A stretch of 51,972 bases of DNA, from the NCBI GenBank assembly GCA_964470715.1, contig CAYYDZ010000005.1, positions 1 through 51,972 of the forward strand, read 5' to 3'. The notes beneath the pieces were generated by a model. It searched no databases. It worked only from the letters and a program-made list of their open reading frames with translations, and was not told the origin of the DNA. Below, piece by piece: positions 1-51,972 of this stretch; the first letter of the stretch is position 1, and each line of letters starts with the position of its first letter. A program made the translations under genes and the position numbers. The DNA comes from an uncultured Microthrixaceae bacterium (lineage in GTDB: Bacteria > Actinomycetota > Acidimicrobiia > Acidimicrobiales > DATDAH01).

Positions 1-61
1 CGCACCGAATCTGCTGAGGTCCCGAGGCGTGCGGCCTCGATCAGTCCCCCTCAGATCCCCG

Positions 62-70
62 TGTTGTGAT
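62..70 (+). promoter_or_regulatory. Extended -10 half (TGn-TGTGAT) of the IS110 circle-junction promoter
   Basis: TG at 62-63 and TGTGAT at 65-70. This lies 17 nt after TTGACA (1442-1447) when 1454 is joined to 55. Confidence 0.65.
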
Positions 71-75
71 GGGTC

Positions 76-255
76 CACCGGCACGGAGCGACGGCTTCGT
101 ACGGTCGAAGGCCGGGCCGTGGGCTGACCCATCTCAGATCTCGACCCCTGCGGGGTGTCCTCGTTCGGAAGTGTCGCCCTCGGCCCGGACCTTCGGAACC
201 GGTCTGACTTGATAGGAGCGTTGATCTCTCAACGGGGATGTGTCGACCGGTCCTC
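76..255 (+). ncRNA. Putative IS110 bridge RNA (5' hairpin, target-binding loop ~114-186, donor-binding loop ~198-251)
   Basis: 164-171 TTCGGAAG is the reverse complement of 1454-1461; 212-219 ATAGGAGC equals 1447-1454; 232-239 ACGGGGAT is the reverse complement of 55-62; 129-137 CCATCTCAG matches 46-54 at 7/9. Closing stems: 114-119/181-186, 121-128/173-179, 198-208/242-251. The 5' and 3' ends are estimates. Confidence 0.8.
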
Positions 256-284
256 TCACCCTAACGATCCGAGAGGAGCTCATA

Positions 285-1445
285 ATGGACAGGAAGTCGA
301 CCAGGAACACCCGCGACATGGCCGGGGTGCCCGATGCCGGCAACGTGGTCGGTGCCGACCCCCACAAGCACACCGTGACCGCGAGCGTGCTCGACGAACG
401 AGGCGGGGTGCTGGGAACCGGGACGTTCCGTGTGTCCGGGGACGGGCACCGTGCCATGGAAGCTTGGGCGCTCGAGTTCGGACCGATCGCCCGTTGGGGG
501 ATCGAAGGTGCCGGTGGCCTCGGCCGCCACACCGCCATGTACCTGATCGGCCAGGGTCACGACGTCCGTGACGTGTGCCCGAACCGCACCGCGGAGCAGT
601 CCCGCCGGCGACGCGACGGCAAGACCGACGCGCTGGACTCGGCGCGGGTCGCTCGCGAGACCCAGGCCGACCCGGCCATGCCGACCGCGTTCAAACGCGC
701 CGCGGGCGACGCCGGACCCGACGAGACCCACGAGCTGTTGGCCTTGTGGCACAACGCCCGACGGTCGATCCTCAAGTCCCGCCAGCATCTCCTCAACGAG
801 GCTGAGCACCTCCTCAACGATCTGCCAGAAGCGCTGCGAGCGGAGCTGCCCGAGACCAGCGAGGTCCGCGCCCGGCTCCGAGCCCTCGCTCACCGTGACG
901 CCTCGGCGGCCTGGGATCCGGCGACTACATTGCGGCTCCGACTGCTCGACGGTCACACCGCCACGGTCGCCGACCTCGACGCCCAGGACCGAGAGGCGGC
1001 CACCGAGCTGCGCCGCCTCGGCCGAGTCGCAGGGTCGACGCTCCATGAGCTGTGCGGGATCGCGGAACGGATCGAGGCCGAGCTGCTCGTGGAGGTCGGG
1101 GACCCCCGCCGCTTCACCGGCGAGGGGGGCTTCGCCCGCTTCAACGGGACCGCGCCCCTACCGGCCTCCTCAGCCGAAGGCGACGGGGAGCCGGTCCGTC
1201 ACCGGCTCAATCGGGGCGGCAACCGCCGAGTCAACGCGTGCCTGCACCGCATGGCCGTGACCCAGCTGCGCTGCGAACCCCGCGCTCGCAAGATCTACGA
1301 CAACGCCCGTCGGCGCGGCCACACCAAGAAAGAAGCCATGCGCATCCTCAAACGACACCTCAGCGATGTCGTCTACCGGCGAATGACCCTCGACCTCCAG
1401 GCCCGCCAGGCGGCTCAGGCACCAGCCCTACAGGTCGCCTCTTGA
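285..1445 (+). CDS. IS110-family transposase / bridge recombinase
   Basis: RuvC-like DEDD motifs GADPHK, GIEGAG, KTDALD; C-terminal Tnp domain FARFNGTAPLPASS with the candidate catalytic Ser. ATG 285 follows GAGAGGAG (271-278); the ORF track start at 240 lies inside the predicted ncRNA. Confidence 0.95.
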   Translation: MDRKSTRNTRDMAGVPDAGNVVGADPHKHTVTASVLDERGGVLGTGTFRVSGDGHRAMEAWALEFGPIARWGIEGAGGLGRHTAMYLIGQGHDVRDVCPNRTAEQSRRRRDGKTDALDSARVARETQADPAMPTAFKRAAGDAGPDETHELLALWHNARRSILKSRQHLLNEAEHLLNDLPEALRAELPETSEVRARLRALAHRDASAAWDPATTLRLRLLDGHTATVADLDAQDREAATELRRLGRVAGSTLHELCGIAERIEAELLVEVGDPRRFTGEGGFARFNGTAPLPASSAEGDGEPVRHRLNRGGNRRVNACLHRMAVTQLRCEPRARKIYDNARRRGHTKKEAMRILKRHLSDVVYRRMTLDLQARQAAQAPALQVAS

Positions 1446-1447
1446 CA
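1442..1447 (+). promoter_or_regulatory. -35 hexamer TTGACA at the IS right end
   Basis: Consensus TTGACA, containing the transposase stop codon TGA (1443-1445). Confidence 0.7.
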
Positions 1448-1559
1448 TAGGAGCTTCCGAAGCGCCCCATTGCCTCGAGATCGCGGTGTCCCGCAGTCGA
1501 TGGGGCCGCGCGGAGCCCCGGGGCTCCGAGGCGGAGTCGCACGGTGAGGGCGGTCACCT

Positions 1560-3566
1560 GTGGTGACTACCGTGGATCATGTGCGCCTCGCCCCGTCGGC
1601 CGGTAGCGGCTTTCGTCGGGACATCCAGGGGCTGCGGGCCCTCGCGGTGCTCCTGGTCGTCTTCTACCACGCCGGGTGGGGGTTCTCCGGAGGCTTCGTC
1701 GGCGTCGACGTGTTCTTCGTGGTCTCCGGCTTCGTGATCACCGGCATGCTCCTGCGCGAATTCGATTCGTCGGCATCCATACGACTGCGCTTGTTCTACG
1801 CCCGGCGGGCCAGACGACTGCTCCCGGCATTGGCGCTGCTGCTCGTCGTGGTCCTGGTCGCCTCGACGTGGATACTCAGCCCCTTCGGTCAACAGCAGTG
1901 GGCGGCTCGCACTGCGGCGGCGGCCTGTGCGTTCGTGGCGAACCTCTACTTGTACAAGAGCCTGGCCGGCTACTTCGCGCCGGCCGCCGAGACCAACCCG
2001 TTCCTGCACCTTTGGACCCTCTCGGTGGAAGAGCAGTTCTACCTCGTGCTGCCTGCCGTGCTGCTCGTCGCTCTCCGTGTCCGCGCACGGGTCGCGCCAC
2101 TCCGGTCGTCGCGCCTCGCGGTCGGCGTGGTCATGGGAGCGCTGTCGTTCGGGTCGCTGGCGCTCTGTTGGTCGCTCACCAGCGGCCACCGTCCGATTCC
2201 GGTCGCCGATCCCCGCCGGTTCGCCTTCTTCTCGACCCTCACCCGGATGTGGGAGTTCGGCGGCGGTGTGCTGTTGGCCGTCGCCGGTCGACGACTGGCG
2301 GCACTCGGGGAGCGGACCGGCCTGGTCGCGGGGCTTCTCGGCGGCGCATTGGTGCTCTGGGCTTCGCTGCGCTTCGACGCCGACACCGCGTTCCCCGGCA
2401 TCGCGGCCCTCCTGCCGGTGGGGGGGACCGTCCTGTTGATCGTGGCCGGTGCGGCGTCGGCGCAGGTCGCCCGACCGCTGGAATGGCGACCGCTGACCTG
2501 GCTGGGGGACCGCTCCTACAGCTGGTATCTCTGGCACTGGCCGTGCATCGTGTTCGCCCGTGTGCTCTGGCCGGGCAATTCTCCGGTGGTCACCGCAGCG
2601 GCCCTGCTCTCACTCGTGCCTGCGGTGCTGGCCTACCAGCTCGTGGAGCGACCCCTCCGCGAGCGGCGGTCCGTGATCGGCTGGCGTGCGGTCCGGCTCA
2701 CCGCGGCCTGCCTCGCGGTTCCCTTGCTGGTGGGCGGAGCGGTCGCCGTCCGCTCGGGCGCCGTCCGGGCCGAGGAGACGGCATCGGCTGCTGCCCACCC
2801 CCACCGGGAGGGCGCGCTCCCCGACCCGGCGCAGCTCGCGGAGCGCACGGCGGCCATCCGTGCCGGGTGCCTCGGCGACCCAGGGGGACCGGAATGGCCG
2901 GCGTCGGACTGCACTTTCGGCGCGGCCAGCGGCGAGGGGACGGTGTTGCTCCTTGGTGACTCCAAGGCCGCCGCCCTCGCCGATGTCACCACCGAGGCCG
3001 CCAGCGCAGCGCACCGTCGCACCGCGGTCTGGACGCGAGCCGCGTGCCCGTTCCTGGTGCCGAGCAGCTACGTGCCCCACGATTGTGCGGACTGGGAAGC
3101 GGCCGCGTTCCAGCTGGTCGACGAGCTCGACCCCGATCTCGTCGTCTTGTCGAACCGCACTCCGAACGACACCACCGAGGACGACTTCGACTACTGGGCC
3201 GCGCAGCTCGACGCCACCCTCGATCGACTCGACGAGATGGGGGTGCCCGCCCTGCTCGTCTCGGATTCGCCGGAGCTCCCCGCCGAGCCCGTGCAGGCCT
3301 TGACCTCGGCGTCCCACGCGGTCGTCGTGCTCCCCGCGTCCGAGGCGCGGGCTCAGCTCGAGCCGATGCTGACGCGTGAACGGGCCGTCGTGGAAGGCCA
3401 TCCCGGCGACGCGGTCGTCGACACCATGCCCTCGGTCTGTGACCCCGACTGCCGGTCGGCGGGCGACGGTGCGTGGTGGTACTTCGACGCCCTCCATTTC
3501 ACGCCCCGGGGTGCAGCCCGGCTGATCGATCCCATCACTGCGGGTGTCGCCGGCCTCCTCGACTGA
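1560..3566 (+). CDS. Acyltransferase-3 + SGNH fusion (OafA/OatA-like O-acyltransferase)
   Basis: RRDIQGLRALAVLLVV, GGFVGVDVFFVVSGF, HLWTLSVEEQFY, GDRSYSWYLWHWP; C-terminal SGNH motifs LLGDS and DALH. Confidence 0.92.
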   Translation: MVTTVDHVRLAPSAGSGFRRDIQGLRALAVLLVVFYHAGWGFSGGFVGVDVFFVVSGFVITGMLLREFDSSASIRLRLFYARRARRLLPALALLLVVVLVASTWILSPFGQQQWAARTAAAACAFVANLYLYKSLAGYFAPAAETNPFLHLWTLSVEEQFYLVLPAVLLVALRVRARVAPLRSSRLAVGVVMGALSFGSLALCWSLTSGHRPIPVADPRRFAFFSTLTRMWEFGGGVLLAVAGRRLAALGERTGLVAGLLGGALVLWASLRFDADTAFPGIAALLPVGGTVLLIVAGAASAQVARPLEWRPLTWLGDRSYSWYLWHWPCIVFARVLWPGNSPVVTAAALLSLVPAVLAYQLVERPLRERRSVIGWRAVRLTAACLAVPLLVGGAVAVRSGAVRAEETASAAAHPHREGALPDPAQLAERTAAIRAGCLGDPGGPEWPASDCTFGAASGEGTVLLLGDSKAAALADVTTEAASAAHRRTAVWTRAACPFLVPSSYVPHDCADWEAAAFQLVDELDPDLVVLSNRTPNDTTEDDFDYWAAQLDATLDRLDEMGVPALLVSDSPELPAEPVQALTSASHAVVVLPASEARAQLEPMLTRERAVVEGHPGDAVVDTMPSVCDPDCRSAGDGAWWYFDALHFTPRGAARLIDPITAGVAGLLD

Positions 3567-3819
3567 CGGTCGACAACCACCGCAGACGTCGACGCATGGT
3601 TCAACCCCCGATCAGCAGCGGGTGGGTTCTCGGGGTCGTCCATCGGGAGGGGGCGGTGCCGGTTCGGGTGGTGGGTCGTTGCCGCGGGGGAAGGTGCAGC
3701 GGCCGGGGTGGCGGCCGGTGGTGGGGCGTCGACGATGACGTCGACCCCACGACGTCGCCGCGTTGCTCGTGCGCCGCACGCGGACAGAAGACACGTAGCG
3801 GGTCGCCCCCGCCGCCGCC

Positions 3820-4317
3820 TCACAACCCCCGCAGGTACCGGACCGGCGCCACCGGGTCGTCGTGCGGGTCGTCGACCACGGGCGCCGGCTCGTCGTCGTC
3901 GTAGGGGAGGGAGCGGTCGAGCCACATGGTGTCGAGGTAGGTGGGCAGGTCGGCGCGCCAGAGGGCGCCACGGACCTCGCACTCGACGAAGCGGCCGGCG
4001 CTGCGGCCGCCGCTCGCCCACGCGAAGCGGAAGGGCTGGCCATCCGGGCCGAGGCAGAGCTCGCCGCCGCCGGCGTGGTGGCGGTAGAGCGACACGGTGG
4101 GCAGCCGCTCGCGGGCCACGGACCCGAGGAAGTCGAAGTCCTCGATGAAGATGATCCAGGGCACCTCGTCGGCCCGACAGCGGCGGGCGTAGGCCACGAG
4201 CGGCCGCCACCACTCGACGAGGGGGGACTGCGCCGGCGGAGGCGTCCACAGCCGGTGGCGCACGGCGGCGGCGATGGGGCAGGCGGAGACGGGGAGGGAG
4301 ATGAGGTGGCTGTCCAT
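3820..4317 (-). CDS. Hypothetical protein (165 aa)
   Basis: Globular-looking ORF (MDSHLISLP...) with coding-like codon use; no family recognised. Confidence 0.6.
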   Translation of the reverse strand: MDSHLISLPVSACPIAAAVRHRLWTPPPAQSPLVEWWRPLVAYARRCRADEVPWIIFIEDFDFLGSVARERLPTVSLYRHHAGGGELCLGPDGQPFRFAWASGGRSAGRFVECEVRGALWRADLPTYLDTMWLDRSLPYDDDEPAPVVDDPHDDPVAPVRYLRGL

Positions 4318-4410
4318 GCCCCGAACGTACGAAGGGGGTCTGACGGGAATCCCGGCCAAACCCGCGACATCCCGGCGCCGCACGCGGCGCGGCCCCTAGA
4401 TTCCCGGCCC

Positions 4411-6009
4411 ATGGCGGCCAACCCGAACGCCCCTGGGATCTCCCGTCGCACCTTCCTCGCCGGCGCCGCCGCGTCCGGAGCGCTGCTCGCGGTCGGCTGC
4501 TCGAGCGACGGCGGTGGCAGCGGGAGCGAGGGAGCAGCGGCGACCACGACCACCCTGCCCGTCCCCGACCTGCCCGGCGACCCCTTCACCCTGGGCGTCG
4601 CCTCGGGCGACCCGCTCAGCGACTCGGTCATCCTCTGGACCCGCCTCGCACCAGAGCCACTCGCCGCCCGCGGCGGCATGCCACGGGGCGTCGACGTCCC
4701 CGTGCGCTGGGAGGTCCAGACCGCGGACGGGGGCGGGACCGTCGACGAGGGGGTCACCGTCGCGCCGGCCGACCACGGCCACACCGTCCACCTCGACGTC
4801 CAAGGCCTCGACCCCGACACGGCCTACCGCTACCGGTTCTCGGTCGGCGAGTTCACCTCCAACTGGGGTCGGGCCCGCACCCTGCCCGCGGAAGGGACGA
4901 CGCCCGACCGGTTCGTGATCGCCCAGGTCAGCTGCGCCCAGTACGACGCTGCCCGCTACGCCGCCTACCGCGACCTCGCCGAGCAGGAGCCCGACCTCGT
5001 CCTCTGCCTCGGCGACTACATCTACGAGCACCCGGGCGGCGACGTGCGCCCCGGTGTCATCACCGCCATCGACCTGGCCGACTACCGCTACCAGTACGCC
5101 CTCTACCGCACGGACCCGCAGCTGCGCCGGGCCCATGCGGTCGCCCCCTGGATCGTCACCTGGGACGACCACGAGGTGTCCAACAACTACGTCTCCGACA
5201 TGCCCGACCCCGAGAGCGAGTCCCCGAACTCGGCGGCACTGCTCGAGCGACGGGCGGCCGCCTACCGGGCCTGGTGGGAGAACATGCCCGTCCGCCTCGA
5301 CCCGCCCGACGGGCCCGACCTGGCCATCAACCGCCGCTTCGCGGTCGGCGACCTCGCCACGATCCACGTGCTCGACACCCGCCAGTACCGCACCGCGCTC
5401 GACTGCGAGACGGCGGCGGGCATCTCCGCCGGCCGGCGCTGCGACACCAGCACGGCGCCGACCACCACGGTGATGGGCGAGGACCAGGAGGCGTGGCTGG
5501 CCGAGGGCCTCGGCCAGGAGTCCACCTGGCACGTCCTCGCGCAGCAGATCGTGATGCACCAGTGGCGCTTCGGCCCGGGAGACGACACGGTGTGGAACCT
5601 CGACCAGTGGGACGGCTACCCGACCGCCCGCGGGCGCCTCTTCGCCGACCTCGCCGACGCCGCCGGCGCCCCGGTGGTGCTGACCGGCGACGTCCACACG
5701 AGCTGGGGCGCGAACCTCCTGGAGGACTTCGACGACCCGAGCTCCGACCAGGTGGGCGTCGAGCTCGTAGCCCCCGGCGTCGGCTCGTCGGGCGACGCCC
5801 TCGCCGCCGTCCAGGGCGTGCTCCTCGCCAACAACCCCCACATCGTCTACTCCGAGGTGGGCCACCGGGGCTGGGTGAAGAACACCCTGACCCCCGACGA
5901 GTGGACCGCGGAGTTCCGCCTCGTCGAAGACCACACCGACCCCGCCAGTCCCGTGACGGTGGACGCCACCCTGGTGACGCGGCCCGGCGAGGGCCTCACC
6001 CCGGCCTGA
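4411..6009 (+). CDS. phoD: Alkaline phosphatase D, Tat-exported lipoprotein
   Basis: Tat motif SRRTFL plus lipobox LAVGC; PFTLGVASGDP, LGDYIYE, TWDDHEVSNNY, NLDQWDGY, LTGDVH. Confidence 0.93.
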   Translation: MAANPNAPGISRRTFLAGAAASGALLAVGCSSDGGGSGSEGAAATTTTLPVPDLPGDPFTLGVASGDPLSDSVILWTRLAPEPLAARGGMPRGVDVPVRWEVQTADGGGTVDEGVTVAPADHGHTVHLDVQGLDPDTAYRYRFSVGEFTSNWGRARTLPAEGTTPDRFVIAQVSCAQYDAARYAAYRDLAEQEPDLVLCLGDYIYEHPGGDVRPGVITAIDLADYRYQYALYRTDPQLRRAHAVAPWIVTWDDHEVSNNYVSDMPDPESESPNSAALLERRAAAYRAWWENMPVRLDPPDGPDLAINRRFAVGDLATIHVLDTRQYRTALDCETAAGISAGRRCDTSTAPTTTVMGEDQEAWLAEGLGQESTWHVLAQQIVMHQWRFGPGDDTVWNLDQWDGYPTARGRLFADLADAAGAPVVLTGDVHTSWGANLLEDFDDPSSDQVGVELVAPGVGSSGDALAAVQGVLLANNPHIVYSEVGHRGWVKNTLTPDEWTAEFRLVEDHTDPASPVTVDATLVTRPGEGLTPA

Positions 6010-6712
6010 TCTCCTCGACGTCGAGGAGCAGCGGGCCGGCGTCGAAGTCGGCCAGCACCCGGTCCGCGTCGTCACCGAGGAGCAGCGCCCGGGCCAACGC
6101 CCCCTTTGCCGCCTTGGCGCCGTGGCCACCGGGCTTGCCGTCGGCGGTGGTGAGCACCGGGCGTAGCAGCCGGTAGCGGGACGGGTCGGGCAGCCAGGCC
6201 GCTCGGTGCTCCAGCGGGAGCAGGTCGACGACGGTGCGGCGCGCCAGGTGGCGGTTCAGGACCGCGGACAGCGGTTCGCGCCAGAACGCGTCGAGACGCC
6301 CCAGCCCCGGCGGGGCCACCGAGAGCTTGAGGCGGAAGTCGGGGACGGGGTCGCTCCAGGCCGTGAGCCCCGTGAGCGCCGAGACCACGACCACCGAGGA
6401 CCGGGCCCGCGCCTTGGGCTCGGCGGGCAGGTCGGCGGCGCCCAACGCGGTCCACACCACGCCGGTGAAGCGCCGCCACGCCGGCAGCGTCGGCGCCCCG
6501 AGGACGGACCGGTTGGCCTCGCGGGCGCGCTCGAGCAGCTCGCCCTTGGCCCCGAGAAGCTTCTCCGAGCCCCCGCCGGCGGCGACCAAGGCGTCGGCCA
6601 CGGCCCGCCGCTGGTCGGCGAGGCGCCCGAAGCGACCGGATGCCGGATCCCATCCAGCGCCCCGCCCGCCCGGTGCCTTGCCCTCCGAGGGCGGCAACAG
6701 GATGGTCAGCAC
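5996..6712 (-). CDS. yaaA: Peroxide stress protein YaaA (DUF328)
   Basis: ILLPPSEGK N-terminus, PAWRRFTGVVW, AKAAKG. Confidence 0.85.
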   Translation of the reverse strand: MLTILLPPSEGKAPGGRGAGWDPASGRFGRLADQRRAVADALVAAGGGSEKLLGAKGELLERAREANRSVLGAPTLPAWRRFTGVVWTALGAADLPAEPKARARSSVVVVSALTGLTAWSDPVPDFRLKLSVAPPGLGRLDAFWREPLSAVLNRHLARRTVVDLLPLEHRAAWLPDPSRYRLLRPVLTTADGKPGGHGAKAAKGALARALLLGDDADRVLADFDAGPLLLDVEEIRPG

Positions 6713-6909
6713 GCTGCGATCATGGCCGAACCCGGGTGCGCCGCCGCCACCCAACCGCCCCTGGGCGCCGGCTCGGCCCGGCGTTCGCAACGTGACGGAG
6801 CGGAGCGGAGTCGCGGCATCGCCGAACCGGATGCCGAAGGCGCTCCGAGGGACGAGGAGCCAGTGTGATGTGGGCTACGTTGCGTTTCCCCGACGACCGG
6901 AGGTTGGAC

Positions 6910-7311
6910 GTGGCCGAACAGGTCCCCCTGGTGGACTACCTCGTCTTGGGAGACGAGCCCCACCTGCAGGCGAACGAGTGCACCGCGTGCGGTGCCCGCT
7001 TCTTCGATCGGCGCAACGCGTGCGCCTCGTGTGGCAAGACCGAGTTCACCAAGGCGTCCATCGCCACCGAGGGTGTGCTGCGGTCCTTCACCATCGTGGC
7101 CTTCGCGGCGCCGGGCATCCCCGTGCCCTTCGTGGCCGGCATCATCGACTGCGACGGCACCCAGGTGCGGGCCAACGTCGTGGACGTCGAGCCCGACCCC
7201 GAGCACGTCACCCTGGGCATGAAGGTCACGCTCACCACCTTCCCGATCGGCGAGGACAGCGCCGGCACCGAAGCGATCGGCTTCGGCTTCGCACCCCTGG
7301 AGGCGAACTGA
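6910..7311 (+). CDS. Zn-ribbon + OB-fold (DUF35/ChsH2-like) protein
   Basis: CTACG and CASCG zinc knuckles, C-terminal OB-fold; RBS GGAGGT; stop overlaps the thiolase ATG. Confidence 0.88.
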   Translation: MAEQVPLVDYLVLGDEPHLQANECTACGARFFDRRNACASCGKTEFTKASIATEGVLRSFTIVAFAAPGIPVPFVAGIIDCDGTQVRANVVDVEPDPEHVTLGMKVTLTTFPIGEDSAGTEAIGFGFAPLEAN

Positions 7312-8513
7312 TGGCAAGTGACGACATCTGGATCCTCGGCATCACCATGACCAAGTTCGGCAAGCGCCCGGAGGACGACGTCGTCGACCTCGCCGCCGAG
7401 GCTGCGCTCGGGGCGCTCGCCGACGGTGGGGTGACCATCCAGGACATGGGCGTGCTCGCCGCCGGCAACCTCATGGGCGCGGCCGCCGGCATCGGCCAGC
7501 AGCTCCAGAAGCAGATCGGCCAGACCGGCATTCCCGTGTTCAACGTGGCCAACGCCTGCGCCACGGGCGCCACCGCCCTGCGCACGGCGATCATGGCGGT
7601 CAAGGCGGGCGAGTGCGACATGGGCCTGGCCGTCGGCGTCGAGAAGCTCTCCGGCGCCGGCCTGCTCTCGGGTGGCAGCCGCAAGGAGGACGCCGACACC
7701 TGGACGCCCAAGGGTCGCTTCGGTGCCGTGGCCGGCCTCGACGGTCGCGTCGGCACCGAGATCATGCCGGGCGTGTTCGCCCAGGTGGGCATGGAGTACG
7801 GCTACGAGCACGGCGGGGCCACCTTCGAGCTCTTCGCCCGCATCAGCGAGAAGAACCACTCGCATTCGACGCTCAACCCGCTGGCGGCTTACTCGAAGGC
7901 CATGACCCTCGAGCAGATCATGGGCGACATCATGATCGCCTACCCGAACACCCGGCCCATGTGCTCGGCCAACTGCGACGGCGCCGCCGCCGCGGTGGTG
8001 GTGTCCGACGCCAAGCTCAAGACCCTCGACCCCGACCAGCGCCGGCGGGCCATCAAGGTGTCGGCGTCGGTGCTCACCAGTGACCCGTGGGACGAGGGCT
8101 GCCAGCAGCTCCCCAACGTCAACACCCTCACCCGTCGGGCCGCGGTCCAGGCGTACGAGCAGGCCGGCGTGGCCCCCGAGGATCTCGACCTCGTCGAGCT
8201 CCACGACTGCTTCGCCACCGCCGAGCTGGTCCACTACGACAACCTGATGCTGTGCGCGCCCGGTGAGGCCGTGCCCTTCTTCGAGTCGGGGGCCACGTGG
8301 CGCACCGGCAGCACCCCGGTGAACGTGTCCGGCGGTCTCGAGTCCAAGGGCCACCCCATCGCGGCGACGGGCATCGCCAACATCTGGGAGGTGTGCCACC
8401 ACCTCCGCGGCGAGGCCGGCGACCGCCAGATCGAGGGCGCCAAGGTGGGTCTGGCCCACGTCATCGGCCTCGGCTCGGCCTGCGGCGTCCACATCCTCGA
8501 GAAGGCCGCCTGA
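7311..8513 (+). CDS. Thiolase family protein (SCP2/lipid-transfer type)
   Basis: NVANACATG, ELHDCF, NVSGGLESKGHPIAATG. Confidence 0.9.
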   Translation: MASDDIWILGITMTKFGKRPEDDVVDLAAEAALGALADGGVTIQDMGVLAAGNLMGAAAGIGQQLQKQIGQTGIPVFNVANACATGATALRTAIMAVKAGECDMGLAVGVEKLSGAGLLSGGSRKEDADTWTPKGRFGAVAGLDGRVGTEIMPGVFAQVGMEYGYEHGGATFELFARISEKNHSHSTLNPLAAYSKAMTLEQIMGDIMIAYPNTRPMCSANCDGAAAAVVVSDAKLKTLDPDQRRRAIKVSASVLTSDPWDEGCQQLPNVNTLTRRAAVQAYEQAGVAPEDLDLVELHDCFATAELVHYDNLMLCAPGEAVPFFESGATWRTGSTPVNVSGGLESKGHPIAATGIANIWEVCHHLRGEAGDRQIEGAKVGLAHVIGLGSACGVHILEKAA

Positions 8514-8539
8514 GACCCTCCACCGTTTGACCTGCACTC

Positions 8540-8572
8540 GACGCTCCTGGCCCCTCGTGGGCCGGGGGCGTC
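8540..8572. terminator. Hairpin between convergent thiolase and MFS genes
   Basis: GACGCTCCTGGCCC-ctcgt-GGGCCGGGGGCGTC, with G-U pairs. Confidence 0.55.
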
Positions 8573-8581
8573 GGGGTCGGG

Positions 8582-9931
8582 CTACTCCTCGGGCGCCGAG
8601 GGGAACTCGTCGACGTTGCGCAGGGCCGGGAAGAAGATCCACCACCCGGCGGAGATGAGCACGGTGGCGATGCCGCCGAGCACCACCGCGCCGCCGGCGC
8701 CGAGGAACTGGCCGGCCACGCCCGACTCGAAGGCGCCGAGCTCGTTCGAGCCGCCGATGAAGACGTTCTCGACCGCCAACACCCGGCCCCGCTTGTCGCG
8801 TGGCGTCACGAGGGGCACCAGGGTGGCCCGGATGAACACGCTCACCGCGTCGGCGCCCGACAGCACCAGCATGGCGATGAAGGCGACGGCGTAGGTCGTG
8901 GTGGCGCCGAGGACGATGGTGCCGAGCCCGAAGATGGCGACGACCACCAGCAGGATGCGGCCCACGTTGCGGGTGAGGGGGTGGCGGGCCAAGCGCAAGG
9001 TCACCGCGCCGGCGCCGATGCCGCCGGCGGCGCGCAGCCACCCGAGGCCGACCGGGCCCACCCCCAGCCGGGTCTCGGCGAGGGCCGGCAGGAGGGCGAT
9101 GGCGCCGCCGAAGAGCACCGCGAACAGGTCGAGGGAGATGGCGCCGAGCAGCACCGGCGTCCGGCGGATGAAGCGCAGGCCCTCGAGGGCCTCGTGGCCC
9201 ATCCGGGTCGGCGCAACGGTCGCCGCGGGCGCTTCGAGGGCCTCGACCACGGCGGCGTCGACCGTCTCGTCGAGGAGCGGCGCGCCTCGGAGCATCGTCT
9301 CCTGGGCCTCGGCGGCCTCCGAGACCGGGTGGTGCGCCTCCGGGCGCAGGCGCACGAGGCTCACCGAGATGGCGGCGGTGATGAGCAGGACGGCCATGGC
9401 CACGTAGGGCAGGGCCACGTCGATGGCGTAGAGCGTGCCGCCGAGCACGGGGCCGAAGATGATGGCGACCTGCCAGGTCGCGGAGTGGCGGGCGGTGAGC
9501 CAGGGCAGGTCCTCGGGGGTCATCAGGTCGGCGGGCAGCGAACGGGACGTCGGGGCCACGAAGGCTCGCGCGGTGCCGAAGGCGACCACCATGACGAAGA
9601 TCGGCGCGACGGCGGTCGGATCCGAGGCGGCGTACCAGGCCAGGGTGATGGCCACGGCGCCCTCGGCCAGTGCGCCCATCGCGGTCACGCGTCGGCGGTC
9701 GTAGCGGTCGGCCACCGATCCGGTGACGAGGACGAGCAGCAGCGCAGGGGCGAACTCGGCGAGGCCGAGGAGGCCGAGGTCGATCTCCCGTCCGGTCAGG
9801 TCGAACACCTGGATACCGAGCGCCGTCACGCCCGCGAAGGCCGCCGACGAGGCGCAGAACACGCTCAGGAGGAGCGCGGTGACCGACCGGTCCCAGCGGG
9901 CGCCCGTCGCCTCGGTCGTCGGTTCCGTCAC
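8582..9931 (-). CDS. MFS transporter
   Basis: About 12 hydrophobic segments; motif A-like GSVADRYDRRR. Confidence 0.9.
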   Translation of the reverse strand: MTEPTTEATGARWDRSVTALLLSVFCASSAAFAGVTALGIQVFDLTGREIDLGLLGLAEFAPALLLVLVTGSVADRYDRRRVTAMGALAEGAVAITLAWYAASDPTAVAPIFVMVVAFGTARAFVAPTSRSLPADLMTPEDLPWLTARHSATWQVAIIFGPVLGGTLYAIDVALPYVAMAVLLITAAISVSLVRLRPEAHHPVSEAAEAQETMLRGAPLLDETVDAAVVEALEAPAATVAPTRMGHEALEGLRFIRRTPVLLGAISLDLFAVLFGGAIALLPALAETRLGVGPVGLGWLRAAGGIGAGAVTLRLARHPLTRNVGRILLVVVAIFGLGTIVLGATTTYAVAFIAMLVLSGADAVSVFIRATLVPLVTPRDKRGRVLAVENVFIGGSNELGAFESGVAGQFLGAGGAVVLGGIATVLISAGWWIFFPALRNVDEFPSAPEE

Positions 9932-10070
9932 CGGCGCATCATGGCGGGAGCGCCTCGGCACGGCGAATCCCTTTCACCGCTCAGCTCGTACCGGCGCCCG
10001 ATGTGCTGGCCCTGACCAGTAGATCAGGCGCCAGAACACCGGCTGCGGCCGTCGACCTAGCGTGACGGCC

Positions 10071-10865
10071 GTGCCCACCGCCGCCGTGAACGGGATCGAG
10101 CTCTACTACGAGCAGCGGGGGAGTGGCCCCCGAGTGCTCTTCGTGAACGGCTCCGGCTCGAGCCTCGCGGAGGCCGGCCTCATGGTCGACGTGCTCGCCG
10201 GCGGCTGCGAGGTGCTGGCCCACGACCAGCGTGGGCTCGGGAAGACCACCATCCCGCCGGGGCCGTACACGATGGCGGACTACGCCGCCGATGCCGCCGC
10301 CCTGCTCGACCACGTCGGCTGGGCCCACTGTTCGGTGGTCGGCATCAGCTTCGGCGGCATGGTCGCCCAGGAGCTGGCGGTCACGTGGCCCGACCGGGTC
10401 GAGCGCCTCGCCCTGCTGTGCACCTCGCCCGGTGGCGCCGGCGGGCCCTCGTACCCGCTGCACGAGCTGGGGGACCTGCCGGCCGCCGAGCAGGCCGCCA
10501 TCGGTCTCGCCATCCTCGACACCCGCTTCACGCCGGAATGGCTGGCGTCACACCCGAGCGACCAGGCCCTCGTCGAGATGATGGTGGCGCGCCGCTCCCA
10601 GCCCGACGATCCGGAACGGGCCCGGGGCAAGGCCGAGCAGCTGGGCGCCCGGGCCCACCACGACGTCTGGGACCGCCTCGACCGCATCTCGTGCCCGACC
10701 CTGGTGGCTGGCGGCCGCTACGACGGCATCGCCCCGCCGGCCAACAGCGAGGCCATCGCCTCACGCATCGCCGGCGCCGACCTCCGCTTCTACCAGGGCG
10801 GTCACGCCTTCCTGGCCCAGGACCCGACGGCCTTCCCCGACGTCCTGACCTTTCTCACAGACTGA
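10071..10865 (+). CDS. Alpha/beta hydrolase (PcaD-like)
   Basis: GISFGG nucleophile elbow, HDQRGLG, GGH; GTG lies 7 nt after -10 TAGCGT. Confidence 0.9.
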   Translation: MPTAAVNGIELYYEQRGSGPRVLFVNGSGSSLAEAGLMVDVLAGGCEVLAHDQRGLGKTTIPPGPYTMADYAADAAALLDHVGWAHCSVVGISFGGMVAQELAVTWPDRVERLALLCTSPGGAGGPSYPLHELGDLPAAEQAAIGLAILDTRFTPEWLASHPSDQALVEMMVARRSQPDDPERARGKAEQLGARAHHDVWDRLDRISCPTLVAGGRYDGIAPPANSEAIASRIAGADLRFYQGGHAFLAQDPTAFPDVLTFLTD

Positions 10866-10990
10866 TCTCGCCGCTGAGCCTGATCAGGGCCACGTTCGGC
10901 GGCGCCAGGAAGCGCACCTGGGGCGCCCCCTGCTGCTCGTGGCCCACGCCGTGGCTCACGTACACGGGCGTTCGGCCCACGTCGCCGTCG
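10855..10990 (-). pseudogene. 3' remnant resembling a metallophosphoesterase (YkuE/YaeI-like) C-terminus
   Basis: Minus-strand translation DGDVGRTPVYVSHGVGHEQQGAPQVRFLAPPNVALIRLSGEISL* resembles the YVSRGxG...RFxxPPE ending of that family. No matching N-terminal part is present; the upstream DNA is the DMT gene. Confidence 0.5.
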
Positions 10991-11896
10991 TCAGACGGGG
11001 GCGACGGCGGCTTCGGCGTCGAGCTCGGTCATGCCGGGCTCGTCGCGTCGGCCGGCCAGCCAGCAACCGGCCAGCACCACGGGGAAGCCGAGGACCAGGC
11101 CGACCGTCAGGCTCTCGCCGAGCACGATGACCCCCAGGGTGACCGCCACCGCGGGGTTGGCGAAGGTGATGAGCGTCGAGCGGGCGGGCCCGACCTCGTC
11201 GATGAGGGCGAAGAACACCACGAAGGCGATGGCCGTGCAGAGCACCCCTAAGGCGAGCAGCGACCACAGCGCATCTGCGGGCGGGGTCGCGTCGGGACGC
11301 TGGACGATCGCCGCCGGCAGGTAGAGGAACGCCACCCCGCCGATGGCGGCGGTGACCACACCGAGCGTCGGCACGTCGGACAGGCGGCGGTCGGCCACGA
11401 AGGGGGCGGTGGCGTACAGGACGGCCACGATGAGCACCTGGACGACGCTGCGCGCGTCCACCGTGCCGCCGTCGCCGCCGAAGCTCACGAGCAGGCCGAC
11501 GCCGGCCATGCCGAGGGCGAGGCCCATCAGCCGCCGCGGGGCCAGGACCGACCGGTCGCCGAGCACCAGCGCGGCGATGGCGCCGAAGAGCGGGACGGTG
11601 GCGACGAGGAGCCCGGTGAGCGAGGACGGCAGGCGCTGCTCGGCGTCGGTGAGGAGCAGCCAGGGGATGGCCATCTCCATGGTGGCGAACAGCACGAGCC
11701 ACGGCCACCGGGCGAGGACGGGCCGGAGCGCCTTGCGGTGGAGCGCCACGGGCAGCAGCAGGACGAAGGCGATCATGGTGCGACCGGCGACCACCACGGT
11801 GGGGTCGAGGTCCTCCACTGCGATCTTGATGAAGAGGTAGGGGAGTCCCCAGATCACCGACATCGCGGTGAAGAGCAACCAGCCTCGACGTGACAT
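10991..11896 (-). CDS. DMT/EamA family transporter
   Basis: About 10 TM segments; MSVIWGLPYLFIKIA, PAVAVTLGVIVLGE. Confidence 0.92.
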   Translation of the reverse strand: MSRRGWLLFTAMSVIWGLPYLFIKIAVEDLDPTVVVAGRTMIAFVLLLPVALHRKALRPVLARWPWLVLFATMEMAIPWLLLTDAEQRLPSSLTGLLVATVPLFGAIAALVLGDRSVLAPRRLMGLALGMAGVGLLVSFGGDGGTVDARSVVQVLIVAVLYATAPFVADRRLSDVPTLGVVTAAIGGVAFLYLPAAIVQRPDATPPADALWSLLALGVLCTAIAFVVFFALIDEVGPARSTLITFANPAVAVTLGVIVLGESLTVGLVLGFPVVLAGCWLAGRRDEPGMTELDAEAAVAPV

Positions 11897-11902
11897 CGCC
11901 GG

Positions 11903-12538
11903 CTACCAGCGCTCGGCCGGCGCCGGCACGGTGACGTGGATCTCCTCGCCCAGTCGGGCGCCCGCGGACAGCTCGAGCTCGTCGCCGCTCCAGAAGCGTC
12001 CGGGGTCGTACCAGTTGACGGGGCGCTTGGCCTCGAGGAGGCCCATGCGCTGGTAGGTGAGGGCGACGAGCTCGGCACAGTAGATGTCCTCGAGGGGCAC
12101 CCCCCGCCGCACCCGTCCCAGCAGCCAGTGCTTGGCCAGGGTGCCGGTGTGCGGGAAGCGATGGCCGTCGAACTCGTTGACCACGCGCAGGATCTCGTCC
12201 TCCATCTCGCGCGTCACCTCGTGCTCGAGCTGGCGGAAGTACGGCGTCTGGCCGTACTTGTGCACCCACGTCATCACCGCGTCCTCGAGGCGGTGGAGCT
12301 GCGCACCCCGGTGGGGCTGGCCCGTCCAGGCGTCGGGGAGGGACTGGCCCAGCTCGGCGTGCCAGAGCAGTGGGGGGAGGTCATCGATGGTCACGGCCAT
12401 GGCCACGTGGTTCACCGGGCTGTTGGTGACGACCCGGATGGCGCGGTCCGCGGCCTTGCGGCCCCGGAAGAGCCAGAGGTCGCCCGTGGAGGTGACGTCG
12501 GCCGCCTCGGCGAGGGTGAGGGTCGTCGGGGCGGACAT
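11903..12538 (-). CDS. Permuted papain-like (NlpC/P60, YaeF/YiiX-like) enzyme
   Basis: TGDLWLFRG, His in NHVAM preceding Cys in IYCAELV (permuted order). Confidence 0.7.
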   Translation of the reverse strand: MSAPTTLTLAEAADVTSTGDLWLFRGRKAADRAIRVVTNSPVNHVAMAVTIDDLPPLLWHAELGQSLPDAWTGQPHRGAQLHRLEDAVMTWVHKYGQTPYFRQLEHEVTREMEDEILRVVNEFDGHRFPHTGTLAKHWLLGRVRRGVPLEDIYCAELVALTYQRMGLLEAKRPVNWYDPGRFWSGDELELSAGARLGEEIHVTVPAPAERW

Positions 12539-12557
12539 GACGGCTACGTTACGTGTC
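12539..12557. promoter_or_regulatory. Bidirectional leaderless promoter
   Basis: TACGTT (+, 12545-12550) and TAACGT (-, 12551-12546) each lie 7 nt before a start codon (GTG 12558; ATG 12538). Confidence 0.6.
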
Positions 12558-12722
12558 GTGCGCGTCTGGAAGCTCCTCGGGATCGCCGGCCTCGTCGGGG
12601 TGGCCGCCACCGGCTACGTGCTGGTGCGGCGGCGTCGGGCGTGGCGCCACTACGACGCCGACGAGCTGCGCGATCGCCTCCAGGCCCGCCTCGCCGAGGC
12701 CGACGGCCGCACCGCGGCCTGA
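12558..12722 (+). CDS. Small single-pass membrane protein (54 aa)
   Basis: MRVWKLLGIAGLVGVAATGYVLVRRRRAWRHYDADELRDRLQARLAEA; one TM segment followed by a basic patch. Confidence 0.7.
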   Translation: MRVWKLLGIAGLVGVAATGYVLVRRRRAWRHYDADELRDRLQARLAEADGRTAA

Positions 12723-12725
12723 CCC

Positions 12726-13697
12726 CTAGAACCAGCCCCGCCGCTTCAACAGCACCAGCACGGCGGCCACGCTCATCGCCTGGAGGCCGATGCCCAGGGT
12801 CAGGAAGGGCACCGACCCCTCGACGTGGCGGACCATCCAGGCGAAGTTCATGCCGAAGAACCCGGTCAGGAACATGAGGGGGAGGAAGAACGTCGAGACC
12901 GCGGTGAGCTGCTTCATGACGTCGTTCTGCTTGTTGTTCACCGTCGTGAGGTAGACGTCCATCACCGAGGCGGCGTGCTCGCGCTCGCTGTCGACCTGCT
13001 CGGCCACGTGGACCAGGTGGTCGTAGAGGTCGCGGAAGTAGCGCCGGGCCTCGTCGCTCATCCCCGGCAGCTCCTCGATGGCGAGGCTGGTGCCGCCACC
13101 CAGCGTGTCGCGTCCGGGGATGACCGCCCGACGCAGGTGGCTGAGCTGACGCTTGAGGGTGGTGAGGACCGACATGTGGCTGGGGTCGGGGTCGGCGAGG
13201 ATGGCGTCCTCGAGCTCGACCAGGCGCTCGTCGATCTCGTCGAGCACCGGCGGGAAGCTCGACGCCAGCGAGTCGAGCAGCCGGTACAGCAGGAACAGGC
13301 CGGGGGCGTCGAACTCGTGGTCGAAGCCCTTGGCCAGCCACTCCTCGATGGCGGGGCAGGGGTCCCGGTGGATGGTGACCACGACCCCGGGTCGGTAGTA
13401 GCAGTGCACCTCGGTGCGGTCGTGCTCGCTGTCGACGTTGGCGGCGAAGGCGACGACGAAGGCGTGGTCCCCGTAGACCACCAACTTCGCCCGCTGCGAG
13501 AAGCGCTGGCTGTCGTCGATGGCGAGGCGGTGGAACGAGAAGAGCTCGCCCAGGCGTTCGATGTCCTCGTCGGCCGGTGCCTGGAGGTCGAGCCAGATGG
13601 TGGTGCCGGCGTCGTGGTGCTGGGCGATCACCTCCCACGACGGGTCGACCTCGGTCCCGCCGGCATCGACGAGCGTGAACCGCGAGCCCGCTTCCAT
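12726..13697 (-). CDS. corA: CorA-family Mg2+/Co2+ transporter
   Basis: TGFFGMNF signature between two C-terminal TM helices. Confidence 0.93.
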   Translation of the reverse strand: MEAGSRFTLVDAGGTEVDPSWEVIAQHHDAGTTIWLDLQAPADEDIERLGELFSFHRLAIDDSQRFSQRAKLVVYGDHAFVVAFAANVDSEHDRTEVHCYYRPGVVVTIHRDPCPAIEEWLAKGFDHEFDAPGLFLLYRLLDSLASSFPPVLDEIDERLVELEDAILADPDPSHMSVLTTLKRQLSHLRRAVIPGRDTLGGGTSLAIEELPGMSDEARRYFRDLYDHLVHVAEQVDSEREHAASVMDVYLTTVNNKQNDVMKQLTAVSTFFLPLMFLTGFFGMNFAWMVRHVEGSVPFLTLGIGLQAMSVAAVLVLLKRRGWF

Positions 13698-13760
13698 GAC
13701 GTGATGGTGCCACGGACCTGGCTCCGGGAGCGGGCGAGAAGCGGAGGGGAGCGAGAAACT

Positions 13761-13781
13761 AGTTAGCTTGGTAAACTAACT
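13761..13781. promoter_or_regulatory. Palindromic operator over the marR -10 box
   Basis: AGTTAGCTT-GGT-AAACTAACT (8/9 pairs) overlapping TAAACT (13772-13777), which lies 7 nt before GTG 13785. Confidence 0.7.
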
Positions 13782-13784
13782 TCC

Positions 13785-14288
13785 GTGTCCACTCCCGCTG
13801 CCCTCCAGGACGACGTCGCCGACGCTCGCGGTCCCGGCAGCACCGACACCACCGAGCTGGCCGGCCAGCTGCGCGTGGTCGTCGCCCGCCTCGCCCGCAT
13901 CCTGCGCCAGCAGGACCAGAGCGGCATGCCGCCGACCCTGCTGGCCGCGCTCACCACCGTGGGCCGGGCCGGGCCGCTCACCTTCGGCGAGCTGGCCGCC
14001 CACGAGCAGGTCGCGGCGCCGACCATCACCAAAGCCGTGCAGAAGCTCGAAGCCAAGGGCCTGGTGGCCCGCCGCCCCGATCCCGACGACGGTCGGGTCT
14101 GTCGCGTGGCGATCACCGCCGCCGGTCGTCGCCACCTCGAGCGGGCCCGCCGCCGGCGCACCGCCTGGCTGGCCACCCGCCTGACCGACCTCGACGAGGA
14201 CGACGTCCGCCGTCTGGCCGACGCCGTCGACGTCCTGGAGGCGCTCACCAACGCCGAGGCACCCGCCTCTGGAAGACCCGCCTCATGA
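13785..14288 (+). CDS. MarR-family transcriptional regulator
   Basis: LAAHEQVAAPTITKAVQKLEAKGLVARRPDPDDGR winged HTH. Confidence 0.93.
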   Translation: MSTPAALQDDVADARGPGSTDTTELAGQLRVVVARLARILRQQDQSGMPPTLLAALTTVGRAGPLTFGELAAHEQVAAPTITKAVQKLEAKGLVARRPDPDDGRVCRVAITAAGRRHLERARRRRTAWLATRLTDLDEDDVRRLADAVDVLEALTNAEAPASGRPAS

Positions 14289-15550
14289 CCCGATTCGAGC
14301 TCGCCACGCGCGAGACCTTCAGCTCACTGTCCATCCGCAACTTCCGGCTCTTCTTCATCGGCCAGGGCATCTCCCAGGTGGGCAACTGGCTCACCCTGGT
14401 GGCCCAGAGCCTGCTCGTCCTGTCCCTCACCCGCAGCGGTGTCGCCCTGGGGCTGCTCGCGGCCTGTCAGTTCGGTCCGGTGCTGCTGCTCGGTGCCTGG
14501 GCCGGCCTGATCGCCGACCGCTCCGACAAGCGCAAGCTCCTGATGATCGTGCAGGTCGGGGCCATGGCCCAGTCCTTCGTGCTCGCCGCCCTCGCCTTCA
14601 TGGACCAGCCGCCGCTGGTCGCCATCTACGCCGTTGCGTCGCTGGGCGGCCTGGCCATGGCCTTCGACAACCCCGCCCGCCGCGCCTTCGTGGTCGAGAT
14701 GGTGCCCGAGGAGTCGGTCCCCAACGCCGTGGGTCTCAACTCCGCGGTGATGACCAGCTCGCGCATCATCGGGCCGGCCCTCGCCGGACTGCTCACCGTG
14801 ACCGTCGGCTTCGGCTGGGCCTTCGTGGTCGACGGGGTCTCCTACCTCGCCGTGCTCGTGGCCCTCGCGATGATGCGGACGGCCGAGCTGCGTCCGAGCG
14901 TCGTGGCCGAGCGGGCCAAAGGACAGGTGCGCGAGGGCCTGCGCTACGCCCGCCGGGCCCCCGACCTCTTCATCCCCCTGGTGATGATGGGCGTGATCGG
15001 CGCCCTGGCCTTCAACTTCCAGGTCGTCCTGCCGCTCTTCGTCACCCGCACCTTCGACGGTGCCCCCTCGACCTTCACCCTGTTGCTGTCGTCCATGTCG
15101 GTCGGCTCACTGGTCGGCGCCCTGGTCGGCGCCCGCCGCACGGAGGTCGAGACGCCCCACGTCGTCGTGTCGGCGGCGTTCTTCGGCCTGGCCATGCTGG
15201 CGCTGGCCCTGTCGCCGGTGCTCTGGATCGCCTTCCCGATCGGGTTCCTGGTCGGCGTCGCCAGCATCACCTTCCTGACCACCTCGACGGCCATCGTCCA
15301 GATGAAGTCGGACCCCTCCATGCGGGGCCGGGTCCTGGCGCTCCAGGCCATCCTCTTCCTGGGCAGCACACCCATCGGGGGCCCCATCCTCGGCGTGGTC
15401 TGCGACCTCTTCGGTGCCCGCGCCGGCCTTGCCCTCGGCGGGTTCGGCGCCCTCGGTGCCGCTGCCTGGGGCCGCCTCGCCCACCAGCGGGCCAGCGAGG
15501 TCGCACCCGACACCGACCTCCTCGTCGCCACCGAGCCGCAACCGGCCTGA
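14285..15550 (+). CDS. MFS transporter (DUF894/MFS_3-like)
   Basis: RNFRLFFIGQGISQVG, GLIADRSDKRK, FDNPARRAF; overlaps the marR stop. Confidence 0.92.
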   Translation: MTRFELATRETFSSLSIRNFRLFFIGQGISQVGNWLTLVAQSLLVLSLTRSGVALGLLAACQFGPVLLLGAWAGLIADRSDKRKLLMIVQVGAMAQSFVLAALAFMDQPPLVAIYAVASLGGLAMAFDNPARRAFVVEMVPEESVPNAVGLNSAVMTSSRIIGPALAGLLTVTVGFGWAFVVDGVSYLAVLVALAMMRTAELRPSVVAERAKGQVREGLRYARRAPDLFIPLVMMGVIGALAFNFQVVLPLFVTRTFDGAPSTFTLLLSSMSVGSLVGALVGARRTEVETPHVVVSAAFFGLAMLALALSPVLWIAFPIGFLVGVASITFLTTSTAIVQMKSDPSMRGRVLALQAILFLGSTPIGGPILGVVCDLFGARAGLALGGFGALGAAAWGRLAHQRASEVAPDTDLLVATEPQPA

Positions 15551-15613
15551 CCGTCGTGCCGGCGCGGTCGCCGGCTGGCTTAGGCTCCTGGCCCACACGA
15601 CAACGGGGGGACC

Positions 15614-16048
15614 GTGAGCACAGCGCTGTCACACGTGGGGGTCTGCGTGAGCGACGTCGAGCGATCGACGCGCTTCTACTGCGAGGCCCTGGGGTTCGAG
15701 GCGGCCGAGGCGTTCGACGTCGGCGACGAGTTCGGTCGCTTGATGGAGCTCGACTCCGTGCAGCTGCGTTCGCAATTCCTGCGCCGCGAGGGCCTGGCCA
15801 TCGAGCTGCTCTCGTTCTCGGTGCCGGAGCCGGGCGGGTCGAAGGAGCGCCGGCCGATGACCCAGTTCGGCCTCACCCACCTGTGCTTCCGGGTCGACGA
15901 CGTCGAAGCGGTGGCCGCCGCAGTGGTCGAGCACGGCGGCACGGTGCACGAGAACACCCGCACGACCCTGGCCGACGGGGTCCTCGACTTCGTGTACTGC
16001 TCGGACCCCGACGGGGTCCGCCTCGAGCTGATGAAGACGCCGTCGTGA
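15614..16048 (+). CDS. VOC/glyoxalase family protein
   Basis: SHVGVCVSDVERS, THLCFRVDD, DPDGVRLEL. Confidence 0.9.
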   Translation: MSTALSHVGVCVSDVERSTRFYCEALGFEAAEAFDVGDEFGRLMELDSVQLRSQFLRREGLAIELLSFSVPEPGGSKERRPMTQFGLTHLCFRVDDVEAVAAAVVEHGGTVHENTRTTLADGVLDFVYCSDPDGVRLELMKTPS

Positions 16049-17235
16049 GCGCCCCCCAGGTGGACTTGAGCACGCTCGACGCCGAGACGCTCATCGCCGA
16101 GGTGGTCGAGGCGACCGGCCTGGACGACTTCGGCGAGCCGTTCTGGCGCGAGGGGCTCGACCGGCTCCTCGACAGCCTGCGCACCGAGGCGCGCCTGCAC
16201 GAGCTCGGGGTGTTCGTGGCCGCCGACGATGCCCGCATGAACCTGACCAACCGCCTCGAGGTCACGGACTGGCACAAGCGCCACCCCGATATGGCCGAGC
16301 GCGACGTCACCCCGCCCATCGTCGTGGTCGGCCAGGGCCGTACCGGCACGACGATCCTCCTGGACCTTCTGGCGCAGGACCCCGCCCACCGGGTGCCCCT
16401 CACCTGGGAGGTCGACCAGCCCTGCCCGCCGCCCGAGACGGCCACCTACGCCACCGACCCCCGCATCGAGATCTCGCAGGCCAAGGGCGACGCCAGCGAG
16501 CTGCTCATCCCGGGCTTCCAGGCCATCCACCCCATGGGCGCCCTGCTGGCCCAGGAGTGCGTGCGCATCACCTGCGGTGACTTCCGCAGCCTGCTGTTCC
16601 CGACCCTGTTCCGGGTGCCGTCGTACGCCCGATGGCTGATCGACGAGGCCGACATGTCCTCGGCCTACCGCTGGCACCGCAAGGTGCTCCAGCTGCTCCA
16701 GTGGCACCACCCGGGGGAGCGCTGGGTGCTGAAGTCGCCGGGGCACATCTGGTGCCTCGACGCGCTGTTGGCGGAGTACCCGGACGCACTGCTCATCCAG
16801 ACCCACCGCGACCCGCTGCGCATCATCGCCTCATTGGGCTCGCTGCTGGCCACGTTGCGCCAGATGACGAGCGACCACCACGAGATCGCGGAGGCCGCCG
16901 AGGAGTGGGCCGAGTACGTGATCGAGGGCCTCGATCGCTCGGTCACCGCCCGCGAGGACGCCACGGTGGCGCCGGACCGCATCGTCGACATCCAGTTCCG
17001 CGACTTCATGGCCGACCCCTTCGGCGCCATCGGGGGCATCTACGACCGCTTCGGCATGGAGTACACCGCCGAGGCGGAGGTGGCCATGCGCGAGTTCCTC
17101 GCCGCCCACCCCGGCGACGGCTACGGCACCCACAAGTACTCCTTCGCCGACACGGGCCTCGATGAAGGCGCCCTGCGAGAGCGGGCCCGGCGCTACCAGG
17201 AGTACTTCGACGTCCCCTCGGAGAACCTGGGCTGA
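16045..17235 (+). CDS. Sulfotransferase (mycobacterial Stf-like)
   Basis: 5'-PSB loop GQGRTGTT, WVLKSPGH, QTHRDP; GTGA overlap with the VOC gene. Confidence 0.9.
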   Translation: MSAPQVDLSTLDAETLIAEVVEATGLDDFGEPFWREGLDRLLDSLRTEARLHELGVFVAADDARMNLTNRLEVTDWHKRHPDMAERDVTPPIVVVGQGRTGTTILLDLLAQDPAHRVPLTWEVDQPCPPPETATYATDPRIEISQAKGDASELLIPGFQAIHPMGALLAQECVRITCGDFRSLLFPTLFRVPSYARWLIDEADMSSAYRWHRKVLQLLQWHHPGERWVLKSPGHIWCLDALLAEYPDALLIQTHRDPLRIIASLGSLLATLRQMTSDHHEIAEAAEEWAEYVIEGLDRSVTAREDATVAPDRIVDIQFRDFMADPFGAIGGIYDRFGMEYTAEAEVAMREFLAAHPGDGYGTHKYSFADTGLDEGALRERARRYQEYFDVPSENLG

Positions 17236-17288
17236 CTTGCCAGCCTCCGAGTCGTAGTATTCGGCCAGACAACTGAGAGGAGTTGGTC

Positions 17289-17849
17289 ATGGGCAAGCGC
17301 ATCGTGGCCGTACTCACCATCGTCGCCCTGGGCCTCCTGGCCACCTCGGCCGCACAGGCGTCACCCACGGGCGTGACGCCGCCGCCCGAGGCCTACTGCG
17401 GCATCACTTGGGGCAGCGGCGCCAAGGCGGCTGGCCCCAGCACCAGTCCGTTCTCGCCGCTGACCGACATCCGCACGGGCCGCCACGCGTGCTACGACCG
17501 CATGGTCTTCGACTTCGAAGGACCGGCGGCGGGCTACCGCGTGCAGTACGTCAACCACGTCTACACGGTGGCCCGGGGTGCCCTGCTCCCGCTCGGAGGG
17601 GGCGCCCGCCTCGAAATCGTGCTGCGTGCACCCGCCAACGACGTGCACGGTCACGCCACCTACGATGGCGTCGAGGGCGCTCGGCTGCCACGGGTCGACC
17701 TCGCCGGCTACCGGACGTTCCGCAATGCCCGCTACGGGGGCAGTTTCGAAGGTGTGACCATCATCGGGCTGTCCACCCGTGCCCGCCTGCCGTTCCGGGT
17801 GGTCAAGCTCGACCACCGGCTGGTCCTGGACGTCGCCCACCAGTGGTGA
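17289..17849 (+). CDS. Secreted AMIN-like domain protein
   Basis: Signal peptide ending AQA; CYDRMVFDF, GGSFEG, RLVLDVAH. Confidence 0.7.
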   Translation: MGKRIVAVLTIVALGLLATSAAQASPTGVTPPPEAYCGITWGSGAKAAGPSTSPFSPLTDIRTGRHACYDRMVFDFEGPAAGYRVQYVNHVYTVARGALLPLGGGARLEIVLRAPANDVHGHATYDGVEGARLPRVDLAGYRTFRNARYGGSFEGVTIIGLSTRARLPFRVVKLDHRLVLDVAHQW

Positions 17850-17884
17850 GAGGGCAGCTCGGGAATCGCCGGTCCCTTCGGTGA

Positions 17885-18274
17885 TCAGCCGATACCGAGG
17901 AGGTCGACGATGAACACGAGGGTCTCGCCGCCCTTGATGACGCCGCCGGCGCCGGCCTTGCCGTAGCCCTTGTGGGGCGGGATGGTGATGCGACGGCGGC
18001 CACCGACCTTCATCCCGGCGACGCCCTCGTCCCAACCGGCGATGACCTGGCCTTGGCCGAGGCCGAACGAGAAGATGTCGTCGCGGTCCCACGATGCGTC
18101 GAACTGCTGGCGGGTGCTCCACGCCACCCCGACGTAGTGCACGTTGACGGTCTGGCCGGGCTGGACCTCGGGGCCGTCGCCCACGACCAGATCCTCGATC
18201 ACCAGGTCGGCTGGTGGGGCCTCACCCGGCGGGACGTAGACGTGGGGCTTCTCGTTGAGATCGTGGTCGGGCAT
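17885..18274 (-). CDS. FKBP-type peptidyl-prolyl isomerase
   Basis: VHYVG, FDASWDR, VIAGWDEG, GMKVGGRRRITIPP, FIVDL. Confidence 0.95.
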   Translation of the reverse strand: MPDHDLNEKPHVYVPPGEAPPADLVIEDLVVGDGPEVQPGQTVNVHYVGVAWSTRQQFDASWDRDDIFSFGLGQGQVIAGWDEGVAGMKVGGRRRITIPPHKGYGKAGAGGVIKGGETLVFIVDLLGIG

Positions 18275-18397
18275 CCGCCGAACCTACCGGGTGATGGGAG
18301 GGAGGTCACCCGATAGGTTCGGCGGGCCCGGAGACGCCTGGCGGGAGGGAGGGGAACCCGCCGGGCGGTGGTGGGCCGGGGGTCGTGGAAGGACGAC
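18275..18397. repeat. Three consecutive inverted repeats with purine-rich (GGA) loops
   Basis: Arms 18275-18294/18306-18325 (19/20), 18337-18345/18357-18365 (8/9), 18382-18386/18393-18397. Confidence 0.75.
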
Positions 18398-18654
18398 TAG
18401 TTCTGGTGGATGACCGTGTCGAGCATGGCGAGCTGGAGGGAGGTGGCCGCCCGGGTGGCGGCGAGACCCCGGTAGCCACCGCTCTCGGCGTCCAGGCGGC
18501 GCAGCGCGGCCTCGAGGACCTTGCGATCACCGTGGGCGACGCGGGCGACCGCGTCGACCCGGGCGTCGCCCGAGATGGTCGGGTCGAGGGCGGTGGAGAG
18601 AGCTCGGGCGAGCACCCGTTCGGTCCGGATGGGGTGGGGGTGGTTCGCATCCAT
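18397..18654 (-). CDS. Hypothetical protein (85 aa)
   Basis: MDANHPHPIRTERVLARALSTALD...; helical composition; ATG lies 6 nt after a CATCGT box. Confidence 0.6.
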   Translation of the reverse strand: MDANHPHPIRTERVLARALSTALDPTISGDARVDAVARVAHGDRKVLEAALRRLDAESGGYRGLAATRAATSLQLAMLDTVIHQN

Positions 18655-18714
18655 GGGCCCACGATGTCGAACCCGGCGTAAAGCTGGGTGAAAACGAGGC
18701 GGCATGCTGGTGGC

Positions 18715-19038
18715 GTGCCCGAGAACATCTTCCACGTCACGCGTGCGTCCGACTGGGCCGAGGCCCTCGCCGCCGGCGAGTACCGGCGCTCGACCATCGA
18801 CCGCACGCTCGAGGAGGAGGGCTTCATCCACTGCTCGACGGCGGCGCAGGTGCCGGGCACCCTGGCGCGCTTCTACCGGGGCATCCCGAATCTCGTGCGT
18901 CTCGAGATCGACCTCGATCGCCTCGGCGGCGTCGAGCTGCGCTGGGAGGGCGACCCGGACGCGTTCCCGCACCTCTACGGCCCGCTGCCCGTGGATGCCG
19001 TCGTGTCGGCGGACCCCATCGAGGCGCCGCCCGCCTGA
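18715..19038 (+). CDS. DUF952 domain protein
   Basis: IFHVT...EEGFIHCST...FPHLYGPLP. Confidence 0.9.
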   Translation: MPENIFHVTRASDWAEALAAGEYRRSTIDRTLEEEGFIHCSTAAQVPGTLARFYRGIPNLVRLEIDLDRLGGVELRWEGDPDAFPHLYGPLPVDAVVSADPIEAPPA

Positions 19039-19057
19039 GGCCCCGGCGGCGTCGGTC

Positions 19058-21073
19058 TCAGTCGAAGGGCTCGGAGGCGAGCTCGGGCTGGCCGGCGTTC
19101 GCCTCGAGGACGAAGCGGTGGCGGCGATCGCCGGCGAAGGCGGGGTCGTGCCAGCGGACCCGATAGTGGTGGCGGTCGCCGTCCTGGCGGAGGTAGGTGA
19201 TCTCCACCGCCCACCCCTGGTCGTCCACGGGTCGCCCCCGGTAGCGGGCGGGAGCCCACGGGCCGTTGCCGGTGGACGCCTCGACCCGGAGGAGGGGCCG
19301 GTGCCACTCGAGGTTGCCGGGCGCGACGTCGACCCACTCGGCCTCCCACCAGCCGTCGCTGCGGGAGGTGGGGTCCACGAAGCGGGCCGGGCCGACCCAG
19401 CGTCGCTCGACGGCCACCGGGACCGGCTCGGGCAGGTAGCGGTGCACGCGTAGGTCCCATCGGCGCTCGGTGGCGACGTCACAGACCTGCCCGTCCCGAG
19501 TCAGGTCGGCGGCGAGGCGGGCCGCCTGGGCCGCGAGGAAGGCCTGGGTGTTGGGGCCGTAGAGCGTGTGGCCGCCTTCGTAGTGCTGGCGGCGGTACTC
19601 CTCAGGCGTGGCGACGTAGCCCGAGTACTCGTTGGCCAGGGAGGACACCGCCACCCGCTCGACGGGGGCGCCGGCGGCCGCGAGGGCCGCTGCGGTCGCG
19701 GCTTCGATGCGGCGACCCGACTCGACGGTGATCTCGAACGGCAGCCCCAGCAGGGCGGTGCCGTCGATGATGAGGAGTTGCGCCGGCAGGATGCGGGGGA
19801 ACGAGCGGGGCGGCACGAACAGGGGCTGGAGCCACCTGGTGCCGAGGACCCATTTCTCACCTTGCGGATTGGGCTTGCCCCAGCGCTTCGGCGTCCCCGG
19901 CTTGAACGGAGGCAGGCGGTGGATCACCGGCGTGAGGTTCTCGTGGGCACCCGCCACCAACGCGGCGCCGACTGCAGGCCGCTCGGGCAGTTCGATGCCG
20001 TCGATGCGGCGGTCGGTGCCCAGGTCGATCTCCCGGAAGGCGGCGGCGAGGTGCACCTCCGACCGCAGTTCGTCGCCCAGGCACTCGTGGAGGGCGGCGG
20101 CCTCGGCGCCGACGCCCCGTCCGATCCGGGCCGCTTCGAGGGGTCCGGGCACGCCGGGTCGGATGGCGGGGGCCACGTCGGCGTGGGTGCCCTCGATGGC
20201 ACCGACCACGGCCCGGGTGCCGTGCGCCTCCTCGATGCGGTGGTCGAGCTCGCCGACCAGGTAGGCCCAGACGTCGGCGTTGTACTCGGGCGCCTTCATG
20301 GAGATGCCGGTGCCGTGGACCGAGAAGATGACGGTGGCGGCGAGCGGTTCGGTGCCGCCGTCGGGCAACTCACGGTCGACCCGCAGCAGATGGAGCCATG
20401 GGTTCACGGACACGTACTTGCGCTGGGGCTCGGTGCGCTTGTCGGCCACGCTGTCGTTGTCGACGTGCGGCTCCAGCGACCGGTTGCGGGTGAGGCCCCA
20501 CACCTCGGTGCGGCCGGTGGCGAGGCGGGCCGGGGAGCGGGACTCGACCGCTTCGATCACCGCGCCGGCGATCTGGCGCACGAGGAAGTCGGTGTAGGCG
20601 GGGTCGAACCCGCCGCGGTTCGAGGCGAAGCGGTTGTAGAAGTCGGTGCCGAGGAACTGGCCCGGGCCGGCGTGGGTGTGGGTGGCCCCGATCATCAGGC
20701 CGGCCAGGGGGACGTCGGTGCCGTCGGCGATGGCCTTGGCCACGAGGTGCTGCACCACCGACGAGCCGCCCAGGAGATCGCACTGGACGATGGCCAGCGA
20801 GGCGGTGCCGGCCCGGAGGTGCAGCACCCGTGCCCGGAGCCGGGTGCGCACGCCCTGCCCGTCCTGCGCGTTGGCCGAGTAGCCCGCCTTGGGCATGCCC
20901 GGTGGAGGGGTCAGATCGGCCACCGCGGCGCCGGCCAGCAGGCGGGGCTCGTCCGGGAGGGCCCGCAGCGCTGCCGGCCGCACCGAGAACCGGGCCCGGC
21001 GGGCGTGGCCGTCGACGAAGGGCGCCAACGGCGTTGAGAGAACCGCTTCGGGCCGCGCTGGATCGTCCGCCAT
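19058..21073 (-). CDS. Neutral/alkaline non-lysosomal ceramidase family
   Basis: GATHTHAGPG, FSVHGT, LANEYSGYVATPEEY, YEGGHTLYGP. The first ~384 aa of the track ORF are the antisense shadow of the next gene. Confidence 0.85.
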   Translation of the reverse strand: MADDPARPEAVLSTPLAPFVDGHARRARFSVRPAALRALPDEPRLLAGAAVADLTPPPGMPKAGYSANAQDGQGVRTRLRARVLHLRAGTASLAIVQCDLLGGSSVVQHLVAKAIADGTDVPLAGLMIGATHTHAGPGQFLGTDFYNRFASNRGGFDPAYTDFLVRQIAGAVIEAVESRSPARLATGRTEVWGLTRNRSLEPHVDNDSVADKRTEPQRKYVSVNPWLHLLRVDRELPDGGTEPLAATVIFSVHGTGISMKAPEYNADVWAYLVGELDHRIEEAHGTRAVVGAIEGTHADVAPAIRPGVPGPLEAARIGRGVGAEAAALHECLGDELRSEVHLAAAFREIDLGTDRRIDGIELPERPAVGAALVAGAHENLTPVIHRLPPFKPGTPKRWGKPNPQGEKWVLGTRWLQPLFVPPRSFPRILPAQLLIIDGTALLGLPFEITVESGRRIEAATAAALAAAGAPVERVAVSSLANEYSGYVATPEEYRRQHYEGGHTLYGPNTQAFLAAQAARLAADLTRDGQVCDVATERRWDLRVHRYLPEPVPVAVERRWVGPARFVDPTSRSDGWWEAEWVDVAPGNLEWHRPLLRVEASTGNGPWAPARYRGRPVDDQGWAVEITYLRQDGDRHHYRVRWHDPAFAGDRRHRFVLEANAGQPELASEPFD

Positions 21074-21142
21074 GCCCTCACCCTCGCGCGGTCGCGGCGA
21101 GTCGTGCCTCTCGCCGCCGGCCAGGGCACTACGTTGCCCGCC

Positions 21143-22267
21143 ATGCCGATCTCCATGGACGAGTACCCCCTGCACCAGGCGCCGCTGTCGCTCCAGTACC
21201 CCGCCACCAGCGACCGCAACGCGTACGACCGGTGCTACTTCAACGCCCACGACCGCACCGGCGACCTCTTCCTCGTCACCGGGCTCGGCTACTACCCGAA
21301 CCTCGGGACCATGGACGCCTACGCCACGGTCCGCCGGGGCAACCGCCAGCACACCGTGCGTATCTCCGACGCCATCAGCGACGACCGCCTGAACCAGCAG
21401 GTCGGCCCGTACCGCATCGAGGTGGTCGAGCCGCTCAACGTCATCCGGGTCGTCTGCGACGCCGACGACCACGGCCTGGGGTTCGACCTCACGTGGACGG
21501 GCTCGTTCCCCGTGGTCGAGGAGCCGCACCACGTCATGCGCCAGGGTCCCAAGGTCATCCTCGACGCCTGTCGTTTCGCCCAGGTGGGCTCGTGGGCCGG
21601 GACGCTGCGTCTCGATGGTGAGGAGATCGCGGTCACCGACGACCTCTGGCTGGGCACCCGCGACCGGTCGTGGGGGATCCGCCCCACGGGCGAGGCCGAG
21701 CCCGCCGGTCGCACCGCGGCCGAGACCCCGGCGGACTACGGCTTCTGGTGGATGTACGTGCCGCTGCGCTTCGACGAATTCGCGGTCGTGCTCATCGCCC
21801 AGGAGGACGGCGACGGCCACCGCACCCTCAACGACGCCGTGCGGGTGTACGCCGACGGCAAGGTCGAGCAGCTCGGCTGGCCGCGGGTCGACATCCGCTA
21901 CACGTCCGGCACCCGTCACCCCGAGGGCGCCCGCCTGACCATGGCCCGCCAAGACGGCACGCCGGTGGTCGTCGAGGTCGAGACCCTCGGCTTCGTGGCC
22001 CTCAACTGCGGCCCGGGCTACGGCGGCGACCCCGACTGGAACCACGGCCAGTGGTTCGGCCGGGACCACATCGACACCCTCACCTTCGACATGTTGGACC
22101 CGGCGGTCGTCGGCCGCACGCCCTTCGGCGTGGTCGACCACGTCGCCCGGGCCACCTGCACGGACGGCGACGGCCCCACCGTCGAGGGCTGGGGCATGTT
22201 CGAGCACGGCACCTTCGGCCGCCACGATCCCACCGGCTTCGCCGACTTCGGCTCCGTCGCCCCCTGA
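21143..22267 (+). CDS. Conserved actinobacterial protein (AttH/CrtC/tocopherol-cyclase-like fold suspected)
   Basis: DEYPLHQ, SDRNAYDRCYFN, GTRDRSWGIRP; ATG lies 7 nt after TACGTT. The fold assignment is from recall. Confidence 0.6.
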   Translation: MPISMDEYPLHQAPLSLQYPATSDRNAYDRCYFNAHDRTGDLFLVTGLGYYPNLGTMDAYATVRRGNRQHTVRISDAISDDRLNQQVGPYRIEVVEPLNVIRVVCDADDHGLGFDLTWTGSFPVVEEPHHVMRQGPKVILDACRFAQVGSWAGTLRLDGEEIAVTDDLWLGTRDRSWGIRPTGEAEPAGRTAAETPADYGFWWMYVPLRFDEFAVVLIAQEDGDGHRTLNDAVRVYADGKVEQLGWPRVDIRYTSGTRHPEGARLTMARQDGTPVVVEVETLGFVALNCGPGYGGDPDWNHGQWFGRDHIDTLTFDMLDPAVVGRTPFGVVDHVARATCTDGDGPTVEGWGMFEHGTFGRHDPTGFADFGSVAP

Positions 22268-22282
22268 CCAGAGGAGAGCACC

Positions 22283-22660
22283 ATGCCCGAGCCCATCGAG
22301 ATCGTGCAGCAGTTCTGTGATGCGTGGGGGACGCCCGATGCCATCGAGGCATCACTGTCGCTCTTGAGTGATGATTGCGTGTACCACAACATCCCCGTCG
22401 ATCCCGTGGTGGGGATCGAGGCCATCCGTGAGTTCGTGAGGAACTTCGCGGCCGGCGTCGAGCGGGTGGACTTCGCCACGAACGCCATCGCCGCCAACGG
22501 CTCGACGGTGCTGACCGAGCGGGTGGACACGTTCCTGTACCCCGGCGGCAAGCGCATCGACCTGCCGGTGATGGGCACCTTCGAGGTGGACGCCGACGGC
22601 AAGATCAGCGCCTGGCGCGACTACTTCGACCTGAACCAGTTCATGTCCCAGATGGGGTGA
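22283..22660 (+). CDS. Limonene-1,2-epoxide hydrolase / SnoaL-like
   Basis: YHNIP, VLTERVD, LPVMGTFEV, ISAWRDYFD. Confidence 0.9.
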   Translation: MPEPIEIVQQFCDAWGTPDAIEASLSLLSDDCVYHNIPVDPVVGIEAIREFVRNFAAGVERVDFATNAIAANGSTVLTERVDTFLYPGGKRIDLPVMGTFEVDADGKISAWRDYFDLNQFMSQMG

Positions 22661-22674
22661 GGTAGGGACCGGTC

Positions 22675-22922
22675 GTGACCTCGTTCGCGCCCTCCGGCTC
22701 CGCCCGCATCGCCTACGACGACGAGGGCTCCGGGCCACCCGTCCCTGTTGCTGCACGCCGGCGTCACCGACCGCCGACGCCGAGGAGGAGCGGGTGGCGG
22801 CCGAGCGGCTGGCGGCGATGATCCCCGGCGCCCGCTTCGAGAAGCTGGCGGGCACCGCCCACCTGCCCCACGTCGAGGGCCACGCCCGTTACCTCGACGC
22901 CCTCCGCGACTTCATCGTCTGA
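22675..22922 (+). pseudogene. Alpha/beta-hydrolase relic with internal deletion and frameshifts
   Basis: Three frames give MTSFAPSGSARIAYDDEGSGPPV / LLLHAGVTDRR / AEEERVAAERLAAMIPGARFEKLAGTAHLPHVEG...FIV*. The GxSxG core is missing. Confidence 0.8.
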
Positions 22923-23005
22923 CGCGACGTTCGCAGGCTCTCCTACCGTCCCCGGGGAGTCGAAGGGGCGTCGGCCAACCGTCTCCAGCCGGTGGATCCT
23001 CGAGT

Positions 23006-24361
23006 TCAGAGGCCGGTGATCTCGGTGGGGGAGATGTCGAGCCATCGCTCGAGGTTGCGGTGCAGGTTCCAGATGCGGCACTCCTCGTTGGAGAGGGTGA
23101 CGCGGGTGAAGCCGGGCTGGTGCAGGCCCCGCTGGGCCCGCTCGGCGTTGGCCACGTCCTGGCTCAGGACCAGGCCGATGGGGAGGTCGCCGTCGGGTGG
23201 CAGGGTGACGTCCAGCGGCGGCGTGCGGGGCGGTGCCGGGTCGGTGGGCACCCGGTCGAACACGAAGACGTCCATCACGCCCTCGTCCGGTGTGGCCCCT
23301 GGGCGGGACCGCACCACCGAGAGCAGGTCGGGGAACACGACCATGGTGATGTTGGGGAACAGGTTGTACTGCGACATCGTCAGAAGGCGGTCGTCGCCGT
23401 ACGCCGCGAAGTCGAGGCCCTTGGCCTCGTTGTGGGCGCGCAGGCGGGCGGCGAGCACGTGCCGCAGGGACGACCCCTCGGGCACCTCGGGCGCCGGCCC
23501 GGCGGTGGCCTTGTCGGCGATGCCGATGCGCTCGCCCATCACCTCCACGAACGACTGCCAGATCACCTCGTCGTCGGGTCGGTTGCGCAGGCGGGGCGAC
23601 GGCAGGCCGTAGCGCTGCTCGAGCTTGCCGTGGTGCGCCCAGATGGTCTGGGGGCCGTCGACGTCGTCGACGCTGCCGAGCATCTCTCGGTGGATGCCCT
23701 GCACGTGGTACGTCTCGCTGAAGCCGTCGATGATGGTCTTCCAGTTGGCGGCCAGCGGGATGCTCACGAGGTAGCGGCAGCGGAAGTCGTCGAGGCCGGC
23801 CCAGGCCACGTCGCCGGGCACCTCACCGAGGAACTCGGCGAGGCTCGGATGGGCGGCATCGGCGGGGCCGGGGTGCACGAACACCAGCGGCCCCCAGGTG
23901 TCGACCGCCACCGAGCGCAGCGCGTAGTCGGCCGGCGGCAGCACGCCGAAGCCCTTCCGTGAGGGCACTTCGCGGAGGCGGCCGGTGAGGTCCCAGCTCC
24001 ACCGGTGGTACGGGCAGCGGAGCTCATCCAGGCCCGAGGCCGAGCCGGCGCACAGCTCGCTGCCCCGGTGCAGGCACACGTTCTCGAAGCCCCGCAGCAC
24101 GCCGTCGTCGCCCCGCACCACCAGGACCGAGCGATCGGCGAGGCGGTAGTCGAACACCGACCCGGGCTCGGCGACGTGGTCCGCCGTGCAGGCGAGCTGC
24201 CAGACCCGCGGCCAGAGGCGCTCGTGCTCACGGGCGGCGAAGTCGCGGGAGGTGTAGCGGTCGGCGGGCACCGTGACGGGGCCGGCGGCCCCGATGCCGG
24301 TGCGGATGGTGGCCCCGACCGGGGCCTGGTCGGTGTGCAGGGCGTCGTGGAGGTCGGTCAT
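23006..24361 (-). CDS. Rieske non-heme iron oxygenase alpha subunit
   Basis: CLHRG...CPYH Rieske site; ETYHVQGIH...QD mononuclear iron site. Confidence 0.93.
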   Translation of the reverse strand: MTDLHDALHTDQAPVGATIRTGIGAAGPVTVPADRYTSRDFAAREHERLWPRVWQLACTADHVAEPGSVFDYRLADRSVLVVRGDDGVLRGFENVCLHRGSELCAGSASGLDELRCPYHRWSWDLTGRLREVPSRKGFGVLPPADYALRSVAVDTWGPLVFVHPGPADAAHPSLAEFLGEVPGDVAWAGLDDFRCRYLVSIPLAANWKTIIDGFSETYHVQGIHREMLGSVDDVDGPQTIWAHHGKLEQRYGLPSPRLRNRPDDEVIWQSFVEVMGERIGIADKATAGPAPEVPEGSSLRHVLAARLRAHNEAKGLDFAAYGDDRLLTMSQYNLFPNITMVVFPDLLSVVRSRPGATPDEGVMDVFVFDRVPTDPAPPRTPPLDVTLPPDGDLPIGLVLSQDVANAERAQRGLHQPGFTRVTLSNEECRIWNLHRNLERWLDISPTEITGL

Positions 24362-24379
24362 GGCGTCAGGCCCTCCTGG

Positions 24380-25174
24380 TCAGAGCACCCAGTTGTTCGG
24401 GACGTCGTCGGGGCGCAGCAGGGCGTCCGTGCCGCCGTCCACGAAGAGCAGCGACCCCACGAAGAACTTGGCCTCCGGACCGAGGAGGAAGGCCACGAAC
24501 GCAGCCAGCTCCTCGGCCTTCCCGGGCCGGCCCACGGGCAACGGGAAGTCCTTCAGGAACGGGGCGAGCATCGGGTCGGCGAGGCCCTCGTCCACCAGGG
24601 CGGTGGCGACCATGCCGGGGGCGACCACGTTGAGGTTGATGCCGGCGCCGATCCAGTCATCGGTGACGGACGCCCGGCGGCACCAGCGGGCGATGGCGGT
24701 CTTGGTGGCGGGGTAGGCGCCGAAGGACCCGTCGGCCTCGCTCGCCGCCCGGGCGGCTGCCTCGTCGCCGGTCAGGCAGGCCTCGACCACGGTCGCGGGC
24801 ACGCCGGGCTGCACGGTGGTGGAGTTGGAGCTGATGGCCACGGCGGCGGCGCCGTCGGGAGCGGCGGCCAGCGCGGGCCGCAGGCCTTCGAGCAGGGTGA
24901 TGGCGCCGAAGTAGTTGACCGAGACGACGATGGGGCCGGGGCGGCCGGGGAGGGGCCCCAGCCCGGCGAAGGGCACGAAGCCGTCGAGCACGCCGCCCGA
25001 GGCGGCGAGGACGCCGTCGATGGCGGCCTTGCGGCCCTCGGGCGTGCCCAGGTCGGCCTCGATGTCGGCGTCGTGCAGGTCGACGCCGATGACGGTGTGG
25101 CCGTCCGCCTGGAGACGCGCCCGGGTGGCCGCCCCCATGCCCGACGCCGATCCGGTGATGGCGATGGTTCCCAT
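24380..25174 (-). CDS. SDR oxidoreductase (3-alpha-HSD-like)
   Basis: TGSASGMG, YPATK, VDGG. Confidence 0.9.
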   Translation of the reverse strand: MGTIAITGSASGMGAATRARLQADGHTVIGVDLHDADIEADLGTPEGRKAAIDGVLAASGGVLDGFVPFAGLGPLPGRPGPIVVSVNYFGAITLLEGLRPALAAAPDGAAAVAISSNSTTVQPGVPATVVEACLTGDEAAARAASEADGSFGAYPATKTAIARWCRRASVTDDWIGAGINLNVVAPGMVATALVDEGLADPMLAPFLKDFPLPVGRPGKAEELAAFVAFLLGPEAKFFVGSLLFVDGGTDALLRPDDVPNNWVL

Positions 25175-25229
25175 CCGCCCATCATGGCCCGCTGGCGGCG
25201 GCCGCTCGGCCGGAGCACACTGCCGGGCG

Positions 25230-26087
25230 ATGATGCCCACCGACGTCCGTGCCATCGATCTCATGATCGGCTTCCCCTCGGCCGAGTCCCGCCAGAAGTA
25301 CGACTACCTCCGCAAGAACCTCCGCGACGCCGAGTCGGCCGAGATGGAGATGCCCGCGGAGTACATGTTCAAGGACATCCCGGACCACAAGGAGCCCGAG
25401 GACGACGCCGTGGCCATCACCCTGGCGGCGATGGACCAGTGCGGCGTCGAGATCGGCCTCGTGGGCGTCCAGTCCGACGCGGCCAAGCGCGCCCTGCGGG
25501 CACACCCCGACCGCTTCGCGGCCAGCCTCGAGATCGACCCCAACAAGATCACGGCCACCGTGCGCCAGATCCGCGAGGCCCACGAGGAGTGGGGCCTCAA
25601 GGCGGTGACCACCTTCCCCTCGGGCTGCAACCCGCCCGTACCGGTGAGCGACCGGCGCTACTACCCGATCTACCAGACCTGCATCGACCTCGACCTGCCC
25701 ATCGTGGCCAACGCCGGCATCGCCGGGCCCCGCCTCCCCTCGGACGTGCAGGACGTCATGCACTTCGACCAGGTCTGCTACGACTTCCCCGAGCTGCGCA
25801 TCGTCATGCGCCACGGCGCCGAGCCGTGGGAGGCGCTGGCGGTGAAGCTGATGCTGAAGTGGCCGGGCCTGCACTACATGACCAGCGCCTTCGCCCCGAA
25901 GTACTACCCCCAGGCGATCGTCGACTACGCCAACACCCGCGGCGCCGACAAGATCCTCTACGCCGGCTACTTCCCGATGGGCCTGAGCCTCGAGCGCATC
26001 TTCACCGAGCTCCCGAACGTGCCCTTCCGCGACCACGTCTGGCCCAAGTTCCTGCGCGAGAACGCCCTACGGGTCTTCAAGCTGTAG
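25230..26087 (+). CDS. Amidohydrolase_2 family protein
   Basis: RRYYPIY, VMRHGAEPW, YMTSAFAPKY, ILYAGYFP. Confidence 0.88.
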   Translation: MMPTDVRAIDLMIGFPSAESRQKYDYLRKNLRDAESAEMEMPAEYMFKDIPDHKEPEDDAVAITLAAMDQCGVEIGLVGVQSDAAKRALRAHPDRFAASLEIDPNKITATVRQIREAHEEWGLKAVTTFPSGCNPPVPVSDRRYYPIYQTCIDLDLPIVANAGIAGPRLPSDVQDVMHFDQVCYDFPELRIVMRHGAEPWEALAVKLMLKWPGLHYMTSAFAPKYYPQAIVDYANTRGADKILYAGYFPMGLSLERIFTELPNVPFRDHVWPKFLRENALRVFKL

Positions 26088-26092
26088 GCGGC

Positions 26093-26404
26093 TCAGAGCG
26101 CGTCGAGGGCCACCAGGACGGCCATCCCCACCACGAGGGTGAGGATGGAGTTCCTCGTCTTCCACGCCACCGTGGCGGCGACCAGGCCGGCGGCGAGCTC
26201 GGGCGTCCAGAGCGAGAAGTGCCCGTCGGGTCGCAGGAACGCCGGCACCACGATCGACGCCAGTGCCGCCGGCGGGATCTGGCGGAGGATGCGCTGCACG
26301 ACGGGCGGGACGTCGGCCATACGGTGGGCCGCCATCAGGAACGAGGCCCGCATCGAGAAGGTCCCGATGCCGCCCAGGAGCACGGCGAGCCAGAGGCGAC
26401 TCAC
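26093..26404 (-). CDS. azlD: AzlD-family membrane protein
   Basis: Short TM protein (IPPAALASIV, VAWKTRNSILT); overlaps the azlC stop. Confidence 0.85.
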   Translation of the reverse strand: MSRLWLAVLLGGIGTFSMRASFLMAAHRMADVPPVVQRILRQIPPAALASIVVPAFLRPDGHFSLWTPELAAGLVAATVAWKTRNSILTLVVGMAVLVALDAL

Positions 26405-27171
26405 GAGGCATCCTCGCCGCGCGCGTCCTCGCCCGGGCCCTCGTCGTGGGGCTCGACCGCCGGCGTGCTCGCGGCAGGTCCGTCGCGCCGGTACTCGGCG
26501 ACCACCCCGGCGGTGATGCCCGCCGCCGCCCCGGCCACGGTGGCCAGGTGCTCGTCGCCGAACTGGGCGCACAGGACGGCGGCCGCGCCGCCGAACACCG
26601 CGGCCATGACCGCGGGCGACGAGGTCAGCGTCGGGACCAGCAGGACGAGGAAGACCAGCGGCACGGCGAACTCGATGGGCAGCGAGTCGGGGATGGCGCC
26701 GCCGACGAGCACGCCGACGACGGTGCAGATCTGCCAGTTCACCCACAGCGCCAGCGCGGCGCCGAGGTAGAACGGGACCCGCCGCTCGGGCTCTGCCTCG
26801 CGCCCACCGCCGGCCCACCGGGTGATCGACACGGCGTAGGCCTGGTCGGTGAGGACGTAGGCGATGCCCGCCCGTCGGGTGTGCGACTCGCGCGCCAGGA
26901 AGGGTGAGAGCGACGCCGAGTAGAGCATCAGGCGCAGGTTGATCGTCCACGCGGTGAGCACGGCCACCGCCACCGAGCCGCCCCCGCCCAGCACGTCGAC
27001 CATGGCGAGCTGGCTGGCGCCGGCGAAGACGATGGTCGACAGCCCGATGGCGATGCCCCCGCCGAGGTGGGCGTCCACGGGGGCGGCGCCGGCGACCAGG
27101 CCGAAGGGTATGACCCCGATGAGCAGCGGGGTGACCGCGATCACCCCGGCCCGGAACTCGTCCCGCTTCAC
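26401..27171 (-). CDS. azlC: AzlC-family branched-chain amino acid permease
   Basis: IPFGLVAG, VFAGASQL, INLRLMLYSASL, LTDQAYA. Confidence 0.92.
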   Translation of the reverse strand: MKRDEFRAGVIAVTPLLIGVIPFGLVAGAAPVDAHLGGGIAIGLSTIVFAGASQLAMVDVLGGGGSVAVAVLTAWTINLRLMLYSASLSPFLARESHTRRAGIAYVLTDQAYAVSITRWAGGGREAEPERRVPFYLGAALALWVNWQICTVVGVLVGGAIPDSLPIEFAVPLVFLVLLVPTLTSSPAVMAAVFGGAAAVLCAQFGDEHLATVAGAAAGITAGVVAEYRRDGPAASTPAVEPHDEGPGEDARGEDAS

Positions 27172-27231
27172 CCGCCCTGTCTAGTCGGGGCAGGCCGGGA
27201 CGGCGGAGGGCGATTCGCGCCGAGAGCGCCG

Positions 27232-28131
27232 CTAGGAGCCGTGGGGGCCGAGCTGGGCCACGCCGCAGACCACGTCGGCGTTGATGCAGTAGCGCACGTC
27301 GGTGGCCAGGGCCTCGGGGTCCCAGGCATTGAAGAAGTCGGCGTGGGCGGTGAAGGTCTCGCCCGAGGCGAGCCGGAGGTTCGAGGCGTCGCCGTGGAAG
27401 GGGTACTCGATGATGAACTCGAGCTGGGGCACCGCCACCGGGTGGCTGTCGGGGCAGCCGTCGGCGTCGCTGTAGGCCATGTGGCTGGTGTGGTCGACGG
27501 GATCGTCGAGGTGCTCGCCGTCCCAGCAGTCGGGGTAGGTGATGCGGACCCGCAGGGGTGAGCCCTCGCCGCAGTCGGGCGGGGCGGCGTGGCGCCGTGG
27601 GTTGAAGCCGCACGAGAAGCCGACGATGTCGGTGTTCTGCTCCTCGGTCGAGAACTGGTTGCCGCCGAGCATCTTCAGTCCGAGGGGAAAGGGGACGACC
27701 GTGGTGGGATCCACCCCGGGGGCGGCCCGGTAGTAGGCGTTCGAGCCGCTGGGCTCGATGCGCCGGTCTCCGTCGTAGAGGGCCGGTGCCCAGTAGCTGG
27801 CCCGGTCCTCCTTGTTGCGACAGGTGGTGTCGGCGTCGACGAGGTCGTCCACCGTGGTGGACTCGTCGACGCCGACGGCGCCGAAGAACTCGTGCAGGTG
27901 GGACATCCCCGCCATGCCGTAGTGGACGATCGGGTCCACCCGGGCCGAGTTCGACCAGGTGCACTCGACCACGAAGCGACCGTCGTGGGGGGCGACGACG
28001 CCGGCGTCGGCCGCCGCGTCAGAGGCGTCCGACGTGTCGGACGAGGAGGTGCGCCGCACCGCGACCCCGGCCGCCACCGCCACGAGGGCGATGACGGACG
28101 CGGCCAGGACGACGGTACGGCGACGGGTCAA
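27232..28131 (-). CDS. DUF1996 domain protein, membrane-anchored/secreted
   Basis: DPIVHYG..SHLHEFFG, EDRASYWAPAL, YPDCWDG, CPDSHPV, HADFFNAW. Confidence 0.88.
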   Translation of the reverse strand: MTRRRTVVLAASVIALVAVAAGVAVRRTSSSDTSDASDAAADAGVVAPHDGRFVVECTWSNSARVDPIVHYGMAGMSHLHEFFGAVGVDESTTVDDLVDADTTCRNKEDRASYWAPALYDGDRRIEPSGSNAYYRAAPGVDPTTVVPFPLGLKMLGGNQFSTEEQNTDIVGFSCGFNPRRHAAPPDCGEGSPLRVRITYPDCWDGEHLDDPVDHTSHMAYSDADGCPDSHPVAVPQLEFIIEYPFHGDASNLRLASGETFTAHADFFNAWDPEALATDVRYCINADVVCGVAQLGPHGS

Positions 28132-29522
28132 TCCGTCGGCGCCGGCGGGACCTCGATCGAGTCGACGTCGATCTCGCCCACCGGTCCACGAGCGGGCTCG
28201 GTCGGAGCCGTGGTCGCGTCGGGCATGTTCTCGAGGTCACCCGGGTCGGGCAGCTCGACGGTCTGGAAGTCCGCCGGATCGGCCTGCTGCGTGTCGAGGA
28301 GGCCGACGAGCGCCGCCGACTCCGCGTTCACCACGCCGAAGGGACCACCGCAGGGTGCCACCTGCTCGAGGTCAGCCGGGCTGAACACGGCGGCGTCGTT
28401 GTCGGAGAAGCAGTTCTCCTTGTCCTCGCCTTCGACGCTCATGATGTCCCAGCCGCCGTTGGCGTCGTTGCCCTGGGCGGTGTTGCCGACCACCTGGTTG
28501 CGGTGGGCGTGCCACACGAGCGGGTTGGGCAGCTGGGCGATCTCGGCGTCGGACACCGGCACCGAGTCCTCGACGCAGGTCGGGTCCGGCTCCTCGATCA
28601 GCGGGCCGATGGGGTCCGACTCGGGCGTGGGCGCCACGAGGATGCCGGCCACCGGGTTGTTGTCGACCCGGTTGCGCTCGACGATGTTGTCGTTCGAGCC
28701 GGTGATGATGATGCCGACGCCGGGGAACTCGGCGGCGACGGCGATGGCGCTGGTCTCGAGGTTGCCGTTGTCGGAGGCCACGTTGCCCACGATGGTGTTG
28801 CGGACGGGCGGGGCGCACCCCTCGTAGCTGCCGGCGTTGGGCACGATGCCCGAGCGGTTGTGGCGGAACGTGGAGTTGATGATGGTGACGTTGGTGGAGT
28901 TGGTGCCGGAGTAGCCGAGGCCGTTCCACTCGGAGGTGAAGTCGTCGACGACGGCGTTGCAGTCGCCGCACTGGCCTATGTAGACGCCGGCGTCAGGGCT
29001 GCCCGACCCGTAGGAGTGCTCGAGCACGCCGTTCACCGAGCCGTAGGCGTAGACGCCGTAGTCGCCGTTGCGGATGGCGGTCAGGTACGAGCCCCGGTAG
29101 CCGTCCACGCCGGTCCAGAAGAAGCCGTTGCCGGTGTAGTTCTGGGCGGTCATGTTCTCGACCACGACCCCGTCGGTCTCGAGGATGCGGATGCCGTTCT
29201 CGAGCTCGAAGTTCCCCTCGAGCACCACGTTGTTGCGGTCCACGCCGCGCAGCGTGATGTCGGGGCAGGTCACGTTGACCGCCTCCTCGTAGGTGCCCTC
29301 GGCGATGAGGACGAGCGCACCCGGGGCGGCCGCGTCGGCCGCCGCCTGGATGGTGTCGAAGTCGTCGGGCACGTTCAGGGTGCCCTCCTGGTCGCAGGTC
29401 GGCGCGGCCGGGGCGCCGCCCGACTCGTCGCTGTCGCTGTCACCGCCGTCGCTGCCGCACGCGGCGGCCACGAAGACCACGGCGAGCAGCAGCACCAAGA
29501 GCCGCTTCGTGATGGTGGACAT
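28128..29522 (-). CDS. Right-handed parallel beta-helix (NosD/pectin-lyase-like) lipoprotein
   Basis: Lipobox VAAAC; FDTIQAA, Asn-ladder repeats, NGDYGVYAYGS...SPDAGVYIGQC. Confidence 0.85.
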   Translation of the reverse strand: MSTITKRLLVLLLAVVFVAAACGSDGGDSDSDESGGAPAAPTCDQEGTLNVPDDFDTIQAAADAAAPGALVLIAEGTYEEAVNVTCPDITLRGVDRNNVVLEGNFELENGIRILETDGVVVENMTAQNYTGNGFFWTGVDGYRGSYLTAIRNGDYGVYAYGSVNGVLEHSYGSGSPDAGVYIGQCGDCNAVVDDFTSEWNGLGYSGTNSTNVTIINSTFRHNRSGIVPNAGSYEGCAPPVRNTIVGNVASDNGNLETSAIAVAAEFPGVGIIITGSNDNIVERNRVDNNPVAGILVAPTPESDPIGPLIEEPDPTCVEDSVPVSDAEIAQLPNPLVWHAHRNQVVGNTAQGNDANGGWDIMSVEGEDKENCFSDNDAAVFSPADLEQVAPCGGPFGVVNAESAALVGLLDTQQADPADFQTVELPDPGDLENMPDATTAPTEPARGPVGEIDVDSIEVPPAPTD

Positions 29523-29551
29523 GTGCAGGTTTCCCCCTGGGTTTCTGGCCG

Positions 29552-29953
29552 TCAGCCTTCGACGGTGATGGAGCCGGTCATGCCCGCCGTGGCGGTGCCG
29601 TGGATCGAGCAGTAGTAGTCGTAGGTGCCGGGCTCGGTGAAGCGCACCGGTGTGCCCTCGGAGCGGGGCTTGAAGTCCTCGACGGGGATCTCCCAGTCCT
29701 CATCGGGATCCGCCGGGATGACGTTGTGGTCGTTGCGGCCCCGGTTGGTGAAGACGATCTCCGTGCCCGCCTGGACGGTGATCTCCTCGGGAGCGAAGGA
29801 GTTGTCCAGCGCGTCGACGTTCTCGGTCACGCCCTCCACGAGCTCGACGTCGTCGCCGCTGCTCCCGCAGGCGGTGAGGCCCAGACCGGCCAGCAACAGG
29901 GTCACGGCGGCGAGGCCGAGCAGGCGTCGGTTGGGGGTCGGGCGGGCAGGCAT
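29552..29953 (-). CDS. Cupredoxin (plastocyanin/azurin-like) lipoprotein
   Basis: Lipobox LTAC; type-1 Cu ligands NDHNV...YYCSIH...GM. Confidence 0.92.
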   Translation of the reverse strand: MPARPTPNRRLLGLAAVTLLLAGLGLTACGSSGDDVELVEGVTENVDALDNSFAPEEITVQAGTEIVFTNRGRNDHNVIPADPDEDWEIPVEDFKPRSEGTPVRFTEPGTYDYYCSIHGTATAGMTGSITVEG

Positions 29954-30018
29954 GGGGAACGGTCCTCCGGGAGATCTCGGGCCGAGCGATGGTAGTGGGT
30001 CGGGCGCAACCGATCGGT

Positions 30019-31551
30019 TCAGCGACCGGCCACGGCCGGGTCGAGCATGGGCGGGCGGTTGGGCCACTTGTGGAAGGTCTTGCGGTGCGCCGCCATGGCC
30101 GACTGGATCAGCTCGATGTAGACGAGCTTGCGGATCAGGTAGCTGTGCTGCTCCTTCGGGTCCAGGTACAGGTTGAACATCTTCCCGTATCCGTACTGCT
30201 GCATCACGCCGCTGAAGCCGCCGGAGTTCACGACGTCGGTGTCGTTGTCCGAGATGGACGCGATCATGTACTTGTACTCCGCGACCCGGATGGCCGAGAA
30301 GGTGGCGGTGAGCCAGTAGTAGTGGAACTTGCGGTTCGAGAGGGCGTCGTCGCCGAGCAGGAACGACGTCTGGTCGATGGAGTCGATGAACCGGTCGTCG
30401 GGCACGGCGTCGTCGGCGCCGGCGAGGTGCAGGAGCGTGGCGAAGAGGTCGAGCTGGTCGAACAGCCCGTCCGACGCCCGGGGCTCGATCATCCCGGGCC
30501 AGGAGAAGATGCCGGGAACTCGGACGCCTCCCTCCCACGTGGAGCCCTTGGCGCACCGGAACGGGGTGTAGGCGGCGTCGGGCCAGGTCTCCATCTCGGG
30601 GCCGTTGTCGGACGAGATGAAGATCATCGTGTTGTCGGCCTGGCCCGTGGCCTCGAGGCGGGCGACCAGGCGGCCCACGATGTCGTCGAGCTCGACGATG
30701 GTGTCCTTGTAGGGGTGCTTCGCCGGCGACGAGCCCTGGAACTTCTCCAGGGGGTAGTTGTCGAAGTGGGCGCCCCGGGTGCAGTGGTAGAGGAACCACG
30801 GGCGCTCATCGACGGCCATGCGGTCGATGAAGGCTTCGGAGTACTCGGCCCAGCGGTCGTCGAGGGTGGACAGCACCGGGATGGTGACCTCTTCGACGTT
30901 CTCGGGGTCCCCGCCGCGGGTGGCGTGCACCCAGCACTTGTTGAAGCGCTCGTTGCGCACCCACTCGGTGCGCTCCTCGCTGTAGGCGACCTCCGGGAAG
31001 AAGTAGGGGTCGCGCCACTCGGTGTACATGTCGGACACGCTGAGGAAGCCGTAGAAGTCGTCGAAGCCGACGTGCTGGGGCTGCGAACCGATGTTCTCGC
31101 CCATGTGCCACTTGCCCACGGCCTGCGTGACATAGCCGGCGTCGCTGAGCTTCTCGGCGAGGGTCATCTCGCCCTCGAGGCCGCCGGGCATGCCGTACAT
31201 GGGGGGGATGAGCAGGCCGTGGCGCATGGGGAGGCGCCCCGTCATGATCGACGCCCGTGACGGCGTGCACGACGGCTCGGAGTAGCACGAGGTGAGCAGC
31301 AGGCCGTTGCGGGCGAGGCGGTCGATGTGGGGGGTCGGCGCCCCGGCCATCACCCCGCCGCCGTAGCAGCCGAAGTCGCCCCAGCCGACGTCGTCCATGA
31401 GGACGATGAGCACGTTGGGCTTCTTGCCGGTGCGGGCCTCGAGCGCCGCCAGCTTCTCGGCGACCTCCCGTTCCTGGTCGGGGTGCACGAAGCGGGGCTC
31501 TCGGTTGTCCGCCACCGGCGTGGTGGCAGCGGTGATCGGGTCGTGGGCCAT
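30019..31551 (-). CDS. Arylsulfatase (Cys-type, formylglycine-dependent)
   Basis: PNVLIVLMDDVGWGD, CTPSRASIMTGR, GKWHMG, SSDNG; no signal peptide seen. Confidence 0.93.
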   Translation of the reverse strand: MAHDPITAATTPVADNREPRFVHPDQEREVAEKLAALEARTGKKPNVLIVLMDDVGWGDFGCYGGGVMAGAPTPHIDRLARNGLLLTSCYSEPSCTPSRASIMTGRLPMRHGLLIPPMYGMPGGLEGEMTLAEKLSDAGYVTQAVGKWHMGENIGSQPQHVGFDDFYGFLSVSDMYTEWRDPYFFPEVAYSEERTEWVRNERFNKCWVHATRGGDPENVEEVTIPVLSTLDDRWAEYSEAFIDRMAVDERPWFLYHCTRGAHFDNYPLEKFQGSSPAKHPYKDTIVELDDIVGRLVARLEATGQADNTMIFISSDNGPEMETWPDAAYTPFRCAKGSTWEGGVRVPGIFSWPGMIEPRASDGLFDQLDLFATLLHLAGADDAVPDDRFIDSIDQTSFLLGDDALSNRKFHYYWLTATFSAIRVAEYKYMIASISDNDTDVVNSGGFSGVMQQYGYGKMFNLYLDPKEQHSYLIRKLVYIELIQSAMAAHRKTFHKWPNRPPMLDPAVAGR

Positions 31552-31675
31552 GGTCCCCCTCAGGTGCCGTCGGACGGCACCGGTCTAGCCGATGGCCTGC
31601 CGATGGCGGTCAGGGACCTGCTCATCACGCCGTTCGGCCGCCAGGGGCGTTCACGAGAAATGGGCCGATCGCCCT

Positions 31676-31704
31676 ATCACGTTCGCCGATGCAGCCGTCG
31701 ATAC
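31676..31704 (+). promoter_or_regulatory. Possible sigma28/WhiG-type promoter for flp
   Basis: ATCA-N17-GTCGATAC, with one mismatch to GCCGATA. Confidence 0.4.
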
Positions 31705-31770
31705 AAGTCCTTGTCAGAACACGGGTCCAGAAGGATTCCGTGCCAGAAGAAAAAACACGGAGACAAAACG

Positions 31771-31959
31771 ATGATCCTCACCTACGAGTTCCTCGCCAAC
31801 TGGATGCGTGCCCGCTTCGCCGATTCCGAGCGTGGTGCCTCGCTCGTGGAGTACGCGCTGCTCGTGGCTCTGATCGCCGTCGTCTGCATCGCGGCCGTCA
31901 CCGTCCTCGGCAAGAACGCCTCCAACAAGTTCCAGAGCGTCGGCACCTCGATCGGCTGA
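31771..31959 (+). CDS. flp: Flp family type IVb pilin
   Basis: Prepilin site ERG|ASLVEYALL followed by a hydrophobic helix; 62 aa; RBS GGAG. Confidence 0.93.
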   Translation: MILTYEFLANWMRARFADSERGASLVEYALLVALIAVVCIAAVTVLGKNASNKFQSVGTSIG

Positions 31960-31985
31960 TCGACCGCTCGCAAGAGCTTCGGAAA

Positions 31986-32011
31986 GGGGGCGGGCCCTCG
32001 GGCCCGCCCCC
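31986..32011. terminator. Intrinsic terminator, probably bidirectional
   Basis: GGGGGCGGGCC-ctcg-GGCCCGCCCCC, a perfect 11-bp stem between convergent genes. Confidence 0.85.
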
Positions 32012-32037
32012 TCTTCGCGTCCTGCGGCGGCCGGTGG

Positions 32038-33594
32038 TCACGTGGTGTCGACGAGTTGGTCGATCTCGAAGAGCTGGTTCAGGTCGATGAGCCCGCCGGC
32101 GGCCTCGATCTGGGCGCGGGTCAGCGGCACCGGCGGGATCTCGCCGACGGTGTCGGACAGCGTCACGAGGTAGGCATCGGCGCCGGCCACCTGGGAGAAC
32201 TCGACGGTGTACTCGCACGAGTCGAAGATGCTGCTCCCGCTGACCTGCTCACCTTCGGCGAAGGGTGTGGGCGGCACCAGGACCTCGCCGTCCGCAGACT
32301 CGAGCCCGACGCTGGCGCCGGGCGGCACGCAGTCGGCGTCCCCGGTGAAGATCTGACCCAGGATGTCACCGAGGTCGTCGGCGGACAGGGTGAGCCGCGC
32401 CGTGGCGTCGAGTGGCGGCGGGGGAGGCTCGGTGGTGGTGGTCGTCGTGGGGACGGGGATCGCGGCGGTCGGTCCAGGCGTGGCGGTGCCACCCGCTTCC
32501 TCCGAGGTGTTGCCACGGGCGAGCAGCAGGGCGGCGGCGGCACCAAGCGCGAGGCACACGAGGGCGACGACGAGGACGACGAGCCAGACTCGATGCGGGC
32601 GCGCCGGCGCCACTGGCGCGGATGCGGCCGCCGGCACCGGTGGAGCAGGGGGCGGGGGCGGCGCGTCGACGGGAGGCTGGACGGGGGTGGCCCCAGCGGT
32701 GGTCGGCCAGCCGGTGACCGGGAGCACCCAGGTGTGCTCGATGAGGTTGGTGGTCCCCGCCACGAGCTCGTCGGTCGAGGCCTCGTCCGTGCCGCCGACG
32801 AGTCCGGAGAGCACCGCGCGGGCCGACGGCCGTTGGAGTGGGTCCTTGAGGAAGGCAGCCTCGACGAAGGGACGCACCTCCTGGGGGAGGCCGTCCAGGT
32901 CGGGTTCGCCGGAGAGGATCCGCATGGTCACCTCCTCGGGTCCGCCGATGCCGAAGGGCGGCCGCCCGGTGCCGGCGAAGGCGACCAACGATGCCCACGT
33001 GAACACGTCCACTGCAGGGGTGGACACCTGACCTGCGGCCTGCTCGGGCGCCATCCACCCTGCCGAACCGATGACCGTGCCCGCCATGGTCAGCGGCATC
33101 GAGCCGGCGGCGGCGGCGATGCCGAAGTCGACGAGCTTGGGTTGGTCGGCGGCGAGGATCACGTTGGTGGGTTTCAGGTCGCGGTGGATGACCCCGACCT
33201 CATGGATGAGGACAAGGGCCTCGGCGAGCGCCGCGGCCAACGCTCGCAGGCGGAGGCCGTCGAGGGGACCGTCCTTGGCGACGCTGTCGGCCAACGTCGG
33301 GCCATCCACGTACTCGACCACCAGGTAGGGCTGGGTCGCCTCGGTGTCGGCCGCCACGAGGGCGGCCACTCGTGGGCCCGACACCCGGCGGAGGGCCTCG
33401 ACCTCACGCCGGAAGCGCTCTCGGAAGGTCGGGTCGTGGGCGAGGTCGGCGCGTACGAGCTTCACTGCGACGCTCTCGCCGGATGCGCCCTGCCCCAGGT
33501 AGACCACCCCCATGCCGCCGGCGCCCAGTCGGCCGGTCAACACGAACTCGCCCAGGCGCTGGGGATCGTTCGCCTGGAGTGGTGTCACCGCCAT
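32038..33594 (-). CDS. Hanks-type Ser/Thr protein kinase with TM segment and extracellular domain
   Basis: GAGGMGVVY, VAVK, HRDLKPTN, DFG, APE; Pro-rich linker, TM helix, Thr-rich stalk. Confidence 0.93.
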   Translation of the reverse strand: MAVTPLQANDPQRLGEFVLTGRLGAGGMGVVYLGQGASGESVAVKLVRADLAHDPTFRERFRREVEALRRVSGPRVAALVAADTEATQPYLVVEYVDGPTLADSVAKDGPLDGLRLRALAAALAEALVLIHEVGVIHRDLKPTNVILAADQPKLVDFGIAAAAGSMPLTMAGTVIGSAGWMAPEQAAGQVSTPAVDVFTWASLVAFAGTGRPPFGIGGPEEVTMRILSGEPDLDGLPQEVRPFVEAAFLKDPLQRPSARAVLSGLVGGTDEASTDELVAGTTNLIEHTWVLPVTGWPTTAGATPVQPPVDAPPPPPAPPVPAAASAPVAPARPHRVWLVVLVVALVCLALGAAAALLLARGNTSEEAGGTATPGPTAAIPVPTTTTTTEPPPPPLDATARLTLSADDLGDILGQIFTGDADCVPPGASVGLESADGEVLVPPTPFAEGEQVSGSSIFDSCEYTVEFSQVAGADAYLVTLSDTVGEIPPVPLTRAQIEAAGGLIDLNQLFEIDQLVDTT

Positions 33595-33684
33595 CGCGCA
33601 CAGTCTGCCCGGTACGCAGGCCGCCACCGCAGCACGCGCGCCCTCCCGCTTTGTTCCCGGGCTGCTTCCGAGCACACTGGGCCC

Positions 33685-34860
33685 ATGGCATCGCTCCCGA
33701 TGGACGACCCACGCGACTTCCTCGGCCTCGACGGCCTCCTCGACGACGAAGAGCGCCAGATCCGCGACACCGTGCGGTCGTTCGTGCAGGACCGCGTGCT
33801 CCCCGACATCGGGGCCTGGTTCGACGAGGGCACGTTCCCACGGGAGATGGCCAAGGAGATGGGGGCGCTCGGGTTGCTCGGCATGCACCTCGAAGGTCAC
33901 GGGTGCGCCGGCACCAACGCCGTGAGCTACGGGCTGGCCTGCCTCGAGCTCGAGGCCGGCGACTCCGGCTTCCGCAGCTTCGTCTCGGTCCAAGGGTCGC
34001 TCGCGATGTTCCCCATCCACGCCTACGGCAGCGAGGAGCAGAAGCAGGACTGGCTCCCCCGCATGGCGGCGGGCGAGGCCATCGGGTGCTTCGGCCTGAC
34101 CGAGCCCGACTCGGGCAGCGATCCGTCGAGCATGCGCACCAACGCGCGGCGCGACGGCTCGGACTGGATCCTCAACGGCACGAAGATGTGGATCACCAAC
34201 GGGGGGATCGCCGACGTGGCGGTGGTGTGGGCCCGCACCGACGAGGGCATCCGCGGCTTCGTGGTCCCCACCGACACCCCTGGGTTCTCCACCAGCGACG
34301 TGCATCGCAAGGTCTCGCTGCGGGCGTCGGTCACCTCCGAGCTCGTGATGGACGACGTGCGCCTGCCCGCCGAGGCCGTCCTGCCCGGGGTGGCCAGCAT
34401 GCGAGGGCCGCTCTCGTGCCTGAACGAGGCTCGCTTCGGCATCCTCTTCGGTGCGGTGGGGGCGGCCCGAGCCTGCTACGAGGCGGCCCTCGACTACGCC
34501 ATCGAGCGGGTGCAGTTCGGCAGGCCCATCGCCTCGTTCCAGCTCACCCAGCGCAAGCTGGTCGAGATGATGGTGGCGGTCAACCGGTGCGCGCTCGTGG
34601 CGCTGCACCTCGGCCGGCGCAAGGACGCCCACGAGCTGTCGCCCGCGCAGGTCAGCTTCGGCAAGTTCGACAACGTGCGCCAGGCGCTCGAGATCGCCCG
34701 GGAGGCCCGTAGCGTGCTCGGCGCCAACGGAATCACCCTCGAGTACCCGGTGATCCGTCACATGAACAACCTCGAGTCGGTGTTCACCTACGAGGGCACG
34801 AACGAGATCCACACCCTTGTCCTCGGCCAGGCGATCACCGGCCTGTCCGCTTTCCGCTGA
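33685..34860 (+). CDS. Acyl-CoA dehydrogenase (glutaryl-CoA dehydrogenase-like)
   Basis: GCFGLTEPDSGSDP, NGTKMWITNG, YEGTNEIH. Confidence 0.9.
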   Translation: MASLPMDDPRDFLGLDGLLDDEERQIRDTVRSFVQDRVLPDIGAWFDEGTFPREMAKEMGALGLLGMHLEGHGCAGTNAVSYGLACLELEAGDSGFRSFVSVQGSLAMFPIHAYGSEEQKQDWLPRMAAGEAIGCFGLTEPDSGSDPSSMRTNARRDGSDWILNGTKMWITNGGIADVAVVWARTDEGIRGFVVPTDTPGFSTSDVHRKVSLRASVTSELVMDDVRLPAEAVLPGVASMRGPLSCLNEARFGILFGAVGAARACYEAALDYAIERVQFGRPIASFQLTQRKLVEMMVAVNRCALVALHLGRRKDAHELSPAQVSFGKFDNVRQALEIAREARSVLGANGITLEYPVIRHMNNLESVFTYEGTNEIHTLVLGQAITGLSAFR

Positions 34861-34883
34861 CCACACGCAGAGGACCGTTTCTG

Positions 34884-36029
34884 ATGGAGTTCACCGAAGA
34901 CCACGCCATGTTCCGCAAGACCGTGCGGGACGTCGTCGAGCGTGAGATCAACCCCCATGTGGACGAGTGGGAGGCGGCGGGCATCTTCCCGGCCCATGAC
35001 CTGTTCGCCAAGCTGGGCGCCCTCGGTCTGCTCGGCCTCGAGTACGACGAGGCCTACGGCGGGCAAGGCGCCGACCACTCGTACACCGTGATCCTCGGCG
35101 AGGAGCTCGGGCGCATCCACTGCGGCGGGGTTCCCATGGCCATCTCGGTGCAGACCGACATGGCCACCCCTTCGCTGGCCCGGTTCGGGTCCGAGGGCCT
35201 GAAGCAGCGCTATCTGGTGCCCGCCATCAGAGGCGAGGCGGTGGCGGCCATCGCCGTCACCGAGCCCGACGCCGGCTCGGACGTCGCCGCGCTGCGCACC
35301 CGGGCGGTGCGAGACGGCGATGACTGGATCATCAACGGCACCAAGCTGTACATCACCAACGGCACCCAGGCCGACTGGCTCTGCCTGCTGGCTCGCACCT
35401 CTGACGAGGGGGGCTCGCGCGGCATCTCCCAGATCATCGTTCCGACCGACACCCCGGGCTTCCGGGTGAGTCGAAGCCTCAAGAAGATGGGGATGTGGTC
35501 CTCGGACACCGCCGAGCTGAGCTTCGACGACGTGCGGGTGCCGGTGGCCAACACCATCGGCGAGGAGGGTCGGGGCTTCCAGCAGCAGATGGCTCAGTTC
35601 CAGAACGAGCGCATGATCGCCAACTACCTGGCCGTCGGCTCGATGGAGCTGGCCATCGAGCGCACGGTCGCCTACCTCCGCGAGCGGGTCGTGTTCGGCA
35701 GGCCGCTGGCAGAGAGCCAGCACATCCAGTTCAAGCTCGCCGAGCTGGTGGCCGAGCTCGACGTCGTCCGCCACTACAACTACGCCTGCGCCGACGCCTA
35801 CCTGCGGGGCGAGGACACCACCCGTTTCGCCACCATCGCCAAGCTGGTGGTCCCGCGGCTCGCCCGTCGCATCGCCGACACGTGCCTCCAATTCCACGGC
35901 GGCATCGGGTACATGGACGAGACCTGGGCGTCCCGGTACTTCCGGGACAGCCGGCTGTGGTCGATCGGGGGTGGGGCGGACGAGGTGATGCTGCGCACCA
36001 TCGCCCGCATGGACGGCATCGGCAGCTGA
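34884..36029 (+). CDS. Acyl-CoA dehydrogenase (citronellyl-CoA DH-like)
   Basis: AVTEPDAGSD, NGTKLYITNG, IGGGADEVM. Confidence 0.9.
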   Translation: MEFTEDHAMFRKTVRDVVEREINPHVDEWEAAGIFPAHDLFAKLGALGLLGLEYDEAYGGQGADHSYTVILGEELGRIHCGGVPMAISVQTDMATPSLARFGSEGLKQRYLVPAIRGEAVAAIAVTEPDAGSDVAALRTRAVRDGDDWIINGTKLYITNGTQADWLCLLARTSDEGGSRGISQIIVPTDTPGFRVSRSLKKMGMWSSDTAELSFDDVRVPVANTIGEEGRGFQQQMAQFQNERMIANYLAVGSMELAIERTVAYLRERVVFGRPLAESQHIQFKLAELVAELDVVRHYNYACADAYLRGEDTTRFATIAKLVVPRLARRIADTCLQFHGGIGYMDETWASRYFRDSRLWSIGGGADEVMLRTIARMDGIGS

Positions 36030-36045
36030 GCGCCGGGACGAGCCG

Positions 36046-36696
36046 GTGGTGAACCGCCCGGCGGGGCGCGCCCTCGTCATCGCCGGCGGTGACGCCCCCA
36101 GGGCCGAAGACCTCCTCGGGGAGGGGTCGTGGGAGTGGGTCGTGGCCGCCGACTCGGGCCTGGACCACGCCGAGGCGCTCGGGTTGACCGTCGACCGGGT
36201 GGTCGGCGACCTCGACTCGGTGTCGCCGGCTGCGCTGCGGCGTGCCCGTGCTGCCGGGGTGGCCATCGAGGAGCATCCGAGCGACAAGGACGCGACCGAT
36301 CTCGCCCTGGCCCTCGAAGCCGCCGGCGATCTCGGTGCCGCGCGCCTCCTCGTGGTCGGTCTCGGTGGCGGGCGGCCCGATCACCTCGTCGCGAACCTGC
36401 TCCTGCTGGCTTCGCCGGCGTTCGCCGGCGTGGAGATCGACGCCACGACGGCCGATGCCCGCTACGTCGTCGTCCGGTCGCAGCCGCGCGGGCTGCGGGG
36501 CCGGCCGGGCGACGTGGTCACGCTGCTGCCGATGCACGGTGTGGCCCGCAAGGTGCACACCGAGGGTCTGCGTTGGCGGCTCCACGGCGACGATCTCCCG
36601 GCGGGATCGACCCGTGGGGTCAGCAACGAGCTGACCGGCACCGATGCGTGGGTGGTCGTCGGTGAAGGCGTGCTGCTCGCCGTCCAGCCGCGCTGA
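36046..36696 (+). CDS. thiN: Thiamine pyrophosphokinase
   Basis: ADSG, VVGDLDS, KDATD, GGRPDH, RGVSN. Confidence 0.9.
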   Translation: MVNRPAGRALVIAGGDAPRAEDLLGEGSWEWVVAADSGLDHAEALGLTVDRVVGDLDSVSPAALRRARAAGVAIEEHPSDKDATDLALALEAAGDLGAARLLVVGLGGGRPDHLVANLLLLASPAFAGVEIDATTADARYVVVRSQPRGLRGRPGDVVTLLPMHGVARKVHTEGLRWRLHGDDLPAGSTRGVSNELTGTDAWVVVGEGVLLAVQPR

Positions 36697-36706
36697 GCCG
36701 GCGGCC

Positions 36707-36733
36707 CTCAGGTGGGTCGCCGACCTGCCGATA
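36707..36733 (+). promoter_or_regulatory. sigma28/WhiG-type promoter
   Basis: CTCA-N16-GCCGATA, 9 nt before ATG 36743. Confidence 0.6.
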
Positions 36734-36742
36734 GCGACAACG

Positions 36743-38011
36743 ATGTCCCGCCACGTCTCGCGGGCGCTCCTCGTCGTCGTCGGCGCCACGGTCCTGCTGG
36801 CGCCGCCGGCGATGGCCGAGCGCCGACCCCACACCGGCGCGCTCGTGGACGACCCCGCGGGGGACACCACCACGACCACCGATCCCCCGTCGACGACCAC
36901 CTCGACGACGGCACCCACGGGCACCAGCACGAGCACGACCTCGACCACGGTGTCACCCGGCGACCCGGGCGCAAGCGGGGACGTGACCGGCGGCGTGGTC
37001 CCCGACGGCGACCTGACCGTGCCACCGCCGGATGACCCCGACGACGGCCCCCACGTGCACAGCGTCGCCATCGTCGGCGACCTGTCGTCGGCGCGGGACC
37101 GCATGGCCACCGCGGAGGCCCGAGCCGAGGAGGCCCGCGTGCGGGTGGAGGACCTCCACCGGCAGCTGGCCGACGTCGAGGCTCGGATCCTCGCCCTCAC
37201 CGACGAGCAGCGCCAGGCGGTCAAGCGGGTGGAGGAGTCGCGGAACGTCCTGGCCAACCGTGCCGTCGATGCGTACATCCGCGGGAACCTGGGCGACCTT
37301 TCGGCCACGCTCGCTGCCGACGACCCGAACGAGGCCAGCCGCAACGAGGCGATGATGGAGAGTGTCCTCGAGGCCGACAACGACGCCGTCGGCGACTACC
37401 GCGCGGCCCGGCGGGCGGTGTCCGCCGAGCTGGTCGACCTGGCGGACCAGCGCGTCGAGGTGCTCGGCGACCTCGTCCAGGCCAAGGGCTGGGACAAGGC
37501 GATGCGGGAGGACGTCCTCGACGCCCGGGTGCAGCTGCTGGCCTTCGAGGCGGGCAGCGAGATCTTCGTGACGGGCATGCACTTCCCGGTCGGCGACCCG
37601 CACAACTTCATCGACAGCTTCCTCGCGCCACGCTCGGGTGGCCGCCAGCACCAAGGCGCCGACATCTTCGCCGCCGCGGGCACCAACCTCCACGCCACCG
37701 AGCGGGGGGTGATCACCAACGTGGGCAACAACAGCCTCGGCGGCATCAAGCTCTGGCTCTACGGCGAGAGCGGCACGACCTACTACTACGCCCACCTCCT
37801 GCGCTACGCGCCCGGCATCCACGAGGGGATGGTGGTGGAGGCGGGCGACGTCGTCGGTTACGTGGGCAACACGGGCAACGCCGCCACGACCCCTTCGCAC
37901 CTGCACTTCGAGATCCACCCGAACAACGGGCCGGCCGTGAACCCCACGCCCCTGCTCCGGGTCGTCGATGCCCTCGACGGCGGCAGCGACAGCTCCGTGG
38001 CCCGGCGCTGA
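36743..38011 (+). CDS. M23 endopeptidase with coiled coil
   Basis: Signal peptide, Thr-rich linker, coiled coil, HQGAD, YYAHL, HLHFE. Confidence 0.92.
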   Translation: MSRHVSRALLVVVGATVLLAPPAMAERRPHTGALVDDPAGDTTTTTDPPSTTTSTTAPTGTSTSTTSTTVSPGDPGASGDVTGGVVPDGDLTVPPPDDPDDGPHVHSVAIVGDLSSARDRMATAEARAEEARVRVEDLHRQLADVEARILALTDEQRQAVKRVEESRNVLANRAVDAYIRGNLGDLSATLAADDPNEASRNEAMMESVLEADNDAVGDYRAARRAVSAELVDLADQRVEVLGDLVQAKGWDKAMREDVLDARVQLLAFEAGSEIFVTGMHFPVGDPHNFIDSFLAPRSGGRQHQGADIFAAAGTNLHATERGVITNVGNNSLGGIKLWLYGESGTTYYYAHLLRYAPGIHEGMVVEAGDVVGYVGNTGNAATTPSHLHFEIHPNNGPAVNPTPLLRVVDALDGGSDSSVARR

Positions 38012-38033
38012 GGCGCACTCCTAGGGTGGCGGG

Positions 38034-38140
38034 GTGAGCCCCCTGCCCCCCGGTCGACATCGAGGCCGCCGCGTCCCGAATCACGGCCCACGTCCGCCGG
38101 ACCCCCGTCCGCGCGCCGGGTGCGGCAGGTTCGTGCCGGC
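38034..38140 (+). pseudogene. 5' remnant of a Thr/Ser dehydratase-like PLP enzyme
   Basis: -10 TAGGGT, 6 nt, then GTG. After a 1-nt shift in the C6 run it reads VDIEAAASRITAHVRRTPV, then similarity is lost before the SFK(x)RG motif. Confidence 0.55.
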
Positions 38141-38197
38141 CCGGGTGGTCAAGGCCGTTGATGTGCCATCGGGGCCGTCAACCGGTGGAATAGGCGC

Positions 38198-38644
38198 ATG
38201 GGCATGGACGTGACCGAGACGCTCGAGGTGGCGTGCCGACCAGAGGCGCTGTTCTCGTGGGTCGAGACGCTGGACCGCTATCCCGCGTGGCTCGACATCG
38301 TCACCAGCGCCGAGCCCGCTGCGCCGGACGACGGGGACCCGGGGCCGGCGTGGTCGATCGATCTCAAGGGTCGCCTCGGGCCGCTGTCGCGCGCCAAGCG
38401 CCTGCGCATGGTCCGCACCGAGCACGATCCGCCGGACCGGGCGGTGTTCGAGCGTCGAGAGCTCGACGGCCGCGCCCACTCGCCCTGGGTGCTCGACGCC
38501 TCCGTCGAGGCCACCAGCGACGGGGCCCGCCTCACCATGCGCCTGCACTACGGCGGCGGGCTGTGGGGCCCGGTGCTGGAGCGCATGCTGCGCGACGAGG
38601 TCGAGCACAGCCGCCCCCGCCTGGCCGCCGCCGTCGAGTCCTGA
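38198..38644 (+). CDS. SRPBCC (polyketide cyclase/dehydrase) family
   Basis: LDRYPAWL, START-like beta/alpha pattern, C-terminal helix. Confidence 0.8.
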   Translation: MGMDVTETLEVACRPEALFSWVETLDRYPAWLDIVTSAEPAAPDDGDPGPAWSIDLKGRLGPLSRAKRLRMVRTEHDPPDRAVFERRELDGRAHSPWVLDASVEATSDGARLTMRLHYGGGLWGPVLERMLRDEVEHSRPRLAAAVES

Positions 38645-38727
38645 CGCGACGGTGTTTCGGGTTCCCAGTCCCGGGATGTGGCGCGTCGCTCGCGGCGGTT
38701 CGAGGCTTCCGAGAACGACGCCGGCCG

Positions 38728-39258
38728 TCAGGGGGCGCGGCGCGCCAGGCGGGTGAGGGCCGCGCCGAGGGCGTAGATCACGCCGGCGTAGACGAGGACG
38801 AATTTCAGGTACGCGCAGATCGCCGCCACCTGGGGCGCCGGCGACTCGACGGGACCGCGCAGCATGTCGAGCAGGGCGATGTTCTCGACCGCGTCGAGGG
38901 CGCCGCCCACCCAGGCGGCCCAGGCGAGCGCGCCGCCGAGGGAGACCAGCCAGGCGTGGCGGAACACGCGCCGGCCCCAGATGCAGGCCAGTGCGATGGT
39001 GCTGGAGTACGCGAGCAGGAACAGGTAGTCGAGGCCCACCCCGAAGGCGGCGTGGATCACGTCGCGGTCGTCCCACACCGCCATCACCTCGCGGGCGGCG
39101 GCCACACTGCCCGCCACTTCGAGGCCGACGATCCCGTCGCCGCCGGGGTCGAGCAGGAGCAGGGCGGCGCCCACCACCACGGTGACGCCGAGCAGGGGTC
39201 GGAACCACACCCGCAGTCGGCCCGGCGGGATCTCGTCGAACGGGTGGTGGACCTCCAT
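38728..39258 (-). CDS. Hypothetical membrane protein
   Basis: About 4 TM segments; LDYLFLLAY, LDAVEN, LKF; coupled to the ABC ATPase stop. Confidence 0.75.
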   Translation of the reverse strand: MEVHHPFDEIPPGRLRVWFRPLLGVTVVVGAALLLLDPGGDGIVGLEVAGSVAAAREVMAVWDDRDVIHAAFGVGLDYLFLLAYSSTIALACIWGRRVFRHAWLVSLGGALAWAAWVGGALDAVENIALLDMLRGPVESPAPQVAAICAYLKFVLVYAGVIYALGAALTRLARRAP

Positions 39259-40091
39259 CACCTGCCAGCCTCCTCCTCGACCGCCTGTGCCGTCCACCGG
39301 CCTCGCCGCTCTGCCACGTCGAGCGGCAGGCCGAAGCACTCGGACAGCGCCTCGGCCGTGAGCACGTCGGCGATGGGCCCGGCTGCCTGGACCCGTCCGT
39401 CGCGGAGCAACAGCGCGTGGCCGAAGCCGGTCGGGATCTCCTCGACGTGGTGGGTGACCAGCACCACCGGCGGCGTGGTCGGGTCGGCGGCGAGGTCGCC
39501 GAGGCGGCGGACCAGGTCCTCCCGGCCGCCGAGGTCGAGGCCGGCGGTCGGCTCGTCGAGCAACAGCAGACCGGGGTCGCCCATCAGCGTCCTGGCGAGC
39601 TGCACACGTTGGCGCTCGCCCGACGAGAGCGTGCCGAAGGGCTGGTCGGCGTGCGCCGCGCACCCCAGACGGTCCAGCAGGACGAGTGCGCGCTCGCGGT
39701 CCGCCGCCTCGTAGGTGTTCCACCACGGCTCGAGGGCGGCGTACTTGGCCGTCATCACCACGTCGGCCGCGCTGAGGCCCGGCCGCAGCAGGTCGGCCAT
39801 CGCCGCGCTGGCCACGCCGATACGGGTGCGCAGGCGCCGGACGTCGGTGCGCCCGAGGCGCTCGCCCAGCACCTCGACCGTCCCCTCGGTGGGGTGCAGA
39901 TAGAGCGAGGCGATGCGCAGGAGCGAGGTCTTGCCGGAGCCGTTGCGGCCGAGCACGACCCAGCGGTCGCCGGATGCCACCGACCAGGACACGTCGGCGA
40001 GCACCCGGTGCCCGTCGACGGCGAGCCCCACTGCGTCAAGTCGCAGCGACGGCGCGCCCGCCGGAGGTGCGGTCGGAGGTGCGCCACCCAT
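39258..40091 (-). CDS. ABC transporter ATP-binding protein (ModF/YlmA-like)
   Basis: Walker A GRNGSGKT, LSSGERQR, LLLLDEP, VTHH. Confidence 0.92.
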   Translation of the reverse strand: MGGAPPTAPPAGAPSLRLDAVGLAVDGHRVLADVSWSVASGDRWVVLGRNGSGKTSLLRIASLYLHPTEGTVEVLGERLGRTDVRRLRTRIGVASAAMADLLRPGLSAADVVMTAKYAALEPWWNTYEAADRERALVLLDRLGCAAHADQPFGTLSSGERQRVQLARTLMGDPGLLLLDEPTAGLDLGGREDLVRRLGDLAADPTTPPVVLVTHHVEEIPTGFGHALLLRDGRVQAAGPIADVLTAEALSECFGLPLDVAERRGRWTAQAVEEEAGR

Positions 40092-40134
40092 CCGACGGGA
40101 CGCTACCGGTCGCCGGGTAGCGTGATCGGGACCC

Positions 40135-41475
40135 ATCGACGCCCTCGGACCCACCCTGCTCACCACCGCGCTCGGCCTGCTGGCCGTCCTGCTCTTGATC
40201 CTGGCCACGGCGTTCTTCGTCGCGGCCGAGTTCGCGCTCGTCGCCGTGGACCGCAGTCGGGTCGAGCACCTGGCCGGCGAGGGCTCCCGCCGGGCGAAGA
40301 TCACCCTGAGCGTCCTGCGCCGCCTGTCGTTCCACCTCTCCGGGGCGCAGCTCGGCATCACCGTCGTGTCCCTCGTGCTCGGCTTCGTGGCCGAGCCCAC
40401 GATCGCCGCGCTCATCGAGCCCGTCGTCGAGCCGCTGGTGGGGGCCAGATCGAAGGGCGTCTCGGTCGCCATCGCCCTTGGCCTGGCCACCGTGTTCCAG
40501 ATGGTCGTGGGGGAGCTCATCCCGAAGAACGTCGTGATCGCCCGCCCGACCCGCTCGGCGCTGCGGCTCGCCGCCCCGTTCCGCGCCTACGCCGTCGTCT
40601 TCGGCCCGGTGATCTCGCTCTCCGAACGTGCCGCCAACTGGGCCGTCCGCAAGCTCGGCGTCGAACCGCAGGAGGAGCTCTCGGCCGTCCGCTCGCTCCC
40701 AGAGCTCGAACTGCTGTTCCGCTCGTCGGCGGCCGAGGGCACCCTCGAGCCGCGGGCCGCCGACCTGCTCACCCGCTCGATCCGCTTCGGCGAGAAGACC
40801 GCGGACGACGCCCTGACCCCTCGCACCGCGCTCCAGGCCCTCGAGTCCGAGGCGACGCTTGCGGAGCTGACCGAGCGCAGCCTCGAGACCGGGTTCTCGC
40901 GCTTCCTGGTCTACGGCACCGACCTCGACGACGTGCGTGGCGTGGTGCACGTGAAATCGGTCTACGAGATCTCTCCCGAGGAGCGGGCGGCCACACCGGT
41001 CTCCGCGGTCATGACCGACGCCTTCGTGGTGCCCGAGAGCCGTGACCTCAGCTCGCTGCTGGTCGAGCTGCGCGAGGCCGGCAGCCACCTCGCCGTGGTC
41101 GTCGACGAGTACGGGGGCACCGCGGGCATCGTCACCATGGAGGACCTCATCGAGGAGATCGTCGGCGAGATCGACGACGAGTGGGATCCCGAGCCGCCGG
41201 AGCTGTCCGTCGTCCAGCCCTCGGGAGCGTTCCTCCTCTCGGGCAGCCTGCACCCCGACGAGGTGCGCGACGCGTGCGGCTTCGAGGTGCCCGAGGGCGA
41301 GTACGAGACCGTCGCCGGGTTCGTCCTCGACCGCCTCGGCCACCTCCCGGTGCCAGGGGAGTGGGTCACCCACGACGGCTGGGAGATCGAGGTGGTCGAG
41401 CTGGACCGCCGCCGCATCGACCGCCTCCGACTCGTGCCGCCGGTGGCGCCGCCCGATCCCGAGGACGTTCCGTGA
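40135..41475 (+). CDS. Hemolysin-family CNNM-CBS-CorC protein (start codon uncertain: ATC 40135, CTG 40156 or TTG 40195)
   Basis: FVAAEFAL, AQLGITVVSL, GELIPKN, VVDEYGGTAG, C-terminal CorC domain. Confidence 0.88.
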   Translation: MDALGPTLLTTALGLLAVLLLILATAFFVAAEFALVAVDRSRVEHLAGEGSRRAKITLSVLRRLSFHLSGAQLGITVVSLVLGFVAEPTIAALIEPVVEPLVGARSKGVSVAIALGLATVFQMVVGELIPKNVVIARPTRSALRLAAPFRAYAVVFGPVISLSERAANWAVRKLGVEPQEELSAVRSLPELELLFRSSAAEGTLEPRAADLLTRSIRFGEKTADDALTPRTALQALESEATLAELTERSLETGFSRFLVYGTDLDDVRGVVHVKSVYEISPEERAATPVSAVMTDAFVVPESRDLSSLLVELREAGSHLAVVVDEYGGTAGIVTMEDLIEEIVGEIDDEWDPEPPELSVVQPSGAFLLSGSLHPDEVRDACGFEVPEGEYETVAGFVLDRLGHLPVPGEWVTHDGWEIEVVELDRRRIDRLRLVPPVAPPDPEDVP

Positions 41476-42581
41476 TGGACGCCCCTGCACTGCTCTTCAC
41501 CGTCGCGCTGCTGGCCCTCAACGGGTGGTTCGTGGCCGTCGAGTTCGCGCTCATCACCGCGCGCCGCACGAAGCTCGAGCAGGAGCGCCAGGCCGGGAGC
41601 CGTGCCGCCGGCGTGAGCATCGGGCTCATCGACGAGCTCTCCGTGCAGCTCGCCGGCGCCCAGCTCGGGGTCACCGTGGCGTCCCTCCTGCTGGGCTACG
41701 TGGCCGAGCCCGCGGTGTCGCACCTGATCGAGTCCGCCATCTCCAGCGTGGTGACACTGCCCGAGGGCGTGCTCCGCACCATCGGGTTCGTGACGGGCCT
41801 GTCGATCGTCGTGCTCGCCCACATGGTGATCGGCGAGATGGTGCCGAAGAACCTCACCCTCGCCGCCCCGGAGCGCACGCTGCGGCTGCTGGCGATCCCC
41901 ACCCGGGCCCTCACCACGGTGCTGCGACCGGTCATCGCCGCCCTCAACGCGATGGCCAACGCCGGTGTGTGGCTCCTGCGCGTCGAGCGCAAGGACACGC
42001 TGTCGGACTTCCACTCGGCCGCCGAGCTGGCCACGATGCTCGAGGCGTCCCGCGAGGAAGGCCTCATCGCCGACGACCAGCACGAGTTGCTGGCCAGCGC
42101 GTTGGACTTCGGGGCCGCGCCGGTGTCGACGGTGATGGTGCCCCGGGACGGGGTGGTGCACATCCGGCGCGACCAGACGCCGGCAGAGATCGAGGCGGTG
42201 ATCCGCAGCAGCGGGCACAGCCGACTGCCGGTCGTGGGCCGCGACCTCGACGAGGTCCTCGGCTTCATCCACGCGAAGGACCTGCTCGCCCTTCGTCCTG
42301 ACGCCCGGGACGTCCCGCTGCCCGAGCGTCTCCTGCGCACCGAGCTCGTCGAGCTCGACGAGGGTGGCACCGTCGAGGACGCGATGCTGGAGATGCGCCG
42401 GCGCCGCCGACACCTCGGGATTGCCCGGGACGCCAGCGGGCGCACCACCGGGCTCGTGACGCTGGAGGACCTGGTGGAGGAGCTCGTCGGCGACATCCGC
42501 GACGAGTCCGACCGCGACGAGTCCGACCGCGAGGAGTCCGGGGCGGAGGCCGGCCCGGACGGGGCCACCTCGGGTGGGTGA
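41472..42581 (+). CDS. Hemolysin-family CNNM-CBS protein (no CorC domain)
   Basis: FVAVEFAL, AQLGVTVASL, GEMVPKN, GHSRLPV, TLEDLVEELVG. Confidence 0.9.
   Translation: MMDAPALLFTVALLALNGWFVAVEFALITARRTKLEQERQAGSRAAGVSIGLIDELSVQLAGAQLGVTVASLLLGYVAEPAVSHLIESAISSVVTLPEGVLRTIGFVTGLSIVVLAHMVIGEMVPKNLTLAAPERTLRLLAIPTRALTTVLRPVIAALNAMANAGVWLLRVERKDTLSDFHSAAELATMLEASREEGLIADDQHELLASALDFGAAPVSTVMVPRDGVVHIRRDQTPAEIEAVIRSSGHSRLPVVGRDLDEVLGFIHAKDLLALRPDARDVPLPERLLRTELVELDEGGTVEDAMLEMRRRRRHLGIARDASGRTTGLVTLEDLVEELVGDIRDESDRDESDREESGAEAGPDGATSGG
42497..42541 (+). repeat. 15-bp tandem repeat x3 (RDESD)
   Basis: CCGCGACGAGTCCGA twice, then CCGCGAGGAGTCCGG. Confidence 0.85.
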
Positions 42582-42628
42582 GCCCCGATGCCGAGCCGCA
42601 GCCGGCGGCAGTGGGTAGCCTCGGGCGG

Positions 42629-43699
42629 GTGCGGATGGCGACGAAGGTGCTCGTAGCCGCCTCCCTGGCGGTGGGCAGCGTGGCCGCCGTCACGGACGCG
42701 TCGGCCTCGGACGTCGATGACACCCGCGCGCGCGCCGAGGCCACCATCCGCGAGCTCGACGAGGCGCAGGGGGACTTGGGCCGCCTCGAGCAGCAGATGT
42801 CCGAGGTGGAGCACCGCGTGGAGGTCGCGTCCAACGGCATCGAGGACCTCGAGGCCGAGGTGCAGACCATCGCCGTGGACCAGTACATGCGGGCCGGTGA
42901 GCCGCCTGCGCTGGTGCCCCTCGACGCCGACGTCGGCGACCAGCTCCTCGGCAACGAGCTGGCGCGCTTCGTGACCGAGGGCGACACCGACGCCATCGAC
43001 GCCTACGCCGGCCAGCGGGCCGATCTGGAGGACGCCGCCGCCGAGCTCGACGAACTGCGTGCCGACCAGGCCGCCGCGGTCGAGCGCCTCGCACAGCGCA
43101 ACGCCGAGCTCCAGGCGGAGGTGGCCCGCCTCGAAGACCTCGAGCGGGACCGCATCGAGGCCGAGCGCCGGCGCATGGAGGAGGAGCGCCAGCGGCGGGA
43201 GGCAGCCGCAGCCGCAGCCGCAGCCGCGGCCGCGGCCGCCGCGCCTGCTCCCGGAGAGACCCCCGACGCGAGCACGCCTGCCGGCGGGAGCAGTGCGCCG
43301 GCGCCACCCGCCAGCGACGGTGAGTTCCTCTGCCCCGTGCCCGGCTCGACCTTCATCGATTCGTGGGGCGCCCCCCGCTCGGGGGGCCGCAGCCACCAGG
43401 GGGTCGACATGATGGCGTCGGCGGGCACCCCGATCTACGCCCCCGTCGACGGCGACGTCTCCCACCGGGGAGTGAGCCTCGGCGGGCTCTCGTTCTTCCT
43501 CTACGGCGACAACGGCAACACCTACTTCGGCACCCACCTCAGCGGCTACGCCGCCTCGGGTCACGTCGTGGCGGGCACGGTCATCGGCTTCGTCGGCGCC
43601 ACCGGAAACGCCAACGGCATCAACCACCTCCACTTCGAGATCTGGCCGGGTGGGGGCGCCCCGGTCAACCCGTACCCGACCGTTGCCGCAGCTTGCTGA
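42629..43699 (+). CDS. M23 endopeptidase with coiled coil and poly-Ala linker
   Basis: Signal peptide, HQGVD, HLHFE; GTG lies 7 nt after TAGCCT. Confidence 0.9.
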   Translation: MRMATKVLVAASLAVGSVAAVTDASASDVDDTRARAEATIRELDEAQGDLGRLEQQMSEVEHRVEVASNGIEDLEAEVQTIAVDQYMRAGEPPALVPLDADVGDQLLGNELARFVTEGDTDAIDAYAGQRADLEDAAAELDELRADQAAAVERLAQRNAELQAEVARLEDLERDRIEAERRRMEEERQRREAAAAAAAAAAAAAAPAPGETPDASTPAGGSSAPAPPASDGEFLCPVPGSTFIDSWGAPRSGGRSHQGVDMMASAGTPIYAPVDGDVSHRGVSLGGLSFFLYGDNGNTYFGTHLSGYAASGHVVAGTVIGFVGATGNANGINHLHFEIWPGGGAPVNPYPTVAAAC

Positions 43700-44699
43700 T
43701 GATGCGCTGGCGACAGCGCTCGAGCACGTCCTGGTCGCAGCCCTCGAACCGCCGGTGCGGGTCGAGGACCTGCACCGCCTGTCGGGCGGCGCGTCGCGCG
43801 AGACCTTCGCGTTCGACGCGGTCGGTCCCGACGGTTCCACACGCCCGCTGATCCTCCAGCGGGAGCGCCCCGGTGGCGCCATCAACACCGGCGGCGGCAC
43901 CCGCACCGAGGCCGGCCTCCTGCGGGCGGCGGCGGCACAAGGTGTTCCCGTGCCCGCGGTGGTGGTCACCGGCCCCGCCGAGGTGCCGAGGCCGGGGGAG
44001 GCCGAGGGCGAGCCACTCGCCGCCGCGTACCTCGTGGTGGAGCGCCTGGAGGGCGAGACCATCCCCCGGCGCATCCTGCGAGACGAGCGCTACGCGGGCG
44101 CCCGCGGCGAGCTCGCCGCCCAGTGCGGTCGGGCCCTCGCCGGCATCCACGCCATCCCCGTCGACGAGTCCCTCGGGCTGCACGACCTCGACCAGATCAC
44201 GCAGTTCCGCAACCTCCTCGACGTCCTGGGCGAACCCCACCCCGCCTTCGAGCTGGCCTTCCGCTGGCTCGAGGCCAACCGCCCGCCGACGGGGCCGACG
44301 CGGGTCGTCCACGGCGACTTCCGCAACGGCAACCTCATCGTCGGCCCCGAGGGCCTGCGGGCGGTGCTCGACTGGGAGCTGGCCCACCTCGGTGACCCCA
44401 TGGAGGACCTCGGCTGGCTGTGCGTCAAGGCCTGGCGCTTCGGTGCGACCCCGCCCGTGGGTGGCTTCGGCGAGTACGAGGACCTCTTCGCGGCGTACGC
44501 CGACGCTGCGGGCCTGCCCGATGGCGTCGACCACGAGGTGGTGCGCTGGTGGGAGGTGCTCAGCACGGTGAAGTGGGGGGTCATGTGCATCATCCAGGCC
44601 GCGTCGCACACCCGACGGGTCTCGCGCTCGGTGGAGCTGGCGGCCATCGGCCGGCGCACCTGCGAGAACGAGCACGACGTCCTGGCGCTGCTGCCATGA
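43683..44699 (+). CDS. APH-like phosphotransferase (acyl-CoA dehydrogenase-associated type)
   Basis: LSGGASRET, VHGDFRNGN, LDWELAHLGDPMEDL; start uncertain. Confidence 0.88.
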   Translation: MPQLADDALATALEHVLVAALEPPVRVEDLHRLSGGASRETFAFDAVGPDGSTRPLILQRERPGGAINTGGGTRTEAGLLRAAAAQGVPVPAVVVTGPAEVPRPGEAEGEPLAAAYLVVERLEGETIPRRILRDERYAGARGELAAQCGRALAGIHAIPVDESLGLHDLDQITQFRNLLDVLGEPHPAFELAFRWLEANRPPTGPTRVVHGDFRNGNLIVGPEGLRAVLDWELAHLGDPMEDLGWLCVKAWRFGATPPVGGFGEYEDLFAAYADAAGLPDGVDHEVVRWWEVLSTVKWGVMCIIQAASHTRRVSRSVELAAIGRRTCENEHDVLALLP

Positions 44700-44736
44700 C
44701 GAAGGCCGCCCGACGACGTGGCCCGGAGGGGGCACG

Positions 44737-45078
44737 GTGACCGCCCCCCACGACTCGCCGACGGCGGCCGAGCTGGTCGAGGCCGTCCGGGAGTTCCTCG
44801 AGAACGACGTGCTCGGCGCCACCGAGGGTCGCGTGCAGTTCCACACCCGGGTCGCCATCAACGTGCTCGGCCAGGTGCAGCGGGAGATCGAGTCGGGCGC
44901 GGCCATGGCCGAGGCGCACGCCGTGCGCCTCGGGGCCCTGGGCTACGCCGACGACGCGGAGCTGGCCGCCGCCATCCGCTCGGGCGAGCTCGACGGGCGT
45001 TACGACGAGGTCAAGGCCGCGGTCTGGGCCACGGTGCGCGACAAGCTGGCCGTGGCCAACCCCCGCTACCTCGAGTGA
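44737..45078 (+). CDS. DUF6285-like protein
   Basis: HDSPTAAELVEAVREFL...KLAVANPRY; typical neighbour of this phosphotransferase (recall). Confidence 0.75.
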   Translation: MTAPHDSPTAAELVEAVREFLENDVLGATEGRVQFHTRVAINVLGQVQREIESGAAMAEAHAVRLGALGYADDAELAAAIRSGELDGRYDEVKAAVWATVRDKLAVANPRYLE

Positions 45079-45150
45079 CAGCAGCGCGCGGGTCGGAAGG
45101 CGCTGACCCGACCGCGGCGACGAAGCCGCACCGACGAAGTCGGTCCAGTG

Positions 45151-45918
45151 TCAGGCTCCGATGGCGTGGTACCCGCCGTCGACGTGCAGGAGCTCGCCGG
45201 TCGTTGCGGGGAACCAGTCCGAGAGCAGCGCCACGCAGGCCTTGGCGACCGCGGAGCTGTCGTTCACGTCCCAGCCGAGCGGGGCACGGGCGTCCCACAC
45301 GTCCTCGAAGGCCGAGAAGCCGGGGATCGAGCGGGCGGCCAGGGTCTTGACGGGCCCGGCGGCCACGAGGTTGACCCGGATCTGCTGCGCCCCGAGGTCC
45401 CGGGCGAGGTAACGCGAGGTCGACTCGAGGGCGGCCTTGGCCACGCCCATCCAGTCGTACGCCGGCCACGCCACCCGTGCGTCGAAGTCGAGGCCCACGA
45501 TGGAGCCGCCCCCGCTCATCAGGGGCACGACCGCGTCGGCCACCGCCCGCAGCGAGTAGGCGGAGACCTGCACGGCGACGGAGACGTCGGCCCAGGTGGT
45601 GTCGAGGAACTGGCCGCCGAGGCAGGTCTCGGGGGCGAAGCCGATGGCGTGCAGGGCGCCGTCGACGGTGCCCCAGCGCTCGGCCAGGGCGTCGCGCACC
45701 GCCGCGGGGTGGGTGTCGTCGGTGACGTCGAGCTCGAGGACGTCGGCCTCGGTCGGAAGCTTGCGGGATGTGCGCTGGGTGAGGCGCATCCCCCGGCCGG
45801 CGCCGGTGAGGACGACCTCGGCGCCCTCCTCCTGGGCGAGCTTGGCCACCCCGAACGCGAGCGACGCGTCGGTGAGCACACCGGTGATGAGGAGACGCTT
45901 GCCGTCGAGGAGGCCCAT
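45151..45918 (-). CDS. fabI: Enoyl-ACP reductase (InhA/FabI)
   Basis: LITGVLTDASLAF, HAIGFAP, YDWMGVAK, HVDGG. Confidence 0.93.
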   Translation of the reverse strand: MGLLDGKRLLITGVLTDASLAFGVAKLAQEEGAEVVLTGAGRGMRLTQRTSRKLPTEADVLELDVTDDTHPAAVRDALAERWGTVDGALHAIGFAPETCLGGQFLDTTWADVSVAVQVSAYSLRAVADAVVPLMSGGGSIVGLDFDARVAWPAYDWMGVAKAALESTSRYLARDLGAQQIRVNLVAAGPVKTLAARSIPGFSAFEDVWDARAPLGWDVNDSSAVAKACVALLSDWFPATTGELLHVDGGYHAIGA

Positions 45919-45983
45919 GACCGAGACAGTACGGCGCACGGCGGATGCGCGGGTCGGGAGGGGCCACCGATAACCTCGCGGCC

Positions 45984-46640
45984 GTGAAGATCGGAGTGTT
46001 GGGAGGGACCGGTCCGGCCGGTCGGGCGATGGCGGCCCGACTCGCGTCCGGCGGGTTCGACGTCGTCATCGGGTCGCGTTCGCGCTACCGGGCCATGGAA
46101 GAGCGGGATCGCCTGCTCGAACGGTGGCCCGACCGCAACCTGTCCGTGGATTCGGAGGACAACGAGGGGGCGGCCTCAGCCGACGTCGTCGTCATCGCCA
46201 CGCCGTGGGATGCCGCGGCGTCCACAGCGGCCTCGGTCTCGCGCCAGCTGCGCGGCAAGGTGGTCATCTCCATGGCCAACGCCCTCGCCAAGGTCGGCCA
46301 CGAGTTCCAGCCGCTGGTGCCGCCCCGCGGCTCGGTGGCGGCGAGCGTGCAGGCCGCCGTGCCGAAGTCGCTCGTGGCGGCCGCCTTCCACCACGTGCCC
46401 GCCAAGGAGCTCGGCGACCTCGACCACCCGGTCGAGAGCGACGTGCTCATCTGCTCGGACCACCCCTCGGCCACCGAGACGACCGCCGAGATCGTCCGCA
46501 AGCTCGCCGACATGCGTCCCCTCGACGCCGGGGAGCTGTCCAACGCCGCCCCCATCGAGGCCTTCGCCGCAGTGCTGCTCCAGCTCAACGTGCGCTACAA
46601 GACGCGGGCCGCGGTGAAGTTCACCGGCATCGACGAGTGA
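45984..46640 (+). CDS. npdG: NADPH-dependent F420 reductase
   Basis: KIGVLGGTGPAG, IGSR, IATPW, AAFHHVPA, DAGELSNA. Confidence 0.88.
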   Translation: MKIGVLGGTGPAGRAMAARLASGGFDVVIGSRSRYRAMEERDRLLERWPDRNLSVDSEDNEGAASADVVVIATPWDAAASTAASVSRQLRGKVVISMANALAKVGHEFQPLVPPRGSVAASVQAAVPKSLVAAAFHHVPAKELGDLDHPVESDVLICSDHPSATETTAEIVRKLADMRPLDAGELSNAAPIEAFAAVLLQLNVRYKTRAAVKFTGIDE

Positions 46641-47782
46641 CCACGCCGGGGGGCGAGGCGCCTCTGCGGCTGTACGACACGGCTCGGCGTGAGGTCGTCG
46701 ACTTCACTCCGGGACCGATCGTCACGATGTACACGTGCGGCATCACGCCGTACGACTCGTCCCACCTCGGCCACGCCGCCGTGTACCTCGCCTACGACGT
46801 CCTCCAGCGCCGCCTGCGCGACCGAGGTCACGAGACCCGCTGCGTTCGCAACGTCACCGACGTGGACGACGACATCTTGCGAAAGGCCCGAGAGCTGGGG
46901 GTGCACTACCTCGACCTCGCCGCCGCCGAGATGACGAAGTTCGATGCCGACATGGACGCCCTCGGCGTCGTGCCGTGCTGGAGCGAGCCGCGCGCCACCT
47001 CGGCCATCGCCGACATCCGCGGCTTCATCGGCATGGTGCTCGACCAGGGGCACGCCTACCAGTCCGGCGGGGCCGTGTACTTCGACGTGGCGTCGTCCCC
47101 CCGTTTCGGCCAGATCAGCCACCTCTCCCGTGAGGAGATGCTGGTGCTGGCCGCCGAGCGTGGCGGCAACCCCGATGATCCCCACAAGCTTGATCCCCTC
47201 GACTTCATCCTCTGGCAGCCGTCGGCGGACGACGAGCCCGCCTGGGAGTCGCTGTGGGGGCCCGGTCGACCCGGCTGGCACATCGAGTGCTCGGCACTGG
47301 CGCTGCGCGAGCTCGACACGACCATCGACCTGCACGGCGGCGGGGCCGACCTGATCTTCCCCCACCACGAGTGTGAAGCGGCCCAGTCCGAGGCAGCCAC
47401 CGGCCAGCCCTTCGTCCGCCACTGGATGCACCAGGCCATGGTGCGGATGGACGGTGAGAAGATGTCGAAGTCGCTCGGCAACCTCGTGTTCGTCCACGAT
47501 CTCCTCGAGGACCACGATGCGCGAGCCATCCGCCTGGCAGTGGTGTCCCACCACTACCGCGACTCCTGGGAGTGGGACGCCACGTTGATGCCGGAGGCCT
47601 CGGCACGCCTCCAGCGGTGGGTCGCGGCGGGCGACGGTGACGGGGGCCTGGACGAGGTGCGAGCCGCCCTCGACGACGATCTCGACACGCCCCGGGCGGT
47701 CGCCGCCATCGACGCCGCGGCGGCGGCCGGCCACGGCGTGAGCGACGCCTCCGCTCTGCTGGGCGTCCACCTCGCCGTCTGA
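46637..47782 (+). CDS. mshC: Cysteine ligase MshC (mycothiol synthesis; CysRS-like, no anticodon domain)
   Basis: CGITPYDSSHLGH, PGWHIEC, DLIFPHHE, KMSKS; only 381 aa. Confidence 0.75.
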   Translation: MTTPGGEAPLRLYDTARREVVDFTPGPIVTMYTCGITPYDSSHLGHAAVYLAYDVLQRRLRDRGHETRCVRNVTDVDDDILRKARELGVHYLDLAAAEMTKFDADMDALGVVPCWSEPRATSAIADIRGFIGMVLDQGHAYQSGGAVYFDVASSPRFGQISHLSREEMLVLAAERGGNPDDPHKLDPLDFILWQPSADDEPAWESLWGPGRPGWHIECSALALRELDTTIDLHGGGADLIFPHHECEAAQSEAATGQPFVRHWMHQAMVRMDGEKMSKSLGNLVFVHDLLEDHDARAIRLAVVSHHYRDSWEWDATLMPEASARLQRWVAAGDGDGGLDEVRAALDDDLDTPRAVAAIDAAAAAGHGVSDASALLGVHLAV

Positions 47783-47957
47783 CAGTGACAACGGTGAGTG
47801 GGGCCGGCGCACCGGTCCGGGGCACCGATTGACCGACGTCGTGTCCCGAATCCGACTCGTCGGCCGGCAGGCGCCGTCCTCCGCAGGGTCGCCACCACGT
47901 GAGCGAGGCCCGCGGTAGCCTGCCGCGGAGCACACGACGAGCGAGGGAGGGGGGCAC

Positions 47958-48764
47958 GTGGCACGAGAGGCAGGCCGGCTGTACCCACTGGCTCGCGCGG
48001 TGATGTCGCCGGTCTTCCGCTTCAACTGGCGGATGTACGTGCGCGGCATCGAGCACGTGCCGGACGTCGGGCCCGCCATCTTCTGCCCCAACCACACGTC
48101 GGTGCTCGATTCGTTCTTCCTTCCGCTGGTGCTGCCGCGACGCATCACCTATGTCGGCAAGGCCGAGTACATGGACGACTGGAAGACGAAGTTCCTCTTT
48201 CCCGCGATGGGGATGATCCCCATCGACCGGTCCGGTGGCTCGGCCAGCGAGCGAGCCCTCAACGCCGCCGCCAGGGTGCTCGAGGCAGGGGAGTTCTTCG
48301 GCATCTACCCCGAGGGCACCCGCTCCCGCGACGGGGTGTTGCACAAGGGCCACACCGGGCCGGCGCGCCTCTCGTTCCGCACTGGGGCTCCGATCATCCC
48401 CGTGGGCCTGGTGGGGACCCGCGAGGTGCAGCCGCCGGACGCGAAGTTCCCCAAGCCGTTCATGCCCGTGTGGGTCAACATCGGGGCTCCGATCGACCCG
48501 GCTCGCTACCGGGACCGCGAGAGCGACCGGCTCGCGCTGCGCCGCATGATCGACGAGGTCATGTTCGAGATCCGCAGCCTCTCGGGCCAGGACTACGTCG
48601 ACCACTACGCCACGAAGACCGACGAGACCATGCCGGCGAAGACGGCCGGGGTCATCACGAGCGAGGGGTTGGCCGCCAACGGCTCGGTTGCCAACGGGAG
48701 CGACAGCGGTACGACCGACGCCCCCGAGCGACGCTCGTCCGCATCGGTGCTCAACTCGGCCTGA
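47958..48764 (+). CDS. Lysophospholipid acyltransferase (PlsC family)
   Basis: NHTSVLD, PIDR, YPEGTRS. Confidence 0.92.
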   Translation: MAREAGRLYPLARAVMSPVFRFNWRMYVRGIEHVPDVGPAIFCPNHTSVLDSFFLPLVLPRRITYVGKAEYMDDWKTKFLFPAMGMIPIDRSGGSASERALNAAARVLEAGEFFGIYPEGTRSRDGVLHKGHTGPARLSFRTGAPIIPVGLVGTREVQPPDAKFPKPFMPVWVNIGAPIDPARYRDRESDRLALRRMIDEVMFEIRSLSGQDYVDHYATKTDETMPAKTAGVITSEGLAANGSVANGSDSGTTDAPERRSSASVLNSA

Positions 48765-48825
48765 GCCCGCCGACCTCCCGGGAATGGACTACGGGGCGTC
48801 GCGGGTCCGCCGGTAAGTTCAGGAC

Positions 48826-48885
48826 ATGAGCGAAGCGGTGGCCCTAGGGGCCCGGCGACGACGTCGCCAAGAGCGGTACCTATGA
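48826..48885 (+). CDS. Putative leaderless uORF MSEAVALGARRRRRQERYL
   Basis: ATG lies 6 nt after TAAGTT; its TGA overlaps the thrS ATG (ATGA). Confidence 0.45.
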   Translation: MSEAVALGARRRRRQERYL

Positions 48886-50837
48886 GCGCACAGATCAGCA
48901 TCGGCCTGCCGGACGGCTCCACGCGCGTGTTGGAGCCGGGCGCCACCGCGGGGGACCTCGCCGCGAGCATCGGCCGGGGCCTCGCCAAGGCCGCGGTGAT
49001 CGCCGAGATCAACGGCGAGGAACGCGACCTCGTCACCCCCCTGAGCGACGGCGACGCCGTATCGATCATCACCGCGGACAGCGAGCGGGGCCGCTACACG
49101 ATCCGCCACTCGACCGCGCACGTGCTCGCCCAAGCCGTGCTCGAGCTGTTCCCCGGCGCCACCTTCGCCATCGGGCCTCCCATCGAGAACGGCTTCTACT
49201 ACGACTTCGAGCTGGCCGACGGGGGCACCTTCACCCCCGAGGACCTCGAGCGCCTGGACGCCAAGATGCGCGAGATCATCAGGGAGCGCCAGCCCTTCCT
49301 GCGCGACGAGATCCCCGACGCGCAGGCCCTGGAGCTCTTCGCCGCCCACAAGTACAAGTGCGAGATCATCCGGGGCGCGGCCGACGACCCGACGTCGGCG
49401 ACGGAGTCGGGCCTCGTCCGCACCTACGAGAACCCGCCCCGCTTCATCGACCTCTGCCGGGGCCCGCACGTGCCCGACACGGGGAGCCACCTCGGGCACT
49501 TCAAGCTCACGCGGGTCGCCGGCGCCTACTGGCGGGGCGACGAGCGCAACCCCATGCTCCAACGCATCTACGGCACGGCCTGGGAGTCCAAGGCCAAGCT
49601 CGACGAGCACCTCACCATGCTCGAGGAGGCCGAGAAGCGCGACCACCGTCGCCTCGCCCACGAGCTCGACCTGCTCTCCTTCCCCGACGAGCTGGGGCCC
49701 GGCCTCGCCGTCTGGCACCCCAAGGGCGCCATCGTGCGCAAGCTCATGGAGGACTACAGCCGAGAGCGCCACGAGCGCGGCGGGTACCAGTTCGCCTACT
49801 CGCCCAACATCGCAAAGTCGGTGCTCTGGGAGACCAGTGGGCACCTCGGCTTCTACGCCGACGCGATGTACCCGCCCATGGAGCTGGACGACGGGGTGAA
49901 GTACTACCCCAAGCCGATGAACTGCCCGTTCCACATCCTCATCTACAAGAGCAACCAGCGCTCCTACCGCGAGCTGCCCTACCGGTTGTTCGAGCTGGGC
50001 ACGGTGTACCGGTACGAGCGGTCGGGCACCCTGCACGGGTTGTTCCGCATCCGGGGCTTCACGCAGGACGACAGCCACATCTTCGTCACGCCCGAGCAGC
50101 TCCCCGACGAGCTGGCCAGCCTGCTCGACTTCGTGCTGTCGGTCCTACGGGCCTTCGGCTTCGAGGACTTCCAGGCCAAGCTCTCGACCCGGCCGCCCGA
50201 GAAGTCGCTGGGGTCCGACGAGGACTGGGAGCGGGCCACCGACGCGCTGCGCTCGGCCATCGAGCTCGCCGGTCTCGACTACGAGGTGGACGAGGGCGGC
50301 GGCGCCTTCTACGGGCCCAAGATCGACGTCGACGTGCGCGACGCCATCGGGCGGAGCTGGCAGCTGTCCACCATCCAGGTCGACTTCCAGAACCCGCAGC
50401 GCTTCGACCTCGAGTACGTCGGCGCCGACAACCAGCGCCACCAGCCGATCATGGTGCACCGCGCCCTGTTCGGGTCCGTCGAGCGGTTCTTCGGCGTGCT
50501 GCTCGAGCACTTCGCGGGCGCCTTCCCGGTGTGGCTGGCCCCCGTGCAGGTGCGGGTCCTCCCCGTGCGCGATGACCATGAGACCTACGCGCACCGCCTG
50601 GTCGACCGGCTCCAGAGCGAGGGCTTCCGGGCCGACGCGATCGGCGCCGACGAGAAGCTCGGCGCCCGAATCCGCAAGGCGAAGGTCGAGAAGCTGCCCT
50701 ACGTGCTGGTGGTCGGCGACGACGATGTCGAGCACGGCACCGTCGGGGTCAATCCCCGCGGGGGCGAAGTCGAGCGAGGCGTGGTCGTGGACGACTTCGT
50801 CGCCCATCTCGCCGCCGACGTGGTCGCTCGTGCCTGA
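48882..50837 (+). CDS. thrS: Threonyl-tRNA synthetase
   Basis: TGS domain, RHSTAH, RDHRRL, PMNCP, FTQDDSH, GAFYGPKID, MVHRA. Confidence 0.98.
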   Translation: MSAQISIGLPDGSTRVLEPGATAGDLAASIGRGLAKAAVIAEINGEERDLVTPLSDGDAVSIITADSERGRYTIRHSTAHVLAQAVLELFPGATFAIGPPIENGFYYDFELADGGTFTPEDLERLDAKMREIIRERQPFLRDEIPDAQALELFAAHKYKCEIIRGAADDPTSATESGLVRTYENPPRFIDLCRGPHVPDTGSHLGHFKLTRVAGAYWRGDERNPMLQRIYGTAWESKAKLDEHLTMLEEAEKRDHRRLAHELDLLSFPDELGPGLAVWHPKGAIVRKLMEDYSRERHERGGYQFAYSPNIAKSVLWETSGHLGFYADAMYPPMELDDGVKYYPKPMNCPFHILIYKSNQRSYRELPYRLFELGTVYRYERSGTLHGLFRIRGFTQDDSHIFVTPEQLPDELASLLDFVLSVLRAFGFEDFQAKLSTRPPEKSLGSDEDWERATDALRSAIELAGLDYEVDEGGGAFYGPKIDVDVRDAIGRSWQLSTIQVDFQNPQRFDLEYVGADNQRHQPIMVHRALFGSVERFFGVLLEHFAGAFPVWLAPVQVRVLPVRDDHETYAHRLVDRLQSEGFRADAIGADEKLGARIRKAKVEKLPYVLVVGDDDVEHGTVGVNPRGGEVERGVVVDDFVAHLAADVVARA

Positions 50838-51372
50838 GCGGGCCGGCCCCGCACTCGAACGCCAATGGGCGGGCTGGCGCAGCGACTACATCACCAGCGC
50901 CTTCGCCGGTGACGCCGACAGCCCGTCGTCGGCGCACGGCGACGACGGCTCCCTCTTCGAGCGGATCCTGCACTCGGGTGAGCCCGACGACGTCACCTAC
51001 GTCCTGCACCGGGGTGTGCACACCTTCGCCATCTTGAACGCGTACCCGTACAACAGCGGGCACCTCATGGTGCTGCCCAACCGAGCCGTGGCCGACCTCG
51101 AGGGCCTGACGGTCGACGAGTCCTCCGAGCTGTGGGTCACCGTCACCCGGGCGGTGGCTGCCATCAAGGCCGCCTACGCGCCCCAGGGGGTCAACGTGGG
51201 CATGAACCTGGGGCATGCCGCGGGAGCGGGCGTGCCCGACCACCTCCACGTGCACTGCCTGCCACGCTGGTTCGGCGACACCAACTTCATCACCACCGTG
51301 GCCGAGACCCGCGTCCTGCCCGAGCCGCTCGGCGTCAGCTGGGAGCGGCTGAGGGCCGCTTGGCCCTCCTGA
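50830..51372 (+). CDS. HIT family protein (Ap4A phosphorylase-like)
   Basis: LNAYPYNSGHLM, HLHVH; follows thrS as in mycobacteria. Confidence 0.9.
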   Translation: MPERAGPALERQWAGWRSDYITSAFAGDADSPSSAHGDDGSLFERILHSGEPDDVTYVLHRGVHTFAILNAYPYNSGHLMVLPNRAVADLEGLTVDESSELWVTVTRAVAAIKAAYAPQGVNVGMNLGHAAGAGVPDHLHVHCLPRWFGDTNFITTVAETRVLPEPLGVSWERLRAAWPS

Positions 51373-51398
51373 GCCGCACCCCGGTACGGTCGTCGCTG

Positions 51399-51932
51399 AT
51401 GGCCGACGAGACGACACCGGGCGACGCCCCCGACGAGGACCTCCCCGTCGCCGGCGACGAGCTGCCCGAGGACCTCGACGTCTCGGCCTTCGTCGGGCCC
51501 TACCAGTTCCCCAACAACAACCGCCGGCGCATCCCTGGCTACATCTACCTGGGCCTCGGGGCGCTCTGCATCCTCGTGTGGGGGGTGACCCGGGGTGGCG
51601 ACCCGGTTCTGGTCAACGCGGGCGTGCTCTACGCGGGTGTCGCCCTGGTCGTCGTGGCCCTCTACCACTTCCTCGCCGGCGTCACCCTCGAGCTCGACGA
51701 GAAGGACGCCCTGGTCGGGGCCACCCACGCCGTGGGATTCCCCGTGGGCCACGCCTCGGCTCAGATGGGCTGGCGGGGCCTGCGCAGCCGCCCCACCTGG
51801 CGCGTCCTGCTGTACTCGGCCGACGAACCGCCCACGAAGCGGGGATTGGTGATCATCGACGGCGTCGACGGCGAGGTCATCGACCAGTTCGTCGAAGACA
51901 ACCCGGAGGATTGGACGCAGTACGAAGACTGA
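51399..51932 (+). CDS. Hypothetical membrane protein
   Basis: Acidic N-terminus, two TM segments, PTWRVLLYSADEPP. Confidence 0.75.
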   Translation: MADETTPGDAPDEDLPVAGDELPEDLDVSAFVGPYQFPNNNRRRIPGYIYLGLGALCILVWGVTRGGDPVLVNAGVLYAGVALVVVALYHFLAGVTLELDEKDALVGATHAVGFPVGHASAQMGWRGLRSRPTWRVLLYSADEPPTKRGLVIIDGVDGEVIDQFVEDNPEDWTQYED

Positions 51933-51972
51933 TATTCCGAGGTCTTTCGCTGGCGCAGCGCAGTTTCGGGTG

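What the first reader, a model, noticed from the sequence alone, without database searches (positions are those of the whole stretch)
46..1461. IS110 element with a readable bridge RNA: four guides match both element ends and both target flanks
Seen: the non-coding DNA upstream of the DEDD recombinase holds four segments in the order LTG-RTG-LDG-RDG. 129-137 CCATCTCAG matches the left flank 46-54 (7/9, same sense). 164-171 TTCGGAAG is the exact reverse complement of 1454-1461 (right flank). 212-219 ATAGGAGC is identical to the element right end 1447-1454. 232-239 ACGGGGAT is the exact reverse complement of the left end 55-62. Each pair lies on opposite sides of an internal loop closed by stems (121-128/173-179 and 198-208/242-251), each with an inner hairpin (144-156 and 219-234). 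Known: in the IS621-type mechanism an ncRNA with target- and donor-binding loops programs recombination. Inference: this is an intact RNA-guided recombinase with a GC-rich actinobacterial target, CTCAG(C)TTCCGAA, potentially reprogrammable by editing the guides. I cannot tell whether this particular element has been described.
Basis: partly seen in the sequence, partly recalled or inferred. Interest (0 to 1): 0.93.

Follow-up and report, generated by a model that had tools for sequence, protein, structure and literature searches.

The report
Ordinary IS110 element with bridge RNA

Summary
The four matches are in the sequence exactly as stated and are not chance (0 of 20,000 shuffles reach all four). 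The region is a 1,400-bp IS110-group element. It has a 386-aa DEDD/Ser recombinase whose model folds like IS621 and ISCro4, and a ~180-nt bridge RNA upstream with a 5' hairpin, a target-binding loop and a donor-binding loop.

About 115 homologous loci show 48 different left target guides and 44 right target guides that track their own flanks. The donor guides track the element ends, and the stems show compensatory changes.

Comparison of homologues and an empty allele of this very locus show the shared core is TC (56-57 and 1456-1457), not AG. A55 belongs to the target. The target is CCTCAGA-TC-CGAAG, not CTCAG(C)TTCCGAA. The two "exact 8-mers" at 164-171 and 232-239 are guide + core + handshake nucleotide(s), so they match the post-recombination junctions.

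The locus is occupied in some strains and empty in others that are 99.4-100% identical, and identical copies sit next to at least three right flanks, so the element was recently mobile. RNA expression and activity are inferred, not shown.

Verdict: new member of a known kind. One empty allele (T1) has an unexplained footprint-like sequence.

The parts
49..55 (+). Left target half (LT, CCTCAGA). This is host DNA, not element. A55 is LT position 7.
   Evidence: It matches LTG 132-138 at 6/7. In homologues, the 7 nt before the core track the LTG (match 0.51-0.86 vs 0.26-0.39 shuffled). The sequence is retained in empty alleles.
56..57 (+). Left copy of the TC core.
   Evidence: TC is the only dinucleotide shared by both junctions across the family. 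Occupied minus T2 = 1,400 bp with one TC.
56..1455 (+). The IS110-group element, 1,400 bp counting one core copy (equivalently 58-1457).
   Evidence: Empty allele T2 (L019, L021) vs occupied locus. Identical copies next to other flanks. Single copy in the window.
58..62 (+). Right donor half (RD, CCCGT), pairs with RDG.
   Evidence: RD position 3 varies C/G/A and the RDG changes to match in most homologue pairs; all distinct pairs agree at 3-5 of the first 5 positions after the core.
62..70 (+). Putative extended -10 (TGT + TGTGAT) of a promoter completed only in the circular form.
   Evidence: By eye on the joined ends: TTGACA, 17 nt, TGTGAT. Family consensus cTTGACAT..AGCT-TC-CC.GTGTTg.aaT. 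Inferred; the -10 is weak, and no sigma-70 site was called in the integrated copy.
77..105 (+). 5' stem-loop of the bridge RNA. The RNA's 5' end at about 77 is inferred.
   Evidence: MFE fold. [quoted passage not shown]
107..194 (+). Target-binding stem-loop (TBL): helices 107-111/190-194 and 114-128/173-186, inner hairpin about 143-159.
   Evidence: 14 of its 17 pairs show changes on both sides.
132..140 (+). LTG, TCTCAGA plus core-binding TC (139-140). Same sense as the target top strand, so it pairs with the bottom strand.
   Evidence: 8/9 with 49-57. 48 distinct LTGs in homologues track their left flanks, 0 of 2,000 shuffles.
161..169 (+). RTG, TCGTTCG plus core complement GA (168-169). 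Reverse complement of TC-CGAA; only 164-169 pair with this site.
   Evidence: RT positions +1 to +5 match the reverse-complemented RTG at 0.94, 0.95, 0.79, 0.67, 0.48 across 44 guides, vs about 0.3 shuffled.
170..171 (+). TBL handshake guide (AG), complementary to CT = last two bases of the element's right end (LD6-7).
Evidence: In L074/L092/L157, LD7 T->G is accompanied by A->C at the first handshake base. Little variation, so statistics are weak. Concept from PMC11208158.
199..250 (+). Donor-binding stem-loop (DBL): helix 199-208/242-250, inner hairpin about 220-233.
212..222 (+). LDG: ATAGGAGC (212-219) equals 1447-1454. G220 lies opposite LD7 and is unpaired. TT (221-222) lies opposite the core (second base a G:U wobble).
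   Evidence: LDG variants AGGAGC / AGAAGC / GAGAGC / AGGAGT recur in the matching right ends. LD7 matches LDG in only 17%, like the mismatch-tolerant LD7 of IS621 (PMC11208160).
232..238 (+). RDG, ACGGG plus core complement GA (237-238). Reverse complement of TC-CCCGT (56-62).
239..240 (+). DBL handshake guide (TG). T239 is complementary to A55 (LT7).
   Evidence: The first handshake base is Watson-Crick complementary to LT7 in 78 of 85 distinct sites, with four pair types. The second base pairs in only 7 of 85.
285..1445 (+). Recombinase CDS, 386 aa, RBS GAGAGGAG at 271-278. DEDD = D25, E74, D115, D118; Ser = S296.
   Evidence: Pfam PF01548 and PF02371. These residues are invariant in 29 homologues. 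They align to the IS621 and ISCro4 motifs GID / IEA / KTDAxD / YESG. Foldseek top hits are 8wt6 and 9t56, E about 1e-13 to 1e-11.
1442..1447 (+). TTGACA, putative -35 of the circle-junction promoter. It overlaps the stop codon.
   Evidence: Its apparent invariance is partly by construction, because the pattern used to find right ends contained it.
1447..1455 (+). Left donor half (LD, ATAGGAGCT), the element's right end.
1456..1457 (+). Right copy of the TC core.
1458..1462 (+). Right target half (RT, CGAAG). Host DNA.
   Evidence: CGAA matches RTG. All three right flanks of identical copies begin TC-CGAAG.

Best explanation
Window 56-1455 is a canonical IS110-group insertion sequence that moves by bridge-RNA-guided recombination.

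Inferred transcription: a ~180-nt RNA is made from the left end (about 77-255). It is probably made mainly from the excised circle, where the right-end TTGACA and a left-end TGT-TGTGAT form a promoter across the junction.

The RNA folds into a 5' hairpin and two stem-loops, each with an internal loop.
[quoted passage not shown] - The bases 3' of RTG (AG) and of RDG (T) are handshake guides. They pair with the last bases of the other DNA's left half once the top strands are exchanged.

A tetramer of the DEDD/Ser recombinase (CDS 285-1445) then exchanges strands at the TC core. This inserts the 1,400-bp circle without duplication beyond the core.

Shown here: the anatomy, the register, guide-flank and guide-end covariation, stem covariation, fold and catalytic-residue conservation, and presence/absence polymorphism.

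Inferred from IS621 and ISCro4 work: that the guides act as RNA, the chemistry, the handshake role and the junction promoter.
For: - The matches are real and non-random.
- Empty allele T2, CCCCCTCAGA-TC-CGAAGCGCC, equals the occupied locus minus 1,400 bp. Its flanks are 99.7-99.97% identical to the occupied ones over 1.3-3.5 kb (99.4-100% across all empty contigs).
- Identical or 99% identical copies lie next to at least 2 left and 3 right flanks. All show ..CTCAGA|TC.. and ..GCT|TC|CGAAG.
- In 116 loci, LT -7..-1 tracks the LTG and RT +1..+5 tracks the RTG, with 0 of 2,000 shuffles reaching the observed match. This is the same geometry as IS621: a 9-nt LTG including the core and a short RTG (PMC11208160).
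- LDG and RDG variants recur in the element ends.
- The DBL handshake base pairs with LT7 in 78 of 85 sites.
- The target loop is variable and the donor loop conserved, as reported for the family (PMC11208160).
- Stems: 95.9% paired, 18 of 26 pairs compensatory, 0 of 500 shuffles.
- Protein: Pfam domains; a profile hit to ISCro4 and IS621; an AlphaFold model (pLDDT 77.9) whose best PDB matches are IS621 and ISCro4 synaptic-complex chains, E 6e-13 to 1e-11.
- In one MAG (CAWJCQ01), two sub-families with different guides each sit in sites that match their own guides.
Against: - There are no transcript, binding or recombination data for this element.
- No Rfam family matched.
- The NCBIfam IS110 model scores 117.8, below its cut-off of 140.
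- The -10 of the proposed junction promoter is weak (G at position 2), and no promoter or terminator was called in the integrated copy.
- The RTG matches only 4 target bases beyond the core at this site. All three natural sites share a mismatch at RT5.
- The LTG has one mismatch (T132 vs C49).
- The commoner empty allele T1 is not the simple LT-TC-RT sequence and is unexplained.
- Metagenome contigs mix left and right flanks (A-a, A-b, A-c, B-a, B-b). This may be assembly chimerism, so the number of true sites is uncertain.
Confidence: 0.9

Rival explanations
1. The element is 55-1453 with an AG core, and it inserts into CTCAG|CTTCCGAA. The four guides pair with flanks and ends without covering the core.
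For: The four 7-8-nt matches fit this reading at face value. AG is present at both junctions (53-54 and 1452-1453).
Against: - The predicted empty site CTCAG+CTTCCGAAG was not found in any of the 10 contigs shown for this locus; T2 is CTCAGATCCGAAG.
- In homologues, the base before TC varies (A/G/C/T) together with the LTG and with the DBL handshake base, so it is target DNA.
- AG is not conserved at the junctions of homologues, whereas TC is.
- Under an AG core, RTG and RDG would not cover the core (TG and GT instead of CT), unlike the family rule (PMC11208160).
Confidence: 0.03
2. The internal copies of the ends and flanks are DNA-level features, such as sub-terminal repeats or protein-binding sites, and no guide RNA is involved.
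For: Nothing here shows transcription. LDG and RDG are literally internal copies of the termini.
Against: - The target-loop segments copy host flanks that differ between elements (48 LTG types), which a protein-site model does not predict.
- The strand asymmetry (left guides same sense, right guides reverse complement), the handshake covariation and the compensatory stem changes that preserve an RNA fold are those of the solved IS621 and ISCro4 RNA complexes. The protein model matches those complexes.
Confidence: 0.04
3. The architecture is intact, but this copy is no longer mobile. It is a fixed relic whose presence/absence pattern reflects deletion and assembly artefacts.
For: - Allele T1 looks like an imprecise loss rather than a clean site.
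- Flank combinations in short contigs may be chimeric.
- Some homologous copies in MAG CAWJCQ01 are frameshifted and have a mutated TTGAAA.
Against: - The ORF is uninterrupted with all catalytic residues.
- Copies are 99-100% identical at protein level across many samples and lie next to at least three different right flanks, each fitting the guides.
- T2 is exactly the clean site.
Confidence: 0.08

Closest known systems
IS621 (E. coli) bridge recombinase and bridge RNA (Durrant et al. 2024, PMC11208160; Hiraizumi et al. 2024, PMC11208158; PDB 8wt6-8wt9)
   Same: - ncRNA in the left end upstream of the CDS, with a 5' hairpin plus target- and donor-binding internal loops.
- A 9-nt LTG (7 + 2-nt core), a short RTG that includes the core, and an LDG with unpaired position 7.
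- Handshake bases 3' of RTG and RDG, with covariation at position 7 only.
- Target loop variable, donor loop conserved.
- A -35 in the right end.
- DEDD + Ser catalytic set; best structural match.
   Different: - Only about 20% protein identity; the sequence profile reaches it at E = 3e-3.
- The protein is 386 aa versus 328 residues in the solved chain.
- The core is TC rather than CT.
- The host is a GC-rich (71.5%) actinobacterial-type genome.
- The right end is only about 10 nt, and the -35 overlaps the stop codon.
- The target is not shown to be a REP element.
ISCro4 bridge recombinase (PDB 9t56)
   Same: Same fold and synaptic-complex family. It is the best sequence-profile hit among solved structures (E = 5e-5) and an equal-best fold hit.
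   Different: About 19-20% identity. Nothing else was compared here.
Classical actinobacterial IS110-group elements (IS110 and IS117 of Streptomyces, IS900/IS901/IS902 of Mycobacterium). Named from my own knowledge; not compared here.
   Same: Same family and phylum, no terminal inverted repeats, site-specific insertion, long left end. A Streptomyces homologue (L087, 51% identity) has the same RNA scaffold and matching guides.
   Different: The identity of this element with any ISfinder entry could not be checked, because ISfinder is not available. The closest genomes are Acidimicrobiia MAGs at 80-81%.
IS1111-group elements with seekRNA / right-end bridge RNA
   Same: Same recombinase family and the same principle of RNA-guided donor-target pairing (PMC11208160).
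   Different: There the RNA lies in the right end and long sub-terminal inverted repeats are present. Here the RNA is in the left end and the right end is about 10 nt.

Membership tests
IS110 family, IS110 group (bridge recombinase elements) | [quoted passage not shown] | tested here: met
   - Pfam hits at 45.7 and 52.3 bits, both above their cut-offs.
- D25, E74, D115, D118 and S296 are invariant in 29 homologues and align to the IS621 and ISCro4 motifs.
- Foldseek top hits are 8wt6 and 9t56.
- The NCBIfam NF033542 score is 117.8, below its cut-off of 140.
IS110 family, IS110 group (bridge recombinase elements) | Long left non-coding end, short right end, ncRNA upstream of the CDS (as opposed to IS1111, where it is in the right end) | tested here: met
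   The left end is 227 nt (58-284). The right end is about 10 nt after the stop codon.
IS110 family, IS110 group (bridge recombinase elements) | Scarless insertion at a short core shared by donor and target; no terminal inverted repeats; no duplication beyond the core | tested here: met
   Occupied locus = T2 + 1,400 bp, with TC at both junctions (here TCC, because RT1 = RD1 = C). Terminal inverted repeats were not searched for with the repeat finder.
Bridge RNA (IS621 type) | [quoted passage not shown] | tested here: met
   The inner hairpins vary in length and were not captured by the consensus.
Bridge RNA (IS621 type) | First loop: LTG same sense as LT + core and RTG reverse complement of core + RT, both covarying with the insertion site | tested here: met
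   48 LTG and 44 RTG types, 0 of 2,000 shuffles. See the alignments.
Bridge RNA (IS621 type) | Second loop: LDG same sense as LD + core and RDG reverse complement of core + RD, matching the element's own ends | tested here: met
   The ends vary little, but the changes are matched: AGGAGC / AGAAGC / GAGAGC / AGGAGT in LDG and LD, and C/G/A at RD3 with the RDG. The LDG shuffle test is weak (38 of 2,000) because only 6 types exist.
Bridge RNA (IS621 type) | Handshake guides: bases 3' of RTG / RDG complementary to position 7 (and 6) of the non-cognate DNA | tested here: met
   DBL handshake base 1 vs LT7: 78 of 85 Watson-Crick pairs, four pair types. The TBL handshake AG vs LD6-7 CT is nearly invariant, with one compensatory lineage (L074/L092/L157), so it is statistically inconclusive on its own.
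Bridge RNA (IS621 type) | Promoter reconstituted across the RE-LE junction of the circular form | tested here: inconclusive
   TTGACA, 17 nt, TGTGAT with an upstream TG, seen by eye. The -10 is weak, the -35 'invariance' is partly by construction, and the tool cannot scan the joined sequence.
Bridge RNA (IS621 type) | The RNA is expressed, binds the recombinase and is required for donor-target recombination | not testable with these tools
   Needs RNA-seq or RIP, binding assays and recombination assays.

The most novel reading that the evidence does not exclude
The commoner empty allele of this locus is T1: CCCCCTCAGA-GCT-TC-CGTG-CGCCCC. It occurs in strains 99.4-100% identical to the occupied one. 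T1 may be a footprint left by an aberrant bridge-RNA-guided event, or by imprecise loss of the element. It keeps the last three bases of the element's right end next to the core, and it destroys the LTG register, which would immunise the site against re-insertion. If so, natural populations record non-scarless outcomes of bridge recombination that the current scarless model does not describe.
Probability: 0.15. Interest if true: 0.45.

Novelty: new member of a known kind. Interest (0 to 1): 0.3.

Why it matters
It adds a well-resolved natural example from a GC-rich, uncultured actinobacterial (Acidimicrobiia-like) lineage that is only about 20% identical to IS621. Its clade supplies dozens of naturally reprogrammed target loops on one conserved scaffold, and it shows clear natural covariation of the handshake position. 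This is useful as an orthologue for tool mining and as an independent check of the IS621 rules (9-nt LTG, short RTG, unpaired LD7, handshake at position 7). It does not change what is known about the mechanism. The practical lesson for the scan is about register. Exact 8-mers at RTG and RDG span guide + core + handshake, so they match junctions rather than substrates. Reading the target from them gives the wrong site.

Tried and rejected
- Rfam scan of 1-1700 at E <= 1: only a chance xrRNA hit, no bridge-RNA family.
- Single-sequence phmmer against the PDB: only a spurious repeat-protein hit (Tako8). The profile search was needed.
- BLAST of the element against plasmids: only 85-bp hits at 76-79% identity in Roseomonas and Rhodococcus IS110 genes.
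- No second copy of the element in the window.
- Sigma-70 and terminator scan of the integrated copy: none.
- The first MAFFT attempt, anchored on ORF starts, was too gappy and dropped the window. It was replaced by anchoring on the left end.
- tRNA adjacency as a general target: only 1 of 22 loci (L178, tRNA-Leu).
- Empty sites for the other two right flanks (b, c) could not be looked up.
- T1 as the pre-insertion site was rejected. Insertion at its TC would give junctions that are not observed.
Full report
**Observation.**
- 129-137 CCATCTCAG vs 46-54 CCCCCTCAG: 7/9.
- 164-171 TTCGGAAG is the reverse complement of 1454-1461.
- 212-219 ATAGGAGC equals 1447-1454.
- 232-239 ACGGGGAT is the reverse complement of 55-62.

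The left match runs on to 140, giving CTCAGATC at 133-140 = 50-57. In dinucleotide shuffles of 76-255, each 8-mer alone is reached in 1.5-8% of trials, and all four together in 0 of 20,000. The ORF 285-1445 (386 aa) carries DEDD_Tnp_IS110 and Transposase_20. The MFE fold of 55-284 gives a 5' hairpin and two long stem-loops with internal loops. No Rfam family matches.

**Boundaries, from other copies and empty sites.** Proteins identical or 99% identical to this one occur on about 30 metagenome contigs. Their junctions show two left flanks (..GTCCCCCTCAGA|TCCCCGTG and ..CCACCCCGCTCAGA|TCCCCGTG). They also show three right flanks, all reading ..ATAGGAGCT|TC|CGAAG and then diverging.

Looking up the neighbouring 668-aa acyltransferase gene found contigs of the same locus without the element. 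Two empty alleles exist.
- T2 (L019, L021) reads CCCCCTCAGATCCGAAGCGCCCC. This is the occupied sequence minus exactly 1,400 bp, with one TC kept.
- T1 (L016, L020, L023, L024) reads CCCCCTCAGAGCTTCCGTGCGCCCC.

Flanks of the occupied, T1 and T2 contigs are 99.4-100% identical over 1.3-3.5 kb. So these are strains of one population that differ by the presence of the element.

**Homologues and covariation.** Scans of GTDB genomes and JGI metagenomes returned 159 loci at 51-85% protein identity. They come mostly from Acidimicrobiia, Solirubrobacterales and other Actinomycetota MAGs, plus Chloroflexota, a Microbacterium and a Streptomyces. The left-end DNA is alignable in nearly all of them.

The alignment shows a conserved scaffold with two variable windows in the first loop:
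- CUGAC(C/U)C(A/G) – [7 variable nt] – UC
- [variable nt] – GA – AG – UGUCG

The second loop is much more conserved: GAUAGGAGCGU(U/C) ... AC(G/C)GGGA(U/C/G)G.

Element ends were located by conserved end motifs, independent of the target guides. The results are as follows.
- The 7 nt before the left TC match the LTG at 0.51-0.86 per position, against 0.26-0.39 when guides are re-dealt among sites. Positions -8 and -9 do not covary.
- The 5 nt after the right TC match the reverse-complemented RTG at 0.94, 0.95, 0.79, 0.67 and 0.48, against about 0.3.
- None of 2,000 shuffles reaches either mean. There are 48 LTG types and 44 RTG types.
- LDG variants (AGGAGC, AGAAGC, GAGAGC, AGGAGT) recur in the matching right ends.
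- RD position 3 (C/G/A) is matched by the RDG in most pairs.
- The base just 3' of the RDG's GA is complementary to the last target base before the core in 78 of 85 distinct sites, with four pair types. The next base is not (7 of 85).
- LD position 7 is almost never matched by the LDG (0.17).

In one MAG (CAWJCQ01), two sub-families with different guides (CTCAGA-TC-AGAA and GCTGATA-TC-GGAC) each sit in sites that fit their own guides.

**Register.** TC is the only dinucleotide shared by both junctions across the family. The base before it varies with the LTG, so it is host DNA. The published rules for IS621 are as follows. [quoted passage not shown] The LTG is 9 nt and the RTG is short. LD7 is mismatch-tolerant (PMC11208160). 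Two handshake bases 3' of RTG and RDG pair with positions 6-7 of the non-cognate DNA after top-strand exchange, with covariation mainly at position 7 (PMC11208158).

Applied here, these rules give:

| Segment | Window | Sequence / note |
|---|---|---|
| LT | 49-55 | CCTCAGA |
| core (left) | 56-57 | TC |
| RD | 58-62 | CCCGT |
| LTG | 132-140 | includes core-binding TC |
| RTG | 161-169 | 164-169 used at this site |
| TBL handshake | 170-171 | AG |
| LDG | 212-219 | then G220 unpaired, TT 221-222 opposite the core |
| RDG | 232-238 | includes core complement GA |
| DBL handshake | 239-240 | TG |
| LD | 1447-1455 | ATAGGAGCT |
| core (right) | 1456-1457 | TC |
| RT | 1458-1462 | CGAAG |

That is why they match the integrated junctions (LD-core-RT and LT-core-RD) rather than the substrates.

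**RNA structure.** On 82 distinct homologues, RNAalifold predicts helices that correspond to window 107-111/190-194, 114-128/173-186 and 199-208/242-250. Of all cells, 95.9% are paired, against 27-52% when partners are slid. 18 of 26 pairs have changes on both sides, and 0 of 500 shuffles reach any measure. The inner hairpins (about 143-159 and 220-233 in the MFE fold) vary in length and were not aligned.

**Protein.** D25, E74, D115, D118 and S295/S296 are invariant in 29 homologues. A profile of these homologues reaches ISCro4 (9t56, E = 5e-5) and IS621 (8wt6, E = 3e-3). The GID, IEA, KTDAxD and YESG motifs align. An AlphaFold model (mean pLDDT 77.9) has IS621 and ISCro4 synaptic-complex chains as its 11 best PDB matches (E 6e-13 to 1e-11, TM 0.50-0.65, about 20% identity). 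TIGR-Tas proteins and RuvC come next. NCBIfam's 'IS110 family RNA-guided transposase' model hits at 117.8 bits, below its cut-off of 140.

**Expression (inferred).** Joining the ends gives cTTGACA-TAGGAGCT-TC-CCCGTGT-TGTGAT. That is a perfect -35, a 17-nt spacer, and a weak -10 preceded by TG. The family consensus is cTTGACAT..AGCT-TC-CC.GTGTTg.aaT. The pattern used to find right ends itself contained TTGACA, so its invariance is partly by construction. No sigma-70 site or terminator is called in the integrated copy. This fits the published finding that IS110 circles reconstitute a promoter across the core (PMC11208160) and that bridge RNA is weakly expressed from integrated IS621 (PMC13626964). 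It is not shown here.

**Verdict.** The element is a canonical IS110-group bridge-RNA element. The boundaries, the core and the stated target are wrong by 1-3 nt, and the interest was overrated. Bridge RNAs were predicted in 85.7% of IS110-group elements and thousands of orthologues in 2024 (PMC11208160). I could not check ISfinder, so whether this element has a name is unknown. The closest genomes are Acidimicrobiia MAGs at 80-81%.

**Unexplained.** Allele T1 differs from T2 only at the insertion point. It carries GCT, the last three bases of the element's right end, directly before TC, so that AGAGCTTCCG resembles the right junction GGAGCTTCCG. It then reads TG where T2 has AAG. A deletion between the GA repeats at 54-55 and 1451-1452 would give CTCAGAGCTTCCGAAG, which is close but not identical to T1. 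Insertion into T1 at its TC would give junctions that are not observed. T1 should no longer be a target, because it reads AGA-GC where the LTG requires AGA-TC. Whether it is a footprint remains open.

Noticed in passing
L016:2379-2403, L020, L023, L024 (same locus as window 46-1470, empty): Empty allele T1, CCCCCTCAGAGCTTCCGTGCGCCCC, differs from the clean empty allele T2 (CCCCCTCAGATCCGAAGCGCCCC; L019, L021) only at the insertion point. It keeps GCT from the element's right end. The flanks are otherwise 99.4-100% identical. It may be an excision or deletion footprint.
   Followed up: partly
L001-L015 (copies of the window's element): Contigs combine two left flanks and three right flanks in five ways (A-a, A-b, A-c, B-a, B-b). 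For example, L011 and L012 share the left flank but differ on the right. This is either assembly chimerism across a 1.4-kb repeat or rearrangement between copies.
   Followed up: no
window 1458-1475 and right flanks in L003/L006/L012 and L007-L009: All three natural right flanks share TC-CGAAG(C/A)GCC, and both left flanks share CCCC(C/G)CTCAGA. That is more than the guides require, and it includes a shared mismatch to the RTG at RT5. The target may be a repeated host motif. It does not recur in this 52-kb window.
   Followed up: partly
L027-L031, L083 and L034-L040, L090-L097 (MAG CAWJCQ01, Acidimicrobiia): One genome holds at least 6 copies of one sub-family and at least 8 of another, with different guides. 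Each copy sits in a site that matches its own guides. Several copies of the second sub-family are frameshifted (the protein match breaks near residue 224). L090 and L091 also have TTGAAA in place of TTGACA. L027 has a foreign sequence replacing the left end upstream of the LTG.
   Followed up: partly
L178:811-893 and the element start at about 898: One homologue is inserted a few bases after the 3' end of a tRNA-Leu gene. None of 21 other loci checked has a tRNA nearby.
   Followed up: yes
L146, L048, L058, L166, L169, L062, L175, L041, L059 and similar (mostly Solirubrobacterales): These homologues are larger (about 1.52-1.76 kb, and about 1.8 and 2.2 kb in L041 and L059). In several, a conserved stretch (..GCGCAGTCAAGG..) lies between the stop codon and the TTGACAT..AGCT-TC right end. 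This is extra right-end content of unknown role.
   Followed up: no
window 285-1445 (protein residues 196-357): There is a weak NCBIfam hit to the TIGR-Tas RNA-guided endonuclease model (E = 3.8e-9, 36.8 bits, below the cut-off of 100). TIGR-TasR and TasH chains are the next-best fold matches after IS621 and ISCro4. The resemblance lies in the region C-terminal to the RuvC-like domain.
   Followed up: no
window 1560-3566 and L011/L016 upstream gene: The element sits in the 237-bp divergent intergenic region between a carboxylesterase-like gene (minus strand) and an Acyl_transf_3/SGNH acyltransferase gene. It lies 102 bp upstream of the latter's start, so insertion may affect that gene's promoter.
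   Followed up: no
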